From the sequence record MT446411.1: a stretch of 64,000 nt of DNA; one strand, written 5' to 3'. Below, in pieces: positions 1-64,000 of the stretch. Made by a program: the position numbers and the translations under genes. The notes beneath the pieces were generated by a model. That model ran no database searches, had not been told where the DNA came from, and saw only the letters and a program-made list of their open reading frames with translations. Numbering within the stretch: the first letter of the stretch is position 1; each line of letters begins with the position of its first letter. This DNA is from Escherichia virus TH40.

Positions 1-8
1 ATAATTCA

Positions 9-467
9 TTATGAATTTGTTTTGTTCTCGAAGTGGATTACCGGACACATCTTAGATTTACGAGCTTTAATATATTGAATGAAAACATTTTCTTTAATTT
101 CCTTTCCTTCACGTTTAGCTTTAATGCGTTCCCATTCTTTTTCTTCTTTACGTAAATCGTACCAGGCCCATAAATTCATTAGACCATACATTAGACCAAA
201 TGCTACCGTCAGAATAAGAGCCAGTGTAGCTAGTCCTAAAATAAACCCTAAGCCTAAACCGACCGGGGTGCTTAATACAAAGAAATGCTCTAATACACCT
301 GCACCCGCGACAGTTAATCCAAAAACCATACTACCGATAAAAACGGCACAAACAAAACAAGCCCAAACCATTTTCCAGAAATAAGCACACAAAGAGTGTG
401 GACGAGAATGACGGTCATAAAAACGGTCGTGGAAACGAGCATGCCATGAGTTTGTATTGATAATCAT
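9..467 (-). CDS. hypothetical membrane protein
   Basis: 152-aa ORF with long hydrophobic segments (GLGLGFILGLATLALILTVAFGLMYGL) and charged C-terminus; no recognisable family. Confidence 0.45.
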   Translation of the reverse strand: MIINTNSWHARFHDRFYDRHSRPHSLCAYFWKMVWACFVCAVFIGSMVFGLTVAGAGVLEHFFVLSTPVGLGLGFILGLATLALILTVAFGLMYGLMNLWAWYDLRKEEKEWERIKAKREGKEIKENVFIQYIKARKSKMCPVIHFENKTNS

Positions 468-478
468 AATAATTTTCC

Positions 479-1039
479 TTAAGAGTTCATAGTTGGGATA
501 ACAGAGTTCAGATAAGAGACTAAAACTTTTAGCTCGTCCTTAGTAAATACCACTTCATTAAAACCATCGTGTACTTGGGTAATACATAGTTGGTCACGGC
601 CGCCATGTTGAACAACAGCCAGTTCAGTATTATAATTCAATTCTTCTTCGTCGCCATCAAAGGTTTCACTGGAGTGAATCAGCGCATCTTGACCTGGCAC
701 TTTCCATTCAACTTCTGGCTTACATTCTTCCTGGAAGAGTTTGAAAATACAATCAAAGAATTTATCAGAATCGCTGATACTTAGACATTTTTCATCTGTT
801 TCAATATTAAACCCGCCATCGTGCTTATAAATGCGAGCGCATACGTCATCGTTAATATCAAATACACCACTAAAACTACCGCTAAGATATTCATCTTTAT
901 CCAAAACCTTTAAATCATAAAGTGGTTTGATATCTTGGATAGTCAGTACGATTTTATCGTCTTCTTGACAAAGCTCAATTGCGTTATTAACTACTTTAGC
1001 GGTCAGTTCGCCAAACAATTCAGTTGTTTCAATAATCAT
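479..1039 (-). CDS. hypothetical acidic protein
   Basis: 186-aa ORF, tightly packed with neighbours on same strand. Confidence 0.5.
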   Translation of the reverse strand: MIIETTELFGELTAKVVNNAIELCQEDDKIVLTIQDIKPLYDLKVLDKDEYLSGSFSGVFDINDDVCARIYKHDGGFNIETDEKCLSISDSDKFFDCIFKLFQEECKPEVEWKVPGQDALIHSSETFDGDEEELNYNTELAVVQHGGRDQLCITQVHDGFNEVVFTKDELKVLVSYLNSVIPTMNS

Positions 1040-1051
1040 TTTAATTTCCTC

Positions 1052-1342
1052 TTAACGGTTATGTTTTAAAATACTATAAAGAGCTTCTACTTGGCTTGCA
1101 TCCAGGTAAATAACATCATCATCTTGCTCAATGGAAATACCACCAGTATTACCTGCAACAAAATTACATTCGCACACTTCAACGGGACGGTATACGTCAC
1201 CAACTGGATGCTCAGGCTCCAGAACAATAATACCATTTTCAGAATTACCACTAGGGTCATATAACATTACAGTTTCCTCGCTAACCATGAAAAGAATAAA
1301 CCAATTAAAACAGGCCCTACAGCCATTATTAACCAAGCCCAA
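1052..1342 (-). CDS. hypothetical protein (start uncertain; track start is TTG, first ATG at 1288)
   Basis: ORF in same-strand gene array. Confidence 0.4.
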   Translation of the reverse strand: MGLVNNGCRACFNWFILFMVSEETVMLYDPSGNSENGIIVLEPEHPVGDVYRPVEVCECNFVAGNTGGISIEQDDDVIYLDASQVEALYSILKHNR

Positions 1343-1358
1343 GGTTCAAGATAGTAAA

Positions 1359-1616
1359 TCATCTCATGCTCCTATGCCAACAGTTTCTTGGTTCACGTTT
1401 AAAAACTTTATCATGCATTGATTGGCAACCAACACAATATATCACACCTTTAATCGCTTGTCTCCGCGCTTCAGGAATTTTTTCATCGCAGTCAAAACAG
1501 AATTCAGCAGACTCCCTTTCAACTGCAACCTGTGCTCTTGCATGGGTGATAGCGGCTTGTACAACCGCTTCCATCTCTAACTGTTCAGCGCCATCTTTTG
1601 CAAATCCAACAGCCAT
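1359..1616 (-). CDS. DksA/TraR-type C4 zinc-finger protein
   Basis: 85-aa ORF with CFDC-x17-CVGC spacing typical of TraR/DksA zinc fingers. Confidence 0.5.
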   Translation of the reverse strand: MAVGFAKDGAEQLEMEAVVQAAITHARAQVAVERESAEFCFDCDEKIPEARRQAIKGVIYCVGCQSMHDKVFKREPRNCWHRSMR

Positions 1617-1798
1617 TATGCTTTCAACTCATTCAGATACTCAACCAAGGCTGCTTTAGAGTTAGCCAAATCTCGTTTACACTGCTCTATTCCGGAATAT
1701 GAATATCCTTCACAATGTTCTACTGCAATATCATAAGAATCACGTTCAATAGCAGTAGCAAGTTTAAGGATTTTTTCAATTTGTTCTAAAGTAATCAT
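1616..1798 (-). CDS. hypothetical small protein
   Basis: 60-aa ORF, ATGA-type overlap with downstream gene. Confidence 0.4.
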   Translation of the reverse strand: MITLEQIEKILKLATAIERDSYDIAVEHCEGYSYSGIEQCKRDLANSKAALVEYLNELKA

Positions 1799-1801
1799 AT
1801 G

Positions 1802-2005
1802 TCACCAGTATTTGTTAATGGTAGAAATTAATTCTTGGACTTGAGTATTTTTCAGTTTACACCCACAACTTTTTAATGTTTCTTTAAAAAGTTCAACATC
1901 TTTAAGTTGTTCCTTTTCCAGGCGGATTCTGTACCCCCCTGTAATCAGCAAATATACTTCTGTCATCAAATATCTTAATTTCAAGAATATGATTATTGGT
2001 TTCAT
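1802..2005 (-). CDS. hypothetical small protein
   Basis: 67-aa ORF; start not verified. Confidence 0.35.
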   Translation of the reverse strand: MKPIIIFLKLRYLMTEVYLLITGGYRIRLEKEQLKDVELFKETLKSCGCKLKNTQVQELISTINKYW

Positions 2006-2038
2006 ATTCCAATGAAACCATGGTATTTGTAAGTTTCA

Positions 2039-2242
2039 TTATTCCACCACATATGATAATGAGAAAATTGCTGATGAAAGATGAGTAGCATCTTCTTCAC
2101 ACAGTTCAAATGGAGCTTTCTGTAAGAGTTCAACCACTTCTTCATCAGTGGCACTGTCCATAAAGATTGCATAATCATTAAGATAGATAACAACCTCATC
2201 ACCAGTATTAACTGCATCAATCTTGATATTTTTAATTCTCAT
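2039..2242 (-). CDS. hypothetical small acidic protein
   Basis: 67-aa ORF preceded by GAGGAG SD and early-promoter cassette. Confidence 0.5.
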   Translation of the reverse strand: MRIKNIKIDAVNTGDEVVIYLNDYAIFMDSATDEEVVELLQKAPFELCEEDATHLSSAIFSLSYVVE

Positions 2243-2285
2243 TGTGTTCTCCTCAGTAGTTGATGGGATAATAGTACACCCTTTT
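2243..2285 (-). promoter_or_regulatory. early-promoter-like cassette (inverted repeat with -10-like element, then SD)
   Basis: minus-strand gggtgTACTATtatcccatcaactactGAGGAG upstream of ATG; member of repeated family. Confidence 0.4.
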
Positions 2286-2307
2286 TATGAGGATGTAAAC
2301 CCCTAAA

Positions 2308-2336
2308 TGAAAAAGGTCCACCCGAAGGCAGACCTT
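2308..2336 (-). terminator. putative intrinsic terminator (imperfect hairpin + T-run)
   Basis: ggtctgcc-ttcg-ggtggacc followed by tttttcattt on minus strand after stop of 2342..2725. Confidence 0.35.
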
Positions 2337-2341
2337 TTGAA

Positions 2342-2725
2342 TTACTCTAGTGTTAACAGATACTTAGTTTGAAAGAAAACTCCAACGATATCGTCCAGAG
2401 TCGATTGAATAGCCTTAGGTACAACTTTATAGACTCTTTCAGAGCTTTTAATCATTTCATCTAAAAACAAAATTGTATCTTTCGGCAAGTCCGAGGCGGA
2501 CGGTAATGCAGCTTTGTATTGTTTCCCACTGTAACCTAACCATTGTTCACTGAACTGGTCGAGTGGACCTTGGATTTCTGTGAAGTAGAAATCATAAGCT
2601 TTATGGCGGGCGTAACTTTTGGTTTCAAGATGGGCGGACTTAAAATATGCTAAAGAGGTTAATAGCCACCCAATGTATGAATCCACCTCAGACCCACGAC
2701 CTGTTACGAAATCATCGAATTTCAT
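2342..2725 (-). CDS. hypothetical protein
   Basis: 127-aa ORF. Confidence 0.5.
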   Translation of the reverse strand: MKFDDFVTGRGSEVDSYIGWLLTSLAYFKSAHLETKSYARHKAYDFYFTEIQGPLDQFSEQWLGYSGKQYKAALPSASDLPKDTILFLDEMIKSSERVYKVVPKAIQSTLDDIVGVFFQTKYLLTLE

Positions 2726-3008
2726 CTTCCAATTTTACCTTCATTAATTTAGCGTATTCGACTGCAGCAGCCCGGCCATCAATTTGACATGTGATTTCAT
2801 TTACACATTGACTCTTATTGTTCCATTCAGTTTTAATAAAAGCCCAAAATTGTTCGGACTGCTCGACGCTGGGTTCTTTGAATTGCGAATAGATTTGCAT
2901 CGCACTATCTGCATATTGTGTAAATTTACCATCTGTAGCAGAGGACAGATTTGGGCCTAAACAGCCCATTAGTAATAGACTTAGAGAAAGTCCTCGAATA
3001 AGGTCCAT
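2712..3008 (-). CDS. putative lipoprotein
   Basis: ATG at 3008 preceded by AAGGAG; N-terminus MDLIRGLSLSLLLMGC has signal peptide plus lipobox (L-M-G-C). Confidence 0.5.
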   Translation of the reverse strand: MDLIRGLSLSLLLMGCLGPNLSSATDGKFTQYADSAMQIYSQFKEPSVEQSEQFWAFIKTEWNNKSQCVNEITCQIDGRAAAVEYAKLMKVKLEDEIR

Positions 3009-3082
3009 AAAGGACTCCTTATTGTTGGTCATGATTACGCTTTGCAGCCTTAACATAGCGGAATACTAGTTAGTAACTGTAT

Positions 3083-3358
3083 TTATAATCTTTTAAACTT
3101 GAAACAATATATTGCAAATAAATCAGAAAAATGTCTATCAACCCATATTCTTTGCACTGGACTAGTAACAGTCAGCATATAATGTGCTTTTTGTAAATTT
3201 ATTCCATTTTTATTCGGGCATTCTTTATTAACAGAATGGTACGTGCTTGCTACTATTTCAATTTCCCTTTCATATCTCTCGCTATCTGTTTGTGTGGGGA
3301 TAAATGCAATTCCAGCAATAACAAAAATAGAGATATACGTCCAAATCTTATATATCAT
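3083..3358 (-). CDS. hypothetical protein with N-terminal transmembrane helix
   Basis: 91-aa ORF; IWTYISIFVIAGIAFIPT hydrophobic stretch. Confidence 0.45.
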   Translation of the reverse strand: MIYKIWTYISIFVIAGIAFIPTQTDSERYEREIEIVASTYHSVNKECPNKNGINLQKAHYMLTVTSPVQRIWVDRHFSDLFAIYCFKFKRL

Positions 3359-3365
3359 AAGGACC

Positions 3366-3938
3366 TCAGCTTGTCAATTCGAGCCAATGTTTCCTGCATA
3401 AAGATACGTACGATTCATTCCCACCAACTAACACTTGCTCGCCGTCCTTTACAGCAGCACCGTCGATTACTCGAGCGGTCATGGTTGCTTTCCGGCCGCA
3501 ATGGCAGACGCCCTTTAATTCAACCAGTTTATCCGAAATAGCCAGAAGTCTGGCTGAACCGGGAAATAACTGACCCCGAAAATCTGTTCTTAGCCCGTAA
3601 CACATAACGGGGATATTGTAATTATCAACCACTCGTGCTAACTGGTCAATTTGCTCTGGTAGCAAAAATTGAGCTTCATCGACCAGGACACAATGGATAT
3701 CCTTTTGAGACTCGGCCCATTTATAGAATTCAAACAGGTTCATGTCGGCCGTTACCAGGTTTGCTTCCTGGCTAATACCAATACGTGATTTAATTTCAGA
3801 TTCCGAGTCCCGATTATCAATAACAGGTTTTAGCAAAAGCACACTCATTCCACGCTCTTTATAGGAATAAGCTGCAGTCAGCAATGAAGCTGTTTTGCCT
3901 GCATTCATTGCTGCGTAATGATAAATTAAACTCGCCAT
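3366..3938 (-). CDS. tk: thymidine kinase
   Basis: 190 aa; P-loop AAMNAGKT and C-terminal zinc-ribbon Cys pairs typical of type II thymidine kinase; position as in T4. Confidence 0.9.
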   Translation of the reverse strand: MASLIYHYAAMNAGKTASLLTAAYSYKERGMSVLLLKPVIDNRDSESEIKSRIGISQEANLVTADMNLFEFYKWAESQKDIHCVLVDEAQFLLPEQIDQLARVVDNYNIPVMCYGLRTDFRGQLFPGSARLLAISDKLVELKGVCHCGRKATMTARVIDGAAVKDGEQVLVGGNESYVSLCRKHWLELTS

Positions 3939-3947
3939 ATCACCTTC

Positions 3948-4133
3948 TTATTCTGTAATACTTTCCAGATAATTTTCTAAATCGTCTGAAGCCTTATTAA
4001 GGGCTTCTAGCGCTTTATAATAGTCTTCACGGGAGTAATATTCTGTATGAAGTTCTTCGTCGTATTCGCTTTTAGCATCAACAACAGTTTCAATCATATC
4101 CAGAATTTTATTTTTCTGTTCTTTAGTAATCAT
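3948..4133 (-). CDS. hypothetical small acidic protein
   Basis: 61-aa ORF. Confidence 0.4.
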   Translation of the reverse strand: MITKEQKNKILDMIETVVDAKSEYDEELHTEYYSREDYYKALEALNKASDDLENYLESITE

Positions 4134-4141
4134 AATATACC

Positions 4142-4327
4142 TTAAAGAGTATTCACATAAGCAATTAATTCGTTTTCTTTCTCATCAAACCGATTAGCAA
4201 ATTCTTCCTGATGTTCGGCATCTATCGGGCCGTATCCATCATAAAAAGCGTTCGCTTCCGTATGCTCGTCCAAAAGCTCATGGATAAGCTCAAACAATCT
4301 ACTTTTCTGACTAATACTTAAACTCAT
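4142..4327 (-). CDS. hypothetical small acidic protein
   Basis: 61-aa ORF. Confidence 0.4.
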   Translation of the reverse strand: MSLSISQKSRLFELIHELLDEHTEANAFYDGYGPIDAEHQEEFANRFDEKENELIAYVNTL

Positions 4328-4530
4328 TTCGGTTCACCTTGTTTTACAAAGTCTGGATACGGTTGAAACCCGGAATAGAAACCAGCGCCTGCATGATTCA
4401 CACACCCTTTATTAGAACAATAGCACCAATAATCAAAGTCACATATCATTTCATCGTTGCATAAAGCAAAAACAACTGGCCATTTACACTTTTCACAGTG
4501 AGCATTTTTAAGAATACTAGTTTGACTCAT
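4324..4530 (-). CDS. hypothetical Cys-rich small protein
   Basis: 68 aa with multiple CxxC-like pairs. Confidence 0.4.
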   Translation of the reverse strand: MSQTSILKNAHCEKCKWPVVFALCNDEMICDFDYWCYCSNKGCVNHAGAGFYSGFQPYPDFVKQGEPK

Positions 4531-4981
4531 AATCCACCACTATCAAATCAATATCAGGAGTAAACATATCAATTAACCGGGAAACCTTATCCCAATCACC
4601 ACCTGCAATACCACAACCAATCCTGGGAATATAAATCACAGGCTTGAACAAAAGTGATTCTGCTTGTCGATTTAATTCTATCATGCAATTTACTAAAGCA
4701 CCATAATCCAGATTTGGACCCGGTTCATACTGGGTATAAAGGTTATAACACATACCAAATCCAGTTGGTTTATGTTTAAAAACGATAGACATATCACCGA
4801 GTTTTTCCCGGGAACCGTACTCAGTTGATGTCTTATCCATTTCTAAAATTTTTGGGTAAGCCTTTGCCAGTTGACCAGCAACGCCTGAACCCATTGTATG
4901 GAAGCAGTTACAGCCATGAGCTATGATGTTTCCTTCGAGAAAGAGGGCGACAATATCGCCCTTAATATAGTTAACAATCAT
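4517..4981 (-). CDS. macro-domain protein (ADP-ribose binding/processing fold)
   Basis: 154 aa; GDI...IIAHGCNCFHTMGSGVAGQL and IPRIGCGIAGGD match macro-domain motifs (compare E. coli YmdB N-A-A-N...GGGV and ISTGVYG). Confidence 0.6.
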   Translation of the reverse strand: MIVNYIKGDIVALFLEGNIIAHGCNCFHTMGSGVAGQLAKAYPKILEMDKTSTEYGSREKLGDMSIVFKHKPTGFGMCYNLYTQYEPGPNLDYGALVNCMIELNRQAESLLFKPVIYIPRIGCGIAGGDWDKVSRLIDMFTPDIDLIVVDYESN

Positions 4982-5337
4982 TTAGAGTTCAATCCTCTAT
5001 TATAGGAATCGACTAACCTGTCAACCATACTGGTGCAGGCCGCTTTATATTTGGCACTCGACAGAATACAATCCATTTCAAATAGTTTCTTTTCATATTT
5101 GTTGGATAAAGTACTCTTTTTCATAAGAGTGTGTTCAACATCATTTTGGCCGTCTTTATATGCCGCGGTGAGCTTGGCACTAAACCGGATTACACAATCC
5201 ACATTGCTTGATGCGCAATAATCTTTGGCCGTCCTCGTTGCATATTCTATGATGCTATTATTATCATCGCTCTGTACTGAAGCTATTCCTCCCGTGCTGA
5301 ATACTAACCCTATGGCTAAAGTTATGACTCTTACCAT
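4978..5337 (-). CDS. hypothetical secreted protein
   Basis: 119 aa with N-terminal signal-peptide-like MVRVITLAIGLVFSTGGIASVQS. Confidence 0.5.
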   Translation of the reverse strand: MVRVITLAIGLVFSTGGIASVQSDDNNSIIEYATRTAKDYCASSNVDCVIRFSAKLTAAYKDGQNDVEHTLMKKSTLSNKYEKKLFEMDCILSSAKYKAACTSMVDRLVDSYNRGLNSK

Positions 5338-5880
5338 TTAATCCACCATTTTTAATAGGCCTCGTGATTTTAAGTAGTTAGCTTTTTCTAGGACCTGTGA
5401 AGCATACGTATTTCCAGCTTTCACATTCCACCCTGCGTTATATGATGATAGTGTTTTTCTTATGTCCCCCTTGTGAATGTTCAACCAGTATGAAAGCTCA
5501 ATATAAGCCCAGCGCGCGCTGTTTTCTCTCTTGCTTATCATCTTGATTATTTCTTTATCTGTCATTGTCCACCCAACCTGTTTCACGCGTTCGCGCACGG
5601 TTGGAAGATAATTTTGGAATATACCATATGCATGATGCTTATCTTTATTTAATCCTGTATTAACACCAGCAGATGATTCCTGCCAGGTTAAACCAGCCAT
5701 GATATATCCCAAACCATTATGTTGGTGCGGATTTTCTTTGTACTTACCATTTTTCTGGAACTGTTCTCCAAATGCATACGCATATTGAAGATTTTCCATC
5801 TGTTCATTACTGAAAGTAGGCTCTACGCTATGGGCAGACATACTAACTGTCAATAGTAAGGTGGCGATTACTTTTTTCAT
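5338..5880 (-). CDS. lytic transglycosylase-like protein with signal peptide
   Basis: 180 aa; signal peptide MKKVIATLLLTVSMSAHS; TWQESS ... AYGIFQ resembles SLT-domain catalytic E-S and G-[LI]-x-Q motifs. Confidence 0.55.
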   Translation of the reverse strand: MKKVIATLLLTVSMSAHSVEPTFSNEQMENLQYAYAFGEQFQKNGKYKENPHQHNGLGYIMAGLTWQESSAGVNTGLNKDKHHAYGIFQNYLPTVRERVKQVGWTMTDKEIIKMISKRENSARWAYIELSYWLNIHKGDIRKTLSSYNAGWNVKAGNTYASQVLEKANYLKSRGLLKMVD

Positions 5881-5890
5881 GAATTCCTCA

Positions 5891-6349
5891 TTAGATATAA
5901 ATCACTTTTGTGCTAATTTTTCCTTCCAGACGATTAGAGTTAACAAACGCCATACGACAACACATGGTCGGAGACTTCCCAGGAAGAGCCGGGTTAACTG
6001 TCATTCCTAGCCATAAGTTCTTGTCTGTGATTTCCAGACGAAGTGGACGGTAGTTCACATTCGGGTCAATTTGTGCTTCAACTTCTGGAAGCGGTTCCAT
6101 TTTTAAGAATTCAACAATTTCTTTTACATGTGGTGTGATTTTTCCAAACAAGTCAAAAACATATTGTTCGTCAATTTCACGTTGGATTGCACGGTCCAAC
6201 AGGTGCGGACTGTACTTAATGAAGAATGCTTCAAGGCCTGCTTCTTTACAAGCCTTGTTGATAGCATTATTAATTTTGAGGAACTCCGTTTCAAAAATAC
6301 GACGAAGTTTATTGCGGCGAATGTAAACACTTGAATCGATAGTAGTCAT
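5891..6349 (-). CDS. regB: RegB endoribonuclease
   Basis: From ATG at 6349 (GGAG SD) the protein MTTIDSSVYIRRNKLRR...HLLDRAIQREIDE...RLEITD...CRMA closely matches T4 RegB. Confidence 0.8.
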   Translation of the reverse strand: MTTIDSSVYIRRNKLRRIFETEFLKINNAINKACKEAGLEAFFIKYSPHLLDRAIQREIDEQYVFDLFGKITPHVKEIVEFLKMEPLPEVEAQIDPNVNYRPLRLEITDKNLWLGMTVNPALPGKSPTMCCRMAFVNSNRLEGKISTKVIYI

Positions 6350-6392
6350 GATTATCTCCTTTTGTTTGATGGGATAATCATAACTCATTTCA
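6350..6392 (-). promoter_or_regulatory. early-promoter-like cassette
   Basis: minus-strand gagttatgattatcccatcaaacaaaaGGAGataatcATG; member of repeated family. Confidence 0.35.
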
Positions 6393-6405
6393 ACCTGCTT
6401 GTACA

Positions 6406-6711
6406 CTATTCTTTAAAACGAATTAGCTTATTTAATGACTGTGAGACTTCAGCACGAACAGCGTGTAAATTCTTAAGCTGTTCAAGGCGTTGCTCGTAGT
6501 AAGCAATTTCATCTTCTTCAAGACAGTCGTTTGAATCTTCTTTAAGATAGTTCCCGTAGTCCTGAAAGGCCTTACGAATAACTTCTTGGAAATCGTCTAG
6601 ACTTTGAATTTTTGGTTGTTTCGATGTGAATCCAAACGGATTGGAATCATTTATGCGGCGATGAGAAGCGGTTGATAACTCATAACCAAAACCAGAATTA
6701 ATCTGCGCCAT
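6406..6711 (-). CDS. hypothetical protein
   Basis: ATG at 6711 overlaps upstream stop (TAATG). Confidence 0.45.
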
Positions 6712-6974
6712 TAGTATTTTTCCTCGGGTCGAAATACTGCACGACATGCCCACATGCTGGCTTCTTTTAGATGTTGCTTAGCATACTTAAGAGCCTGCAC
6801 TGCATCCATATCTTCTTTGGTTTGTTGCTCTGTTTCATTTTCTTTCAAGATATATGCTTCTTCAATCAGAGCATCAAACATCAATCCAAGACGGACTTCT
6901 GCATCTTTAATAGCGTTCACTTTACCGATTTTATCATCGGTATGTGGCTTGTAACCTTTGATATCTTCAATCAT
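6711..6974 (-). CDS. hypothetical protein
   Basis: ATG at 6974 with GAGGAAG SD; ATGA overlap with upstream gene. Confidence 0.4.
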
Positions 6975-7189
6975 TTCACTTCCTCGCCAGTTGCGATATC
7001 GTATTCTACCAAACGAAGTCCGTCGGTCCACCCTTGCACGGAGATATAAGTGCTAGGATAAACCAGTTCTTTACCGTTCCACTGACCACCGTCCCAAACT
7101 TCCAGAAAGTCTTGTTCGCCCGGGCCATTAAACCATTCAACGAATCTTTTCAAGGCTGCATCAGAGCCTTCAATCGTCAGTTTAGACAT
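6971..7189 (-). CDS. hypothetical protein
   Basis: ATG at 7189; track start at 7204 is GTG. Confidence 0.4.
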   Translation of the reverse strand: MSKLTIEGSDAALKRFVEWFNGPGEQDFLEVWDGGQWNGKELVYPSTYISVQGWTDGLRLVEYDIATGEEVK

Positions 7190-7478
7190 ATTTTTTCCAG
7201 TCACTAATTAATCGCACATCCTGGTCATACGTCAGGAGGCTACGAGTTATAATACCCTTACATGGTCCAGAAATAAATTCCAGAGTAAAGTAAGGAACCA
7301 ACTTCATCAAGCGAATACTCGGAGCAGTGCAACGAAATCTGGACCCAATAAAAGGTCCAGACAAAAACACATACTCAAAGAAATTAGCTTTATTAAAGAT
7401 TTCAAAATTCTTTACGAAATCCTCAGACCTAACCTTTGGAATAAAATAGATTTGGTCAAAAAGCTCTTCATGGGTCAT
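7182..7478 (-). CDS. hypothetical protein
   Basis: 98-aa ORF. Confidence 0.4.
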   Translation of the reverse strand: MTHEELFDQIYFIPKVRSEDFVKNFEIFNKANFFEYVFLSGPFIGSRFRCTAPSIRLMKLVPYFTLEFISGPCKGIITRSLLTYDQDVRLISDWKKYV

Positions 7479-8023
7479 TATTGCATTCCAATCACAAAAA
7501 ATTGAGGACGAACTGTTTCACCCGTTTTAAAACAATGAGCATGACAGCAGTGTTGTACAGTTTTCATATGGATATCGTAAATCTTGTCCATATCAGGAGC
7601 TTTAATAGGTTCATCAATTATATACAATACGCGTGAAAGTGCAAGGCCACGGAATTTAGAACCTTCATTACCGATAAAGCTACGTAATGAATCATGGAAA
7701 AGCCGGTAACGAATATCTTCCGCGCTAAAACGAATAAAATCATTTTTGATAGAATCGGATGAAATTCTTGCATAAGCCGAGGTATTAGACAGGACAATTA
7801 CTGTACCTCCGTCATAAATCCAGTTAGCGGCAAAATTAGTTACTGCAGTAGATTTACCTGATTGTCGCCCGCCATCCATACGGAGTGTGCAGTATTCTTT
7901 GAGCAAGACTTCCATTGGAGGAATATAACAATCGGTCTTACAAAGTTCTTCTATTCGAGCATCAGAATGGTGGGTAAAAGCATTCATCAGGGATAGATAA
8001 GGTCCAGTTAAAAAAGTTCTCAT
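7478..8023 (-). CDS. P-loop NTPase-like hypothetical protein
   Basis: 181 aa; Walker-A-like GGRQSGKST and Walker-B-like LYIIDEP. Confidence 0.5.
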   Translation of the reverse strand: MRTFLTGPYLSLMNAFTHHSDARIEELCKTDCYIPPMEVLLKEYCTLRMDGGRQSGKSTAVTNFAANWIYDGGTVIVLSNTSAYARISSDSIKNDFIRFSAEDIRYRLFHDSLRSFIGNEGSKFRGLALSRVLYIIDEPIKAPDMDKIYDIHMKTVQHCCHAHCFKTGETVRPQFFVIGMQ

Positions 8024-8110
8024 ATTGTTTCTCTTAAGGTTTTGGGGCCATTCCTTGGCACATTAATTCGTCCATGTATCCGAATGTAAACCCCTTACCG
8101 CACTCGGGCT
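8024..8110 (-). promoter_or_regulatory. putative early promoter
   Basis: minus-strand GTTTAC -35-like, about 17 nt, ATTAAT -10-like, then AAGAG SD and ATG. Confidence 0.3.
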
Positions 8111-8187
8111 CGACCTTATTACAGGTAGGGAAAGGTCCATCACTCAGAGGACACGACGTTCATGAGGAGAGGGTCGGTTTGCCTTTA

Positions 8188-8487
8188 TTAAAAAGAACCA
8201 GAGCCTTTAATTGTGTTCTGGCGACCTTTATTTTCGAATTCAGAATGGTCGATTTCGTATGCTTGTGCTACGCCAAAGGCCTTTTTAACTTTAGCTAAAG
8301 AACCTTTAGTTGTAACAATATTAAAAGTATTGCCTTTGGTAAAATCAACCAAATCCACTTGCACCCCTTGTTTACCAAGGCTTGCTACAATAGCATCAAC
8401 ATATTGTTGGTCTAAATTGCCTTGAACCCCAATTTGAAATGCTTTAGGAACTTTGGCTTCTGTGATAAATTCTTGATATGTTTTCAT
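8188..8487 (-). CDS. internal-protein-like head protein with capsid-targeting sequence (CTS)
   Basis: N-terminus MKTYQEFITE matches T4 IPII/IPIII CTS MKTYQEFIAE, with I-x-E prohead-protease cleavage motif. Confidence 0.7.
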   Translation of the reverse strand: MKTYQEFITEAKVPKAFQIGVQGNLDQQYVDAIVASLGKQGVQVDLVDFTKGNTFNIVTTKGSLAKVKKAFGVAQAYEIDHSEFENKGRQNTIKGSGSF

Positions 8488-8500
8488 ATTGTTTCTTTAA

Positions 8501-8815
8501 TCAAGCTTTAGGGAAATCGCGCAAAAATGCATCATAAAGTTTATTACCAATGCGACGAAATGCTTTTGCTGCATGAACGTTATCTGGGTTTGCAATTTTA
8601 ATCTGCATTACATGACTACCAGCCCATGATTTAGCTTCGTCATAATAACCTTTAATTTCTTTAATAGTCTTGCGTTTTCCACCAGGACCATCAACAGTAA
8701 TTTTCCACGAACCAGTGCTTGTTTCACTTGGTGGGGTTAACTGTTCAATCCAGACATAACCACCTTCAACACGTTGTTGAGTAGATTCAGTAATAAATTC
8801 TTGATAAGTTTTCAT
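8501..8815 (-). CDS. internal-protein-like head protein with CTS
   Basis: ATG at 8815 gives MKTYQEFITEST...; track start 8854 is an upstream extension. Confidence 0.7.
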   Translation of the reverse strand: MKTYQEFITESTQQRVEGGYVWIEQLTPPSETSTGSWKITVDGPGGKRKTIKEIKGYYDEAKSWAGSHVMQIKIANPDNVHAAKAFRRIGNKLYDAFLRDFPKA

Positions 8816-8863
8816 TTTATATTCCATTGTTTGGTTGATAAAATCATTATACAACCTTTTTAG

Positions 8864-9280
8864 TTAAGCGTACACAGCTTTCCCATAGTATTTGTACCAG
8901 GTAGGCTTTTGAGAAATTTTCTCATTCAGTCTGGCTTGACTGATTTCAATTGACCAGATTGATGGTTGATAATCATTCTTCCATTCATCAGGAATATCAT
9001 TTAAATCTTGGGTAGAAATATCTTTTATATTAAACCCTCGCTTTAAACATTCAGCAATAAGTTCTTGATGACGGTTTTTAAGGAACAAAAGCTTATCATA
9101 AAAGAAGGTGACATGACCAGTCCCTAAAAGAAAAGATGATGGGATTTTAAAGTCAGACACCTTTTTACCATTTTGTACATGCTTACGAACAGCACCAAAC
9201 ACGCGAGGAAGCTCACGATATTCAGCCATAAGGTGTTGGTCAGCAAGTTCAGATACCAGGGTTAAATTAATGCGAGTCAT
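8864..9280 (-). CDS. denV: endonuclease V (pyrimidine-dimer DNA glycosylase)
   Basis: 138 aa; [35 protein letters not shown]... near-identical to T4 DenV. Confidence 0.92.
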
Positions 9281-9322
9281 GTTTGTTCTCCGTAGTTGAT
9301 AGGGTCATTATAACCCTATCGT
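9281..9322 (-). promoter_or_regulatory. early-promoter-like cassette
   Basis: minus-strand gataGGGTTATAATGACCCtatcaactacGGAGaacaaacATG; TATAAT in loop of inverted repeat. Confidence 0.4.
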
Positions 9323-9335
9323 TTGGAGATGTAAA

Positions 9336-9824
9336 CTAATAAGCGTCAAAAGTTCCAGTACGGAAAGTTTCAATAACTCGTTTGGCCCGGTTCGGAGTCT
9401 GGACTTTATACCATCTTGAGTCCGCCAGTTCCTTAGCAGCAGCTTCCCATGATTTAGCCTTGAGCAATCGCATACCCTTAGGAAAACCAGCAACACCAGC
9501 TACACCCATTTGGAATACCATATTAATGAGTGCGCAACGACGAACTTCATCCAGTACATCATAAACAGGTTTTAAGACAGGATGTTTCAAGATTCCAGAT
9601 TTAGCTTTTTCGACCGAACGATTAAACAATGTTTCGGCTTCGTGCTGGGTTATACGGCCATTACAGACGCGACCCATGAGCTTATCGAGCTCGGCACGAG
9701 CAACATCTTTCGATGGGTTCTTAGTTATCAGTTGTCCGATACCAATGGTCCAATAACCTTCGGTATCTTTATACAAATCCAACTTACAACCTTCATCTAT
9801 GCGTAACATTTCGAATATATTCAT
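9336..9824 (-). CDS. e: lysozyme (endolysin, T4 e type)
   Basis: 162 aa; [12 protein letters not shown]...[13 protein letters not shown]...[15 protein letters not shown] matches T4 lysozyme including catalytic E11/D20/T26 context. Confidence 0.95.
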
Positions 9825-9850
9825 AATACCCCCTTATATAGGGGTATTTA

Positions 9851-10312
9851 TTATCCGAAAATTTGAGTCAAAACCTTATACATCGATTTACCCATTACGT
9901 ATTGCCATTGACTTGGTTTAATCAGAGCAAATGCATCAAACTCTGGGACCGAACTACCATCCGGGAAGGTATGATATGCGGAGCATTTACTATGTCTGAA
10001 TTGCTCATGCTCGACCGGAACCGTGTACAAAAACAGGTGAAGGTTTTTATTATCTGAATAACGAAACTCGCCTAGGTCTTTTAAGAATGCCGGGTCATAC
10101 TTGGTAAAACCTGTTTCTTCTTCACATTCACGCATAGCTGCTTCAATCAGGGATTCACCGGCTTCAACATGACCCTTAGGGATATCCCATTTATGCGCAG
10201 GCATACCCGGTTTGCGAGAACCAGTCACGCGCCCCATGAATAACTCTTTATCTTCAGTCATGAAAATAATACCAGCAGATAATTCTTTCGCCGCGTTTTT
10301 CTTACTCATCAT
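9851..10312 (-). CDS. nudE: Nudix hydrolase
   Basis: ATG at 10312; Nudix box GHVEAGESLIEAAMRECEEETG; position after e as in T4. Confidence 0.8.
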   Translation of the reverse strand: MMSKKNAAKELSAGIIFMTEDKELFMGRVTGSRKPGMPAHKWDIPKGHVEAGESLIEAAMRECEEETGFTKYDPAFLKDLGEFRYSDNKNLHLFLYTVPVEHEQFRHSKCSAYHTFPDGSSVPEFDAFALIKPSQWQYVMGKSMYKVLTQIFG

Positions 10313-10538
10313 CACGTTCCCAAGATTTTTTAAAGATTTCAGCCATAATAATTTCAATGCGTGTTTCTGTTGAAGGAGATTCACTACTAGAAGTTTGAAC
10401 TCTGTATTCAGAAATCGGGCGGAACAAGTCCAGGTCAATTTCTAAATCATCTTTGATTTCAACTTCGGGTGTACCTTTATCATAGGAATACAGGTAAGAA
10501 TCACATGACTCTGATTTAATATAAATTGCAATACTCAT
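10302..10538 (-). CDS. hypothetical acidic protein
   Basis: 78-aa ORF overlapping nudE start. Confidence 0.4.
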   Translation of the reverse strand: MSIAIYIKSESCDSYLYSYDKGTPEVEIKDDLEIDLDLFRPISEYRVQTSSSESPSTETRIEIIMAEIFKKSWERDDE

Positions 10539-11116
10539 TTACGACATTCCTCAATAAAAGAGTTCAATGTATTTTTCTTTGTGATATTGTCATATACCTT
10601 TTTAACTTTAGAAATACGAAAAGGTACTTCAATAATCGCAGTCCATAAAAATGAGGCGATAATACCTGCAATGGCCGCAGTCACTGCTGCCCCGAATATG
10701 CAAATTGGCAAGTCATTTTTCGTTGTCAGGAAAAACCACAGGATTGGAAAAAATAGTATTCCCATCCAGGCATAGAACCTGGAGCACACTAACTTGTCAT
10801 ATTCATCGCTCCATGTACGAAAACCATATTTTTCACTATAACAAATCAATGGGTCAGGTGTTTGTTCTTTATGTGGTTCTGGTTGCCAACCTTTAACGAT
10901 GTGCTTCATTTTATATTCCTCAATTAAAAGCTCTTTCATATGGCGATTGCATCGCGACCAATCAACGTTTTCCACCTTGATTCCTTCATCGCCATCATCA
11001 AGGTCAGCCCAATATCTTTTGGTAATCATAAATTCATCCCTTGGAACTGGAATACCTGCACATCCTTGTGGACCTTTCATATCACCCATGCAACCGGGTT
11101 CATACATCATTACCAT
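10535..11116 (-). CDS. hypothetical membrane protein, C-terminal F-I-E-E-C motif family
   Basis: 193 aa; two hydrophobic helices; ends NSFIEECRK. Confidence 0.5.
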   Translation of the reverse strand: MVMMYEPGCMGDMKGPQGCAGIPVPRDEFMITKRYWADLDDGDEGIKVENVDWSRCNRHMKELLIEEYKMKHIVKGWQPEPHKEQTPDPLICYSEKYGFRTWSDEYDKLVCSRFYAWMGILFFPILWFFLTTKNDLPICIFGAAVTAAIAGIIASFLWTAIIEVPFRISKVKKVYDNITKKNTLNSFIEECRK

Positions 11117-11796
11117 CCCTCCATAGGGAATTCCAGATATACTTGAGCATTAACGCGGATTTCATTGGTAATATTTTTAACACGGTCAGTGTTACGAGAT
11201 ACACGACCAAACCAGCGCCAACCGTTACTTACTGCACGAGAACCTGTATGCCATGTCTGCCAATCAAACTGGAGCAACGTGCGGTCAGGAGCATCCCACT
11301 TGGTTAATTCATTGGACTCAATTTTTTCCAGAACTTCTTTATGCCACTGGCGATAGATAAGTTCGCCTTCAGGAATCTGACTAAATTGTGCAGTTCCGGT
11401 TGCAAAATAAGTAGGGCACACATCAGCGTTAACAAGACCAAGAATATGTTCAGAATGGTAACGAGGATTATCATAATCAGGTTGCCCTGCAGTAATAAAG
11501 TGTTGACCAACCGGAATATCCGGGCGTGGTACATCGTCATGATGATAGCCAGGGATAGCTGGATACCAACCAGGCATCAACATATGAACCCGAGAATCAA
11601 ACACAACATGTTGATTAGTCCAATCAATTGGGAGATTGGCAATAAAGCTACGAGTGATTGGCCCGCCATTATCCCAAGCAAAACTCAAATCACAGTTAAA
11701 GAACATTGGTTCATTTTTGATTTGGTCATTTTGTACGTTATGTGCAAAACCACCTACTGCACGAGCTTGACTATTAAAAGTTTTAGGACCGTTCAT
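11110..11796 (-). CDS. hypothetical protein
   Basis: 228 aa; GAGGA SD before ATG 11796; no confident family assignment. Confidence 0.5.
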   Translation of the reverse strand: MNGPKTFNSQARAVGGFAHNVQNDQIKNEPMFFNCDLSFAWDNGGPITRSFIANLPIDWTNQHVVFDSRVHMLMPGWYPAIPGYHHDDVPRPDIPVGQHFITAGQPDYDNPRYHSEHILGLVNADVCPTYFATGTAQFSQIPEGELIYRQWHKEVLEKIESNELTKWDAPDRTLLQFDWQTWHTGSRAVSNGWRWFGRVSRNTDRVKNITNEIRVNAQVYLEFPMEGW

Positions 11797-11855
11797 AATA
11801 TTTTCCTCATTGATTGTGGGACCATTATGTCATAGCCCCATTTGGTTGTACACAC

Positions 11856-12815
11856 TTATTTTGAAAAAGGACGAATTAAATGTTGGTTAGCCTTGAAACG
11901 TTTAACATAGTCTTCGCGACCCAGGGTGTTGTACATATTCACTACTTCCTGGTAATGTTCCCAGGCATACTCACGAAACCATCCAGAAGTAATGGAGGTG
12001 CAGACTTTTTCCAGAGCAATATGGAAGCTCACGGATGGAGAGATACTAAACTCGTTAGGAACCTGCGAACGCTCCAGAGCGAGCACACATGCTTCTTCAT
12101 AAACCCCTGCCAGTTTAATAACATCAGGGAGTGCTTCAAATTTTTCACGCGAGGTCATGACTTCCGAATCATCCTTCATATAGAACTTATATGCAGGCTT
12201 ATCAGCAAGCGCCACGGCCTCGTGGATGGAGTCATGGTCAAGGGTATAGATTGTATCATTAAAGAAAGTTTTCTTGCCCACGTCTAGTTTAGGGTGGCTA
12301 TATGACAGTGTTTCTGCCTGACGTTGTAACATAATTTTCTGCAGTTCATCATTAAGAACAACACCCTTATTACGAAGGTAATTAATATGGCTCATGGTCT
12401 TCAGGAAGAATGGATTGTTCTTCAGGTAACGATGAGACAATTTAATTGCCAGACAAATATCAGGGGTCGCCCAATAGAAACCTGTAAGACGGTCTTTCTT
12501 AATATGATTTTCAGCGTATTTCAAGAGACGATAACTTGAGGTGAAATCTTCATCTTGAAGCTCACCAGTAATTTCTCGTACGTTGGTCAGGGCACGGACA
12601 ATATAAGCTTCAAAATAGGTTTCTTTGCCATTGTACATACATTTAAAAGCTTGGACATCAGGGTTATCCACAGGAACATGAGCACCGAACATACGTGCTT
12701 TAAAGTGGTTCCATGAGCCCTGGTCAGCGATGAAGTCCCAATCAGAGTTTTCAATTTTCTGACTTTCAATCAGACCAGCGTTATGTAATGCACGAGAACC
12801 AATAACTAACATCAT
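11856..12815 (-). CDS. hypothetical protein, possible nucleotidyltransferase-fold
   Basis: ATG pair at 12815/12812 with GAGGA SD; VIGSRALHNAG...SDWDFIA weakly resembles NTase h-G-S / D-x-D motifs. Confidence 0.45.
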   Translation of the reverse strand: MMLVIGSRALHNAGLIESQKIENSDWDFIADQGSWNHFKARMFGAHVPVDNPDVQAFKCMYNGKETYFEAYIVRALTNVREITGELQDEDFTSSYRLLKYAENHIKKDRLTGFYWATPDICLAIKLSHRYLKNNPFFLKTMSHINYLRNKGVVLNDELQKIMLQRQAETLSYSHPKLDVGKKTFFNDTIYTLDHDSIHEAVALADKPAYKFYMKDDSEVMTSREKFEALPDVIKLAGVYEEACVLALERSQVPNEFSISPSVSFHIALEKVCTSITSGWFREYAWEHYQEVVNMYNTLGREDYVKRFKANQHLIRPFSK

Positions 12816-12834
12816 AATATTTTCCTCAGATAAC

Positions 12835-13065
12835 TTAAATTTCAGCAGCAGAGATATTAGATTCATCTATCATCTCGGAGGCGGACCCCTTAACGATAGG
12901 AACCAATTTGCCATAGAGGTCTTCATTATAAGGGTCGTTGATACAGTGCGCATCTTCAAAACGAACACCGTAATCAGACTTCTTATAAACGAGACCGTAA
13001 ATCTTTGTAAACTTAGCGCGACTAATTTTTACGGGCTCATCAGCCATTGGAGCATAATACCACAT
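12835..13065 (-). CDS. hypothetical small protein
   Basis: 76-aa ORF. Confidence 0.4.
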   Translation of the reverse strand: MWYYAPMADEPVKISRAKFTKIYGLVYKKSDYGVRFEDAHCINDPYNEDLYGKLVPIVKGSASEMIDESNISAAEI

Positions 13066-13168
13066 AATATTTTCCTCATTAGTTGACGAGATAATGATAC
13101 TACGTTTCTTTAGGCTTGTACACTAAATTTCTGCGCATAAGTCCTCCTATCACATCCTTGTGATTAAA

Positions 13169-13396
13169 TTATTTTCCTAACGAAATACGAGTAGGTTTTT
13201 TACCGAAATATTCTTCATAGGAACCATCTAAACGGCCCGCTTTAGACCGACAGTACGAATCATACTTTTTGTAATAAGTCAACTCTGTATTGTAACGTGG
13301 ATGTCTATCAGCCATAATAATACTTAACGGCCAACCTTTGGCGTAATCACGAAGACCATTTATTTTACGAATATATCTTTTCTTTAATTTTAACAT
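13169..13396 (-). CDS. hypothetical small basic protein
   Basis: 75-aa ORF; ATG overlaps upstream stop. Confidence 0.4.
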   Translation of the reverse strand: MLKLKKRYIRKINGLRDYAKGWPLSIIMADRHPRYNTELTYYKKYDSYCRSKAGRLDGSYEEYFGKKPTRISLGK

Positions 13397-13614
13397 GAGC
13401 TCGGATACCAGATTTTACCATCCGGGTGAGCAACAAAGGTGCGTCCAGCTTCTTCACCATAACAAGAGCTATTCAACCAGTCTTCAAGACGAACTTCACC
13501 ATCATAATCGTCGAGCTCAATACCGAAATCTTGGGCAGAAGCCATATCTTTAACTTTCTTATACAGCGCAGCCAGTTCAAGAGCTGCTTTTTCTAATTCA
13601 TTAATATCAGACAT
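13390..13614 (-). CDS. small protein, C-terminal SS-C tail family
   Basis: 74 aa ending ...WYPSSC; SD overlapping upstream stop. Confidence 0.45.
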   Translation of the reverse strand: MSDINELEKAALELAALYKKVKDMASAQDFGIELDDYDGEVRLEDWLNSSCYGEEAGRTFVAHPDGKIWYPSSC

Positions 13615-13623
13615 TTTTATTCC

Positions 13624-13821
13624 TTAGCATTCGTAAGAGGAGGACACCCAAGAGGTACCACTAATAGTAATACAACCGTTATAAAGCGTGATATGTCGTT
13701 CTAGGTCACGAACACCGTCGATATAGATATCAGCTTCTTCTCGTTCTTCTTTACAAATCTGGATAACGTTTTCAATAGCTGCGGCTGCAGTACGGATTGC
13801 ACAATCTAATTCACGAGACAT
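13624..13821 (-). CDS. small protein, C-terminal W-V-S-S-S-x-E-C tail family
   Basis: 65 aa ending SWVSSSYEC. Confidence 0.45.
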   Translation of the reverse strand: MSRELDCAIRTAAAAIENVIQICKEEREEADIYIDGVRDLERHITLYNGCITISGTSWVSSSYEC

Positions 13822-13830
13822 AATAATTCC

Positions 13831-14112
13831 TTAACATTCAGAAGAGGAGGACACCCAACCACCTTTTTCCAGGTCAGTTGTATAGTCATGTTGGTTAACG
13901 ATAGCGTATTGGGCTTCACCGTAGTTTTCCCAATGAGCAAGGTCAGCTTTCAGGGCGCCAGGAGAATAATAGTCACCGCCCATACCGCGAGCAGGGTATA
14001 TATTAAAATGAGTCTCATATTTGTTTGCAATTTCCTCGGCACGACGAATAGCTTTATGGATATCATTTACTGCGTTGGCCAGTTCTTTATTTTTACTGTA
14101 ATCGTTCATCAT
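13831..14112 (-). CDS. small protein, C-terminal W-V-S-S-S-x-E-C tail family
   Basis: 93 aa ending GWVSSSSEC. Confidence 0.45.
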   Translation of the reverse strand: MMNDYSKNKELANAVNDIHKAIRRAEEIANKYETHFNIYPARGMGGDYYSPGALKADLAHWENYGEAQYAIVNQHDYTTDLEKGGWVSSSSEC

Positions 14113-14121
14113 ACCATTTCC

Positions 14122-14412
14122 TTAACACATCTCAGAAGAGGAGACCCAAGCACCAACGGTAACAACACCATTTTCAACCCGACCGCCATTGGCTTCAATA
14201 TGATGGGTAAACCATTCAGAGCATTCATAACCAACTGGATGATATGTACGGCCGGTGCCGTAATCACCAGTGCTGAATTCGATACCATATTCATCTGCGA
14301 TTTCTTCACAGTGTTTTTCAATTTCAGAGGTCTTATTTAGAAGAGAATAGATAGCTTTTTCTGCAGATTTCTCATCATAATACTTGGGGATAGCAATTTC
14401 AATTTTATTCAT
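14122..14412 (-). CDS. small protein, C-terminal W-V-S-S-S-x-x-C tail family
   Basis: 96 aa ending AWVSSSEMC. Confidence 0.45.
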   Translation of the reverse strand: MNKIEIAIPKYYDEKSAEKAIYSLLNKTSEIEKHCEEIADEYGIEFSTGDYGTGRTYHPVGYECSEWFTHHIEANGGRVENGVVTVGAWVSSSEMC

Positions 14413-14762
14413 GATTTACATTCCTTAATAAAGGTTTCAAGGTCATTACGTTTTGTTTTGTCTAGGAACTTATTATACTCAGCCATTGCTGAAGCATATC
14501 TCTTATATATGGGAGCATTCAAGGCGTTTGTATAACAGATATCATACACAACCGGGATAAAATAGGCCACAACAGCCGGAGCAATTATCATAAAGAAGCC
14601 CATCTCAATAGGCATGACTCCCTCGATTGCAGCCATAACCGTGGTCATTACCAGACCAACCAGACCACCGAGCATGGCAGTGACAATCCCTAATAATAAA
14701 TTGGCACCAATATCATATTCAGCCAATTGATAAACATGTGATGCAAGACTAGGCCGTTCCAT
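14409..14762 (-). CDS. hypothetical membrane protein, C-terminal F-I-K-E-C family
   Basis: ATG at 14762 with AAGGAGG SD; 2-3 TM helices; ends ETFIKECKS. Confidence 0.5.
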   Translation of the reverse strand: MERPSLASHVYQLAEYDIGANLLLGIVTAMLGGLVGLVMTTVMAAIEGVMPIEMGFFMIIAPAVVAYFIPVVYDICYTNALNAPIYKRYASAMAEYNKFLDKTKRNDLETFIKECKS

Positions 14763-15108
14763 TACGAACCTCCTTAATAAATTCTTCGGCACATTTAATT
14801 TTGTGCTCTTCTTGTAGGGAAACACATTTTTGTTCCCACTCTTTAACTCGTCCACGATATCCTTTATTCATATGATTTTGATGCCACACATTTATCAATA
14901 TCATACACAAGACCGTAATAAAAGGAGCGGCGATTATTAGTGCCCAGGCAACTCCAACACTAATGATATCCATATCCCCACAAAGCACCATCATTATAAC
15001 CCCAACAATGCATATAGACAGAGCCCCAAATGGAGGCATAAGGTCTTTATCAATTTTGTCTGCGTATACAAATTTTTCTGGTTTACTTGGTAGATATAGC
15101 GTTCGCAT
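14749..15108 (-). CDS. hypothetical membrane protein, C-terminal F-I-K-E-V family
   Basis: ATG at 15108; TM helices; ends EEFIKEVRNGTA, where the F-I-K-E codons carry the downstream SD. Confidence 0.45.
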   Translation of the reverse strand: MRTLYLPSKPEKFVYADKIDKDLMPPFGALSICIVGVIMMVLCGDMDIISVGVAWALIIAAPFITVLCMILINVWHQNHMNKGYRGRVKEWEQKCVSLQEEHKIKCAEEFIKEVRNGTA

Positions 15109-15637
15109 TTTGAGCCCCTTTAGCATATTCACGACATTCAGTAATAAAACGATTAAGCTTCCGTTGTTGTTTACGACTCTCTGATGTGTATTCAGCCGCC
15201 AAATCAAGAAGTTCAGCTTTATCATAATTTTTAATATCAGCATAAGCTGGACGACGGTCAACCATTCCAAAGTGGTCACCATTTTCTAACATCAAATAAC
15301 ATACCAAATGGTCATCATCATCCGCATCAATAAGTCGTTTATAATCGCTTGGGTCGTTTAATGCATACACTGAATAACGTAGTCCAGCGAATTCCACTCG
15401 TTGGATACCCAGATTTACGTCAATAATTTCCAAGGCATCTGCAAAAGAAAGGTCTTCAGCTAAAGCAAAAATAAAAGGCAATTTTGTAGTATCACCACGG
15501 CTAGTTGTTCTTCTTAAGAAATCATTGGAATAACCTAGGTCACCACGGATTCTATAAAGAACTGTATTAGTTTCAGTGGCAAGACCACTACCGCCAAACC
15601 ATTCTACATTTGATATAAGATTATCGTATGAAGTCAT
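15083..15637 (-). CDS. hypothetical protein, C-terminal F-I-T-E-C family
   Basis: ATG at 15637 with GAGGAG SD; ...LNRFITECREYAKG. Confidence 0.5.
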   Translation of the reverse strand: MTSYDNLISNVEWFGGSGLATETNTVLYRIRGDLGYSNDFLRRTTSRGDTTKLPFIFALAEDLSFADALEIIDVNLGIQRVEFAGLRYSVYALNDPSDYKRLIDADDDDHLVCYLMLENGDHFGMVDRRPAYADIKNYDKAELLDLAAEYTSESRKQQRKLNRFITECREYAKGAQNANAISTK

Positions 15638-15655
15638 AATATTCTCCTCTCCCAA

Positions 15656-15680
15656 TTAAGGGGGCAAAGCCCCCTTTTAT
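15656..15680. terminator. GC hairpin with flanking A/T runs
   Basis: gggggc-aaa-gccccc then tttt on plus strand, between two minus-strand genes; orientation ambiguous. Confidence 0.35.
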
Positions 15681-15681
15681 C

Positions 15682-16275
15682 TTACTTAAGTGAATTGATG
15701 TATTCTTCAATGTCAGCGGATGTGGTATCCACACCGACCTGCGGGCCTTTGAAGGTTTCAACACGCATCAGAGTGTCTTCAATATCAATCTTAGTCAATG
15801 CAGCGATTTCAACAACATCATCTGCAGTCGCAATACCCAGGGCAGATACCTTACGAGTTTCGCGGATGTATTCCAGTTTAACAGCTAGTTCCTGACGAGA
15901 ATCATCCAGCTCTTTAACTTTCAATTTAATTTCATTACGCATTTCAACATAATCATCTGCCTTCTTACGAAGTTGTTTAGCAGTGCGACGATACAGAAGA
16001 CCCAGTTTAGCATGGACTTGCACATCTGCTCCATCAGCAATCAGTTTACGGATTTCACGCTCTTTTGAAGCAGCGAGCTGGTCTTTTTCATTCGCTAACT
16101 CGCGGATGCGTTTTTCTTCATTAACAGACTTAACGTGGGCAGTCTGGAGCTCAGTAATCTTGTCAATCAGGGTAGAAGCCGCTTTGGTATACTGGTCTTC
16201 AATAGACAGGTTTTGTGCCATTGCAGTACCCAGTTTGGAGCGGATGAATTCAACAAGTTTCTTTAAAGTATTCAT
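15682..16275 (-). CDS. hypothetical coiled-coil protein
   Basis: 197 aa rich in heptad-like charged repeats. Confidence 0.5.
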
Positions 16276-16351
16276 GGTATTTCCTTCAGTTGGTTAATGT
16301 TTTATTATCCAGGGAACATACTATCATGTTCCCGTTAAAGCGTACACTGAT

Positions 16352-16657
16352 TTAGATTTTATTTTCCTGCACACCATAATACAGTTCATCAGATACAATA
16401 TTCAGGATGTGGCGAACATATTCATCATGGTATTGACAGTCAAAATCAAATGCAACAGTAGTTTCCGCTTCACGAGTGAATTTAACTTGCACATTCAGGT
16501 GATTAGTAACGTGAGTTAATTTATCAGTAAAGAACTCTTTTGCTACCGCCTGCTGGACTTGCACTTTGAACTTGGTGTTGCGAATCATATTTTCAGCAGA
16601 TGCGAAATTACCAGTTTTATCAAAGTCAACAAGCGCCAGGTTGATGATGAATTTCAT
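16352..16657 (-). CDS. hypothetical protein
   Basis: 101-aa ORF with GGAG SD. Confidence 0.5.
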   Translation of the reverse strand: MKFIINLALVDFDKTGNFASAENMIRNTKFKVQVQQAVAKEFFTDKLTHVTNHLNVQVKFTREAETTVAFDFDCQYHDEYVRHILNIVSDELYYGVQENKI

Positions 16658-16737
16658 TTTATTCTCCAGTTTTATTTGGTAACTCAGTATGGAATCATTA
16701 TGCCTTAAAGCAGGGGGCTTGTATACCCCCTTTTGAA
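16658..16737 (-). promoter_or_regulatory. hairpin plus early-promoter cassette
   Basis: minus-strand aaaaGGGGGtatacaaGCCCCC...gcATAATgattccatactgagttaccaaataaaactGGAGaataaaATG. Confidence 0.4.
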
Positions 16738-17169
16738 TTAAATTTCAAATTCTTTGCGGAAGTTGGAAGCATAAGATTGAACTGATGCTTTGTTGAATCC
16801 AAACTCACGCACAATCATATCAATAACAGCTCTGCGAGCAGCACCATTAGACATATTAACAGTTTTGAACATATCATAGCATAAATCTTTGTTGCTCATA
16901 CCGGAGCGTTTAGGTGCCTTACGCTCAGCTTTTGGTTCAGCTTTAGGAGTAGGTTTAACCTGTCCATCATTCAGACCTTTAAAAATTTTACCCGCCAGAG
17001 TTGCCAGTTTAGCAGCTTCGCCACGAGTGATACCAAATACTGCCGGGTTAAATGAAATACCTTCAGCTGTTAAACGTTTGAAGAACATACGCGCTGCGGA
17101 TTGCGCTTCAGCTTCAGAAGAGTTGTTTAATGCCAGTTTAACGTACTTAATCAGTTTTGAAGTTTTCAT
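16738..17169 (-). CDS. hypothetical protein, paralog of 17253..17678
   Basis: ATG at 17169 (MKTSKLIKYVK...); shares AARRA(V/L)ID...VQSYASNFRK C-terminal block with neighbour. Confidence 0.5.
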   Translation of the reverse strand: MKTSKLIKYVKLALNNSSEAEAQSAARMFFKRLTAEGISFNPAVFGITRGEAAKLATLAGKIFKGLNDGQVKPTPKAEPKAERKAPKRSGMSNKDLCYDMFKTVNMSNGAARRAVIDMIVREFGFNKASVQSYASNFRKEFEI

Positions 17170-17240
17170 TTTATTATCCCGTTTGTTTATTTGGTAACTC
17201 AGTATGGGATAATTATACACTATCCCACCTGGAAGTAAAA
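17170..17240 (-). promoter_or_regulatory. early promoter cassette (-35 GTTTTAC, -10 TATAAT inside inverted repeat)
   Basis: minus-strand gtGTTTTACttccaggtGGGATAgtgTATAATTATCCCatactgagttaccaaataaacaaacGGGAtaataaaATG. Confidence 0.5.
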
Positions 17241-17252
17241 CACTTTTCTCAA

Positions 17253-17678
17253 TTATTTTTGAGCTTTGCGGAAGTTAGAAGCATAAGACTGAACAACAGT
17301 CTTTTTGATATCATGGGTAGTAACCAGAACATCAATCAGAGCGCGGCGAGCTGCATTATCATTCATATCAATTTCTGCAAATGCCTGGAAGCAAATGTCA
17401 CGGGCGTTACCAGATTTGGACTGGATTTTTTCTTCTTTAACTTCTTCAATTGGGAATTCAATCATTTCAGCTTGGATTAATTCAATGATGGACTCTTTTG
17501 ACTGTTTGGTGTTTACCTTCAGTTCAGAATTAAGGGACTTAGCGATGGCAACAATCTGGGTTGAAGTCAGATGGATAAGGGCATCTTCACGAATGCAGAT
17601 TTCACATACTTCGTCAGCAACCATTTTGTTAGTGATGCGGGTAACAGAAAATGCAGAGGTCAGGGTCAGAAAGTTCAT
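17253..17678 (-). CDS. hypothetical protein, paralog of 16738..17169
   Basis: 141 aa; C-terminal ...NAARRALIDVLV...VVQSYASNFRKAQK. Confidence 0.5.
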   Translation of the reverse strand: MNFLTLTSAFSVTRITNKMVADEVCEICIREDALIHLTSTQIVAIAKSLNSELKVNTKQSKESIIELIQAEMIEFPIEEVKEEKIQSKSGNARDICFQAFAEIDMNDNAARRALIDVLVTTHDIKKTVVQSYASNFRKAQK

Positions 17679-17745
17679 TTTATTTCTCCAAAGTTTTTGT
17701 GATTCAGTGTGTAACTCAGTATGGAATCATTATGCACCCGGTCAA
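17679..17745 (-). promoter_or_regulatory. early promoter cassette
   Basis: minus-strand GTGTACA, 17 nt spacer, CATAATgattccatactgagtta...GGAGaaataaaATG. Confidence 0.4.
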
Positions 17746-17805
17746 TTCGGATGTACACTACTTTTTGAAGAAATATTAAAAATAAACCCGCCGGAGCGGG
17801 TTTGA

Positions 17806-18360
17806 TTAGTTCTTATAAAAACGGAAGGGATTGATATGAAAGGCTAACATAGCTTTCGGGATAGGACGGGACAGAAGACTTTTTAGCTTCCAACCACAAT
17901 ACACGCGCAGATAAAAGGTGATTCCACCAACTTTAAGATAAGGTACGGAAGCGAACACGCCCCATGCATTATCATTCCACATCCAGAGCCAGCCATGGTG
18001 AGCTTTATCCGGGGAGCCCGATTCAACATCAGGATTACCTTTATAATGGAATTTAGAATCACAATCGCGGCCCAGCTTATGATAAGCAAAATTGTAGGCT
18101 TTGTTTCGCCAGAGCCAGGCCACTCGCTGGAAGTAAACGCCTAACGGCCATTTTCTGATTTTTTCCCAGCGTTTAACATGACCACGGTCGCCATCAATTG
18201 GGTTGTCGTATGTCATCATCCAGTCAAATCCAAACGGAAGCTTACCAGTCTTTTTGTTATGGAACGGCACTACAAATGGTGTAAGGATAACAGCCAGAAT
18301 CATGGAGATAAAATCCAGTGGCACTAACAGAATCCAGCTTAGATATTTTAAAAGTTTCAT
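17806..18360 (-). CDS. hypothetical protein with N-terminal transmembrane segment, late-promoter driven
   Basis: 184 aa; N-terminal ILLVPLDFISMILAVILTPFVV; TATAAATA about 27 nt upstream on minus strand. Confidence 0.55.
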   Translation of the reverse strand: MKLLKYLSWILLVPLDFISMILAVILTPFVVPFHNKKTGKLPFGFDWMMTYDNPIDGDRGHVKRWEKIRKWPLGVYFQRVAWLWRNKAYNFAYHKLGRDCDSKFHYKGNPDVESGSPDKAHHGWLWMWNDNAWGVFASVPYLKVGGITFYLRVYCGWKLKSLLSRPIPKAMLAFHINPFRFYKN

Positions 18361-18386
18361 AAATTTCCTTAGTTATGGGTACGTTA

Positions 18387-18394
18387 TATTTATA
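18387..18394 (-). promoter_or_regulatory. T4-type late promoter motif TATAAATA
   Basis: exact TATAAATA on minus strand (plus tatttata) immediately after terminator hairpin and before ATG 18360. Confidence 0.5.
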
Positions 18395-18396
18395 AA

Positions 18397-18425
18397 AAAG
18401 CCCCAACCTTTCGGAAGGGGCTATA
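18397..18425 (-). terminator. intrinsic terminator
   Basis: minus-strand GCCCCttccgaaaggttGGGGC followed by TTTTTT. Confidence 0.55.
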
Positions 18426-18459
18426 CCTTGTCGGGGTTCCACCTGCAAGGCAAGTGTTC

Positions 18460-18843
18460 TTATCCGCGGGCGAATGCCATTGCAGCGCGTTCGTTGGCAC
18501 GGTCAGTGATGTTCAAGAATTTATCACGAGCGATTTCGATTGGAGCGCCAACCCAGTCAGCGGCTCCATTACCTGGAGATTGTTTAGGACGAACCATATA
18601 AGTTGAAACTTTGGAACCAGCTAGTTTAGCACCAGGTGCAGCGGCATTCTTAACGTCTTTAGCTTTGATACCAAAACCAGTTACAATGCCCCAAGAAACA
18701 CCATTAACTGGTTTCTTGAACATAACACGGTCGCCAATTGAAACCCCAGCTTTTTCTGGAGCTACTAAAGAAAATTTACCGGCTTCAGTCAGTACGGATT
18801 CGGTGATGGTATTGCGATTTAAAAATTCTGCATATGTAAGCAT
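18460..18843 (-). CDS. candidate internal protein with degenerate CTS, late-promoter driven
   Basis: 127 aa; N-terminus MLTYAEFLNRNTITE resembles CTS MKTYQEFIAE and carries an I-T-E cleavage motif; TATAAATA upstream. Confidence 0.5.
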   Translation of the reverse strand: MLTYAEFLNRNTITESVLTEAGKFSLVAPEKAGVSIGDRVMFKKPVNGVSWGIVTGFGIKAKDVKNAAAPGAKLAGSKVSTYMVRPKQSPGNGAADWVGAPIEIARDKFLNITDRANERAAMAFARG

Positions 18844-18874
18844 TTTGTTTTTCCATTATTAGGGTTGTTGTTAA

Positions 18875-18882
18875 TATTTATA
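18875..18882 (-). promoter_or_regulatory. T4-type late promoter motif TATAAATA
   Basis: minus-strand ggaaTATAAATAttaac about 32 nt upstream of ATG 18843. Confidence 0.5.
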
Positions 18883-18892
18883 TTCCATAGTA

Positions 18893-18945
18893 CCGGATGC
18901 ACCACCCGCTCGGATTTCTCATACTACCGGGCGCACCGCCCGCTC
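18893..18945 (-). repeat. tandem direct repeat (two ~24-nt GC-rich units, each a short hairpin)
   Basis: plus taccggatgcaccacccgctcgg ... taccgggcgcaccgcccgctctgg separated by 11 nt. Confidence 0.6.
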
Positions 18946-19084
18946 TGGAAAAACTCCGTAAAAGGTGCGCCGTTTCAGCTGTGATATAAGGGGCCATTAA
19001 CAAAACATAAAGATTTATTAATGTCAGTCCTTAAACAGGGAACTTCAGTCCGACGACTTACCGGTAGCGACCCGGTTTCTTGTT

Positions 19085-19160
19085 TGGTCGAGACAGTAGG
19101 AATCGAACCTACGACCCAGGACTTAGAAGGTCCTTGCTCTTCCTTCTGAGCTATGCCTCG
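19085..19160 (-). tRNA. tRNA-Arg (anticodon UCU)
   Basis: 76-nt cloverleaf folded by hand: acceptor CGAGGCA/TGTCTCG, D-arm GCTC-AGAAGGAA-GAGC, anticodon stem AGGAC/GTCCT with loop CTTCTAA, T-arm GTAGG-TTCGATT-CCTAC, encoded CCA. Confidence 0.8.
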
Positions 19161-19293
19161 TGCTTGTTCATAGCGGGGTGGACTCGAACCACCAATATTA
19201 AGTCACTCATGCTCCAAGCATGCAGGGCACTTACCCCGGACGGAATCGAACCGCATCTACAATACCTATCGCCATGATAATTTAAAATAAGTT
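19161..19293 (-). ncRNA. unresolved tRNA-like / small stable RNA region
   Basis: two T-arm-like motifs (GGTTCGATTCC, GGTGGTTCGAGTCCACC) but no canonical cloverleaf could be folded by hand. Confidence 0.25.
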
Positions 19294-19367
19294 TGGTGGC
19301 CCTGGGTGGAATCGAACCACCATCCAGCGATTATGAGTCGCTCGCTTGACCGTCCAGCTACAGGGCC
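19294..19367 (-). tRNA. tRNA with CAU anticodon (Met, or Ile if lysidine-modified as in T4)
   Basis: 74-nt cloverleaf: acceptor GGCCCTG/CAGGGCC perfect 7 bp, anticodon stem AGCGA/TCGCT with loop CTCATAA, T-arm GGTGG-TTCGATT-CCACC, encoded CCA. Confidence 0.75.
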
Positions 19368-19445
19368 TTAATTCTATTATGAAAGGCTCTTTGAGGGAAG
19401 AACCTTTGGTAATAGAGGGTACTTATTAATAATAACGCGTTTTTA

Positions 19446-19922
19446 TTAAAGCATATCAAGTGCTTTAACGTTCAGGATTTGGATTTCTTCTTCGATGATG
19501 TATAATTTCACCCACGAAACTACGCGTATAAAATCACTATCATATTCCACTGGCTCGCCCAGCAATTCCTGGAGAGAACACAATAATTCAAATTCCTGGT
19601 CATTGTCACCTTCAACCAGATTTTCAATACAAAGTGTTTTGTTAATGAATTCAGGAGTTAATTGACCAGATTTTACACCAGATTCAATGTGTGCGATAAT
19701 CAAGTCTTTAACTATGTCCCATTCTGAATTACCACATTTATTGCGGTTATTACAATGAGAGCCTTGAAAAAGTTCCAGGATATATTTGTACTGCTGGATT
19801 TCTTGTTCTTCTACACCAAATATTGTCTGGGTTTTATAGTTGTCACCATCATTTTCCAAGGTTTCAATTTCAATCACATAACCTTTAGGGATGGTCTGAC
19901 CAAATTTAATATTCATAATCAA
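19446..19922 (-). CDS. hypothetical acidic protein
   Basis: 158-aa ORF. Confidence 0.5.
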   Translation of the reverse strand: MIMNIKFGQTIPKGYVIEIETLENDGDNYKTQTIFGVEEQEIQQYKYILELFQGSHCNNRNKCGNSEWDIVKDLIIAHIESGVKSGQLTPEFINKTLCIENLVEGDNDQEFELLCSLQELLGEPVEYDSDFIRVVSWVKLYIIEEEIQILNVKALDML

Positions 19923-20299
19923 CCTTCATCAACAATAGTATGGGTATTAGCATTAACAATCTGCCACCAGTCAAAACGGTTAGAACCATATTGAGGCTTA
20001 TTCTCGTTTTCTTTAATGATATCACGCAGTTCATCTTCGGTAGCGGCTTTTGCGATTAGGTCTGCATAACCGCCACGGGGATAATAGTTATCGCCAGCAA
20101 AGAGTAAAAAGTTTGTTTTGATATTCTTGAATTCTTCAAGAGTAATAACCGTTCCAGATGGTTGAACAATATCTACGTAACTATATCCTAATTTCTGGGC
20201 ATTATCTACCGCTTCAAGCAGGGTGTCATGTGCCCACCCAATTTGACATTCTGGTTTTTCAGATGGATTTGCCTGATAATCTGCATACACTTTATACAT
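19919..20299 (-). CDS. hypothetical protein
   Basis: ATG at 20299 with SD; track start 20347 is an upstream extension. Confidence 0.5.
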   Translation of the reverse strand: MYKVYADYQANPSEKPECQIGWAHDTLLEAVDNAQKLGYSYVDIVQPSGTVITLEEFKNIKTNFLLFAGDNYYPRGGYADLIAKAATEDELRDIIKENENKPQYGSNRFDWWQIVNANTHTIVDEG

Positions 20300-20300
20300 T

Positions 20301-20486
20301 TTACTCACCTTTAGAGATTTTATCCATAACGAAAGAGATTGAACCAATTAAGAATGCAACTACTAAAGAGATTATATTCTCAGAAGTTGAAAGCATATTC
20401 AACATAAAGCCAGCAAACATGCTAAAACCAAAAGCGGTAACAGCAACAAGGGCAGTAACATTTCTAATTAATTCGCAACGTTTCAT
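20301..20486 (-). CDS. hypothetical small membrane protein
   Basis: 61 aa, two hydrophobic helices; GAGGAG SD and promoter cassette upstream. Confidence 0.5.
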   Translation of the reverse strand: MKRCELIRNVTALVAVTAFGFSMFAGFMLNMLSTSENIISLVVAFLIGSISFVMDKISKGE

Positions 20487-20530
20487 TTTATTCTCCTCAG
20501 TAGTTAATGGGATAATTATGCACTATCCCA
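20487..20530 (-). promoter_or_regulatory. early promoter cassette
   Basis: minus-strand GGGATAgtgCATAATTATCCCattaactactGAGGAGaataaaATG. Confidence 0.45.
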
Positions 20531-20543
20531 TTCAAAAGTACAC

Positions 20544-20777
20544 TTATTTTTTACGGAAAATTGATTTATACTGTTTAGCCCATTTCTCGATAACTTCTGC
20601 CGGACCCTGGATAACAAAATAGTCCCCAAACTCTTCACCGCCGAGCTGACCGTAATTATCTAAGGCGTCGCGGAGAGTTCCATAAGGCATTTCGCCCATT
20701 TTATCTTTCTTGCCGGTGTAAATGAATTGCACTTTAACATCAGCAGTTTCATTAATAAATTCTTGATAAGTTTTCAT
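20544..20777 (-). CDS. internal-protein-like small protein with CTS
   Basis: 77 aa; N-terminus MKTYQEFINE (CTS with I-N-E cleavage motif). Confidence 0.7.
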   Translation of the reverse strand: MKTYQEFINETADVKVQFIYTGKKDKMGEMPYGTLRDALDNYGQLGGEEFGDYFVIQGPAEVIEKWAKQYKSIFRKK

Positions 20778-20832
20778 GTTGTCTCCAGTAGTTGATGGGA
20801 TAATTATACTGCAGTTATCCCAGCGCGTATAC
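20778..20832 (-). promoter_or_regulatory. early promoter cassette
   Basis: minus-strand GTATAC...GGGATAactgcagTATAATTATCCCatcaactactGGAGAcaacATG. Confidence 0.45.
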
Positions 20833-21075
20833 TTATTTTAAGTCTTCCAGACGTTTTTTCATCTTGGTACCATTCTTAGCAATTTCGCCTGCATCAGAAC
20901 AAAGAGCAAGGAGAGCTTTAACTTTACCCTGGTCGCCTTTAAAAGATGATGCATCTACAGAATCAGCAAGTTCTTTGATGCGAGCAAACAGACGCTCTGC
21001 TTCAGCAAGGGCTTGACCAAGTTTAACTTCCATACCATGAGAAGATTCATTAATAAATGTTTGATAAGTTTTCAT
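20833..21075 (-). CDS. internal-protein-like small protein with CTS
   Basis: 80 aa; N-terminus MKTYQTFINE. Confidence 0.7.
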   Translation of the reverse strand: MKTYQTFINESSHGMEVKLGQALAEAERLFARIKELADSVDASSFKGDQGKVKALLALCSDAGEIAKNGTKMKKRLEDLK

Positions 21076-21083
21076 TTGAAATC

Positions 21084-21356
21084 CTATTTTAGATAAATTG
21101 CGTATTTTTTATACCCAGCTGTCTCATGGCGGAGACCCTTGTCATTGGCAAAACGCTCAATGTTATTAATTTGGTTCTGGTCAAGTTCTGAAATGTCAAA
21201 CGCGAAAAAGTTGCGTTTGTTTCCAATTGTTATATGGTCAGTTAAGTCAATGCTATACAGGTGATTGATATTGTCAATCATAGCTTTGACTGCTTTACTA
21301 ATTTTTACTTCTTCATTCAGTTGGGACTCGTTGAAAAGTTCATTAAAAGTTTTCAT
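21084..21356 (-). CDS. internal-protein-like small protein with CTS-like N-terminus
   Basis: 90 aa; N-terminus MKTFNELFNE. Confidence 0.6.
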   Translation of the reverse strand: MKTFNELFNESQLNEEVKISKAVKAMIDNINHLYSIDLTDHITIGNKRNFFAFDISELDQNQINNIERFANDKGLRHETAGYKKYAIYLK

Positions 21357-21364
21357 AAGAAACC

Positions 21365-21697
21365 TTATTTATACAGTTTAGCTAGTTCTTTACGTCCGCG
21401 AGCAGACATAATGAATTGTTCATCACCAATTTTGAAATAAGCCATGCCGCCGTCAACAGCGATACCAATTTCTTTAGTACCTTCTTTACCTTTCCACTTG
21501 CCACCAGATTTTAGGACAGCTTCAACTGCAGCTTTGGAATATTTGGATGTTTGAAAACGTTCATTACCAATCTGAAAGAAAACACCATCTGCATTTTTGG
21601 ATAAACCAAATTTCAGAGAGCCTTCACTATCATCAATTGATTTAGTCTCATTGATGGCGGATTCGGCTAAAAACTCATTATAAGTCTTGATGTTCAT
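21365..21697 (-). CDS. internal-protein-like protein with CTS-like N-terminus
   Basis: ATG at 21697 with GGAG SD gives MNIKTYNEFLAES... Confidence 0.6.
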   Translation of the reverse strand: MNIKTYNEFLAESAINETKSIDDSEGSLKFGLSKNADGVFFQIGNERFQTSKYSKAAVEAVLKSGGKWKGKEGTKEIGIAVDGGMAYFKIGDEQFIMSARGRKELAKLYK

Positions 21698-21750
21698 TTT
21701 AACTCCGTTTGTTCGTTGGTGTAGGAACATAATACTGTGCCTACACTCAT
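21698..21750 (-). promoter_or_regulatory. early promoter cassette
   Basis: minus-strand GTGTAGGcacagTATTATgttCCTACACcaacgaacaaacGGAGttaaaATG. Confidence 0.4.
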
Positions 21751-21757
21751 TTGTACA

Positions 21758-22448
<691 letters not shown>

Positions 22449-22449
<1 letters not shown>

Positions 22450-23126
22450 TATATTACCTTATTAATTTTATCAAAAAGTTCTTCGAGTGTGCCATCGTTT
22501 TTAATAACAATGTCACTAGCTAGTGGTGGAAGTCCAGCTTCCGTAATGTGTGTATCAGTAGAATGATTTGCTTCATCGCGTTCTACAAAGATTATTGTAG
22601 CACCCATCGCCCGAAGCGAATCAAGTTCGTTCTTTTGGCGAACATCAGGGACAACGTAATATTTATATCCAGAATAGAGGTTGTCAAGATAATCGCACGC
22701 AAAAGTTTTAATCCAAAACATGCTGTCGAACTCTGTACAAACGATGTCAGTTCCAAGGGTCTGCATGAAACGTCTAACTGTCCAGGGCTCAACATTATTT
22801 AGTGTGTGAAATTCAATGATTTTACGAACCATATCTGGATTCGGAAGGTCAAGATTATATTGTTGTTTTAACCATTCAAGAGCATCAACCAGAAGAATAT
22901 AAGCTTCGGTATTGTTCATTATCAAGGTTTTTTCACGGTCATAACCTTGTCCATCAAAATTTTCCAGGGTCAAATTGTGTGGCAGGTCTTGACGAACCCA
23001 CGCTTTATAAAGCGCTTCTTTAATTGGACCAGCAAGTTGCCACTTTGTTCCGTTTTGACTAATAACATAATCAGCGGTCGTATCTTTACCACTGCGTTTT
23101 TTACCCACAATCGCAATTAATTTCAT
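22449..23126 (-). CDS. 1: deoxynucleoside monophosphate kinase
   Basis: 225 aa; MKLIAIVGKKRSGKDTTADYV... matches T4 gp1 P-loop N-terminus. Confidence 0.9.
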
Positions 23127-23722
23127 ACGTTTCTCATAGATGGATGCATTGACTTAGACCTGATTTCCTGTTGCATTGCTGCATTACTATCAATCTGTGG
23201 TCTACCTTCTATTATTATACCATCAATTTCTACAGCAAAAGACTTAAAGTTAAAAGTTGCTGTTGCGTTGATAGCAGGGTCAGAATCTTCTTTATATGAA
23301 TACTGAATCTCTGACAGGTCGGACGGCCATGCTCCATAGTAATGGATTGACATGACAATTTTGTCCTTGTTGTTATCTAAGATATGAAGCGTGACCGCTT
23401 CGGGACGACCCTTTGGATGCCATGCCTTTGATTCGTGTGTGATGTAGTTATTAAGCGAGAGCATCCATTTATAGATATCAAGCCATGCTCTTAAGTCTTT
23501 GTCACACAGAAAGTTAACAATCAGCGGGTCGAATTCTATTGTACTACCAGGAAGGCTGGAGCGATTTATACCTTGCGTTCCGCCGGGGACATCTGTAACA
23601 GGAATGTGAACTCCTGGGAGGGTAACGTCTTGAACGTTGAGTTTAAAAGTCTGTGTGAGGTTTGAGTCGCTTACCTCTAATATAAAGTTAGTCGTGTTAG
23701 TTTGATTATATAAACCTGACAT
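23123..23722 (-). CDS. 3: tail tube terminator / sheath stabiliser gp3
   Basis: ATG at 23722 (MSGLYNQ...); gene order 1-3-2-4 as in T4; track start 23887 is an extension. Confidence 0.7.
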   Translation of the reverse strand: MSGLYNQTNTTNFILEVSDSNLTQTFKLNVQDVTLPGVHIPVTDVPGGTQGINRSSLPGSTIEFDPLIVNFLCDKDLRAWLDIYKWMLSLNNYITHESKAWHPKGRPEAVTLHILDNNKDKIVMSIHYYGAWPSDLSEIQYSYKEDSDPAINATATFNFKSFAVEIDGIIIEGRPQIDSNAAMQQEIRSKSMHPSMRNV

Positions 23723-23807
23723 AGTGCACCTTGTTTGCTTTAAACCAATCAGTGTTATAATGGTTCTAGACCTTTTGTCCTTACCAATAACACTGACCGA
23801 TAATAGA

Positions 23808-24632
23808 TTATGAATTTCTCCATACTTTCTGGGAAGAGAATCTTTTGCCTTTCGACATGAACTGCTGAAGGGGGAGTAATACCACATTTGCCCAGTCGCT
23901 GGGCTTGATTTCAGTGATACTACCTTTTATATTACCAGGTATATATGCTTTAATCATCTGGTCAGCCCCTTTAAATCCCTTCACCTTTGACCAATCAATC
24001 TTCAGATGAGTCTTGTTTGTAATCGTAGGAGTATTAGCATATTGCTTAAGAAGTTCCTCAAGGAACTCTTGACGTGCCTTCGGTGGAATATAGTGCAAGT
24101 TCAAACCGTACATCAAATTATGCTTACCTAGACCAAGATAAATGATTAACGGATATTTATCCCAGTATGGAAGAGTATCCTTATGCTTTGCATCATAGAT
24201 ATAAGCATAAAGTTTGCCTGGTTGAGGTTTAGCCGTTACGTGACCGCGAACTGATTTCTTAATTGTCTCTGCGAACCATCTGGCGGATTTGGTGTTGCTT
24301 GCAGCGCCTTCGTTAGCAATCTTATCTCTTATGCTCTTCCTAAAGCTATTCACCATTATCAGCTGGCGTTCCGCCTTCGTAAGTTTACCAGCAGGTTTCT
24401 TTTTGAGCTTAGATACTTTATAAGCAGTCTGAATTCTTGAATGATACCTCGACATGCTTTTGGTAAAGGTCGAATAGTTGATTCCTTTCTCTTCAGCAAA
24501 CTTCTTCGAGGTCATTCCTTTTTCTTTTGCTGTATAAAATTCAACCCCTATCTCAACCCATTGTTGTTCGGATTTACTGGGTTTCGGACCTGGTTTATCT
24601 GCAGATTCATTGATAAATGTAAAAATACTCAT
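23808..24632 (-). CDS. 2: DNA end protector protein gp2
   Basis: ATG at 24632 forms ATGA overlap with gene 4 stop and gives 274 aa, the size of T4 gp2. Confidence 0.75.
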
Positions 24633-25078
24633 CCTTTCCATCCTAATTTTTTCAGTGAGTTTTCAGTGATTATCCTGAACGTTATACCCATCTTATCCGC
24701 GGTAGCTTGCGCAGCTTTCCATTTGTCAGAGTTAACGCTCCAGGTGTACATCTCGTTAATAAATCTCTTTTTACTCGCGGCTGTATTATTAACCGGTTTG
24801 GTTGGAGGTCTTGTTTCTTTTAATGGCTTAACTTCAAAAAAGAACTGTTGTCCTGTATCAAACTTAACCCAGAAATCCATATAATATCTGCGCTTTTTCC
24901 CTTCAGCATTGCAGAAGTATGGAATAATCACAGTCTCAGAGCCCCATTGAACAACGTTCGGATGGTTGTCGAGCCATCTCATCAACCAAGCCTCCCAGCT
25001 TGACCGGTATTGTATTTTCTTCCAGTCGCCCTTATATTTTTCTATATTAGTGGGCTTAAATTTCCCGGAGTATGCCAT
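24629..25078 (-). CDS. 4: head completion protein gp4
   Basis: 149 aa at divergent junction with gene 53 as in T4. Confidence 0.8.
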
Positions 25079-25110
25079 ATAGCCTCCTAATAAATATTGA
25101 TATACTTATT

Positions 25111-25118
25111 TATAAATG
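25111..25118 (+). promoter_or_regulatory. late-promoter-like motif TATAAATG
   Basis: 7 of 8 match to TATAAATA, about 9 nt before GGAGG SD of gene 53. Confidence 0.4.
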
Positions 25119-25126
25119 GAGGCTTT

Positions 25127-25729
25127 ATGCTTTTTTCATTTTTTAACCCAATTGATTATGATGCTAAAACAATCAGAAAAAACTCGGCATCATTAACGAA
25201 AGAAGATGTCTTAAGCATCCCAATGACTGACATCTTCAGAAACTATCGTGCGTATTTTGATAAGGTTGCGGTTAATTATACACCGAAAACATATTACATC
25301 GCCGGAGCTCCGAGACCTGAAGAACTTGCATATCAGCTCTATGGTAATACTCAACTCTATTGGGTTCTCCTTATGCTTAATAATATCTATGACCCGTATT
25401 ATGGTTGGATATGTTCACAAGAATCATCATATCAGGCATCAATTCAACGCTATTCGAATATAGGTGGTAATCAGGTTCTTTATCATGTAAATGAAGATGG
25501 TGAAAAATTCTGGAATCTTGTTTCTTATCCTGATAATCCATACACATGGTATGATAAAGGTGATAAGAACAAATTATACCCACAGTATGAAGGCCCATTA
25601 GCTGCAGTGGATATCTACGAAGATGCTATTCGCAAAAATGAATATAAACGAGAAATAAAGATAATCGACCCTAATGATATCGAATCATTTATTTCGGCAT
25701 TAATCCGCGAGATGGAGAAGGCGCTATGA
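25127..25729 (+). CDS. 53: baseplate wedge protein gp53
   Basis: From ATG 25127: MLFSFFNPIDYDAKTIRKN...PMTDIFRNYRAYF matches T4 gp53. Confidence 0.9.
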   Translation: MLFSFFNPIDYDAKTIRKNSASLTKEDVLSIPMTDIFRNYRAYFDKVAVNYTPKTYYIAGAPRPEELAYQLYGNTQLYWVLLMLNNIYDPYYGWICSQESSYQASIQRYSNIGGNQVLYHVNEDGEKFWNLVSYPDNPYTWYDKGDKNKLYPQYEGPLAAVDIYEDAIRKNEYKREIKIIDPNDIESFISALIREMEKAL

Positions 25730-27468
25730 TTAATATGTCAGATAGTGTAAGTTGGTTCGTCGGTGTTGTCGAAGACCGAATGGACCCACTTCAACAAGGT
25801 CGTGTTCGTGTTCGGGTATGGGGTATGCATCCATATGAGAAATCACAAGGGCCTGTAAAAGGTATCAGAACTGAAGACCTACCATGGATGTCCGTACTGA
25901 TGCCAACATCATCTGCATCGGTTTCCGGTATTCAAACTGCCATGACTGGTATGGTACCAGGGACTCAGGTATATGGTCACTTTTTGGACAAGTGGAAGCT
26001 CAATGGATTAGTCCTTGGTACATATGGCTCAGCATCAAGACAGAAGGCAAACACAACAGAAGGTTTTAGTGACCCCACAGGGCAATATCCACTTTATGTG
26101 GGCAATGATGCTGCTGCGCTTAACCGAGGCGGTGAGGTCGGTTATGATGACACTTCAAACGTAATACAAGATGCAAACACTGATGTAGGTATTAATCCAG
26201 ACGGGTTAGATTTAAGCCAAGTTAAGCCTGATGATAATCCTAATTTCACAATAGAAAACATGCTTCACCGCGATGAAGGTCTTCGTCTGAAAGTATATTG
26301 GGACACTGAAGGTTATCCTACTATAGGTATAGGACACTTAATTACACCACAACCTATTAGAGATATGAATCAGATAAACAAAATATTATCTAATCAAATA
26401 GGCCGTGAAGTTAAAGGTAACCCTGGTGCAATATCAATGGACGAGGCTTCTAAGTTATTCCAAGAAGACCTTAAAAAAGTCCAAAATGATATAGGTAGAC
26501 ATAGTGTTGTAGGTCCGGTTTACAATAAAGAAAACCGTTCAAGACAAATGGCTCTTGAAAACATGGCTTTCCAAATGGGATTAGGTGGACTTGCTAAATT
26601 CCGTGGAATGCTTAGTGCAATGTTAATAGGCGATTATAAAAAGGCATTTGAAGAAGCTCGCAATTCAGTATGGTTTAACCAAACTAAAGGACGTGCATCA
26701 AGGGTATCAATGATTATCCTCACCGGTAATATGGAATCATACGGTATTATGGCCCCAAAAGAAATGGAATTTAATGGGCGTTCTTATAGGATGATTCAAA
26801 CCTTTGCAGCCCCTACAAATTCCGACCCGGCCGACCCGTGGACTCCAGAAGATACGAGGATTCTGTTTAAAGAGCCAGAATCAAGTTACAAGGGCGAATA
26901 TCCTTATGTGCAGACAATGCAAACTGAAGGCGGTCATATTCAGGAATTCGATAACACTCCAGGACAAGAACGTTATCGACTGATTCATCCGACCGGTTCC
27001 TATGAGGAAGTTGCACCAGATGGTCGTAAGACTTCGAAGACGGTAGCCGATGGCTATTATATGACCCAGGGCGATTCAAGCACTTATGTTGGTGGGAATA
27101 ATAAAGTCAACGTTGGTGGTGATGAAACCTATTACAATATGGCTAACGTTCGTCGTCAGACCGATGGAAACGAAACCATCCATATTCGTGGTAACGAAGA
27201 GAAAACTGTAGAAGGTAATGGAACACTCAGAGTTAAAGGCAACGTTACTGTTATTGTTGAAGGAAATGCTGATGTTACTGTTAAGGGTGATGCGACTACC
27301 TTAGTAGAAGGTAATGAAACTCGCACGACTAATGGTAATTTAAACTGGACTGTAAATGGTACCGTATCTTGGACTTGTGCAGGTGCTTGGTCCGAGACTA
27401 TGGCTTCAATGAGTTCTATTACATCTAGTCAATATACTATTGATGGTTCGAGGATTGACATTGGCTAA
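25726..27468 (+). CDS. 5: baseplate hub / cell-puncturing protein gp5 with lysozyme domain
   Basis: 580 aa; OB-fold N-terminus, central lysozyme domain (LRLKVYWDTEGYPTIGIGHLI) and C-terminal VxGxxxV beta-helix repeats. Confidence 0.92.
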   Translation: MINMSDSVSWFVGVVEDRMDPLQQGRVRVRVWGMHPYEKSQGPVKGIRTEDLPWMSVLMPTSSASVSGIQTAMTGMVPGTQVYGHFLDKWKLNGLVLGTYGSASRQKANTTEGFSDPTGQYPLYVGNDAAALNRGGEVGYDDTSNVIQDANTDVGINPDGLDLSQVKPDDNPNFTIENMLHRDEGLRLKVYWDTEGYPTIGIGHLITPQPIRDMNQINKILSNQIGREVKGNPGAISMDEASKLFQEDLKKVQNDIGRHSVVGPVYNKENRSRQMALENMAFQMGLGGLAKFRGMLSAMLIGDYKKAFEEARNSVWFNQTKGRASRVSMIILTGNMESYGIMAPKEMEFNGRSYRMIQTFAAPTNSDPADPWTPEDTRILFKEPESSYKGEYPYVQTMQTEGGHIQEFDNTPGQERYRLIHPTGSYEEVAPDGRKTSKTVADGYYMTQGDSSTYVGGNNKVNVGGDETYYNMANVRRQTDGNETIHIRGNEEKTVEGNGTLRVKGNVTVIVEGNADVTVKGDATTLVEGNETRTTNGNLNWTVNGTVSWTCAGAWSETMASMSSITSSQYTIDGSRIDIG

Positions 27469-27478
27469 TATACTTCCG

Positions 27479-28000
27479 ATGAGCACTGACCTAGGAGACT
27501 CCATGGAAGGAGCCTCAATCGATGTTACGTTTACAGCTCAATTAGAAACAAACGAAACATTAGTCGAAATAAATATAACTGAATATGAGGCCACCCCTGG
27601 CGTTAATGTTGAGGGAAATCATCTTTATGGTGTTTATGAATCCGTGTTCGGATTTGCAGATGATGCACTTAAATATCGGCTTAATGATGAATTTAAAACT
27701 GCTGGTTCATGGGAAGACCTTCCTACCGATAAGAGTACTCAATTGTATCTCTGGAGGGCCCCATCGAGCCTCCAGAAGGTCTTTTCATACACGGTAACCC
27801 TAACCTATGATTTTCAAGAAGAGAGCTCTGGTGGAGACACAGGGAACTCTGGTGGCAGTAATAGCCGTACAGGTAATGAGACCGACCCACCTCCTGCTCC
27901 AGTAAGAAAGACAATGACAAAAGTTTACACAAAAACTATCGTTGGCAACTGGTCAAGATGGGCCGATAAATTGCGTTCATACGTATACGCGAGGGATTAA
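27479..28000 (+). CDS. hypothetical protein in gene 5.1 position (start uncertain; alternatives 27443 ATG, 27440 TTG)
   Basis: ORF between gene 5 and 5.4. Confidence 0.5.
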
Positions 28001-28293
28001 TGGCTGGATTAAGTTTTAATCAATGTGTTACAGCAGGCCACGAAGCATGGCCGCCGACTGTAATTAATGCAACTCAAGGTAAAGTATTCACCGGGGGAAT
28101 TCCAGTATTAGTTGCCGGAGACCCTATTACCGAGCATACCGAAATTAAAAAACCATATGAAACCCACGGCGGAGTAACACAACCGCGTACATCAAAGGTA
28201 TTCGTTACCGGTAAGAAAGCTGTTCAAATGGCAGACCCGATTTCATGTGGTGATACTGTGGCTCAAGCCTCATCAAAAGTCTTTATAAAATAG
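28000..28293 (+). CDS. 5.4: PAAR-like baseplate spike tip protein gp5.4
   Basis: 97 aa; [20 protein letters not shown]...[18 protein letters not shown] matches T4 gp5.4. Confidence 0.9.
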
Positions 28294-28301
28294 GAAATAA
28301 A

Positions 28302-30248
28302 ATGGCTACTCCTACGAATTACCAATTAACAAGAACCGTTAACGCTATCCCAAAAGTATTTGTGGGAGCTACGTTTGAAGAAATTAAAAAGAACATCATC
28401 GACTGGTTATCAAGCCAGGATGAATTTAAGGATTATGATTTCGTAGGTTCGCGAATGAATATCCTGATTGACATGCTTGCATATAATACATTGTATATGC
28501 AGCAGTTTGCTAATACAGCGGTTTATGAATCATTTATCGGAACTGCAAACTTAAGGTCTTCAGTTGTTCAGGCTGCGCAGGATAATGGATATCTTCCATC
28601 TTCTCGCTCGGCTGCAAAGACTTCGGTTATGTTGACATGTTCTCATGCTCTACAACCATCGAATATTGAAATCCCACGAGGAACTAAATTCCTGGCTTAT
28701 GCTCGTGATACATCAGCTGACCCTTATGTTTTTGTTACCACGGAAAACGTTATCGCGGTTAAAGATATTAACAACCAATACCTTCCGATTGTATCTCTGG
28801 CACAGGGTCGTATTATTCGTACGGAACTTTTATATGACCCGAAACAACCTATTCTTATCCGCGACCCGGATATTGACCGCAAAGAAGTTAAGTTATATGT
28901 GAATGGTGTTGAGTGGGATGACTGGACGAACAAATCAATGGTTCACGCTGGTTCGACTTCCACCATATTTTATATGCGTGAAACAATTGATGGCTATACC
29001 GAATTTTTCTTCGGTGAAGGTGAATCCACCAAATCTGTGGCCGGTGGCGTTATGGAAGCCAACTATATTGGCGGTCTTAAACCTGTGCAAGATTCAACAA
29101 TTGTTATTGAGTATCTTCGCACTTCCGGGGCAGATGCAAACGGCGCTGTTGATTTTAGTTATGCTGATACTTTGTCTTATATTACAGTGGATAAAATTAC
29201 CGAAAACTATAATAACGACCCTGATTATGTCGGTGCTGATGGTGGCGGTGACCCAGAAGATATCGAACGTATCCGTGAACTGGCTGTTGTTAAACGTGAA
29301 GCGCAGATGCGTGCTGTCACCGGAACAGATTATGATACCTTCGTATCCGAAAGATTTGGGTCAATTGTACAAGCCGTGCAGACGTTTACAGACGCTAATA
29401 AACCTGGATATGCGTTTATATCAGTTAAGCCTAAATCGGGCTTGTATCTCACTGCAGTGCAGCGTGAGGACATCCAGAACTACCTTAGCGAGTTCAACGT
29501 ATCAACAATTACACCATCGGTAATTTCTCCGGATTATTTGTTCCTTAAACATAATATCAAAGTGTCTTATGCGCTGAACAAATTGCAAGAATCTGAACAA
29601 TGGTTGCAAGCACAAATCATTAATCAGATTGACCGTTATTATATTGATGAAGTTGAAATCTTTAACAGAAGTTTTGCTAAGTCAAAAATGCTTACATACG
29701 TGGATAATACCGACCATAGTATTCTTGGCTCGTCTGCAACCATTTCGATGGTGCGTGAAGTCCTGAACTTCTTTAAGACTCCGGAATCCGGCATTAAATA
29801 CTATAACCAGTATGGCAACCGTTCAGTCGAATCAAGCGAATTTGAATTTGTTCCGACTACGGGTGAAGCCTATAACGTTCGCATTGTTGCAACTGATAAA
29901 GATTCTCGCGGTGATGGCAAAATGGTAATTGGTCCATTCCGTCCGGGTGATGTTATCGAAAACGTAAACATCCAGCCTTACCTACAAGATGACTTTAATA
30001 AAATGGAAGCTCCGGCTGACCAAACAGTTTATTACGCAATTGGCGAAATTGACTATTACTCTGACTATATTTTTTGGGATATCGCCGCGATTGGATTGAC
30101 ATCCGAGCGCTTTGAAGTTCAATCAATCGAACTTTATGCAAGTCCCAACCAAGATAATATATACACGCAAGATGGTTCACTGATTGTATTTGAGAATGAC
30201 CTTCGTCCGCAATATACAAAGATTGACCTTGAACCGATTACACTATAA
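28302..30248 (+). CDS. 6: baseplate wedge protein gp6
   Basis: 648 aa; size and order match T4 gp6. Confidence 0.88.
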   Translation: MATPTNYQLTRTVNAIPKVFVGATFEEIKKNIIDWLSSQDEFKDYDFVGSRMNILIDMLAYNTLYMQQFANTAVYESFIGTANLRSSVVQAAQDNGYLPSSRSAAKTSVMLTCSHALQPSNIEIPRGTKFLAYARDTSADPYVFVTTENVIAVKDINNQYLPIVSLAQGRIIRTELLYDPKQPILIRDPDIDRKEVKLYVNGVEWDDWTNKSMVHAGSTSTIFYMRETIDGYTEFFFGEGESTKSVAGGVMEANYIGGLKPVQDSTIVIEYLRTSGADANGAVDFSYADTLSYITVDKITENYNNDPDYVGADGGGDPEDIERIRELAVVKREAQMRAVTGTDYDTFVSERFGSIVQAVQTFTDANKPGYAFISVKPKSGLYLTAVQREDIQNYLSEFNVSTITPSVISPDYLFLKHNIKVSYALNKLQESEQWLQAQIINQIDRYYIDEVEIFNRSFAKSKMLTYVDNTDHSILGSSATISMVREVLNFFKTPESGIKYYNQYGNRSVESSEFEFVPTTGEAYNVRIVATDKDSRGDGKMVIGPFRPGDVIENVNIQPYLQDDFNKMEAPADQTVYYAIGEIDYYSDYIFWDIAAIGLTSERFEVQSIELYASPNQDNIYTQDGSLIVFENDLRPQYTKIDLEPITL

Positions 30249-30250
30249 GC

Positions 30251-30270
30251 CTCTTCGGAGGCTTTTTAAG
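30251..30270 (+). terminator. intrinsic terminator
   Basis: gcctc-ttcg-gaggc followed by ttttt right after gene 6 stop. Confidence 0.6.
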
Positions 30271-30276
30271 GAAACC

Positions 30277-33200
30277 ATGATGAGTGTTAAAGCCCCTTAT
30301 GTAACCAGCTTACGGATTGATAAACTATCTGCTAACCAGGTTAGCATAAAATGGGATAATGTTGGCGCCAACTTTTATTATTTTGTTGAGATTGCTACGA
30401 CAAAAGAAAATGGTGTTGCTATTCCAGAAGAAAATCTGTTATGGAGGAATTTAGGTTATACTCCAGACAATGAATGGTTCGAACAAAATTTTATTCGTCC
30501 AGTATCATTTTACAAAATGCGTGTTGCTGTTGCAGCAATGGGTTTTGAACAATCTGATTGGGTTTATACCGAAGAATTTGAAACCTTTGCAACTAACGCA
30601 TATACATTTGAGCACATGCGTGAATTTACATTAACAAATAAATTCATCGAAGAAAAATTTACAAACAATAACCAAGCTTATATCAACTTTAATAATGATG
30701 CAATTATGGCATCGCTGATGTCTGAAGATTTTAGCTTTACTCCTGCGTATTCTCATTTGTCTTCAATTTCAAACTATGTATTAAAAGAAGACCAATACCA
30801 CGAAATCCAGGGTAGCATTCAGCCGGTGTGTAACGATGTTAATCGTACGATGATTGCTGAACTCGGTGGCGTACTGTATTTGTTTGAACGATTCCAGACA
30901 ACTGTCAAAGTCTCCAATGATAAAGGGCAGAACTGGTATTATGTAAAATTGTTTAATGACCGTATCGGTAACCCGGTATCGCGCACAATTTATTATCAAT
31001 CAGATACGACAACTTATGTACTCGGGTATGACCGAATTTTTTACGGCCGCAAATCAAGTGACATAAGATGGTCTGCTGATGATATTCGATTCAGTTCCCA
31101 GGATATAACATTTGCAAAAATTGGTTCGGATATCAATCTTGGATTTGATATTGAAATATTTGGCACATACGCAAGACTTCCTGCTTATATCTCGACAATT
31201 GCCGAAGCAATCACTACGACCGATTCCATGATTTACGTTGCCGGGCGCGACCGCGTGTACAAAGCTAAATCTTCTGATGCTCCAATTGATAACGACCCCA
31301 ACTCCCCAACATTCGGTGAAAAATTATTTGAAGCTGGATATAGCACAATAAGTGGTAACCCAAAAGCTGTTTGTTATAAGATGGATGCAATTGATGGTGA
31401 AGTATTTGCATTAATCACGGGGGAAGTAAAAGAAGAGCGACAAGACCCGACTAAACCTGAAAACGTTGTCGATTCGTTATCTAAGGGCGTTTATAAATTA
31501 AATGCTGACACCGATACATGGACACGAGTTTTTGGTAACACAGAGGATGAACGTCGACGTATTGAACATGGTTACACAAGCATGTCAACCGACGGAATTG
31601 AACTTTTTATCAGTTCAAGTAACTTCCGTTATTCCGTAGAGCCGGATACTGAACTCCCTGCTAAGTATCCTGAAGAAGTTAATGAAGCAGTCAAATATGT
31701 GTATGACGAACAATGGATACATGACAAGCATTATTTGATGATGAGTTTTAGGTCGAATAAAGATTCAGGTTGGGAAGAGTTTAAACCTGGCCGTATGTCA
31801 TATTACGCTGAACCGTTCTTTAACTGGTCTCGTCGTGATGATACTCGTTGTTGGATTACTACGTCAGACAGAGCTCTGGTTGTATATAATGACATGCTGT
31901 ATCAAAAGATTATCGATACCTTTGGTGGTTCATCCCCTGAACGTATTGTACACGAATACTGGAATAAAGGTCAAGTAAAAGTTACTTCTCCTAACATCGA
32001 ATTCAATGGCTTTAAAAAATACGCCTCGGGTATTATGTTACACAAAAATACTGGAGAGCTTATTGGCTATTTTGAATTTGACTATCGTAGGCGTGATGAA
32101 GTTAGATTAATCTGGAAACCGAAAGAAGTTATGTTCACTGCAGAATTACAGAACCAGGAACATGATATTCCATGGACACCAGATAATGACGAACAAGAGA
32201 AAGACCCAGACTTGCGTCCTCTTTTAACAAAGATGGTTCCAGATAGTTATTTGCTCCAGGATAGCAACTTTGAAAAATTCTGTGAATATTATTTGCAGTT
32301 TATCAGTGATGGCTCTGGTACATATTATAACAACCTTTTGAACTTAATTCGCAACCAGTACCCGCGCGAGGAAGATGCATGGGAATACCTTTGGAGCGAA
32401 ATGTACAAAAGAAATATATATTTGTCAAAGACCAAGCGTGACGAAGTAGTTCGTTTCTTTGAAGCAAGACAGTCTGATTTTTGGGCCACTAAGGGTACTG
32501 AAGCATCCTATAAATTTTTGTTCAAATTGTTATATAATGAAGACGTTGAAATCGATATTGAATCCAAGAACGGAACCGAGTATGACATAATCGTCGAATC
32601 TGATAACATCAGCGAAGATATTGTTGGACAAACAATTTACACACCAACTGGTCGCAGTAACGTTACTTATATGGAACGTGACTACAAACAGGGTAAATTG
32701 AGATGGCGTATCACGATTCATAACTTACTTGGTCGCTTTATTGTTGGGCAAGAAATTAAATCCGAAAGGACTTCCTTTGAAGGTATGATTGTTCAGGGTG
32801 TTCGTGGGAAAGAATTACTTAGCAACAACATCGATTATATCAACCGAAATCGTTCTTACTATGTAATGACCATTAAATCAAGTCTCCCAACATCTCGTTA
32901 TCGTAATGACGTATTGCGATTTGTTCATCCGGTTGGATTTGGATTCGTTGGAATTACATTATTGACAATGTTTGTTAATGCTGGTCTGTCATTAAAACAT
33001 ACCGAAACTATTATCAATAAACTGAACAACTATCGTTGGTCGTCAGGTATTCCGTCAGAATGGTGCGACCGTATCGCAGTTATTGGGGCCGATGGAAACA
33101 TTGAGCGTAGTCCTGTTACAGGTGAAGCGGTATATAATATTGCTCCTAATGCAGGTTTACCATTCCCATTACCAGCAGATTATGATGCCGAAAACGATTT

Positions 33201-33375
33201 TTCAGATTTTCATGGGACTCTCCCGTCTGAACGTCGTAAAAAATACAGTCCATTGTTTGACCAGTCTGCCGTGACTTTTGCTAACTGGCGCAATTTGGTT
33301 AATCAACGTCTTAAGGATGATATTGGTAATCCACGCGACCCGAAAGAACCCACACAGGTAAAGGTAAATGAATAA
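30277..33375 (+). CDS. 7: baseplate wedge protein gp7
   Basis: ATG at 30277 (AAGGA SD) gives 1032 aa = T4 gp7 length; MMSVKAPYVTSLRIDKLSANQV matches T4 gp7. Confidence 0.9.
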   Translation: MMSVKAPYVTSLRIDKLSANQVSIKWDNVGANFYYFVEIATTKENGVAIPEENLLWRNLGYTPDNEWFEQNFIRPVSFYKMRVAVAAMGFEQSDWVYTEEFETFATNAYTFEHMREFTLTNKFIEEKFTNNNQAYINFNNDAIMASLMSEDFSFTPAYSHLSSISNYVLKEDQYHEIQGSIQPVCNDVNRTMIAELGGVLYLFERFQTTVKVSNDKGQNWYYVKLFNDRIGNPVSRTIYYQSDTTTYVLGYDRIFYGRKSSDIRWSADDIRFSSQDITFAKIGSDINLGFDIEIFGTYARLPAYISTIAEAITTTDSMIYVAGRDRVYKAKSSDAPIDNDPNSPTFGEKLFEAGYSTISGNPKAVCYKMDAIDGEVFALITGEVKEERQDPTKPENVVDSLSKGVYKLNADTDTWTRVFGNTEDERRRIEHGYTSMSTDGIELFISSSNFRYSVEPDTELPAKYPEEVNEAVKYVYDEQWIHDKHYLMMSFRSNKDSGWEEFKPGRMSYYAEPFFNWSRRDDTRCWITTSDRALVVYNDMLYQKIIDTFGGSSPERIVHEYWNKGQVKVTSPNIEFNGFKKYASGIMLHKNTGELIGYFEFDYRRRDEVRLIWKPKEVMFTAELQNQEHDIPWTPDNDEQEKDPDLRPLLTKMVPDSYLLQDSNFEKFCEYYLQFISDGSGTYYNNLLNLIRNQYPREEDAWEYLWSEMYKRNIYLSKTKRDEVVRFFEARQSDFWATKGTEASYKFLFKLLYNEDVEIDIESKNGTEYDIIVESDNISEDIVGQTIYTPTGRSNVTYMERDYKQGKLRWRITIHNLLGRFIVGQEIKSERTSFEGMIVQGVRGKELLSNNIDYINRNRSYYVMTIKSSLPTSRYRNDVLRFVHPVGFGFVGITLLTMFVNAGLSLKHTETIINKLNNYRWSSGIPSEWCDRIAVIGADGNIERSPVTGEAVYNIAPNAGLPFPLPADYDAENDFSDFHGTLPSERRKKYSPLFDQSAVTFANWRNLVNQRLKDDIGNPRDPKEPTQVKVNE

Positions 33376-34372
33376 TTCATCTGTAGTTTATCGTTCGATA
33401 ATTACCTCGAAATTTCGAACTGAAAAAATGTATAACTTTTATAAAATGATTGGTAACGAGCCTGACCAGAATACGATGTATGTAACATTCGGTCGTGCTG
33501 AACCCTGGGCTTCGAATGAGAATGACCCGGGGTTCGCCCCTCCTTATCCGGTTGATACAGCACAAGGTGTTGAAGATACTTGGACCAATATGATGGGGGC
33601 AGTCAAAGTTTATAAATCAATGCTTGATTGTGTTGTCCCACGTAAAGACTGGGGCGATATCAGATATCCTAATCCGCTTAACTTCCAGGTAGGGGAAATT
33701 GTTGTAGCTAACAGTGCTCCATATAACCGAACTGATGTTGGTAAAGGTTGGATGGTTTATCGTTGCGTGGATGTTCCTGATGTTGGGACTTGCTCCATTT
33801 ATTCCATTATCAATAAAGAAGAGTGCTTAAAACTCGGTGGTAAATGGACGGCAGAATATAACTCGACGAGAGCTCCAGCAGGGACTGGCGACACTGAAGG
33901 ACGAGTTGATATGGGCGATGGTTATCTCTGGGAATATTTGTATGAGATTCCGCCTGATGTATCCATCAACCGTTGTACTAACGAATATATTGTTGTTCCA
34001 TGGCCTGAAGAAATCGAAGAAGACCCGTCACGTTGGGGTTACAAAGACAATATCAGCTGGCAACAAGATGATTTCGGTTTAATATATAGAATCAAAGGAT
34101 ATACAATCAGATTTAAAGCATTTATGGATTCCATTTACTTCCCGGAATTCAGTCTCCCGGGAAACAAAGGCTTCCGACAGCTGTCGATTATATCCAACCC
34201 ACTTGAAGTTAAAGTACATCCTAATGACCCAAATATCAAAGCAATCAAAGAATACTACGATGCAATTGATTTGGACCGTCATTCTGGGGAAATGATTTAT
34301 ATGGAAAACCGCCCACCAATTATTCGTGCAATGGACCAGACAGAAGAAGTTAACATTATTTTTGAATTCTAA
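33368..34372 (+). CDS. 8: baseplate wedge protein gp8
   Basis: 334 aa, same as T4 gp8. Confidence 0.88.
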   Translation: MNNSSVVYRSIITSKFRTEKMYNFYKMIGNEPDQNTMYVTFGRAEPWASNENDPGFAPPYPVDTAQGVEDTWTNMMGAVKVYKSMLDCVVPRKDWGDIRYPNPLNFQVGEIVVANSAPYNRTDVGKGWMVYRCVDVPDVGTCSIYSIINKEECLKLGGKWTAEYNSTRAPAGTGDTEGRVDMGDGYLWEYLYEIPPDVSINRCTNEYIVVPWPEEIEEDPSRWGYKDNISWQQDDFGLIYRIKGYTIRFKAFMDSIYFPEFSLPGNKGFRQLSIISNPLEVKVHPNDPNIKAIKEYYDAIDLDRHSGEMIYMENRPPIIRAMDQTEEVNIIFEF

Positions 34373-34374
34373 CT

Positions 34375-34396
34375 AGGGACCTTCGGGTCCCTTTTT
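34375..34396 (+). terminator. intrinsic terminator
   Basis: gggacc-ttcg-ggtccc followed by tttttt. Confidence 0.7.
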
Positions 34397-34400
34397 TATT

Positions 34401-34408
34401 CTATAAAT
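34401..34408 (+). promoter_or_regulatory. T4-type late promoter TATAAATA
   Basis: exact motif 29 nt upstream of gene 9 ATG. Confidence 0.6.
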
Positions 34409-34436
34409 ATAGCTATATCAATAACGAGGCTTACCT

Positions 34437-35306
34437 ATGATTAATCAAACCCCAAAATTATTAGTAGACATCGGCGAGATTGGTAACGCCAGCACCGGTG
34501 ATATTCTATATGAAGGCGGTCGTAAACTGAACGTGGATTTAGACAGTTTGTATAATACATTTGGCGACCAGCGTCTGTACTCTGTGAACAATGGAGAAAA
34601 CACCCAGGTCCTTCATGCGACTGGGTACTATCAAAAAGCTACAAATATCATCGAATGGAACTCAACTGTTGCTCTCGGTTCTATGCGTGATGTCAATACT
34701 GCCGAAGGTGTTATCACCGCAAGAATTGCAAAAGGTAAAGCAGGCGAAGGTGTTATCTTTATTAACTCCAATGGTTCATTATCTACCTCGATGCCTCTGG
34801 AAGTTGAACTACAAGGCACGGATTCATTCCTGACCGCTGCAACGAACAAAATGAAATTTACTCAGCCTTATACAAAAATTACATTGTGGTGTATTGACGA
34901 TGCTAACGGCGTAGGGACCTGGGACTACAAAATTGAAAGTATGTTTGGTAACCAATCTGTATTGCTCGACAAAACATACAATATGAGCTCGGTTGTTCGT
35001 GATATTCCAATCGCTTACCGCGCAGATTATAAAACTATCAAATTGATGCTGACAGCTATTTCAACAGACGAAACTAAATACAAAGCATCAGAAATGTTAC
35101 TTTACATCGACCTTAAAGCCCGCAAGGTATATAGCACAGAATACGCTGTAATCAGACGTGGACAAGCTAACGACGATGATGAGATATATGCTATCGATTT
35201 TAGAATTGATAACCAGGACATCATACAGGCGGCTATAAGCTCACCCACTGCCATGAAGCTCGCTATTAAAGTAATTTCCGCCCAAACAATCGGAGTACCG
35301 GTATAA
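34437..35306 (+). CDS. 9: baseplate protein gp9 (long tail fiber socket)
   Basis: 289 aa (T4 gp9 288 aa). Confidence 0.88.
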   Translation: MINQTPKLLVDIGEIGNASTGDILYEGGRKLNVDLDSLYNTFGDQRLYSVNNGENTQVLHATGYYQKATNIIEWNSTVALGSMRDVNTAEGVITARIAKGKAGEGVIFINSNGSLSTSMPLEVELQGTDSFLTAATNKMKFTQPYTKITLWCIDDANGVGTWDYKIESMFGNQSVLLDKTYNMSSVVRDIPIAYRADYKTIKLMLTAISTDETKYKASEMLLYIDLKARKVYSTEYAVIRRGQANDDDEIYAIDFRIDNQDIIQAAISSPTAMKLAIKVISAQTIGVPV

Positions 35307-37117
35307 TGAAACAGAATTTAAAAATTGGAAATATGGTTGATGATGGTACGGGTGATTACCTTCGTCTCGGCGGTCAAAAAATAAATAATAACTTTGATGA
35401 CCTTTATTATCAGCTAGGGGACGGTGAAAATCCCCATGCAGCTGGTGCATGGAAAACTTGGACTACGCAAGAAGGTACCGAGTTGTCCGCTGTTATGGGC
35501 CGAAGCTATACCATCGATACATCAGCGGGTGCCGTTCGAGTCGTCCTTCCGAAAGGAACAACTCAAGAATACAATTATGTAATTCGCTTGCGTGATGTGT
35601 TTGCTACCTGGCAAATCAACCCGGTGACAATTGTTCCTGCAGTCGGGGATACGATTAAAGGCTCACCGAATCCAGTAGAAATTAAACGCAACTTAGCCGA
35701 CCTTGAACTTGTATATTGTTCACCAGGTCGTTGGGAATATATCGATAATAAACAAGTCGATAAAATTTCAAATAACGACGTTGCCACAGTTGCATCCCAA
35801 CAGTTTATTGCCACCGAAGGACAAACTGACTTTATCAATGTGTTTGGTGCTATTCCATATAGCGTATCGAACTTAGAAGTCAAACATCGTGGTAACGACC
35901 TGTTTTATGGTAAAGATGATATTTTTGACCCGGTGAATGCTGAATTTGGTTCCCCTGGTGCAAACCCTGGTGAAATCGTTGCGCTTGATGGTAAAAGCAT
36001 CCGTCTGAAAATGCCATGTGCTGAAGGTGATACTGTTATCATCCGAACATTTAATGATGGTATTGCTCAATGGCGTAGTTCGTATAATCGTCGTGATATA
36101 CTTGTTCGTAGTCAAGACAGGACCAAAGAAACAACAATTAATGGTTCTTTGATTGTTACAGATTTGGCAACCAAACACACCTTTACAATTGAAGAACTTG
36201 GTATTTCTCCGGGTAGCCCAATTAACCCAAACGCATGTCAGGTATTCATTAACAGTATTTTACAACATCAGGCTGGTACTGCGGGAACTCCAGTATTTTA
36301 TTGTGAAGGTGCACAAGGTTCTACTGCTGCAGAATGTAGTGCAAATGGTGGTAGCTGGTCTGAATCAAACCAGGATTATTTGCTGCAATTTGATGATGAT
36401 AACCGTATCGAAGGCATTAGCATTTACCGTGAATTTGAAGACGGTGATATTCTGTCGGTCATTTGGTACAATAACGATATCGGCACAACTATGACCATGG
36501 ATGAAATCCGTGATGAGACTGATACTCTTTATGTTTCTCAGGGCAATACGTTGAGCCTAACCGGTCGTGTGCGTATTACAGATTTTGATAATCCGTTTGC
36601 ACCAAACGTTGAACCAGTCGGTCTTCAGGAAGTTGTTCCATCTTCTGTTGGCGCTATCTTTGAATTATTCTATCCGGTCGGTACAATTTACGAAAATACG
36701 GTTAACCCAAATAACCCGGTTACTTATATGGGATTTGGTTCATGGAAACGTTTGAAAGAACGTGTAATTGTTGCCTGGTCAGACGACCCTGCCTCAAACT
36801 TCCATACAAACAATAATGACCTGGATTCTGGTGGTAACCCACAAGCGACAGCAGGTGGTACAGGTGGTAGCGTTGAAGTTCATATTAAAGATATAAACGT
36901 ACCTAAACTTGAAACTGATGAGAAGGTTTTAGTTGTTGATGATAATGGCCCGATTGTTGTCGGTGGTTGTCAGGTAGACCCGGATGCACAAGGTCCAGCC
37001 TATACCAAATACAGAGAAGACAAAGCCACCATTAACCAGGCGCAAGACCCTCAAGCTCAACCGGTTTATACAATGCCTCCATATTTGATTGCTCATCGCT
37101 GGGTAAGGATTGCTTAA
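35306..37117 (+). CDS. 10: baseplate wedge protein gp10
   Basis: 603 aa (T4 gp10 602 aa). Confidence 0.88.
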   Translation: MKQNLKIGNMVDDGTGDYLRLGGQKINNNFDDLYYQLGDGENPHAAGAWKTWTTQEGTELSAVMGRSYTIDTSAGAVRVVLPKGTTQEYNYVIRLRDVFATWQINPVTIVPAVGDTIKGSPNPVEIKRNLADLELVYCSPGRWEYIDNKQVDKISNNDVATVASQQFIATEGQTDFINVFGAIPYSVSNLEVKHRGNDLFYGKDDIFDPVNAEFGSPGANPGEIVALDGKSIRLKMPCAEGDTVIIRTFNDGIAQWRSSYNRRDILVRSQDRTKETTINGSLIVTDLATKHTFTIEELGISPGSPINPNACQVFINSILQHQAGTAGTPVFYCEGAQGSTAAECSANGGSWSESNQDYLLQFDDDNRIEGISIYREFEDGDILSVIWYNNDIGTTMTMDEIRDETDTLYVSQGNTLSLTGRVRITDFDNPFAPNVEPVGLQEVVPSSVGAIFELFYPVGTIYENTVNPNNPVTYMGFGSWKRLKERVIVAWSDDPASNFHTNNNDLDSGGNPQATAGGTGGSVEVHIKDINVPKLETDEKVLVVDDNGPIVVGGCQVDPDAQGPAYTKYREDKATINQAQDPQAQPVYTMPPYLIAHRWVRIA

Positions 37118-37782
37118 TGAAAACATTAACGAATAAAAAGGCTGGAGTAATTTCCCGCCTTGCTAGTTGCTTAGAATTTCAAAATACATCAAAAAATATT
37201 ACGGCTGTCATGGGTCAACGAGCAATCGGCGGCCCATCTGCAACACAAACAACCGAGGGTATTTTTTATCCAACAGTTCAGAGCGCAATAGATGATATTG
37301 CGTTTCGATATGAGCTTCCGGTTGGCAGTGTAATTACTAATACGAATAACCTTTCTCCTGCGGCAATCAGTCAGTCGGATAAAATTAAATTTACCGGGTC
37401 TATTTCTGGTGCTGGAGTTGGTGATACTGTTTTATTTTTCATTTTTGGTATTCCAGTTGAGGTTATTGTCGGGGATTCGGCTGTATTAGTTGCTTCCAAG
37501 GTTAACGATGCTTTGTTAGCGGCTGTTGCTGATAGTTTAATTGTGTCAAGCTCTGCAATTGATAGTGTAGACCAGTCTATATTAAATATTACATATAACG
37601 ATTATCAAAACCATAATTTTGCACCTTTTGCTCAATATGGTTGTACGCTTAGCCAGACTATTATACAACAACCGCGCGGTGGTTATGGTTCCTGGGAATA
37701 TCTTGGAACTTCAACCCAGACATTATCAGGTGGCACAGCAGATGGCGCAATTTCACTTTACCATTATAAGCGAGTATCGTAA
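37117..37782 (+). CDS. 11: baseplate wedge protein gp11 (short tail fiber connector)
   Basis: 221 aa. Confidence 0.85.
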   Translation: MKTLTNKKAGVISRLASCLEFQNTSKNITAVMGQRAIGGPSATQTTEGIFYPTVQSAIDDIAFRYELPVGSVITNTNNLSPAAISQSDKIKFTGSISGAGVGDTVLFFIFGIPVEVIVGDSAVLVASKVNDALLAAVADSLIVSSSAIDSVDQSILNITYNDYQNHNFAPFAQYGCTLSQTIIQQPRGGYGSWEYLGTSTQTLSGGTADGAISLYHYKRVS

Positions 37783-39332
37783 TGACAACGACTAACACGC
37801 TAAAACACATTAGCGATAAATCCGAATATAAAACATTCGACCCGACGGGAACAGCTTTCCCGTCGACTGTTACCAACGTACAAGAGGCTTTAGGGTCTCT
37901 TAATAAAATTGCGTTAGATGGATATATCCCAGCCTCATCCGAAACGACCGCAGGACTCATCAGGCTAGCCACCACACAAGAAGTTATTGATGGTATTAGT
38001 CCAGACTCTGCAGTTACTCCAGCGACCTTAAAAGCTCGTTTAGACATTCCTACGCAAGCTACAGAAACTTATGTAGGTATTACCCGTTATGCAACCAATG
38101 CCGAAGCAATTGCCGGGACAGTAACCGATGCGGCTATTGTTCCATCTTCATTAAAAGCAACAATTGATGATGTTTTTACTGTTCGTGTTGGTACCGAAAA
38201 TAATTTGGGTGTTCTTCGTATTAGTACCGAGGATGCAGCTTTAGCTGGCACAGATGACACAACCGCTATGTCTCCGTTGAAAGTTGCTCTGGCAATTGGC
38301 AAAGCAACAGCGGCGCTTCCAACTTATTCAACTGCCACACAAACTGTTTCTGGTTTAGTACGAATTGCTACAAATGCTGAAGTGCAAGCAGGAACCCTGG
38401 GTGACGGTGTAGCAATTTCTCCAGCAGGTTTAAATGCTCGTACAGCAACACAAGACCGCGCTGGGATTATTCGTCTTGGTAATCAGTCAGAGATTAATAA
38501 CAGTGCTGATGGTGTTGCGGTAACTGGCGCAACTCTTAATGGTCGTGGAGCCACAACCGATAATCGCGGCGTCGTTAGATTAACTACTCAGGCTGGGGTT
38601 GCTCCTGGTGGTGATGGTGCCGGTGCACTGGCTTGGAATGCTGATGTAATCAACACTCGTGGTGGTCAACGAATTAATGGAAGTCTTTTTTTAGATTATA
38701 TTTCCACCGGCAATTTTGATTCCAATACAGCTCATATGGGCGGTCAATTACTTTCTACACAGCGTTATGCTTCTGAACGGGTTCCAGTTGGAACGGTGAT
38801 GATGTTCGCAGGTGATAGTGCTCCTCCTGGCTGGATTATGTGTCACGGCGGCACCGTTAATGGTGACCAATTCCCTGACTATCGAAATACTGTTGGAACT
38901 CGTTTCGGTGGCGATTGGACCAACGTCGGTATTCCTGATATGCGTGGTTTGTTTGTTCGTGGTGCTGGTACCGGTGGACATATTCTGAATAACCGCGGTC
39001 AAGATGGTTATGGCAAAGACCGTTTGGGTGTTGGTTGTGATGGTTCATGGGTCGGTGGTGTACAAGCTCAGCAAATGTCATATCATAAACACGCGGGTGG
39101 TTGGGGTGAATACCAACGTAACGAAGCTCCATTTGGTGCATCAGTTTATCAAGGTTATCTAGGTACAAGAAAATATGCAGACTGGGATAACGCTTCATAT
39201 TTTACTAACGATGGATTTGAACTCGGTGGCGGCAGAGATGCTTTAGGTACGTTAAACCGTGAAGGTCTTATTGGTTATGAAACTCGCCCATGGAATATGT
39301 CTTTAAACTATATTATCAAAATTCATTACTAA
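37782..39332 (+). CDS. 12: short tail fiber protein gp12
   Basis: 516 aa, repetitive G/A/T-rich fibre sequence. Confidence 0.88.
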   Translation: MTTTNTLKHISDKSEYKTFDPTGTAFPSTVTNVQEALGSLNKIALDGYIPASSETTAGLIRLATTQEVIDGISPDSAVTPATLKARLDIPTQATETYVGITRYATNAEAIAGTVTDAAIVPSSLKATIDDVFTVRVGTENNLGVLRISTEDAALAGTDDTTAMSPLKVALAIGKATAALPTYSTATQTVSGLVRIATNAEVQAGTLGDGVAISPAGLNARTATQDRAGIIRLGNQSEINNSADGVAVTGATLNGRGATTDNRGVVRLTTQAGVAPGGDGAGALAWNADVINTRGGQRINGSLFLDYISTGNFDSNTAHMGGQLLSTQRYASERVPVGTVMMFAGDSAPPGWIMCHGGTVNGDQFPDYRNTVGTRFGGDWTNVGIPDMRGLFVRGAGTGGHILNNRGQDGYGKDRLGVGCDGSWVGGVQAQQMSYHKHAGGWGEYQRNEAPFGASVYQGYLGTRKYADWDNASYFTNDGFELGGGRDALGTLNREGLIGYETRPWNMSLNYIIKIHY

Positions 39333-39340
39333 GGACCAAA

Positions 39341-40966
39341 ATGATTAATAAACTCAGTCTCAAAGAACTGCCGTATAGCATCGGTATTCCAGACGAAGGT
39401 CAACAGAGAATTCGTTGGATACAAAACGGCGATTGTATGACTGCGGCCAGTACCAAATATGGTCATGATGGTAATTTGAACGCCGCTGCAGTTGGCGTTC
39501 AAACAAACGTAGATACACTCGACGACAACTCAAATGCATCTAAAGAAAAAATAAACGAAATTATTGATAACGTCAATAATATTCAGGAAGCTTTGAATAT
39601 AACAACTAACACGGAAGTTGTTAAACAAATTGAAAAAAACCGTACAGATATTCTTGACCTTGATGAACGTCAATTTAATACCGAATTGTTATCAAGCGAA
39701 ACATCTGAAGACCTTAAAAAGTTAAAAGAAGATGTTGGTGTTTATGACCCGTTAACCGATTCATATTATCGCACAGTTCGTAATGACCTCGTATGGATTA
39801 AAAATGAATTAGGCCAGTATGTTGACCAAGATATAAATGGTCTCCAGGTTATCGGCAATCCGTCAAGAGGCATGAAACGTCGCATCATCGATAACAGTTC
39901 GGCTATTGTTGCCCATGGAGTTCGTATTAAGACTCTTGAGGATAATTACCATGATTCTGATGTTGGTTCTCTTAACGTAAAAGTAATTAAAATTCGCGAA
40001 GAATTGGGTGAGTCGACTTTAGCAGTAGGTAAACCAGCTGTATTTGTTCGACTGAATACTCTTGACGACAAAGTAGTCGAAATTGACGAAGATATTGCCA
40101 ATATTCAAGAAGATATCGGTTTTGGCACCGGGCTTGCAATTACAACTCGCGTTGAAAATCTTGGTGGACGTGTTTCGGTCAATGAAACAGATATTGCGAA
40201 TATCAAACCAAGACTCACTAAGGTTGAAGCTGATATCGGCACCGCTCTGGAACCATTAACAATTAATGGTCGAATCAGTGCTTTGCGTTCGGATGTTAAT
40301 GGCTTACAGGTTGTTGTTGGCCAGGATTCAAGCTCTGGTTTACGCGGAACCACTGCATGGCTTTCTCAGAGAATCGGTACAGAGCAATCTCCGGAGCCAA
40401 ACACTATCACGTATAAGTTGAATGCGACCACTACACTGGCTAACGAAACTGCATCAGGCCTTCAGGATGTACAGGCCGAAATCGGTACAAATAACACTGG
40501 TATGAAAGGCTCTATTTTGACTTTAACTAGCCAGATGAATGGTACAAACCCTAACGGTGCTACCGTGGCTGAACGTGGTGTTCTTCCGGTTGTAATTAAC
40601 TTGGATATGCTGATGGCGTCCAAGCTGAACGACGCACCATTGGACAATAAGTTATATGGTCGCAAGCAAGGAAACTGGGCTGAAATTATCGATACCAAAA
40701 CCGAGATTGATGCAATTAAACTCGATACTGCAAAAATTGCACCATTAACCACTCGCGTGACAACCCTTGAAGGTACAGTAACTCCGCTCCCTGGTCGCCT
40801 GGATGTGGCCGAGGCGAAGATAACTACTTTAGAAGGTAAAGTATCAGCCTTAGAAACAGAGCTCGCCAAAAGGCCTCCTGTCGCTCCTGCAGCTGATGGT
40901 CTCCCTTATGTGCTCGTTGATAATGCATGGGTTCTTTTGTCTACATTCGTGACTGTTGGACCATAA
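39341..40966 (+). CDS. wac: fibritin (whisker antigen control)
   Basis: ATG at 39341 (AAGGA SD); coiled-coil body; ...IRWIQNG... N-terminus and foldon-like C-terminus PYVLVDNAWVLLSTFV. Confidence 0.88.
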   Translation: MINKLSLKELPYSIGIPDEGQQRIRWIQNGDCMTAASTKYGHDGNLNAAAVGVQTNVDTLDDNSNASKEKINEIIDNVNNIQEALNITTNTEVVKQIEKNRTDILDLDERQFNTELLSSETSEDLKKLKEDVGVYDPLTDSYYRTVRNDLVWIKNELGQYVDQDINGLQVIGNPSRGMKRRIIDNSSAIVAHGVRIKTLEDNYHDSDVGSLNVKVIKIREELGESTLAVGKPAVFVRLNTLDDKVVEIDEDIANIQEDIGFGTGLAITTRVENLGGRVSVNETDIANIKPRLTKVEADIGTALEPLTINGRISALRSDVNGLQVVVGQDSSSGLRGTTAWLSQRIGTEQSPEPNTITYKLNATTTLANETASGLQDVQAEIGTNNTGMKGSILTLTSQMNGTNPNGATVAERGVLPVVINLDMLMASKLNDAPLDNKLYGRKQGNWAEIIDTKTEIDAIKLDTAKIAPLTTRVTTLEGTVTPLPGRLDVAEAKITTLEGKVSALETELAKRPPVAPAADGLPYVLVDNAWVLLSTFVTVGP

Positions 40967-40971
40967 CAAAA

Positions 40972-40989
40972 GGGCTTCGGCCCTTTTTT
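40972..40989 (+). terminator. intrinsic terminator
   Basis: gggc-ttcg-gccc followed by tttttt after wac. Confidence 0.7.
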
Positions 40990-40991
40990 CG

Positions 40992-40999
40992 TATAAATA
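40992..40999 (+). promoter_or_regulatory. T4-type late promoter TATAAATA
   Basis: exact motif upstream of gene 13. Confidence 0.6.
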
Positions 41000-41017
41000 C
41001 AGTAAAGAGGAAAACAT

Positions 41018-41956
41018 ATGGCAACTGAATCATACAACCCGAAACAATTAAAAGATGCAATCCTTCGACGTCTTGGTGCTCCAATTACGAATATCGAAGT
41101 TACGACCGAACAGGTCTATGATTGCATCCAGCGTGCATTAGAATTATATGGTGAATATCATTATAATGGTTATAACAAAGGTTATCAGGCTTTTTATATC
41201 GGTCATGATGACGTTTCACAGCAGAAATTTCGCGATGGCGTTTTCGATTTAAAAGGCCGTAATATTTTTGCAGTAACGCAGATTATTCGTACTAACGTCG
41301 GTTCATTAACTTCGATGGATGGTCAAGCTACATATCCATGGTTCACAGATTTTGTTCTAGGACTGGCCGGGATTAACGGTGGAATGGGTAGCTCATGTAA
41401 CAGCTTTGGTCCAAATGCTTTTGGTGCAGACCTTGGTTATTTTACACAGCTTATGCAATATCGTTCAATGATGCAAGACCTGATGGTTCCGCTTCCGGAT
41501 TACTGGTATAATGACGATACTGAACAACTTAAAATTATGGGTAACTTCCGACAGGGAGATGTGATTGTAATTGAAGTTTATACCAAATCGTATAACGGCG
41601 TGGATTCAATGGTAGGCAATACAGCTGGATATGGTTTTGCTTCGGCCGATTGTGATAATCCGTGGAATGCTGGCGCACAGTGGGATAACCCGGCGCGCAG
41701 AATAAGCGGCATGAGAGCAGGTGAGGACCTTGGACTTCAAGATGGCGCATACAACAACCGTTGGGTGAAAGACTATGCCACGGCGCTCGTTAAGGAAGTT
41801 AACGGCAACGTATTGGCTAAACACCAGGGGATGATGATGCCAGGTGGTACCACGGTTGATGGTGTTCGTTTAATTGAAGAAGCTCGTATGGAAAAAGAAC
41901 GTCTTCGTGAGGAACTTGACCTGCTGGATGCACCGGCTGGAATACTAATTGGGTGA
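41018..41956 (+). CDS. 13: neck protein gp13
   Basis: 312 aa (T4 gp13 309 aa). Confidence 0.88.
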
Positions 41957-41959
41957 TTA

Positions 41960-42595
41960 ATGACTACTTACTATAGACTTTATGTATCAACATTTGAAAC
42001 ATCTAATGGGATAATGGTATATGGCGGTAAACGCCATTCACATTATGAAGATTCTAAAGCGGATAGTTATTTCGGTTCTGGTACTATTGTCAAGCGAGCT
42101 AAACAAAAATACGGAAGGAAATGTTTAGTCGACATTACATGGTCTAAACCTTTTGAATCGCCTGCCCTATTAAAAGAAGCCGAAGCCTTACTAGTCAGTG
42201 AGCTTTTAGAAAGTTTCGATAATTGTGCAAATTTACATCCAACAGGGGGAGGCGGACCAGAAGGTTATAGTTGTCCAGAAGATTCCCCTGCCTTTGGTAA
42301 AAAGAGAACAGCAGAATCAAGAAAACGAATGTCAGACGCAGCAAAACAAAGGGAATGGTCAGAAGAAGGATTAAAACGTCGTAAAGAATCAACAGCTCGA
42401 ATGTGGATTGATTTTAAGGACAGACATCCAGATTTTTCTGATGATAAAAATCCGGCCGCGCGTAAAATTATTACCGGCGACCTAGAATTTTGTACCGGAA
42501 GAAAATGTGCAGAATATTATTCGATAACACCGGCGACGGTCATTTACAGATGTAAAAGTACAGCCGAAAAATGGAAATTATGGAATTATGCGTAA
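41960..42595 (+). mobile_element. freestanding GIY-YIG-family homing endonuclease gene (Seg / I-TevI-like)
   Basis: 211 aa; N-terminal YRLYV...NGIMVYGG...YFGSG (GIY-YIG-like), NUMOD-like basic linker, C-terminal [34 protein letters not shown] aligning with I-TevI DNA-binding tail FDCAADAARHFKISSGLVTYRVKSDKWNWFYI; inserted between genes 13 and 14. Confidence 0.6.
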
Positions 42596-43376
42596 TTCTT
42601 ATGATGCAAGCTTATTCGCTCGGCTCGAAGATGGAACCGGGTATGACAATACAAACTCGTCAGAGATACTCAACCAATATGTAAACTTTATGCATCATGA
42701 AAATACCCAGACTTTAGCAGATGCTATTGTTGCTGAAAGTATTCAGATGCGCGGAATGTCTCTCTATTATATCCCAAGACAATTCGTTAAACCGGATTTA
42801 TTATTCGGTGAAGACCTCCAGAGTAAATTTGATAAAGCATGGAAATTTGCTGGATATCTGGATACGTTCGATGCATATCAGGGTGATGGTTCTATCTTTA
42901 GTAAATTCGGTATGACTGTGAACGATGAAATTACAATATCGATTAACCCTAATCTGTTTAAACACCAATGTAACGGAACTGAACCTATCGCCGGGGATTT
43001 GATTTATTTCCCTCTTGATAACAGCCTGTTCGAAATTACATGGGTGCAACCTTATGACCCATTCTATCAGGTAGGTCAAAATGCTATCCGTAAAATCACC
43101 GCGAGCAAATACATTTACTCCGGGGAAGAACTTAAACCTGAATTGCAACGGAATGAAGGTATTAATATTTCAGAATTCAGCGAGCTCGATTTACAACCAA
43201 TCCACAATATTGATGGCCTTACAGATATCAGCGATATCCCTTATGCTGAATCCAATGAGATTAACGCAGAAGCAGCTGAATATGTTAAACCATATTTTGT
43301 GCAGAATGGTCGTGGACTTGAGGCTCCACCTAAGGCAAAACAGGATAGCTTTGACGATAGTTTCTTTGATGAATAA
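42588..43376 (+). CDS. 14: neck protein gp14
   Basis: 262 aa (T4 gp14 256 aa). Confidence 0.85.
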
Positions 43377-43419
43377 ATACATTTATTAATGCGCCCGAAC
43401 TGGGCGCCTGGAGGTTACT

Positions 43420-44291
43420 TTGTTTGGGCATTTTTATAATTCGTCTCTGCGTCGCTATATCGTTTTAATGGGCGATTTATTTTCCCATGTACAAGTGGCC
43501 AGAACCAGAGAAGACACTGGACTTAAATATATTAAGGTCCCTATTTCTTATGCTTCAAAAGAAAAATTCATGATGCAGCTTGGAAAATGGACCGCTATTC
43601 AGAATACACCGACTCCTGACATGTCACCACAAGAACGTGCTGCTCAGAAGGCTAAAATCGAGACCGTATTGCCCCGTATGAACCTGCATATGGTTGACTT
43701 GATGTATAACGGGCAATATAAAACGGCTCTCCAGAATCACACACAGGCGCGATTTGCTAATAACGACCCTCGCAAGCAGATATCTCAATATTCTCCTGTA
43801 CCGGTCAAAATGATTTTCGAGCTTGGAATATATACAAGGCATCAAGATGATATGTTCCAGATTATCGAACAAATCATGCCTTACTTCCAACCACATTTTA
43901 ATACAACTATCACCGAACTTTACACGAATGAAATTACATTCGAACGTGATATAAGAATCGTATTGCAGTCAATTGCTATGGATGAGCAAATTGAAGGTGA
44001 TGCAATGACTCGTCGTAGACTCGAATGGTCCATTATGTTCGAAGTTAACGGTTGGTTATATCCACCGGTCAAGGAAGTAGCCGGGGAAATCCGTACTATC
44101 TATCTTGACTTCTTTGCAAATTCCAGAGAGCTTGCACCGGAGGGCAATTTCGAATCTGTTGACTCGGAAGCTGTTCCACGAGACGTCGACCAAGAAGACT
44201 GGCAAGGTGAATCTGTTCAAACATATTCGCAGGATATTCCTGTACCGGTTGACCCAGCGCCGCCAGCCCCAAGAAAAAATAGGGTACCACT

Positions 44292-44295
<4 letters not shown>
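43420..44295 (+). CDS. 15: tail sheath stabiliser / tail completion protein gp15 (TTG start)
   Basis: (M)[24 protein letters not shown] matches T4 gp15 MFGYFYNSSFRRY...; initiation codon is TTG preceded by GGAGG. Confidence 0.85.
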
Positions 44296-46602
<2,307 letters not shown>

Positions 46603-46631
46603 AAGTAAAGCAAACTATTAGAGGACTCAAA

Positions 46632-48611
46632 ATGGCTTTATTATCCCCGGGCATTGAGCTCAAAGAAACAACGGTACAAAGCACTGTTGTTCGTAACGCG
46701 ACGGGTCGTGCGGCGCTGGTTGGTAAATTCCAGTGGGGCCCAGCTTTCCAGGTAACTCAAATTACAAACGAAGTTGAACTTGTTGATTTGTTTGGTGGTC
46801 CGAATAATGAAACAGCAGATTACTTTATGAGTGGGATGAACTTCCTGCAATATGGTAACGACCTCCGTACTGTACGTGTTGTTAACCGTGACGAAGCTAA
46901 AAACGCATCCCCTATTGCTGGCAATATTGAAACTACCATCGTAACTGCTGGTACAAACTATGCTGTCGGTGATGTTATTCAGGTTAAACACAACCAGACT
47001 GTTGTTGAACCGGCTGGCCGTGTGACCAAGGTCGACGTTGATGGTAAAATTCAGGCAATCTTTATTCCTACCGATAAGATTATTGCATTTGCCAAAACTA
47101 TTAACCAGTATCCTAATTTAGGTAGTGCATGGACTGCAGAAGTTACGACCACTTCTTCCGGTGTATCTGGTACCATCACTGTTGGGAAAATTGTTACCGA
47201 TTCTGGCATTCTGTTGACTGAAGCAGAAAACAGTGAAGAAGCAATTACTTCTCTGGAATTCCAGGCATCACTGGCAAAATATGCAATGCCGGGTGTTGTT
47301 GCTCTTTATCCAGGCGAAATCGGTTCGACTCTGGAAGTTGAAATCGTATCTAAAGCTGAATTTGAAAAAGGCGCAGCTGCAAATCTGAATATTTTCCCGG
47401 GCGGCGGAACGCGTGCTTCTGTGGCTCGTGCCGTGTTTAACTATGGCCCTCAGTCTGAAAACCAATATGCAATTATCGTTCGCCGCGATGGTGCAATCGT
47501 CGAAAACGTTGTTTTGTCTACCAAGCAGGGCGAAAAAGATGTTTACGGTAATAACATTTATCTGGATGACTACTTTGCAAAAGGTACTTCCAACTACATC
47601 TATGCAACATCTCGCAACTGGCCTGTAGGCTTCAGTGGTATCATCAATCTGTCTGGTGGTATTTCTGCAAACGATAAGATTACCGCTGGTGATTTGATGC
47701 AAGGTTGGGACCTGTTTGCTGACCGTGAAGCACTGCATATTAACCTGCTTATCGCTGGTGCAGTAGCTGGTGAAGGTGATGCGACCGCTTCCACTGTTCA
47801 GAAACACGTGGTTTCTATTGCTGACGAACGTCAGGATTGTCTGGCATTTATTTCCCCGCCGAAAGGTCTGTTGGTTAACGTTCCTCTGACCCGTGCAGTG
47901 GATAACCTGATTGACTGGCGTACAGGTGCTGGCGCATTTGATACTGATAACATGAATATCAGCACGACTTATGCAGCGATTGATGGCAACTATAAATATC
48001 AGTATGATAAATATAATGACGTTAACCGTTGGGTTCCTCTGGCAGCTGATATGGCTGGTCTGTGTGCTCGTACTGATGATGTTTCTCAGCCTTGGATGTC
48101 TCCGGCTGGTTATAACCGCGGTCAGATTCTGAACGTTCTGAAATTGGCTGTTGAACCACGTCAGACCCAACGTGACCGCATGTATCAAGAAGCTATCAAC
48201 CCGGTTGTTGGTTTCGCAGGTGGTGATGGTTTTGTTCTGTACGGTGATAAGACTGCAACTAAAGTTCCATCTCCGATGGACCATATTAACGTTCGTCGTC
48301 TTACGAATATGCTGAAGAAAAATATCGGTGATGCATCCAAATATAAACTGTTTGAGCTTAACGATAACTTCACTCGTGCATCATTCCGTATGGAAACTTC
48401 TCAATACTTGGATGGTATTCGTGCACTTGGTGGCATTTATGAAGGTCGTGTAGTTTGTGATACTACTAACAACACCCCGTCGGTCATAGACCGAAATGAG
48501 TTTGTTGCTAGCATTTATTTTAAACCTGCGCGCAGCATCAACTACATCACTCTTAATTTCGTAGCCACTAGCACTGGTGCTGATTTTGATGAGCTGATTG
48601 GGCCACAATAA
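46632..48611 (+). CDS. 18: tail sheath protein gp18
   Basis: 659 aa, same as T4 gp18; N-terminus M-x-LLSPGIELKETTVQSTVV. Confidence 0.95.
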   Translation: MALLSPGIELKETTVQSTVVRNATGRAALVGKFQWGPAFQVTQITNEVELVDLFGGPNNETADYFMSGMNFLQYGNDLRTVRVVNRDEAKNASPIAGNIETTIVTAGTNYAVGDVIQVKHNQTVVEPAGRVTKVDVDGKIQAIFIPTDKIIAFAKTINQYPNLGSAWTAEVTTTSSGVSGTITVGKIVTDSGILLTEAENSEEAITSLEFQASLAKYAMPGVVALYPGEIGSTLEVEIVSKAEFEKGAAANLNIFPGGGTRASVARAVFNYGPQSENQYAIIVRRDGAIVENVVLSTKQGEKDVYGNNIYLDDYFAKGTSNYIYATSRNWPVGFSGIINLSGGISANDKITAGDLMQGWDLFADREALHINLLIAGAVAGEGDATASTVQKHVVSIADERQDCLAFISPPKGLLVNVPLTRAVDNLIDWRTGAGAFDTDNMNISTTYAAIDGNYKYQYDKYNDVNRWVPLAADMAGLCARTDDVSQPWMSPAGYNRGQILNVLKLAVEPRQTQRDRMYQEAINPVVGFAGGDGFVLYGDKTATKVPSPMDHINVRRLTNMLKKNIGDASKYKLFELNDNFTRASFRMETSQYLDGIRALGGIYEGRVVCDTTNNTPSVIDRNEFVASIYFKPARSINYITLNFVATSTGADFDELIGPQ

Positions 48612-48645
48612 TTATCATCGCTTAGAATGAATTAATCAGTTAGAA

Positions 48646-48696
48646 ACCGTAGAACCATTATACAGTGGTATAAATAAAAGCATAATCGGTTCTACG
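48646..48696 (+). promoter_or_regulatory. late promoter TATAAATA (48669-48676) inside the loop of a 10-bp perfect inverted repeat
   Basis: ccgtagaacc ... gtggTATAAATAaaag ... ggttctacgg. Confidence 0.5.
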
Positions 48697-48755
48697 GGCT
48701 CCTGTGGTTGATTCTGGGAAGCCATTATCTTGAGATGATGAATCATATTACCTAG

Positions 48756-48763
48756 TATAAATA
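48756..48763 (+). promoter_or_regulatory. T4-type late promoter TATAAATA
   Basis: exact motif about 50 nt upstream of gene 19 ATG. Confidence 0.6.
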
Positions 48764-48815
48764 CATGCATCAGGGACGCGTTCGCGCGACCTGTGTCTAT
48801 AAAGAGGATTCCTTA

Positions 48816-49307
48816 ATGGAGTTGACCGATATCACACGCGCTTTCGAATCCGGCGACTTTGCTCGCCCTAACCTGTTCGAAGTCGAAATCCCATTCCTGG
48901 GTAAAAACTTTGCTTTCCATTGTAAAGCAGCCCCGATGCCAGCAGGCATTGTAGAAAAAGTTCCTGTCGGCTACATGAACCGTAAAATCAACGTTGCGGG
49001 CGACCGTACATTTGATGACTGGACTATTACGATTTATAACGACGATGCTCATAAAGTTCGTCAAGCAATTGTTGATTGGCAAAACCTGTGTCACGGTATG
49101 ACTAACGAAATCACCGGTGCAGCTCCTGCTGATTATAAGAAAACCGCTACTGTCCGCCAGTTCCATCGTGATGGTAAGACCGTTACGAAAGAAGTTGTTA
49201 TTACCGGCATGTGGCCAACCAACGTTGGGGAAGTCCAGATGGATTGGGACTCCAATAATGAGATTGAGACGTTCGAAGCAACGTTCGCAATTGACTGGTG
49301 GGAATAA
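48816..49307 (+). CDS. 19: tail tube protein gp19
   Basis: From ATG 48816: MELTDITRAFESGDFARPNLFEVEIPFLG matches T4 gp19; track start 48765 is an extension. Confidence 0.92.
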   Translation: MELTDITRAFESGDFARPNLFEVEIPFLGKNFAFHCKAAPMPAGIVEKVPVGYMNRKINVAGDRTFDDWTITIYNDDAHKVRQAIVDWQNLCHGMTNEITGAAPADYKKTATVRQFHRDGKTVTKEVVITGMWPTNVGEVQMDWDSNNEIETFEATFAIDWWE

Positions 49308-49308
49308 G

Positions 49309-49316
49309 TATAAATA
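49309..49316 (+). promoter_or_regulatory. T4-type late promoter TATAAATA
   Basis: exact motif right after gene 19 stop, upstream of gene 20. Confidence 0.6.
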
Positions 49317-49326
49317 AAGTTATTAT

Positions 49327-49346
49327 GAGGCTTCGGCCTCATTTCC
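49327..49346 (+). terminator. hairpin, weak terminator or 5'UTR structure
   Basis: gaggc-ttcg-gcctc followed by atttccc (poor T-run). Confidence 0.35.
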
Positions 49347-49364
49347 CAAACTTCGGAGACTCTA

Positions 49365-50939
49365 ATGGCAGGTTTTAACACAATACTAAATTTTCTTAAG
49401 CCTTGGGCTAAAGAAGATGAACAAGAATATAAGCAACAAGAAAAAAATAATTTAGAGTCAATGACCGGGCCGAAGTTTGACGATGGGGCTCGCGAAATTG
49501 AGTCACAAGAACAAAACGTCCCGTATAATGCATTGATGCAACAGATGTTCGGGAGTAATGAACCTGAAGTAAAAAATACCAGGGAATTAATTGACACTTA
49601 CCGCAACTTACTAAATAATTATGAAGTTGATAACGCGGTGCAAGAAATTGTGTCTGATGCTATCGTTTTTGAAGACGGTAAAGATGTTGTATCTCTTAAC
49701 CTTGATGCTACCGAATTTAGTCAGAAAATTAAAGACCGAATCCTCGAAGAATTCTCGGAAGTTAATAACCTCCTTAATTTCGAGCGTAAAGGTTCTGACC
49801 ACTTTAAACGTTGGTATGTGGATTCTCGAATTTTCTTCCACAAAATTATCAACCCAGCAAAACTTAAAGATGGGGTCCAAGAACTTCGTCGCCTTGACCC
49901 AAGACAAATCCAGTTCATCCGTGAAATCGTTACACGCATGGAAAATGGTACAAAAATTGTCGACGGTTACAGAGAATATTTTGTATACGATACTGGCCAT
50001 GAAAGTTATTGTGCCGATGGTCGTATATATGAAGCGGGTACTAAAATAAAAATTCCTCGTGCGGCGATTGTATATGCGCATTCTGGATTACTCGATTGCT
50101 GTGGTAAGAATATCATCGGATACTTACAACGAGCAATTAAACCTGCAAACCAATTAAAACTATTAGAAGATGCTTTAGTCATTTATCGTATAACTCGTGC
50201 ACCAGACCGCCGAGTCTTTTATATCGATACCGGGAATATGCCGTCTCGTAAAGCAGCAGCACACATGCAACATATTATGAATACGATGAAAAACCGTGTC
50301 GTATATGATGCAACCACGGGTAAAATCAAAAATCAACAGCACAACATGTCTATGACAGAAGACTATTGGTTGCAACGTCGTGATGGTAAAGCAGTCACCG
50401 AAGTTGATACTCTCCCGGGCGCGCAAGGCATGTCGGATATGGACGATGTTCGCTGGTTTAAGAACAACCTATATCAGGCTCTCCGAATTCCATTATCTCG
50501 TATCCCTAATGACCAAAACAGCGGCGTTATGTTTGATGCGGGCGCGACAATTACTCGCGATGAATTGAATTTCTCTAAATGGATTAGGCAGCTACAGAAT
50601 AAATTTGAAGAAGTTTTCCTCGACCCGCTTAAAACCAACCTTATCCTGAAAAAAATTATTTCAGAAGAGGAATGGGAAAAGGAACTAAATAATATTAAAG
50701 TTACGTTCAACCGTGATAGCTATTTCACTGAAATGAAAGACGCAGAAATCATGGAACGCAGAATCAATATGCTAACGATGGCTGAACCGTTTATCGGTAA
50801 ATATATTTCGCATCAAACGGCTATGAAGGACTTCCTCCAGATGTCTGATGAAGAAATTAATCAAGAAGCTAAGCAAATTGAATTGGAGTCCAAAGAGGCT
50901 CGTTTCCAAAACCCTGAAGAAGAAGAAGAGGATTTCTAA
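49365..50939 (+). CDS. 20: portal vertex protein gp20
   Basis: 524 aa, same as T4 gp20. Confidence 0.92.
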
Positions 50940-51193
50940 TGGATGATTTATTTGAAGCCATTAAATCAAACGACCTCGTAGCCGTTCGCAAATATTTTGC
51001 TGAAAACATTGGCCCAGTATGCGGTAGTTTGATTGAAGAACGTAAGATTGAAATTGCACGTTCCATCATGATTGAAGGCGAAGAGCCTAAAGAAGATGAT
51101 GAAGACGGTAAAGCAGAAAAGAAAGACAAAAAAGAATCTGATGACGCTGACGAAGGCGACGATGACGAAGATGATGATGAGGACGATGAATAA
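50939..51193 (+). CDS. 67: prohead core protein gp67
   Basis: 84 aa with poly-acidic C-terminus, between 20 and 68 as in T4. Confidence 0.8.
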
Positions 51194-51621
51194 TGTTTAT
51201 TATCCCTGATGATTACGAATTAACTCTTGAAAACATTGAAAGTGTTTCCGAAGAAGCTCAGGGACAATTTGATTCATTATCTGAAGCCTTAGAAAAAGAC
51301 GATATAAATATTATTGTAGAAAACATGTTTGCAGCCGGTGAATATGAAAAAGCAACGGTTATCGGCGCGCTGAATGAAGGTGTTCAGCTTAACGAATTTA
51401 TCGTTAAACATGTATCGTCTCGCGGCGAGTTAACCCGCACAAAAGACCTAGCTACTCGTAAGCGTAATGCTTTCCAAACAACTGGTCTTTCTAAAGCTAA
51501 ACGTCGTCAAATTGCCCGTCTGGCTACTAAAACAAAAAGAGCAAACCCATCTACGCAAATCAGAGCAGAGCGCAAGCGCAAAAAAGCTCGAGCTAAGCGT
51601 AAAGCATTCGGACTTGATTAA
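51193..51621 (+). CDS. 68: prohead core protein gp68
   Basis: 142 aa, position as in T4. Confidence 0.8.
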
Positions 51622-52259
51622 TGGAACAGAAACCAGAGTTACTAATTGAACACTGGGGTCAACCGGGCGAAATTAAAGATGGTGTACCGATGTTGGAATC
51701 TCATGACGGTTCCAGCAGCGGTTTAAAGCCAGGACTTTATATTGAAGGTATTTTCCTACAAGCTGAAGTTGTTAACCGTAATAAACGACTTTATCCTAAA
51801 CATATTTTGGAAAAAGCCGTTGCTGATTATATGACAGAACAGGTTGCTACTAAACAAGCTTTAGGAGAATTAAATCATCCGCCCCGTGCTAACGTCGACC
51901 CTATGCAAGCCGCTATTATTATTGAAGATATGTGGTGGAAAGGTAATGATGTATATGGCCGAGCGCGTATTATCGAAGGCGACCATGGCCCAGGTGATAA
52001 ACTTGCTGCAAATATAAGAGCAGGTTGGATTCCAGGTGTATCTAGTCGTGGACTTGGTTCCTTGACTAAATCAGCAAAAGGTTATAGCATCGTTAATGAA
52101 GGTTTTAAATTGACGGTTGGAGTAGATGCAGTATGGGGGCCAAGTGCTCCGGACGCTTGGGTCAAACCAAAGCAGATTACAGAATCACAAACGGCAGTTG
52201 CCGATACCAGTGCCGATGACGCCTTTATGGCTCTCGCAGAGGCTTTAAAGACGTTATAA
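51621..52259 (+). CDS. 21: prohead core protease gp21
   Basis: 212 aa, same as T4 gp21. Confidence 0.9.
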   Translation: MEQKPELLIEHWGQPGEIKDGVPMLESHDGSSSGLKPGLYIEGIFLQAEVVNRNKRLYPKHILEKAVADYMTEQVATKQALGELNHPPRANVDPMQAAIIIEDMWWKGNDVYGRARIIEGDHGPGDKLAANIRAGWIPGVSSRGLGSLTKSAKGYSIVNEGFKLTVGVDAVWGPSAPDAWVKPKQITESQTAVADTSADDAFMALAEALKTL

Positions 52260-52262
52260 ATA
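52255..52262 (+). promoter_or_regulatory. T4-type late promoter TATAAATA
   Basis: exact motif overlapping gene 21 stop, upstream of gene 22. Confidence 0.6.
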
Positions 52263-52291
52263 AATGTATATCTTAACAACAGGACTACAAA

Positions 52292-53110
52292 ATGCTTAAA
52301 GAACAACTCATTTCTGAAGCTCAGAATATCGATGCTTCCGTTGCTCTCGATAGTATTTTCGAATCAGTTAATTTGTCCCCGGAAGCGAAAGCTACCTTCG
52401 GCACTGTATTCGAAGCTACCGTCAAGCAACACGCCATCAAACTGGCAGAATCTCACATTCACGCCATCGCTGAAAAAGCTGAAGAAGAAGTCGAAAAGAA
52501 TAAAGAAGAAGCCGACGAAAAAGCAGAGAAAAAACTGAAAGAATCTGCAGCTAAATTCCTGGACCACGTTGCTAAAGAATGGCTCGCTGAAAATAAACTG
52601 GCTGTCGACCGTGGCATTAAAGCTGACCTGTTCGAATCCATGTTCACCGGCATGAAAGAACTGTTCGTTGAGCACAACGTTGTTGTTCCAGAAGAATCTG
52701 TCGATGTTGTTGCAGAAATGCAGGAAGAACTGGCTGAACAGAAAGAAGAAACCGCTAATCTGTTCGAAGAAGTTGCTAAGCGTGATGCTTATATCAATTA
52801 TGTCCAACGTGAAGTTGCGTTGACTGAAGCGACTAAAGACCTGACTGAATCTCAAAAAGAAAAAGTTGGTTCTCTGGTAGAAGGCATGGAATACTCTGAT
52901 GCATTCGGTACCAAAATTGGCGTTATCGTTGAAATGGTTAAAGGTCAGGTAGAACCCACCGACAAACCAATCACCGAAGCCGCTATAAATAAAAATGTAG
53001 ACGATGCTGCGGCACTGAATTACATTTCAGAAGCAGTTGAAGAAAAAGGCGCCAAGCCTACCCTGTCCTTCGCGGACTTGTCTGCTCTCGCAGCATCACG
53101 AATTTCTTAA
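52292..53110 (+). CDS. 22: prohead core scaffold protein gp22
   Basis: 272 aa, acidic coiled-coil. Confidence 0.88.
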   Translation: MLKEQLISEAQNIDASVALDSIFESVNLSPEAKATFGTVFEATVKQHAIKLAESHIHAIAEKAEEEVEKNKEEADEKAEKKLKESAAKFLDHVAKEWLAENKLAVDRGIKADLFESMFTGMKELFVEHNVVVPEESVDVVAEMQEELAEQKEETANLFEEVAKRDAYINYVQREVALTEATKDLTESQKEKVGSLVEGMEYSDAFGTKIGVIVEMVKGQVEPTDKPITEAAINKNVDDAAALNYISEAVEEKGAKPTLSFADLSALAASRIS

Positions 53111-53131
53111 TTTAATAAGGTTATACAACAC

Positions 53132-54691
53132 ATGAAAAAGAATGCATTAGTTCAAAAATGGTCCGCTCTGCTGGAAAACGAAGCTCTTCCGGAAATCGTT
53201 GGTGCTTCTAAACAAGCTATCATCGCTAAAATCTTTGAAAACCAGGAACAAGATATTCTGACCGCTCCTGAATACCGTGACGAAAAAATCTCCGAAGCAT
53301 TTGGTTCTTTCCTGACCGAAGCTGAAATCGGTGGTGACCATGGTTATGATGCTACCAATATCGCTGCTGGCCAGACCTCTGGTGCAGTAACTCAGATTGG
53401 GCCGGCAGTTATGGGTATGGTTCGTCGTGCTATCCCGCATCTGATTGCGTTTGATATTTGTGGCGTACAGCCTCTGAACAACCCGACTGGCCAGGTATTT
53501 GCCCTGCGTGCAGTTTACGGTAAAGACCCTGTAGCTGCTGGTGCTAAAGAAGCTTTCCACCCGATGTATGCTCCAAATGCTATGTTCTCTGGTCAGGGCG
53601 CTGCTGAGGCTTTCGAAGCTCTGGCTGCAAGCAAAGTTCTTACCGTTGGTAAAATTTATTCTCACTTCTTCGAAGCAACCGGTGCCGCGCACTTCCAGGC
53701 TGTTGAAGCTGTAACCGTTGATGCTGCTGCTACTGATGCCGCTAAACTTGACGCCGAAGTTACCAAACTGCTCGAAGCTGGTAAGCTGGCCGAAATCGCT
53801 GAAGGTATGGCTACCTCTATCGCCGAATTGCAGGAAGGCTTCAACGGTTCTACTGATAACCCGTGGAACGAAATGGGCTTCCGTATCGATAAACAAGTTA
53901 TCGAAGCTAAATCCCGTCAGCTGAAAGCAAGTTACTCCATCGAACTGGCACAGGACCTGCGCGCTGTTCATGGTATGGATGCTGATGCCGAATTGAGTGG
54001 TATTCTGGCTACCGAAATTATGCTGGAAATCAACCGCGAAGTTATCGATTGGATTAACTACTCCGCACAGGTTGGTAAATCTGGTATGACCAACACCGTT
54101 GGCGCTAAAGCTGGTGTGTTTGACTTCCAGGACCCGATTGATATCCGTGGCGCTCGTTGGGCTGGTGAAAGCTTCAAAGCTTTACTGTTCCAGATTGATA
54201 AAGAAGCCGCTGAAATCGCTCGTCAGACTGGCCGTGGTGCAGGTAACTTCATCATCGCTTCCCGTAACGTAGTTAACGTACTGGCTGCAGTTGATACCTC
54301 CGTATCTTATGCTGCTCAGGGTCTGGGTAAAGGTTTCAACGTTGACACCACTAAAGCTGTGTTCGCTGGTGTTCTGGGTGGCAAATACCGTGTATACATC
54401 GACCAGTATGCTCGTGCAGACTATTTCACCATCGGTTACAAAGGCGCTAACGAAATGGATGCTGGTATCTACTACGCACCATATGTTGCACTGACCCCGC
54501 TGCGTGGCTCTGACCCGAAAAACTTCCAGCCGGTTATGGGCTTCAAAACCCGTTACGGTATCGGTATTAACCCGTTCGCTGACCCGGTAGCTCAGGCTCC
54601 AACCAAGCGCATTCAGAACGGCATGCCGGACATCGTTAACAGCCTCGGCTTGAACGGTTACTTCCGCCGCGTATATGTTAAAGGAATTTAA
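53132..54691 (+). CDS. 23: major capsid protein gp23
   Basis: 519 aa (T4 gp23 521 aa). Confidence 0.95.
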   Translation: MKKNALVQKWSALLENEALPEIVGASKQAIIAKIFENQEQDILTAPEYRDEKISEAFGSFLTEAEIGGDHGYDATNIAAGQTSGAVTQIGPAVMGMVRRAIPHLIAFDICGVQPLNNPTGQVFALRAVYGKDPVAAGAKEAFHPMYAPNAMFSGQGAAEAFEALAASKVLTVGKIYSHFFEATGAAHFQAVEAVTVDAAATDAAKLDAEVTKLLEAGKLAEIAEGMATSIAELQEGFNGSTDNPWNEMGFRIDKQVIEAKSRQLKASYSIELAQDLRAVHGMDADAELSGILATEIMLEINREVIDWINYSAQVGKSGMTNTVGAKAGVFDFQDPIDIRGARWAGESFKALLFQIDKEAAEIARQTGRGAGNFIIASRNVVNVLAAVDTSVSYAAQGLGKGFNVDTTKAVFAGVLGGKYRVYIDQYARADYFTIGYKGANEMDAGIYYAPYVALTPLRGSDPKNFQPVMGFKTRYGIGINPFADPVAQAPTKRIQNGMPDIVNSLGLNGYFRRVYVKGI

Positions 54692-54714
54692 TCCTAGATT
54701 AAGTTAAATAAAAA

Positions 54715-54741
54715 GGGACCCTTGAGGTCCCTTTCTTGTTT
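54715..54741. terminator. bidirectional intrinsic terminator
   Basis: gggacc-cttga-ggtccc then tttcttgtttt on plus strand; lies between convergent gene 23 (+) and ORF 54742..55023 (-). Confidence 0.65.
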
Positions 54742-55023
54742 TCATACCATACCATTTAAATGAACTTCTACCCGGCGCTTGATGAGGTCTCTGAAGTTAA
54801 CATTGTTTTCTTGAAGTTTCAACCAGTTACCATTTTTATCTTTAGTGTGAGTAGAATAATTACCATTCCACCAGAAATCAGTGTCATATGCTAAGTTTTC
54901 ATATTTTTTAACTAGTTTGTTCAGAGCATTACCATTAACACCATTTGGGTATTTGTTGACCAATGCAATAACTTCAATTTCCAATTTTTTAAAGGTGTTC
55001 AGAAGGAAAGTTGCTTTGTTCAT
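54742..55023 (-). CDS. hypothetical protein (accessory gene between 23 and 24)
   Basis: 93-aa ORF on opposite strand with its own early-type promoter and GGAG SD. Confidence 0.55.
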   Translation of the reverse strand: MNKATFLLNTFKKLEIEVIALVNKYPNGVNGNALNKLVKKYENLAYDTDFWWNGNYSTHTKDKNGNWLKLQENNVNFRDLIKRRVEVHLNGMV

Positions 55024-55090
55024 TTTTAAACTCCAGGTTTTGTTTGTTAACTCAGTATGGAATCATTATGTCTTATCTTAATCTGGTTGT
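55024..55090 (-). promoter_or_regulatory. early promoter cassette
   Basis: minus-strand GTTTACaaccagattaagataagaCATAATgattccatactgagttaacaaacaaaacctGGAGtttaaaaATG. Confidence 0.45.
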
Positions 55091-55100
55091 AAACAACTTT

Positions 55101-55108
55101 TATAAATA
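55101..55108 (+). promoter_or_regulatory. T4-type late promoter TATAAATA
   Basis: exact motif upstream of first gene 24 copy. Confidence 0.6.
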
Positions 55109-55134
55109 AAGTATATCACAAAAGGAAAGCGCAA

Positions 55135-56415
55135 ATGGCAAAGATTAACAAATTACTGCGCGAGTCAACTATTACTACCAGCAACTCCTTGGGCCGCCCG
55201 AATCTTGTTGCTTTGACCCGCGCTACGACTAAATTGATTTACCGCGATATCATCGCTGAACAACGTACTAACCAACCTGTTGCTGCACTGTATGGTGTTA
55301 AATATCTTACTCCTGATAATGAATTCAGTTTCCAGACGGGCGCTACTTATGGAGGCGAAGTCGGTTCTAAAGACCGCACAACTATTCCAGAATTAACTAC
55401 AGCCACTCAGCCTGTGGCTAAAGGCGAATATGTAAAATACCAAAATATCGTTTACAAAGCTCTGGTTGATAATCCATTTGCATCGACCACAGAAACAGTG
55501 TTATCTGATGTTCTGCAAGAAGGTCTTATTGCATCGACTATTCGCCTTGTTCCTGATGCCGCACACACTGAAAAATTCGAAGCCGGTGATGTTGAAATTA
55601 GCAATGCTGTATTCCAGGTTAATAAATGGAATGCTCCGGTTAAAACACGTAAATTGAAAACTGCATTAACTGTTGAACTTGCTCAGGATATGGAAGCAAA
55701 TGGTTTTAACGCTCCTGCTTTCTTGGAAGACCTGCTTGCCACTATTATGGCAGATGAAATTAACAAAGATGTTCTTCAGTCTCTTATTACCGTTTCCAAG
55801 CGTTATAAAGTAACTGGCGTTTCTGACAATGGCACCATCGATTTAACATATGATGCAGCTCCAGAAGGCGCACGTAAACTGTATGAACTGGTTTGCGAAA
55901 TGAACTCCGAAATTCAGAAAACTACATCTTATTCCGGTACCTTTGTTGTTGCCTCTAGCCGTGTTGCTGCTATGTTGGCCGGTTCTGGTTGGTTGAAACA
56001 CAGACCAGAAGACGAACAGTGGCTCCCCGAAACAGCGTACGGTTATTTGATTAATGGCCTCCCTGTATTCTGTGATGTTAACAGTCCATTGGATTATGTA
56101 ACTGTTGGTGTTAAAGAAAATTACGGCGGAAACGAAGTCGTAGGCTCAATTTTCTATGCTCCTTATACCGAAGGCCTGGACTTGGATGATGAAGAGCACG
56201 TTGGTGCGTTTAAGGTCATTGTGGACCCAGACAGCTTGCAGCCATCTATCTCTCTGATGGTTCGTTACGCACTTTCAGCTAACCCGTACACCGTTGCTAA
56301 AGACGATAAAGAAGCTCGTATTATCGATGCAACCAATATGGATTTAATGGCCGGTCAGAGCAATATGTCTTATCTGCTCGGTGTTAAACTTCCGCCAATC
56401 ATTTATGAGGCGTAA
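55135..56415 (+). CDS. 24: capsid vertex protein gp24
   Basis: 426 aa; MAKINKLLRESTITTSNSLGRPNLVALTRATTKLIY close to T4 gp24. Confidence 0.92.
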   Translation: MAKINKLLRESTITTSNSLGRPNLVALTRATTKLIYRDIIAEQRTNQPVAALYGVKYLTPDNEFSFQTGATYGGEVGSKDRTTIPELTTATQPVAKGEYVKYQNIVYKALVDNPFASTTETVLSDVLQEGLIASTIRLVPDAAHTEKFEAGDVEISNAVFQVNKWNAPVKTRKLKTALTVELAQDMEANGFNAPAFLEDLLATIMADEINKDVLQSLITVSKRYKVTGVSDNGTIDLTYDAAPEGARKLYELVCEMNSEIQKTTSYSGTFVVASSRVAAMLAGSGWLKHRPEDEQWLPETAYGYLINGLPVFCDVNSPLDYVTVGVKENYGGNEVVGSIFYAPYTEGLDLDDEEHVGAFKVIVDPDSLQPSISLMVRYALSANPYTVAKDDKEARIIDATNMDLMAGQSNMSYLLGVKLPPIIYEA

Positions 56416-57699
56416 ATGCAAAAGATTAATGCACTAATTCACGAATCAACATTAACGGCGGCCAACCAGGTCGCCCGTCCTAATTTGCTTTCTTATACTC
56501 AGGCTACGAATAAACGAATTTTTAAAGCACTCGTGGCCGAACAGAAAACTACCCAGCCTGTTGCAGCCCTGTATGGTGTTCGTGTTCTGAACCCAGATGA
56601 TAAAATGACTTATCTCGGTGGAGCAACATTTGCAGGTCAGATTGGTATGTTCGAGCGTAAGAATATTCCAGAATTTACAAACAAAGACGAAGCTTATGCA
56701 GTCGGCGATATGTTCCAGTTTGAAAGTGTTGTGTTCAAAGTTTTGGAAGCATCCCCATTCGCCGGTACACTCGAAACTGATTTAGGTGAAGTTATTTCTG
56801 AAGCCATTGCTGCTGGGCATATAAGAATGATGTCAGATGCTGCTTTCACTGATAAATTTGAAAAGGGGCATCCTGAAATTGCTGAAGCTGGTTTTCGTAT
56901 CGATAAATGGCAGACTGAAGTTAAATCCAGAAAGTTGAAAACTTCTTTAACTGTCGAGCTTGCCCAGGACCTGGAAGCAAACGGTTTTGATGCAACAGAC
57001 TTCATCGATAATATTCTCGGCATTCAAATGGCAGAGGAAATTAATAAGGATGTATTGCAATCCCTTATTACTGTTAGTTCCCGCTTCAAGGTGCAAGGTG
57101 TTTCGGAAAAAGGTGTATTGAATCTTACTGACCCGAAATATGATAATGCCCAGGACCGCGCACGAACCCTGTATTATTATATGTGTGAAATGAATTCTGC
57201 AGTTCAACGTCAGACTTCGTTTGCTGGTACATATGCAGTTGCTTCTTCCCGTTGTGCAGCTATTTTAGCCGCTTCTGGCTGGGTTGAGAAAAAGGAAGAC
57301 CAGGATGAATTGGCCTATGGTGTTCTGAAGAACGGTTTGCCTCTTTACGCTGATATGAATAGTCCATGCGATTATGTTATTGTTGGTGTAAATGCGGATA
57401 TGGGTGAAGGTCAGACGGTCGCATCTTTATATTATGCGCCTTATACGGAAGGACTTAGCGAAGTTGATGATGAGGGTGATACCTCGGTTGGGGAATTCAA
57501 GGTTATTGTTGACCCCGAAAGCTTACAACCTACGGTTGCACTGTTAGCTCGTTATGCTTTGACTGCGAACCCTTACACCGTTGCTAAAGATGATAAAGAA
57601 GCTCGCCTTATTGATGGAGCTGATATGGATAAGATGGCTAACCAAAGTCAATTGAGTTCTTATCTTGGTGTTAAACTTCCACCGCTGGAAAAAGAATAA
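56416..57699 (+). CDS. capsid vertex protein gp24 paralog (second tandem copy)
   Basis: 427 aa; MQKINALIHESTLTAANQVARPNLLSYTQATNKRIF... collinear with upstream gp24 but diverged. Confidence 0.85.
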   Translation: MQKINALIHESTLTAANQVARPNLLSYTQATNKRIFKALVAEQKTTQPVAALYGVRVLNPDDKMTYLGGATFAGQIGMFERKNIPEFTNKDEAYAVGDMFQFESVVFKVLEASPFAGTLETDLGEVISEAIAAGHIRMMSDAAFTDKFEKGHPEIAEAGFRIDKWQTEVKSRKLKTSLTVELAQDLEANGFDATDFIDNILGIQMAEEINKDVLQSLITVSSRFKVQGVSEKGVLNLTDPKYDNAQDRARTLYYYMCEMNSAVQRQTSFAGTYAVASSRCAAILAASGWVEKKEDQDELAYGVLKNGLPLYADMNSPCDYVIVGVNADMGEGQTVASLYYAPYTEGLSEVDDEGDTSVGEFKVIVDPESLQPTVALLARYALTANPYTVAKDDKEARLIDGADMDKMANQSQLSSYLGVKLPPLEKE

Positions 57700-57719
57700 G
57701 GGCCTTGCGGCCCTTTTTT
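57700..57719. terminator. bidirectional intrinsic terminator
   Basis: gggcc-ttgc-ggccc with flanking T/A runs, between convergent gp24 paralog and rnlB. Confidence 0.65.
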
Positions 57720-58725
57720 ATTCACTAATTAATGCAATCCATACATGTCTTAATGTTTCTTTTACATTTGCGATAAGTTGCTTTTTAACTTCAACAGGAT
57801 TTTCTGTCTGGGTTAATTCAAGTCCTTCACGACCCGCTTCTTCCAGGATATCCTGGACAGTCAAACCCATTACCTTTCCAAAATCCTTAGGTGTTACTTC
57901 CCCAATCTTACTGATAACATTATTGATACGGTTGACAGTCACATAATCAGTAAACTTCCATAAAACATCCAGGTCTTCCTGTGACAACACAACTGCAGCT
58001 TTAATAGGCTTATCAGACTTTTTCTTTTCACTGAATTTAGAGTTCTTGCATTTAATCGCTACGCGCTCACCGTTAGGTAACCATGCAGGAACATCAGGTT
58101 TTAATACAAATCCTTCAGCAGTGAATACTTTACCTTCCACCTTTGCATCAAAATCAGTGGTATTTGCTGTAGTCAATCCTGCGTTATCCACTGTAAAATT
58201 GTAATCAGGGACCACAGAATCCAGGTCATTAGGGAGCTTAATCAAGTCTTCAAAGCTACCTGTGGCCAGGCGTGGGGCAACTTTAAACTTATGAATAATA
58301 CAAAAGGCTTCCATAAGTGTGTCAGTCAGGACGGATTCAGAGCCATCTTCCTTAGTAACGCGGATATCAAACACATAGAAATCTTTATCGCCGTAATCCA
58401 CATTCTTCTGAATACCTGTACCAGCAAACTCGCCATAAATCTGGTAAGCCTGGTAATTAATATCCTGCAAAAGTTTCTGCACAGATTTAATAGAATCTGT
58501 GTAGTTCTTTAATACAATTTCATAACCATAGAAATCTTCTGCAGGTAGAATAGGTCCAGTGCGTTTCGCGCATGTCACATTGTCTTGTTCAATGATTAAT
58601 GAAAAGTTGGTACCATGAATTTTCTCACGAGCTACCCATTCACCGCTGGTGAAGCCTTGCAGGCGAATCTTTTCAATGAACTTGTTATTATAGTGATTTT
58701 CAAGGCTGTTGTATTTCTTAAACAT
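57718..58725 (-). CDS. rnlB: RNA ligase 2
   Basis: 335 aa; [19 protein letters not shown]...[12 protein letters not shown] (KxHG adenylation motif) matches T4 Rnl2. Confidence 0.92.
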
Positions 58726-58855
58726 AATCTCTCACTTTTGATGTTATAAATATCATTATAAATTAGACCCGCTATACTTTCTTTCTCTGAAAGGAATTAA
58801 TAGTCACAAAGGGTCTAGAACCATTATACCGCATTTTTATTTGAAGCAAAAAGGG

Positions 58856-59119
58856 TCAGAATTTTACATACAGCATTGGCTTGGATTCTTGCCAATCATA
58901 ATTCCAGGTAAAAGATGTAAATTTTTCTGCTCGCAGAAATTCAGATATCTTTGCGCGGTTTCCTTCTTCATACTCTTTTTCAGAAACTGCCATATTAACA
59001 GCATCTTTGCCGTTCTCGGCGGCGGCAATAGCCACTTTGCGAAATATAGAAATAAAGTCATTTGCAACTTTATCTTGTGACTCTTTGTCTATTTGGCGTA
59101 GTTCTTCTGCGAATGTCAT
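58856..59119 (-). CDS. hypothetical protein (gene 24.2 position)
   Basis: 87-aa ORF. Confidence 0.5.
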   Translation of the reverse strand: MTFAEELRQIDKESQDKVANDFISIFRKVAIAAAENGKDAVNMAVSEKEYEEGNRAKISEFLRAEKFTSFTWNYDWQESKPMLYVKF

Positions 59120-59319
59120 TTCTTCACCTTTTTGTTATTCAAACGTTTACGATAAACAATCTTTTCTTTCGCTTTAAATTTAGCTTTGGCTTGTTCTACA
59201 TCAACCCAGGCCTTTGCCATCTCTTTAGCAGTCCCGCCTAATACCTTGGCGATTTCAATAAATGTCATGCCAGATTCATGCAGAAAATGTACTTTAACCT
59301 TATCCATAATGATTCTCAT
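59116..59319 (-). CDS. hypothetical protein (gene 24.3 position; start 59319 or 59307)
   Basis: 67-aa ORF; -35 GTTTAC / -10 TAAGAT-like promoter upstream. Confidence 0.45.
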   Translation of the reverse strand: MRIIMDKVKVHFLHESGMTFIEIAKVLGGTAKEMAKAWVDVEQAKAKFKAKEKIVYRKRLNNKKVKK

Positions 59320-59464
59320 GTTGAGTTAGTGAAGCTATCTTAACATGGAATTTTTAACTTGTAAACATGATTTTTATGCCAGATGAACAATTGTTATGGT
59401 ATGACCACAAGGACTTACCGGAGAAGGGGCCCAGGCAATGTTTGCTCAGTACCATAAAAATAAA

Positions 59465-59484
59465 GGGACCGAAGGTCCCTTTTT
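59465..59484. terminator. bidirectional intrinsic terminator downstream of hoc
   Basis: gggacc-gaa-ggtccc with T-runs on both strands. Confidence 0.65.
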
Positions 59485-59486
59485 AA

Positions 59487-60620
59487 TTAATAAACGTAAT
59501 CGTATATAATACCAGTTTCTAAAGCGGTGCGATGAATAACTCGACCATTACGAGATTCTTGTACATCAACCTCTGGATAGTCGGTAATCATTTTTTGAAG
59601 TGTGTATCGGTGCAAATAATACGGGCTATCCGGGTCATCAGTTTTCCAGTCTTGGCCGGCAAGAGTCATTTTCTGAATTTCATCCATAACCCACCAACCA
59701 CACCAGATATAAGCTGAATTACGTACTGGCAATGGGTGAATATATGGTAATTCGCCATCTGGAACTGGTGCGACTTTAGCCGTGACTGTTACATTACCAG
59801 TTTTGGTAACGGTTACAGGGTTATAATCTGTAGCAGATACAACAACAGAAACTTCAATTAACTGGGAACCTTCGGCGCTTGTATCGATTGCTAAAGTATC
59901 CGTGGTACCAGCGACTGGTGAACCATCTTTCTTCCAAGAATAGGCAAAAGTAGCACCGGCAGGCGCACCGGCTACAGTAGCTTTAAAAGAAGCCGGAGTT
60001 CCTGAAGGAACATTAATAGAGGTCGGTGCTAAAGTAACAGAAACACCCGACATAGTTTTCTTAACAAAAGTTACCGCAGCTCCTTTAGATGCGGTGCCAT
60101 TATTATAATCGGGTGCAGAAACAGTAACTTCACAGTTCAATGTATAATTTGCTTCTGCTGATTCGGTGACGGTAATAGTTTTACCAGTTTGACCTGCGAT
60201 TACGCTAGTGTTACGTTTCCAAACGTAAGCGATTGTTGCACCAGAAGGAGCGCCTGTCACGTTAGCAGTAACAACTTGAGATTGCCCCACTTCTTTAGTA
60301 ACAGAGGCAGGGTCTAAAGTCAATGTAATAGCAGGCATTGTTTTATTCTGGATAGTTAAAGTTGTCTCAGCCTCAGCAGTTTCCGGTTCACCGTCTGCCG
60401 GAGTGGTAGTTGCAACAACTTTAATAGTCTTACTGCCTGCTGGGCCAACAGCGACATAAGCCATTGCTGCAGTCACAGAAGATTGAGGAACGCCATCAAC
60501 GGTCCATACAAATGATTCAACACCTTCAGCTGCAGCACCAGAGCCGGTTGCAGTGAAATTGGTTGTTGCTCCAATAACGGCCGTAGCCGCCAAAGGAGCA
60601 ATAGCTACGGTATAAGCCAT
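59487..60620 (-). CDS. hoc: head outer capsid protein Hoc
   Basis: 377 aa; Ig-like repeats and C-terminal capsid-binding region ...YIHPLPVRNSAYIWCGWWVMDEIQKMT...YYLHRYTLQKM matching T4 Hoc. Confidence 0.9.
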   Translation of the reverse strand: MAYTVAIAPLAATAVIGATTNFTATGSGAAAEGVESFVWTVDGVPQSSVTAAMAYVAVGPAGSKTIKVVATTTPADGEPETAEAETTLTIQNKTMPAITLTLDPASVTKEVGQSQVVTANVTGAPSGATIAYVWKRNTSVIAGQTGKTITVTESAEANYTLNCEVTVSAPDYNNGTASKGAAVTFVKKTMSGVSVTLAPTSINVPSGTPASFKATVAGAPAGATFAYSWKKDGSPVAGTTDTLAIDTSAEGSQLIEVSVVVSATDYNPVTVTKTGNVTVTAKVAPVPDGELPYIHPLPVRNSAYIWCGWWVMDEIQKMTLAGQDWKTDDPDSPYYLHRYTLQKMITDYPEVDVQESRNGRVIHRTALETGIIYDYVY

Positions 60621-60629
60621 AATAAACCC

Positions 60630-61295
60630 TTATTTTAAAGTGACAAAAGATGAGTTACGAGTTTCTCGTACTAGAACAGACCCATTACGATTGATGTAAT
60701 AAATCAAACTGAATAGGGTTTGATGCGCGGTGGGATGTGGGAAAGCAGTTGGACGTTCTTTCCAATCCGGAGTCTCAGAAATCCACTGATAAATCCACCA
60801 TGGAACAGTACAGAATCCAGGGTTCTTGCCAATAAGCATAAGATTTGGACTAAAGTTTTTTGGTAGAGCAAATACAGGTTTTTCAGATTCGATAACCTTA
60901 GCAACAGCTGCTTCGAACTTTTCTTCGATAAAAGGAACATCTTCTTCGACCAAAACAACTGGTTCTTTGATTTCAACAACTTCAACCTTTGCTTCGGTTG
61001 GAGCATCAAATAAGAGTTTAGCTTCTTCTTTAGCTGACTCATCGCCATCAAATTTAGCACCTGACAATTCATCGTCAGCATCAATAAGGTCGGTGATGCT
61101 CAGGCCTTCATTATCATCAGGCATAGGCATGTCAGCAAATGCTTTAAGTCCTGCTTCCAGGTCAGCCAACATATTATCAAAGGTTTTTGTTTTCTTAACA
61201 TCAACGCCAAGTGATGCTGCATATTCGGCTAATTTTTCTTTGGCTTCTTTTTTCTCGAGGACACGAATTTCCTCAATGTAGTTCTTGTCAATCAT
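60630..61295 (-). CDS. inh: acidic protein in inh position (inhibitor of prohead protease-like)
   Basis: 221 aa, position between hoc and uvsW as T4 inh. Confidence 0.65.
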   Translation of the reverse strand: MIDKNYIEEIRVLEKKEAKEKLAEYAASLGVDVKKTKTFDNMLADLEAGLKAFADMPMPDDNEGLSITDLIDADDELSGAKFDGDESAKEEAKLLFDAPTEAKVEVVEIKEPVVLVEEDVPFIEEKFEAAVAKVIESEKPVFALPKNFSPNLMLIGKNPGFCTVPWWIYQWISETPDWKERPTAFPHPTAHQTLFSLIYYINRNGSVLVRETRNSSFVTLK

Positions 61296-61313
61296 GATGA
61301 ACCTCGGTTAGTG

Positions 61314-61321
61314 TATAAATA
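61314..61321 (+). promoter_or_regulatory. T4-type late promoter TATAAATA
   Basis: exact motif 29 nt upstream of uvsW ATG. Confidence 0.6.
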
Positions 61322-61349
61322 TAGATATATTTATTACCTTGGAATCATC

Positions 61350-62849
61350 ATGGATATTAAAATCAACTTTCTAAATTTTAGTCACGTGCATGTTGAATGT
61401 GAAGATGGAATCTTCTACGAACTCCGTGATTACTTCAGCTTCGAAGCTGAAAACTATCGCTTCAATCCAAAATTCAAGCAGGGAGTTTGGGACGGACGAA
61501 TCCGCCTCCTGGATTACAATCGTAAATTACCATACGGTTTGGTTAATCAAATTAAAAAGTTCGCTGACCAGTTTGGCTATTCATTCTGGATTGACCCACA
61601 AATCACCGAGAAAGAAGAAATCTCTCGCGAAGAATTCGACAAATGGGTCGAGTCAAAAGAAATCTATTCAGGCAATACTAAGATAACGCCCCATTGGTAT
61701 CAATCTGACGCCGTATATGATGGTCTGGTCAACAGAAGAAAGATTCTGAACTTACCTACGTCTGCAGGTAAAAGTCTCATCCAGGCGCTTCTGGCGCGAT
61801 ATTATCTCGAGAACTATGAAGGCAAGGTACTTATCCTTGTTCCTACAACCGCGCTTGTTGACCAGATGATTAATGACTTTGTTGATTATCGTCTGTTCCC
61901 TCGTGAAGCTTGTCTGGGTATTCGTTCTGGTACCAAACGCGATTCTGATGCGATGATTTATGTATCGACTTATCAGACGGCTGTAAAACAACCTAAAGAA
62001 TGGTTTGAACAGTTTGGTCAGTTTATGAATGACGAATGTCATATGGCTACAGGTAAATCAATTTCGACGGTTATCGAAGGCCTTACGAATTGTATGTTTA
62101 AATTTGGTTTGTCCGGTTCACTCCGTGACGGCAAAGCCAACCTTATGCAATATATGGGTCTGTTTGGTGATATCTTTAAACCAGTATCAACATCTAAATT
62201 GATGGAAGATGGTCAGGTCACTGACCTTAAAATAAATAGTATTTTCCTTCGTTACCCTGATGAATTTACCGTTAAAATGAAAGGTAAAACTTATCAGGAT
62301 GAAATTAAGGTAATTACAAAAGCTACACGCCGAAATAAATGGGTAACAAATCTTGCTCTCAAGCTTGCTAAAAAAGATGAAAACGTCTTTTTGATGTTTA
62401 AGAATATCGAGCACGGTAAATCGATGTTTGAAATGCTTAAGGAAGCTGGTCATGAGAAAGTGTATTATGTTTCCGGGGAAGTTGATACCGAAACTCGTAA
62501 TGCATTAAAGGTCATGGCAGAGAATGGAAAGGGAATTATCGTTGTAGCTTCATATGGCGTATTCTCGACGGGTATTTCCGTTAAAAACCTCCATCATATT
62601 ATTTTCGCCCACCCGGTCAAGTCAAAGGTAATTGTACTCCAGACAATTGGTCGTGTGCTTCGAAAACATGAATCCAAATCACAAGCAAACGTTTTTGATA
62701 TCGTGGATGATATGGGGGTTAAACCTAAATCGGTAAATGCTAAAAAGAAATATGTTCATTTGAACTTTGCCCTAAAACATGGTCTTGAACGTATACAACG
62801 ATATGCTGATGAACGTTTTAACTATGTAATTAAACAGGTGGAAATTTGA
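61350..62849 (+). CDS. uvsW: UvsW ATP-dependent DNA/RNA helicase
   Basis: From ATG 61350: MDIKINFLNFSHVHVECEDGIFYELRDYF..., DExH helicase motifs (LPTSAGKS, MNDECH) match T4 UvsW. Confidence 0.92.
   Translation: MDIKINFLNFSHVHVECEDGIFYELRDYFSFEAENYRFNPKFKQGVWDGRIRLLDYNRKLPYGLVNQIKKFADQFGYSFWIDPQITEKEEISREEFDKWVESKEIYSGNTKITPHWYQSDAVYDGLVNRRKILNLPTSAGKSLIQALLARYYLENYEGKVLILVPTTALVDQMINDFVDYRLFPREACLGIRSGTKRDSDAMIYVSTYQTAVKQPKEWFEQFGQFMNDECHMATGKSISTVIEGLTNCMFKFGLSGSLRDGKANLMQYMGLFGDIFKPVSTSKLMEDGQVTDLKINSIFLRYPDEFTVKMKGKTYQDEIKVITKATRRNKWVTNLALKLAKKDENVFLMFKNIEHGKSMFEMLKEAGHEKVYYVSGEVDTETRNALKVMAENGKGIIVVASYGVFSTGISVKNLHHIIFAHPVKSKVIVLQTIGRVLRKHESKSQANVFDIVDDMGVKPKSVNAKKKYVHLNFALKHGLERIQRYADERFNYVIKQVEI
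62827..62845 (+). repeat. 19-bp direct repeat, copy 1 (3' end of uvsW)
   Basis: taattaaacaggtggaaat, identical to 63519..63537. Confidence 0.8.
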
Positions 62850-63541
62850 ATTATCAAAAAATATATGATGATTTAATTGGGAGTCGAAAGGCTTCCAAAC
62901 CGATTGGATATACAGAATCTCACCATATCATTCCAGAATGTATGGGTGGGCCTGATACACAAGAAAACAGAGTCAACCTTACTCCGGAAGAACATTTCAT
63001 TGCACATAAATTATTGGCCAAAATTCATCCCAATCATTACGGTCTTATAAAGGCCGTCATTGCTATGGGTATGAGCTCTCGGACACACCAACGACAATTT
63101 AATAAATCGTATGGATGGGAGCGTAGACAAATGTCAGTTCTTCAAACGGGTGAAGGTAATCCTTTTTATGGTAAGCACCATACTGAAGAACATAAAGAAT
63201 ATATGAGTCAATTATTGAAGGGTCGCAAAATAACTTGGGCTGATAAAATATCCGTGACAAAGAAAGCGAATCCGTATAAATACTCTCAAGCACAATGTCA
63301 AGCTATATCAGAAAGAAATAAAGGTGAAGGCAATTGGATGTATGGTAAATCACATACACCAGAAGCATCGAAGAAAATTTCAGATAAAGCGAAAGAACGT
63401 TATAAAGACCCGTCTAAAAATCCGGCAGCTAAAAAGGTTGTTATAGGTGGAGTTGAATATGGTTCAATGAAACAAGCTTCAGAAGCTACGGGGCTTTCTA
63501 AATATAAAATTAGAAATTTAATTAAACAGGTGGAAATATAA
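62846..63541 (+). mobile_element. freestanding HNH-family homing endonuclease gene with NUMOD-like repeats
   Basis: 231 aa; HNH core ESHHIIPECMGG...ENRVNLTPEEHFIAH, NUMOD-like GNPFYGKHHTEEHK and GNWMYGKSHTPEASKK, helix-turn-helix-like C-terminus; TTG start overlapping uvsW stop; inserted between uvsW and uvsW.1. Confidence 0.65.
63519..63537 (+). repeat. 19-bp direct repeat, copy 2 (3' end of HNH gene)
   Basis: taattaaacaggtggaaat; both uvsW and the HNH ORF end with residues ...IKQVEI. Confidence 0.8.
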
Positions 63542-63768
63542 TGAAATCCTTCGAAGAAATTATGTACGAAGCATCAATTGAAGGCTTTATGGCTAAGATT
63601 GGTTCCTGCCAGACCATAGACGGTCTGAAGGAGTTGGAAAGCTATTATAAAAAACGCAGTAAAGAAGCTGAACTAAAAGATTCCGATGATATCAGTGTTC
63701 GTGATGCTCTTGCCGGTAAACGCGCCGAGCTTGAGGATATGGACGATGATGAAGACGAAGATTTCTAA
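63541..63768 (+). CDS. uvsW.1: UvsW.1-like small acidic protein
   Basis: 75 aa beginning MKSFEE, ATG overlapping upstream stop (TAATG). Confidence 0.7.
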   Translation: MKSFEEIMYEASIEGFMAKIGSCQTIDGLKELESYYKKRSKEAELKDSDDISVRDALAGKRAELEDMDDDEDEDF

Positions 63769-63774
63769 ATAAAA

Positions 63775-63800
63775 AGGCCCCAACCAAAAGGAAGGGGCAA
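63775..63800 (-). terminator. intrinsic terminator for minus-strand transcript
   Basis: minus-strand gcccc-ttccttttggtt-ggggc followed by ctttttattta. Confidence 0.5.
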
Positions 63801-63825
63801 AACCAAAAATGGTTAACAACACTAG

Positions 63826-63993
63826 CTAAATTAAAAGTTGGGTCTCGTTCAGTTGCTCTTCTGTATTTTCCGTAACTGGCAAACTCTGAACATAATTATA
63901 ACAGGCGCCCGGATGCACCGGACCTTGGTCTGTATCCACAACCAATGCAGAATCGATTGGAGTTTTACAGACAACACAAATCTTATCTGACAT
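63826..63993 (-). CDS. hypothetical small Cys-containing protein (below ORF-track length cutoff)
   Basis: 55-aa ORF translated by hand: MSDKICVVCKTPIDSALVVDTDQGPVHPGACYNYVQSLPVTENTEEQLNETQLLI; followed by terminator. Confidence 0.35.
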   Translation of the reverse strand: MSDKICVVCKTPIDSALVVDTDQGPVHPGACYNYVQSLPVTENTEEQLNETQLLI

Positions 63994-64000
63994 GATTGTC

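Follow-up and report, generated by a model that had tools for sequence, protein, structure and literature searches.

How can a complete gene enter the end of another gene that overlaps its neighbor, and leave both of them intact? The genome of Escherichia virus TH40 (MT446411.1) raises this question in a stretch of 64,000 nucleotides (hereafter the window), where an additional ORF is located between the helicase gene uvsW and the gene uvsW.1 (Table 1). T4-like phage genomes are known to harbor many endonuclease genes of the seg and mob kinds, and the element found here is an ordinary one, widespread in T4-like phages and already annotated as a 'homing endonuclease' in public records of relatives. 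What is new is that a Mob-like lineage occupies the position immediately 3' of uvsW in at least eight named genera, and that two DNA-binding types occur in it, with a one-sided and type-specific tract that predicts the cut position of each enzyme. The literature searched contained no account of an endonuclease at the uvsW/uvsW.1 boundary.

The window contains exactly two copies of the 19-mer TAATTAAACAGGTGGAAAT, both on the + strand, at the ends of uvsW and of the inserted ORF; in the shuffled window (n=100), zero copies are expected with up to two mismatches allowed. If one mismatch is tolerated, the repeat grows to 22 nt (62824-62845 versus 63516-63537), with a spacing of 692 nt. As the initial annotation had pointed out, both proteins therefore end in IKQVEI: UvsW terminates in ...NYVIKQVEI and the inserted ORF in ...RNLIKQVEI, each followed by a stop codon. 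The TTG start codon of the ORF (62846-62848) overlaps the uvsW TGA (62847-62849), and its TAA (63539-63541) overlaps the uvsW.1 ATG (63541-63543). Thus, it is also correct that the insertion leaves the UvsW C-terminus and the stop/start overlap of uvsW.1 intact. The uvsW ATG at 61350 agrees with the annotated starts of relatives; inh (60630-61295) directly adjoins uvsW in the window.

Insert-free relatives are 692 bp shorter at this locus (the match spans 2009 nt versus 2701 nt) and have one copy in the context ...GTAATTAAACAGGTGGAAATATAATG..., just as had been predicted for them. The downstream 19-mer of TH40, the uvsW tail native to the host, is identical to the lone copy of endonuclease-free Gapriverviruses. 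In the loci retrieved, a second copy is seen only where an endonuclease gene separates the two. Such a tail duplication shows a way to insert a gene at the end of an overlapping gene without harm to either.

Table 1. Positions, in the window, of the features at the uvsW/uvsW.1 boundary
Feature	Position	Strand	Basis
TATAAATA, T4-type late-promoter core, 29 nt 5' of uvsW ATG	61314..61321	+	sequence read
uvsW helicase gene, 499 aa	61350..62849	+	Pfam UvsW_N (1e-39), ResIII, Helicase_C
Endonuclease-linked divergent tract, last ~175 nt of uvsW	62675..62848	+	comparison with TH55
19-mer, upstream copy, encoding the new UvsW C-terminus	62827..62845	+	sequence comparison
Free-standing homing endonuclease ORF, 231 aa, TTG start	62846..63541	+	PHROG 655, NUMOD3, profile matches
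Stem-loop, 9 predicted pairs, GAAA loop, codons ~11-18	62877..62898	+	folding
HNH (beta-beta-alpha-metal) catalytic motif, residues 22-54	62909..63007	+	profile, invariant residues, AlphaFold
Two NUMOD3 DNA-binding repeats, residues ~101-127 and 152-179	63146..63382	+	Pfam PF07460
Second TATAAATA, within the endonuclease gene, 266 nt 5' of uvsW.1	63275..63282	+	sequence read
C-terminal helix-turn-helix-like module, residues ~198-229	63437..63532	+	AlphaFold, Foldseek
19-mer, downstream copy, encoding the endonuclease C-terminus IKQVEI	63519..63537	+	sequence comparison
uvsW.1, 75 aa	63541..63768	+	Pfam UvsW-1 (1e-24)

A predicted Mob-like endonuclease and its expression signals

What kind of protein does the inserted ORF encode? 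It matches PHROG 655 'homing endonuclease' at 6e-57, and its N-terminus, MNYQKIYDDLI, is conserved in homologues that have ATG at the position of the TTG. Residues 22-54 read yTEsHHIIPecmGGpdtqeNrvnLTpEEHfiaH, in which E24, H27, N41, H50 and H54 are invariant. The AlphaFold model (pLDDT 87.8) has a beta-beta-alpha unit at residues 24-60, composed of strands 24-27 and 42-45 and a helix 47-60 with pLDDT around 96. A VR5 protein described as 'similar to T4 MobE' is 45% identical to it over 115 aa (E 2e-26). The assignment as an HNH-type homing endonuclease is thus upheld by profile, PHROG and model matches, although the expected HNH profile match is obtained only in part: the Pfam HNH model PF01844 stays below its gathering score (13.8 bits versus the 21.4 cut-off, E 0.067), while a profile built from 45 homologues matches the HNH motif of McrA (6ghc) at E 5e-4. 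A precomputed PF01844 match is present in one of the 120 homologues listed; this Pfam model covers the Mob-type motif poorly. It is to be noted that the annotations of SP18, UPEC01 and pEC-M719 begin at an internal ATG and lose the first 32 residues, and therefore delete part of the catalytic motif, including the HH of HNH.

The rest of the protein resembles the DNA-binding part of I-TevI. NUMOD3 (PF07460) matches at 7e-19 in two stretches, the C-terminal part of TIGR01453 at 9e-8, and the 45-homologue profile finds the DNA-binding domain of I-TevI (1i3j) at E 3e-3, which is also the top Foldseek match (probability 0.98). In the model, the C-terminal module consists of strands 198-200 and 203-205 and helices 208-215 and 219-229, the last of which continues into the uvsW-derived tail. 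From these sequence and model matches, the ORF product is predicted to combine a Mob-like HNH nuclease domain with I-TevI-like NUMOD3 and helix-turn-helix DNA-binding modules. The gene shows dN/dS of 0.06-0.10, which indicates purifying selection in these sequence comparisons. One public record uses the term 'group I intron endonuclease'; a group I intron was rejected here, and no Rfam family was found at E <= 1 in 61000-64000.

How might such a gene be expressed? The late-promoter core TATAAATA has 21 matches in the window versus 5.3 expected. The one before uvsW is the sole core upstream of the endonuclease gene, and it is likely, judging from its sequence and position, to be the promoter of a uvsW-endonuclease-uvsW.1 transcript. 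Having no upstream promoter of its own, the endonuclease gene would depend on the uvsW late promoter for its transcription. The second core, inside the endonuclease gene, is kept in 7/7 type-A genes of Gaprivervirus and Dhakavirus (types A and B are introduced below) and is missing from other lineages; it is possibly an embedded late promoter for uvsW.1. Each 19-mer also contains a Shine-Dalgarno-like AGGTGG: the upstream one (62836-62841) is positioned 4 nt before the endonuclease TTG, and the downstream one (63528-63533) 7 nt before the uvsW.1 ATG. Because the TTG overlaps the uvsW TGA and the Shine-Dalgarno sequence is just 4 nt upstream, the endonuclease is probably made at a low level by termination-reinitiation.

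Early in the coding region, the predicted stem at 62877-62898 persists in 11/11 type-A genes in spite of differing sequences and encoded peptides. RNAalifold gave no consensus for the 5' region of the endonuclease genes, because loop lengths differ and the alignment slips; the stem-loop was therefore evaluated by folding each sequence against its synonymous recodings, and its MFE was lower than theirs in 11/11 (fraction at or below the observed MFE, <= 0.033). Terminator hairpins are found in the 5' coding regions of T4 mobE and segF (PMC2988022). The TH40 hairpin has no U-run and, unlike that of T4 mobE, is therefore not an obvious terminator.

Occurrence after uvsW and the origin of the tail repeat

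Among Gaprivervirus records with at least 90% identity (n=32), five have this endonuclease (type A), two have a different one (type B), and 25 are empty, each with a single 19-mer and an identical junction. This is the presence/absence polymorphism at a precise site expected of homing endonuclease genes. Beyond this genus, homologues lie directly 3' of uvsW in 17/17 loci examined, which represent at least eight named T4-like genera, with a start/stop overlap of 4 nt (1 nt in one). The two types differ in their C-terminal domains, their similarity being confined to the N-terminal 65 aa and the terminal IKQVEI, and they substitute for one another at the identical site. SP18_gp197, a homing endonuclease according to RefSeq, is the gene of the window at the same site with both 19-mers (96.5% aa identity), and 22 of the 41 nt differences between the two alleles fall in nt 546-666, the helix-turn-helix region.

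Could the protein be a domesticated HNH/DNA-binding protein that serves the phage together with UvsW and UvsW.1, rather than a selfish one? Strong purifying selection, the predicted co-transcription and translational coupling with a recombination helicase, and the widely conserved position would suit such a role. However, the gene is patchy among near-identical phages (25/32 Gaprivervirus records being empty), is exchangeable for an endonuclease whose C-terminal domain is unrelated, and has the one-sided divergent flanks typical of homing, which makes domestication very improbable. A further idea, that the endonuclease split uvsW and uvsW.1 to leave genes in pieces, was rejected. All 69 UvsW.1 homologues found stand alone, none fused to a helicase; they are 43-96 aa long, mostly 74-79, and the shortest look partial. 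uvsW and uvsW.1 are separate ORFs also where the endonuclease is missing, and, since the split is kept with or without it, an endonuclease-made split is unsupported at the sensitivity of this search.

Where did the two tails come from? In type A of Gaprivervirus, Dhakavirus and Tequatrovirus, and in type B of Gaprivervirus, the endonuclease gene ends in the uvsW tail native to the genus, while the upstream tail is usually a diverged version, KEV(K/Q)(L/I) or VVKHVEL. In Dhakavirus, Tequatrovirus and type-B Gapriverviruses, the downstream copy alone is host-native, and the upstream one is a diverged tail travelling with the cassette. Seven lineages have no tail duplication at all, and the lineage of the window has native sequence in both copies. 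Therefore, the 'precise scar' proposed for TH40 cannot be taken as a general feature of the family. The origin of the repeat as a target-site duplication from a transposition-like insertion was likewise rejected, and we give it hardly any credence: a direct repeat does flank the insert exactly, but there are no terminal inverted repeats (0 inverted pairs), the ORF has an HNH endonuclease and no transposase domain, and the 'copies' in other genera, where the upstream one is cassette-borne or absent, have two origins, cassette and native, which a target-site duplication cannot give. To our knowledge, a 19-bp staggered cut has no precedent in the HNH endonuclease class.

The initial annotation also regarded the homing event as recent. 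Two perfect 19-mers are found in 5/5 publicly available Gaprivervirus records of type A, from four phages, and yet the endonuclease genes of these phages are about 6% of nt (dS 0.27) away from that of the window. Furthermore, a 17-nt part, ATTAAACAGGTGGAAAT, is invariant in 15/15 Gapriverviruses compared, some of them about 10% diverged in the flanks, and its 14-nt core, AAACAGGTGGAAAT, survives in a phage just about 73% identical overall. As the ribosome-binding site for the following gene, the core is under strong constraint, so that two identical copies give no clock and no sign of recency.

A divergent uvsW tract and the likely position of the cut

If the repeat does not date the insertion, does it at least mark the cleavage site, as had been supposed? 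The 62675..62848 segment of the window is about 19% different from TH55, an endonuclease-free phage that is otherwise near-identical: mismatches are at 1.1% from -1100 to -301 and become dense from -175 to the uvsW stop, and uvsW.1 has 2 against TH55 (0-2 if TH55 and YenP8 are taken together). The same tract matches SP18, which carries the endonuclease, and VR7, which does not. Seven nearest endonuclease-plus/minus pairs from four genera were compared in this way, with a boundary defined in six. Upstream divergence was 1-8% (1-3% in 6/7), the last 300 nt of uvsW were 12-22% diverged, and uvsW.1 had 0-2 mismatches in 5/7; UP19 versus L029 had 28 there, all from nt 66 on, and EnC07 versus L018, with its mis-registered right flank, was left out of the uvsW.1 scoring. 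Boundaries were at -175, -179 and -184 for type A and at -237, -241 and -244 for type B, and further left, at -226, in the type-A pair UP19 versus L029. The divergent tract, found on the uvsW side only, is thus about 170-245 nt long with a type-specific boundary, and the pattern of these sequences is consistent with co-conversion of flanking markers together with the element. A single donor of the linked tracts was sought, and the tracts of the genera were close neither to each other nor to any sampled phage (best identity 0.72-0.83).

The tract, to judge from these comparisons, probably contains or adjoins the cleavage target. Candidate target patches, invariant in endonuclease-free phages and changed in carriers, are the SANA codons at about -118 to -100 and KHA versus KHG at about -66; no patch is consistent across all carriers. 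The sharp tract boundaries adjoin conserved helicase-motif coding DNA, and could be inter-lineage crossover points instead of cut positions. Since the 19-mer and the sequence downstream of it are intact in carriers and the tract is one-sided with its boundary 168-244 nt upstream, the evidence points to the interior of uvsW: the cut is most likely about 170-185 nt before the stop (around 62640-62680), at or next to the code of helicase motif VI, and probably not at the repeat. Indeed, free-standing T4 endonucleases cleave some way from the genes that encode them, the Mob enzymes act by nicking their target DNA, and I-TevI remains bound to one cleavage product, which biases co-conversion toward the other side (PMC2988022).

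The opposite proposal, cleavage at the uvsW/uvsW.1 junction with the duplication as a fresh scar of recent homing, accounts for an insert that ends exactly at the junction and for the single copy in endonuclease-free relatives. In five combinations of lineage and type, retention of the native tail begins at nearly the same codon, which is compatible with a fixed break immediately 5' of it, and intron-encoded endonucleases do cut close to their insertion sites (PMC2988022). Nevertheless, we regard this proposal as unlikely. The 19-mer of carriers and the sequence downstream would stay cleavable unless recognition reaches more than 20 bp upstream; the duplication is common to phages whose endonuclease genes are 6% apart in nt (dS 0.27), and its 14-nt core is under constraint; most other lineages have a diverged upstream copy or no duplication; and divergent tracts begin 168-244 nt upstream. 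Moreover, double-strand-break repair makes no target duplications.

Might the endonuclease be ancestral, and the empty genomes precise deletions between the 19-bp repeats, so that loss rather than gain is seen? Such deletion would restore the exact endonuclease-free junction, and VR7, which lacks the gene, has a patch of the linked uvsW haplotype (nt 1333-1479) that ends at the insertion site, while its sisters VR25 and VR26 have no such patch. However, most endonuclease-free Gapriverviruses have another uvsW 3' haplotype, about 20% diverged, and are therefore not simple deletion derivatives. The backbone of the window is near-identical to those of endonuclease-free TH55 and of the Yersinia phage YenP8, which has a different endonuclease, of type B, and this implies recent gain or exchange of the cassette; in most lineages, the repeats are too poor for precise deletion. 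As a general explanation, loss is thus decidedly unlikely.

A model of movement and its relatives among known systems

Taking the sequence comparisons together, we consider it quite probable that the 692-bp insert represents a T-even 'Mob'-type homing endonuclease gene, free-standing and moving with the uvsW 3' end. The comparative patterns suggest that, in a mixed infection, the enzyme would nick or cut endonuclease-free uvsW alleles, and that repair from the endonuclease-carrying genome would copy the gene plus the uvsW 3' end. By comparison, the mobile unit consists of about 170-245 bp of the uvsW 3' end and the endonuclease gene, and its right end is exactly the recipient's own uvsW tail, which supplies, in frame, the final six endonuclease codons and preserves the ribosome-binding site and the stop/start overlap of uvsW.1. 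The 19-bp repeat would then follow from the element's need for a uvsW tail at either end: the left copy would complete UvsW and provide the ribosome-binding site for the endonuclease, and the right copy would be the native tail left in place. A perfect repeat may in turn permit precise loss or bypass of the endonuclease gene, at a cost to the element.

A broader picture may be drawn more tentatively, and we think it possible but on the whole doubtful: the uvsW/uvsW.1 boundary might be a conserved landing pad, throughout T4-like phages, for a family of bipartite HNH endonucleases with interchangeable DNA-binding domains, fixed cuts and composite cassettes. If so, type A would cut uvsW about 175 nt upstream and type B about 240 nt; the right edge of the composite cassette would always be the recipient's uvsW tail, which would imply a right-hand break end that is protected and not resected, as with I-TevI; perfect tail duplication would make the element precisely excisable, with VR7 as a natural example; and the conserved 5' coding hairpin would be a family-wide regulator. 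This boundary would then offer a tractable natural system for the cycle of gain, exchange and loss of homing endonucleases.

Which known elements does the TH40 gene resemble? T4 MobE, an HNH enzyme encoded between nrdA and nrdB, shares the N-terminal HNH family, as seen through the MobE-like VR5 protein. Both cassettes lack a promoter, and the first codon of each overlaps the stop codon of the gene before it, nrdA in the case of mobE (PMC2988022); both contain a hairpin near the start of their coding sequence, and both are patchy among relatives, with a target in a neighboring conserved gene (PMC2988022) that is a predicted one in TH40. The TH40 gene differs in its site at uvsW/uvsW.1, in a DNA-binding region of two NUMOD3 repeats and a helix-turn-helix, in the TTG start, and in a 3' end fused in frame to a copy of a host-gene tail. 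I-TevI, the GIY-YIG endonuclease of the T4 td intron, has a related DNA-binding region and the same bipartite layout of nuclease, linker and binding domain, and its product-binding bias (PMC2988022) resembles the one-sided co-conversion pattern of TH40, whereas the catalytic domain of the TH40 enzyme is HNH and its gene is free-standing, not intron-encoded. T4 SegE, a GIY-YIG enzyme encoded between inh and uvsW, is likewise free-standing with uvsW as both target and neighbor (PMC2988022), but it is on the opposite side of uvsW, belongs to another nuclease family and is absent from the window. Finally, Aeh1 mobE in nrdA and T4 mobA in gene 39/60 are also inserted within, or at the end of, the coding sequence of an essential gene with the host function retained (PMC2988022); in TH40, just the last six codons of uvsW are affected, and these are replaced by their duplicate.

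Identity of the endonuclease gene and its junctions

The gene between uvsW and uvsW.1 was described in the initial annotation as an HNH homing endonuclease, and this identification is right: the ORF product falls in the PHROGs homing endonuclease family (6e-57), contains two NUMOD3 motifs (Pfam, 7e-19), and, with a profile of its family (45 homologues), matches are obtained to McrA in the HNH motif (6ghc, E 5e-4) and to I-TevI in the DNA-binding domain (1i3j, E 3e-3). The Pfam HNH match itself is sub-threshold (13.8 vs 21.4 bits). Residues E24, H27, N41, H50 and H54 are invariant across the family, and in an AlphaFold model (pLDDT 87.8) residues 24-60 form a beta-beta-alpha unit, with a strand-strand-helix-helix module at the C-terminus. 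Over its first 115 residues the protein shares 45% identity with one annotated MobE-like. Since dN/dS between endonuclease alleles is 0.06-0.10, the protein is under purifying selection. No RNA family was detected at the locus, and thus no group I intron; the label 'group I intron endonuclease' of UPEC01 was rejected, no intron being present.

The TTG start is supported by the N-terminus MNYQKIYDDLI, common to homologues having ATG at this position, and by the loss of part of the HNH motif that would follow from starting, as three public records do, at an internal ATG. These are SP18 (comparison locus L004, 2143-2742), pEC-M719-6WT.2 and UPEC01 (L036, L037), from which 32 residues are dropped, including HH of HNH; the DK-13 record annotates the TTG start. 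The ORF overlaps both neighbours, its TTG lying on the uvsW TGA and its TAA on the uvsW.1 ATG. The 19-mer TAATTAAACAGGTGGAAAT occurs only twice in the window, where none is expected by chance, and the copies, 692 nt apart, stretch to 22 nt if one mismatch is allowed. Within this tail is an AGGTGG Shine-Dalgarno sequence, placed 4 nt 5' of the endonuclease TTG by the upstream copy and 7 nt 5' of the uvsW.1 ATG by the downstream copy.

Features around the uvsW/uvsW.1 junction (positions in the window)
Feature	Position	Remarks
inh	60630-61295	minus strand
uvsW	61350-62849	first 19-mer copy encodes gene end, ...NYVIKQVEI-TGA; Pfam UvsW_N 1e-39, ResIII, Helicase_C
Putative binding or cutting region	~62640-62680	at or next to motif VI coding region
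Putative target or immunity codons	~62730-62790	KH(G/A)LER and SANA
19-mer, upstream copy	62827-62845	
Endonuclease ORF	62846-63541	231 codons; second 19-mer copy encodes gene end, ...RNLIKQVEI-TAA
Predicted 11-bp hairpin	62846-62878	UUGAAUUAUCA / UGAUGAUUUAA; endonuclease TTG and next 30 nt
Stem-loop	62877-62898	9 predicted pairs, GAAA loop; endonuclease codons ~11-18
T4 late-promoter core	63275-63282	TATAAATA; within endonuclease gene, 266 nt 5' of uvsW.1
Helix-turn-helix coding segment	63391-63511	endonuclease nt 546-666
19-mer, downstream copy	63519-63537	
uvsW.1	63541-63768	Pfam UvsW-1 1e-24

Distribution of the element and nature of the tail duplication

The window is grouped with Gaprivervirus, in the SP18/VR7 group. 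Among 32 Gaprivervirus records of at least 90% identity, the window's type of endonuclease (type A) is found at the junction in five, from the four phages SP18, UPEC01, DK-13 and pEC-M719-6WT.2, and a different endonuclease of 261 aa (type B) occupies exactly the same site in two, vB_YenM_P8 and P479. The other 25 have an empty junction, ...GGAAATATAATG, with a match span 692 bp shorter and a single 19-mer, the latter being the main prediction of the initial annotation for insert-free relatives; in none of the fetched loci was the 19-mer doubled with no endonuclease gene separating the copies. By tblastn, homologues of either type lie directly 3' of uvsW in many groups, namely Tequatrovirus, Dhakavirus, Karamvirus, Bragavirus, Hadassahvirus, Angelvirus and Schizotequatrovirus, and Klebsiella, Citrobacter and Morganella phages bearing no genus label; four metagenomic contigs from further lineages have the same uvsW-endonuclease arrangement. 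Overlap between the uvsW stop and the endonuclease start is seen in all 17 junctions compared (ATGA, TTGA or GTGA; TAATG in one). The element is neither unique nor new, the SP18 homologue being already called 'homing endonuclease' in RefSeq, and our literature search found no paper on an endonuclease at this site. It is to be noted that uvsW of ESCO10 (L007, 1008-2504) is mislabelled 'tail completion protein' in the public record, and the records of vB_YenM_P8 and ESCO10 give the UvsY.-2 homologue (L002, 3117-3284) as 'major capsid protein'.

What the two types have in common is limited to the N-terminal ~65 residues and, within Gaprivervirus, the final six, IKQVEI. Because they otherwise differ, this tail is derived from the host phage and does not belong to the endonuclease. 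If the endonuclease-free uvsW tails of each genus are set against the carriers, the native tail is found at the endonuclease 3' end in Gaprivervirus of both types (ATTAAACAGGTGGAAATATAA), Dhakavirus type A (ATGAAACAGGTGGATTTATGA) and Tequatrovirus type A (AAAACAGTTAATTTATAA). At the new end of UvsW, the upstream tail has usually diverged, to AAAGAGGT..., KEV(K/Q)(L/I), in several genera and to VVKHVEL in Gaprivervirus type B. Perfect duplication (19/19) is limited to the window's lineage, Bragavirus PM2 has 16 identical nt, and in seven lineages the tail is not duplicated, their endonuclease keeping its own ...KLRKL-type C-terminus. As for the junction itself, uvsW and uvsW.1 of endonuclease-free Tequatroviruses are separated by 25 nt that include a GGGC-UUCG-GCCC hairpin (T4-like contigs L027/L028, 2960-3000), where the two genes overlap in Gaprivervirus, and Tequatrovirus carriers retain this spacer 3' of the endonuclease stop.

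Can the perfect repeat date the insertion? A 17-nt stretch of it is unchanged in 15 of 15 Gapriverviruses, some of them ~10% diverged in the flanks, and a 14-nt core, AAACAGGTGGAAAT, is kept even in a phage ~73% identical overall. Both copies are intact in each of the six type-A Gaprivervirus sequences (the window and five records), yet among their endonuclease genes divergence reaches 6% nt (dS 0.27). Therefore, the identity reflects constraint and is unable to date the insertion, and the recent event that had been read from it is not supported.

One-sided divergent tracts and exchange of cassettes

Between the window and endonuclease-free TH55, uvsW nt 1-977 has one mismatch and uvsW.1 two, while 33 differences fall within the final 175 nt of uvsW, where the window matches the SP18 group instead, and also endonuclease-free VR7. 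Such one-sided divergence recurs with both endonuclease types when carriers are paired with their nearest endonuclease-free relatives, in four genera. Measured from the uvsW stop, the tract boundary of type A is at -175 nt (window vs TH55, Gaprivervirus), -179 nt (ESCO10 vs L030, Dhakavirus) and -184 nt (ACG-C40 vs a T4-like contig, Tequatrovirus), and that of type B at -237 nt (YenP8 vs TH55, Gaprivervirus), -241 nt (Bp7 vs L023, Dhakavirus) and -244 nt (EnC07 vs L018, Karamvirus). Across these six pairs the final 300 nt of uvsW diverge by 12-22%, and uvsW.1 has 0-2 mismatches in five, a count that excludes EnC07 vs L018, whose right flank is mis-registered. An exception is type-A UP19 vs L029, with its boundary at -226 and 28 differences in uvsW.1, from nt 66 on. 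It follows that the 3' end of uvsW and the endonuclease gene together form the mobile unit, whose right edge is set by the tail native to the recipient.

Free-standing T-even endonucleases typically cut at a distance, in a neighbouring gene, and DNA from the cut to the endonuclease gene is co-converted; I-TevI persists on one cleavage product, which biases co-conversion to the opposite side (PMC2988022). We infer that the present enzyme would likewise bind or cut inside uvsW, at or next to the DNA encoding motif VI. The sharp boundaries fit equally well with crossovers between diverged phages being possible only in this conserved motif-coding DNA. We do not think that the cut is made at the 19-mer, as initially proposed, because the divergent tracts begin well upstream. 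Two sets of uvsW codons are candidate target or immunity positions, inconsistent across carriers. The G-vs-A codon of KH(G/A)LER (~63-66 nt before the stop) follows the presence of the endonuclease in Gaprivervirus and Dhakavirus, and does not in Karamvirus or Klebsiella phages; the SANA codons (~100-118 nt before the stop) are swapped in most carriers (SKDS, SSMA, SKTS, SSTS, SVNA).

The window and YenP8 have no mismatch in uvsW.1 and in uvsW nt 586-1259, yet on this identical backbone they differ in endonuclease and in proximal tract; thus, cassettes are exchanged. Loss may be seen in VR7 (L042), which differs from its sisters VR25 and VR26 in a patch at uvsW nt 1333-1479 (34/147 nt); the patch is the endonuclease-linked haplotype, beginning at -168 and ending at most 27 nt from the insertion site. 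Two readings fit it: the 19-bp repeats recombined and the gene was precisely lost, or synthesis on a carrier template, annealing at the first repeat, skipped the endonuclease gene during repair. Under both, a perfect repeat works against the element. The uvsW of EAWsc9 is a mosaic of both haplotypes. The window's endonuclease allele also looks mosaic, with an unsampled donor: it has 40-43 differences (of 696 nt) from each of the other four Gaprivervirus type-A alleles, and 22 of its 41 differences from SP18 are packed in the 120 nt encoding the helix-turn-helix.

Predicted RNA signals and comparison with T4

The early stem-loop is kept in 11 of 11 type-A genes (the window and comparison loci L004-L009 and L043-L046), though stem sequences (GAGAGGC/GCCUCUC and GAGCCC/GGGCUC, for example) and encoded peptides vary, and in all 11 its MFE is below that of synonymous recodings; most type-B genes also bear an early hairpin. 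The hairpin overlapping the TTG can fold in the model so as to sequester the endonuclease start codon, the RNA of 62800-62900 having a predicted fold of -22.7 kcal/mol (z -3.7). The late-promoter core, which may be an embedded uvsW.1 promoter, is kept in seven of seven Gaprivervirus and Dhakavirus type-A genes and is absent from other lineages.

The repeat and the gene were correctly seen in the initial annotation, while recency and cleavage at the repeat are not supported. The endonuclease belongs to a known class, to which the records of relatives already assign it; this member is uncharacterised and offers a few instructive comparative features. T4 mobE and segF have terminator hairpins at a position equivalent to that of the early stem-loop, which differs from them in that no U-run follows it on the 3' side. 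In the window inh directly adjoins uvsW, with segE (GIY-YIG) absent between them, whereas this gap is filled in T4 by segE, and SegE, a different endonuclease encoded on the opposite side of uvsW, targets uvsW (PMC2988022).
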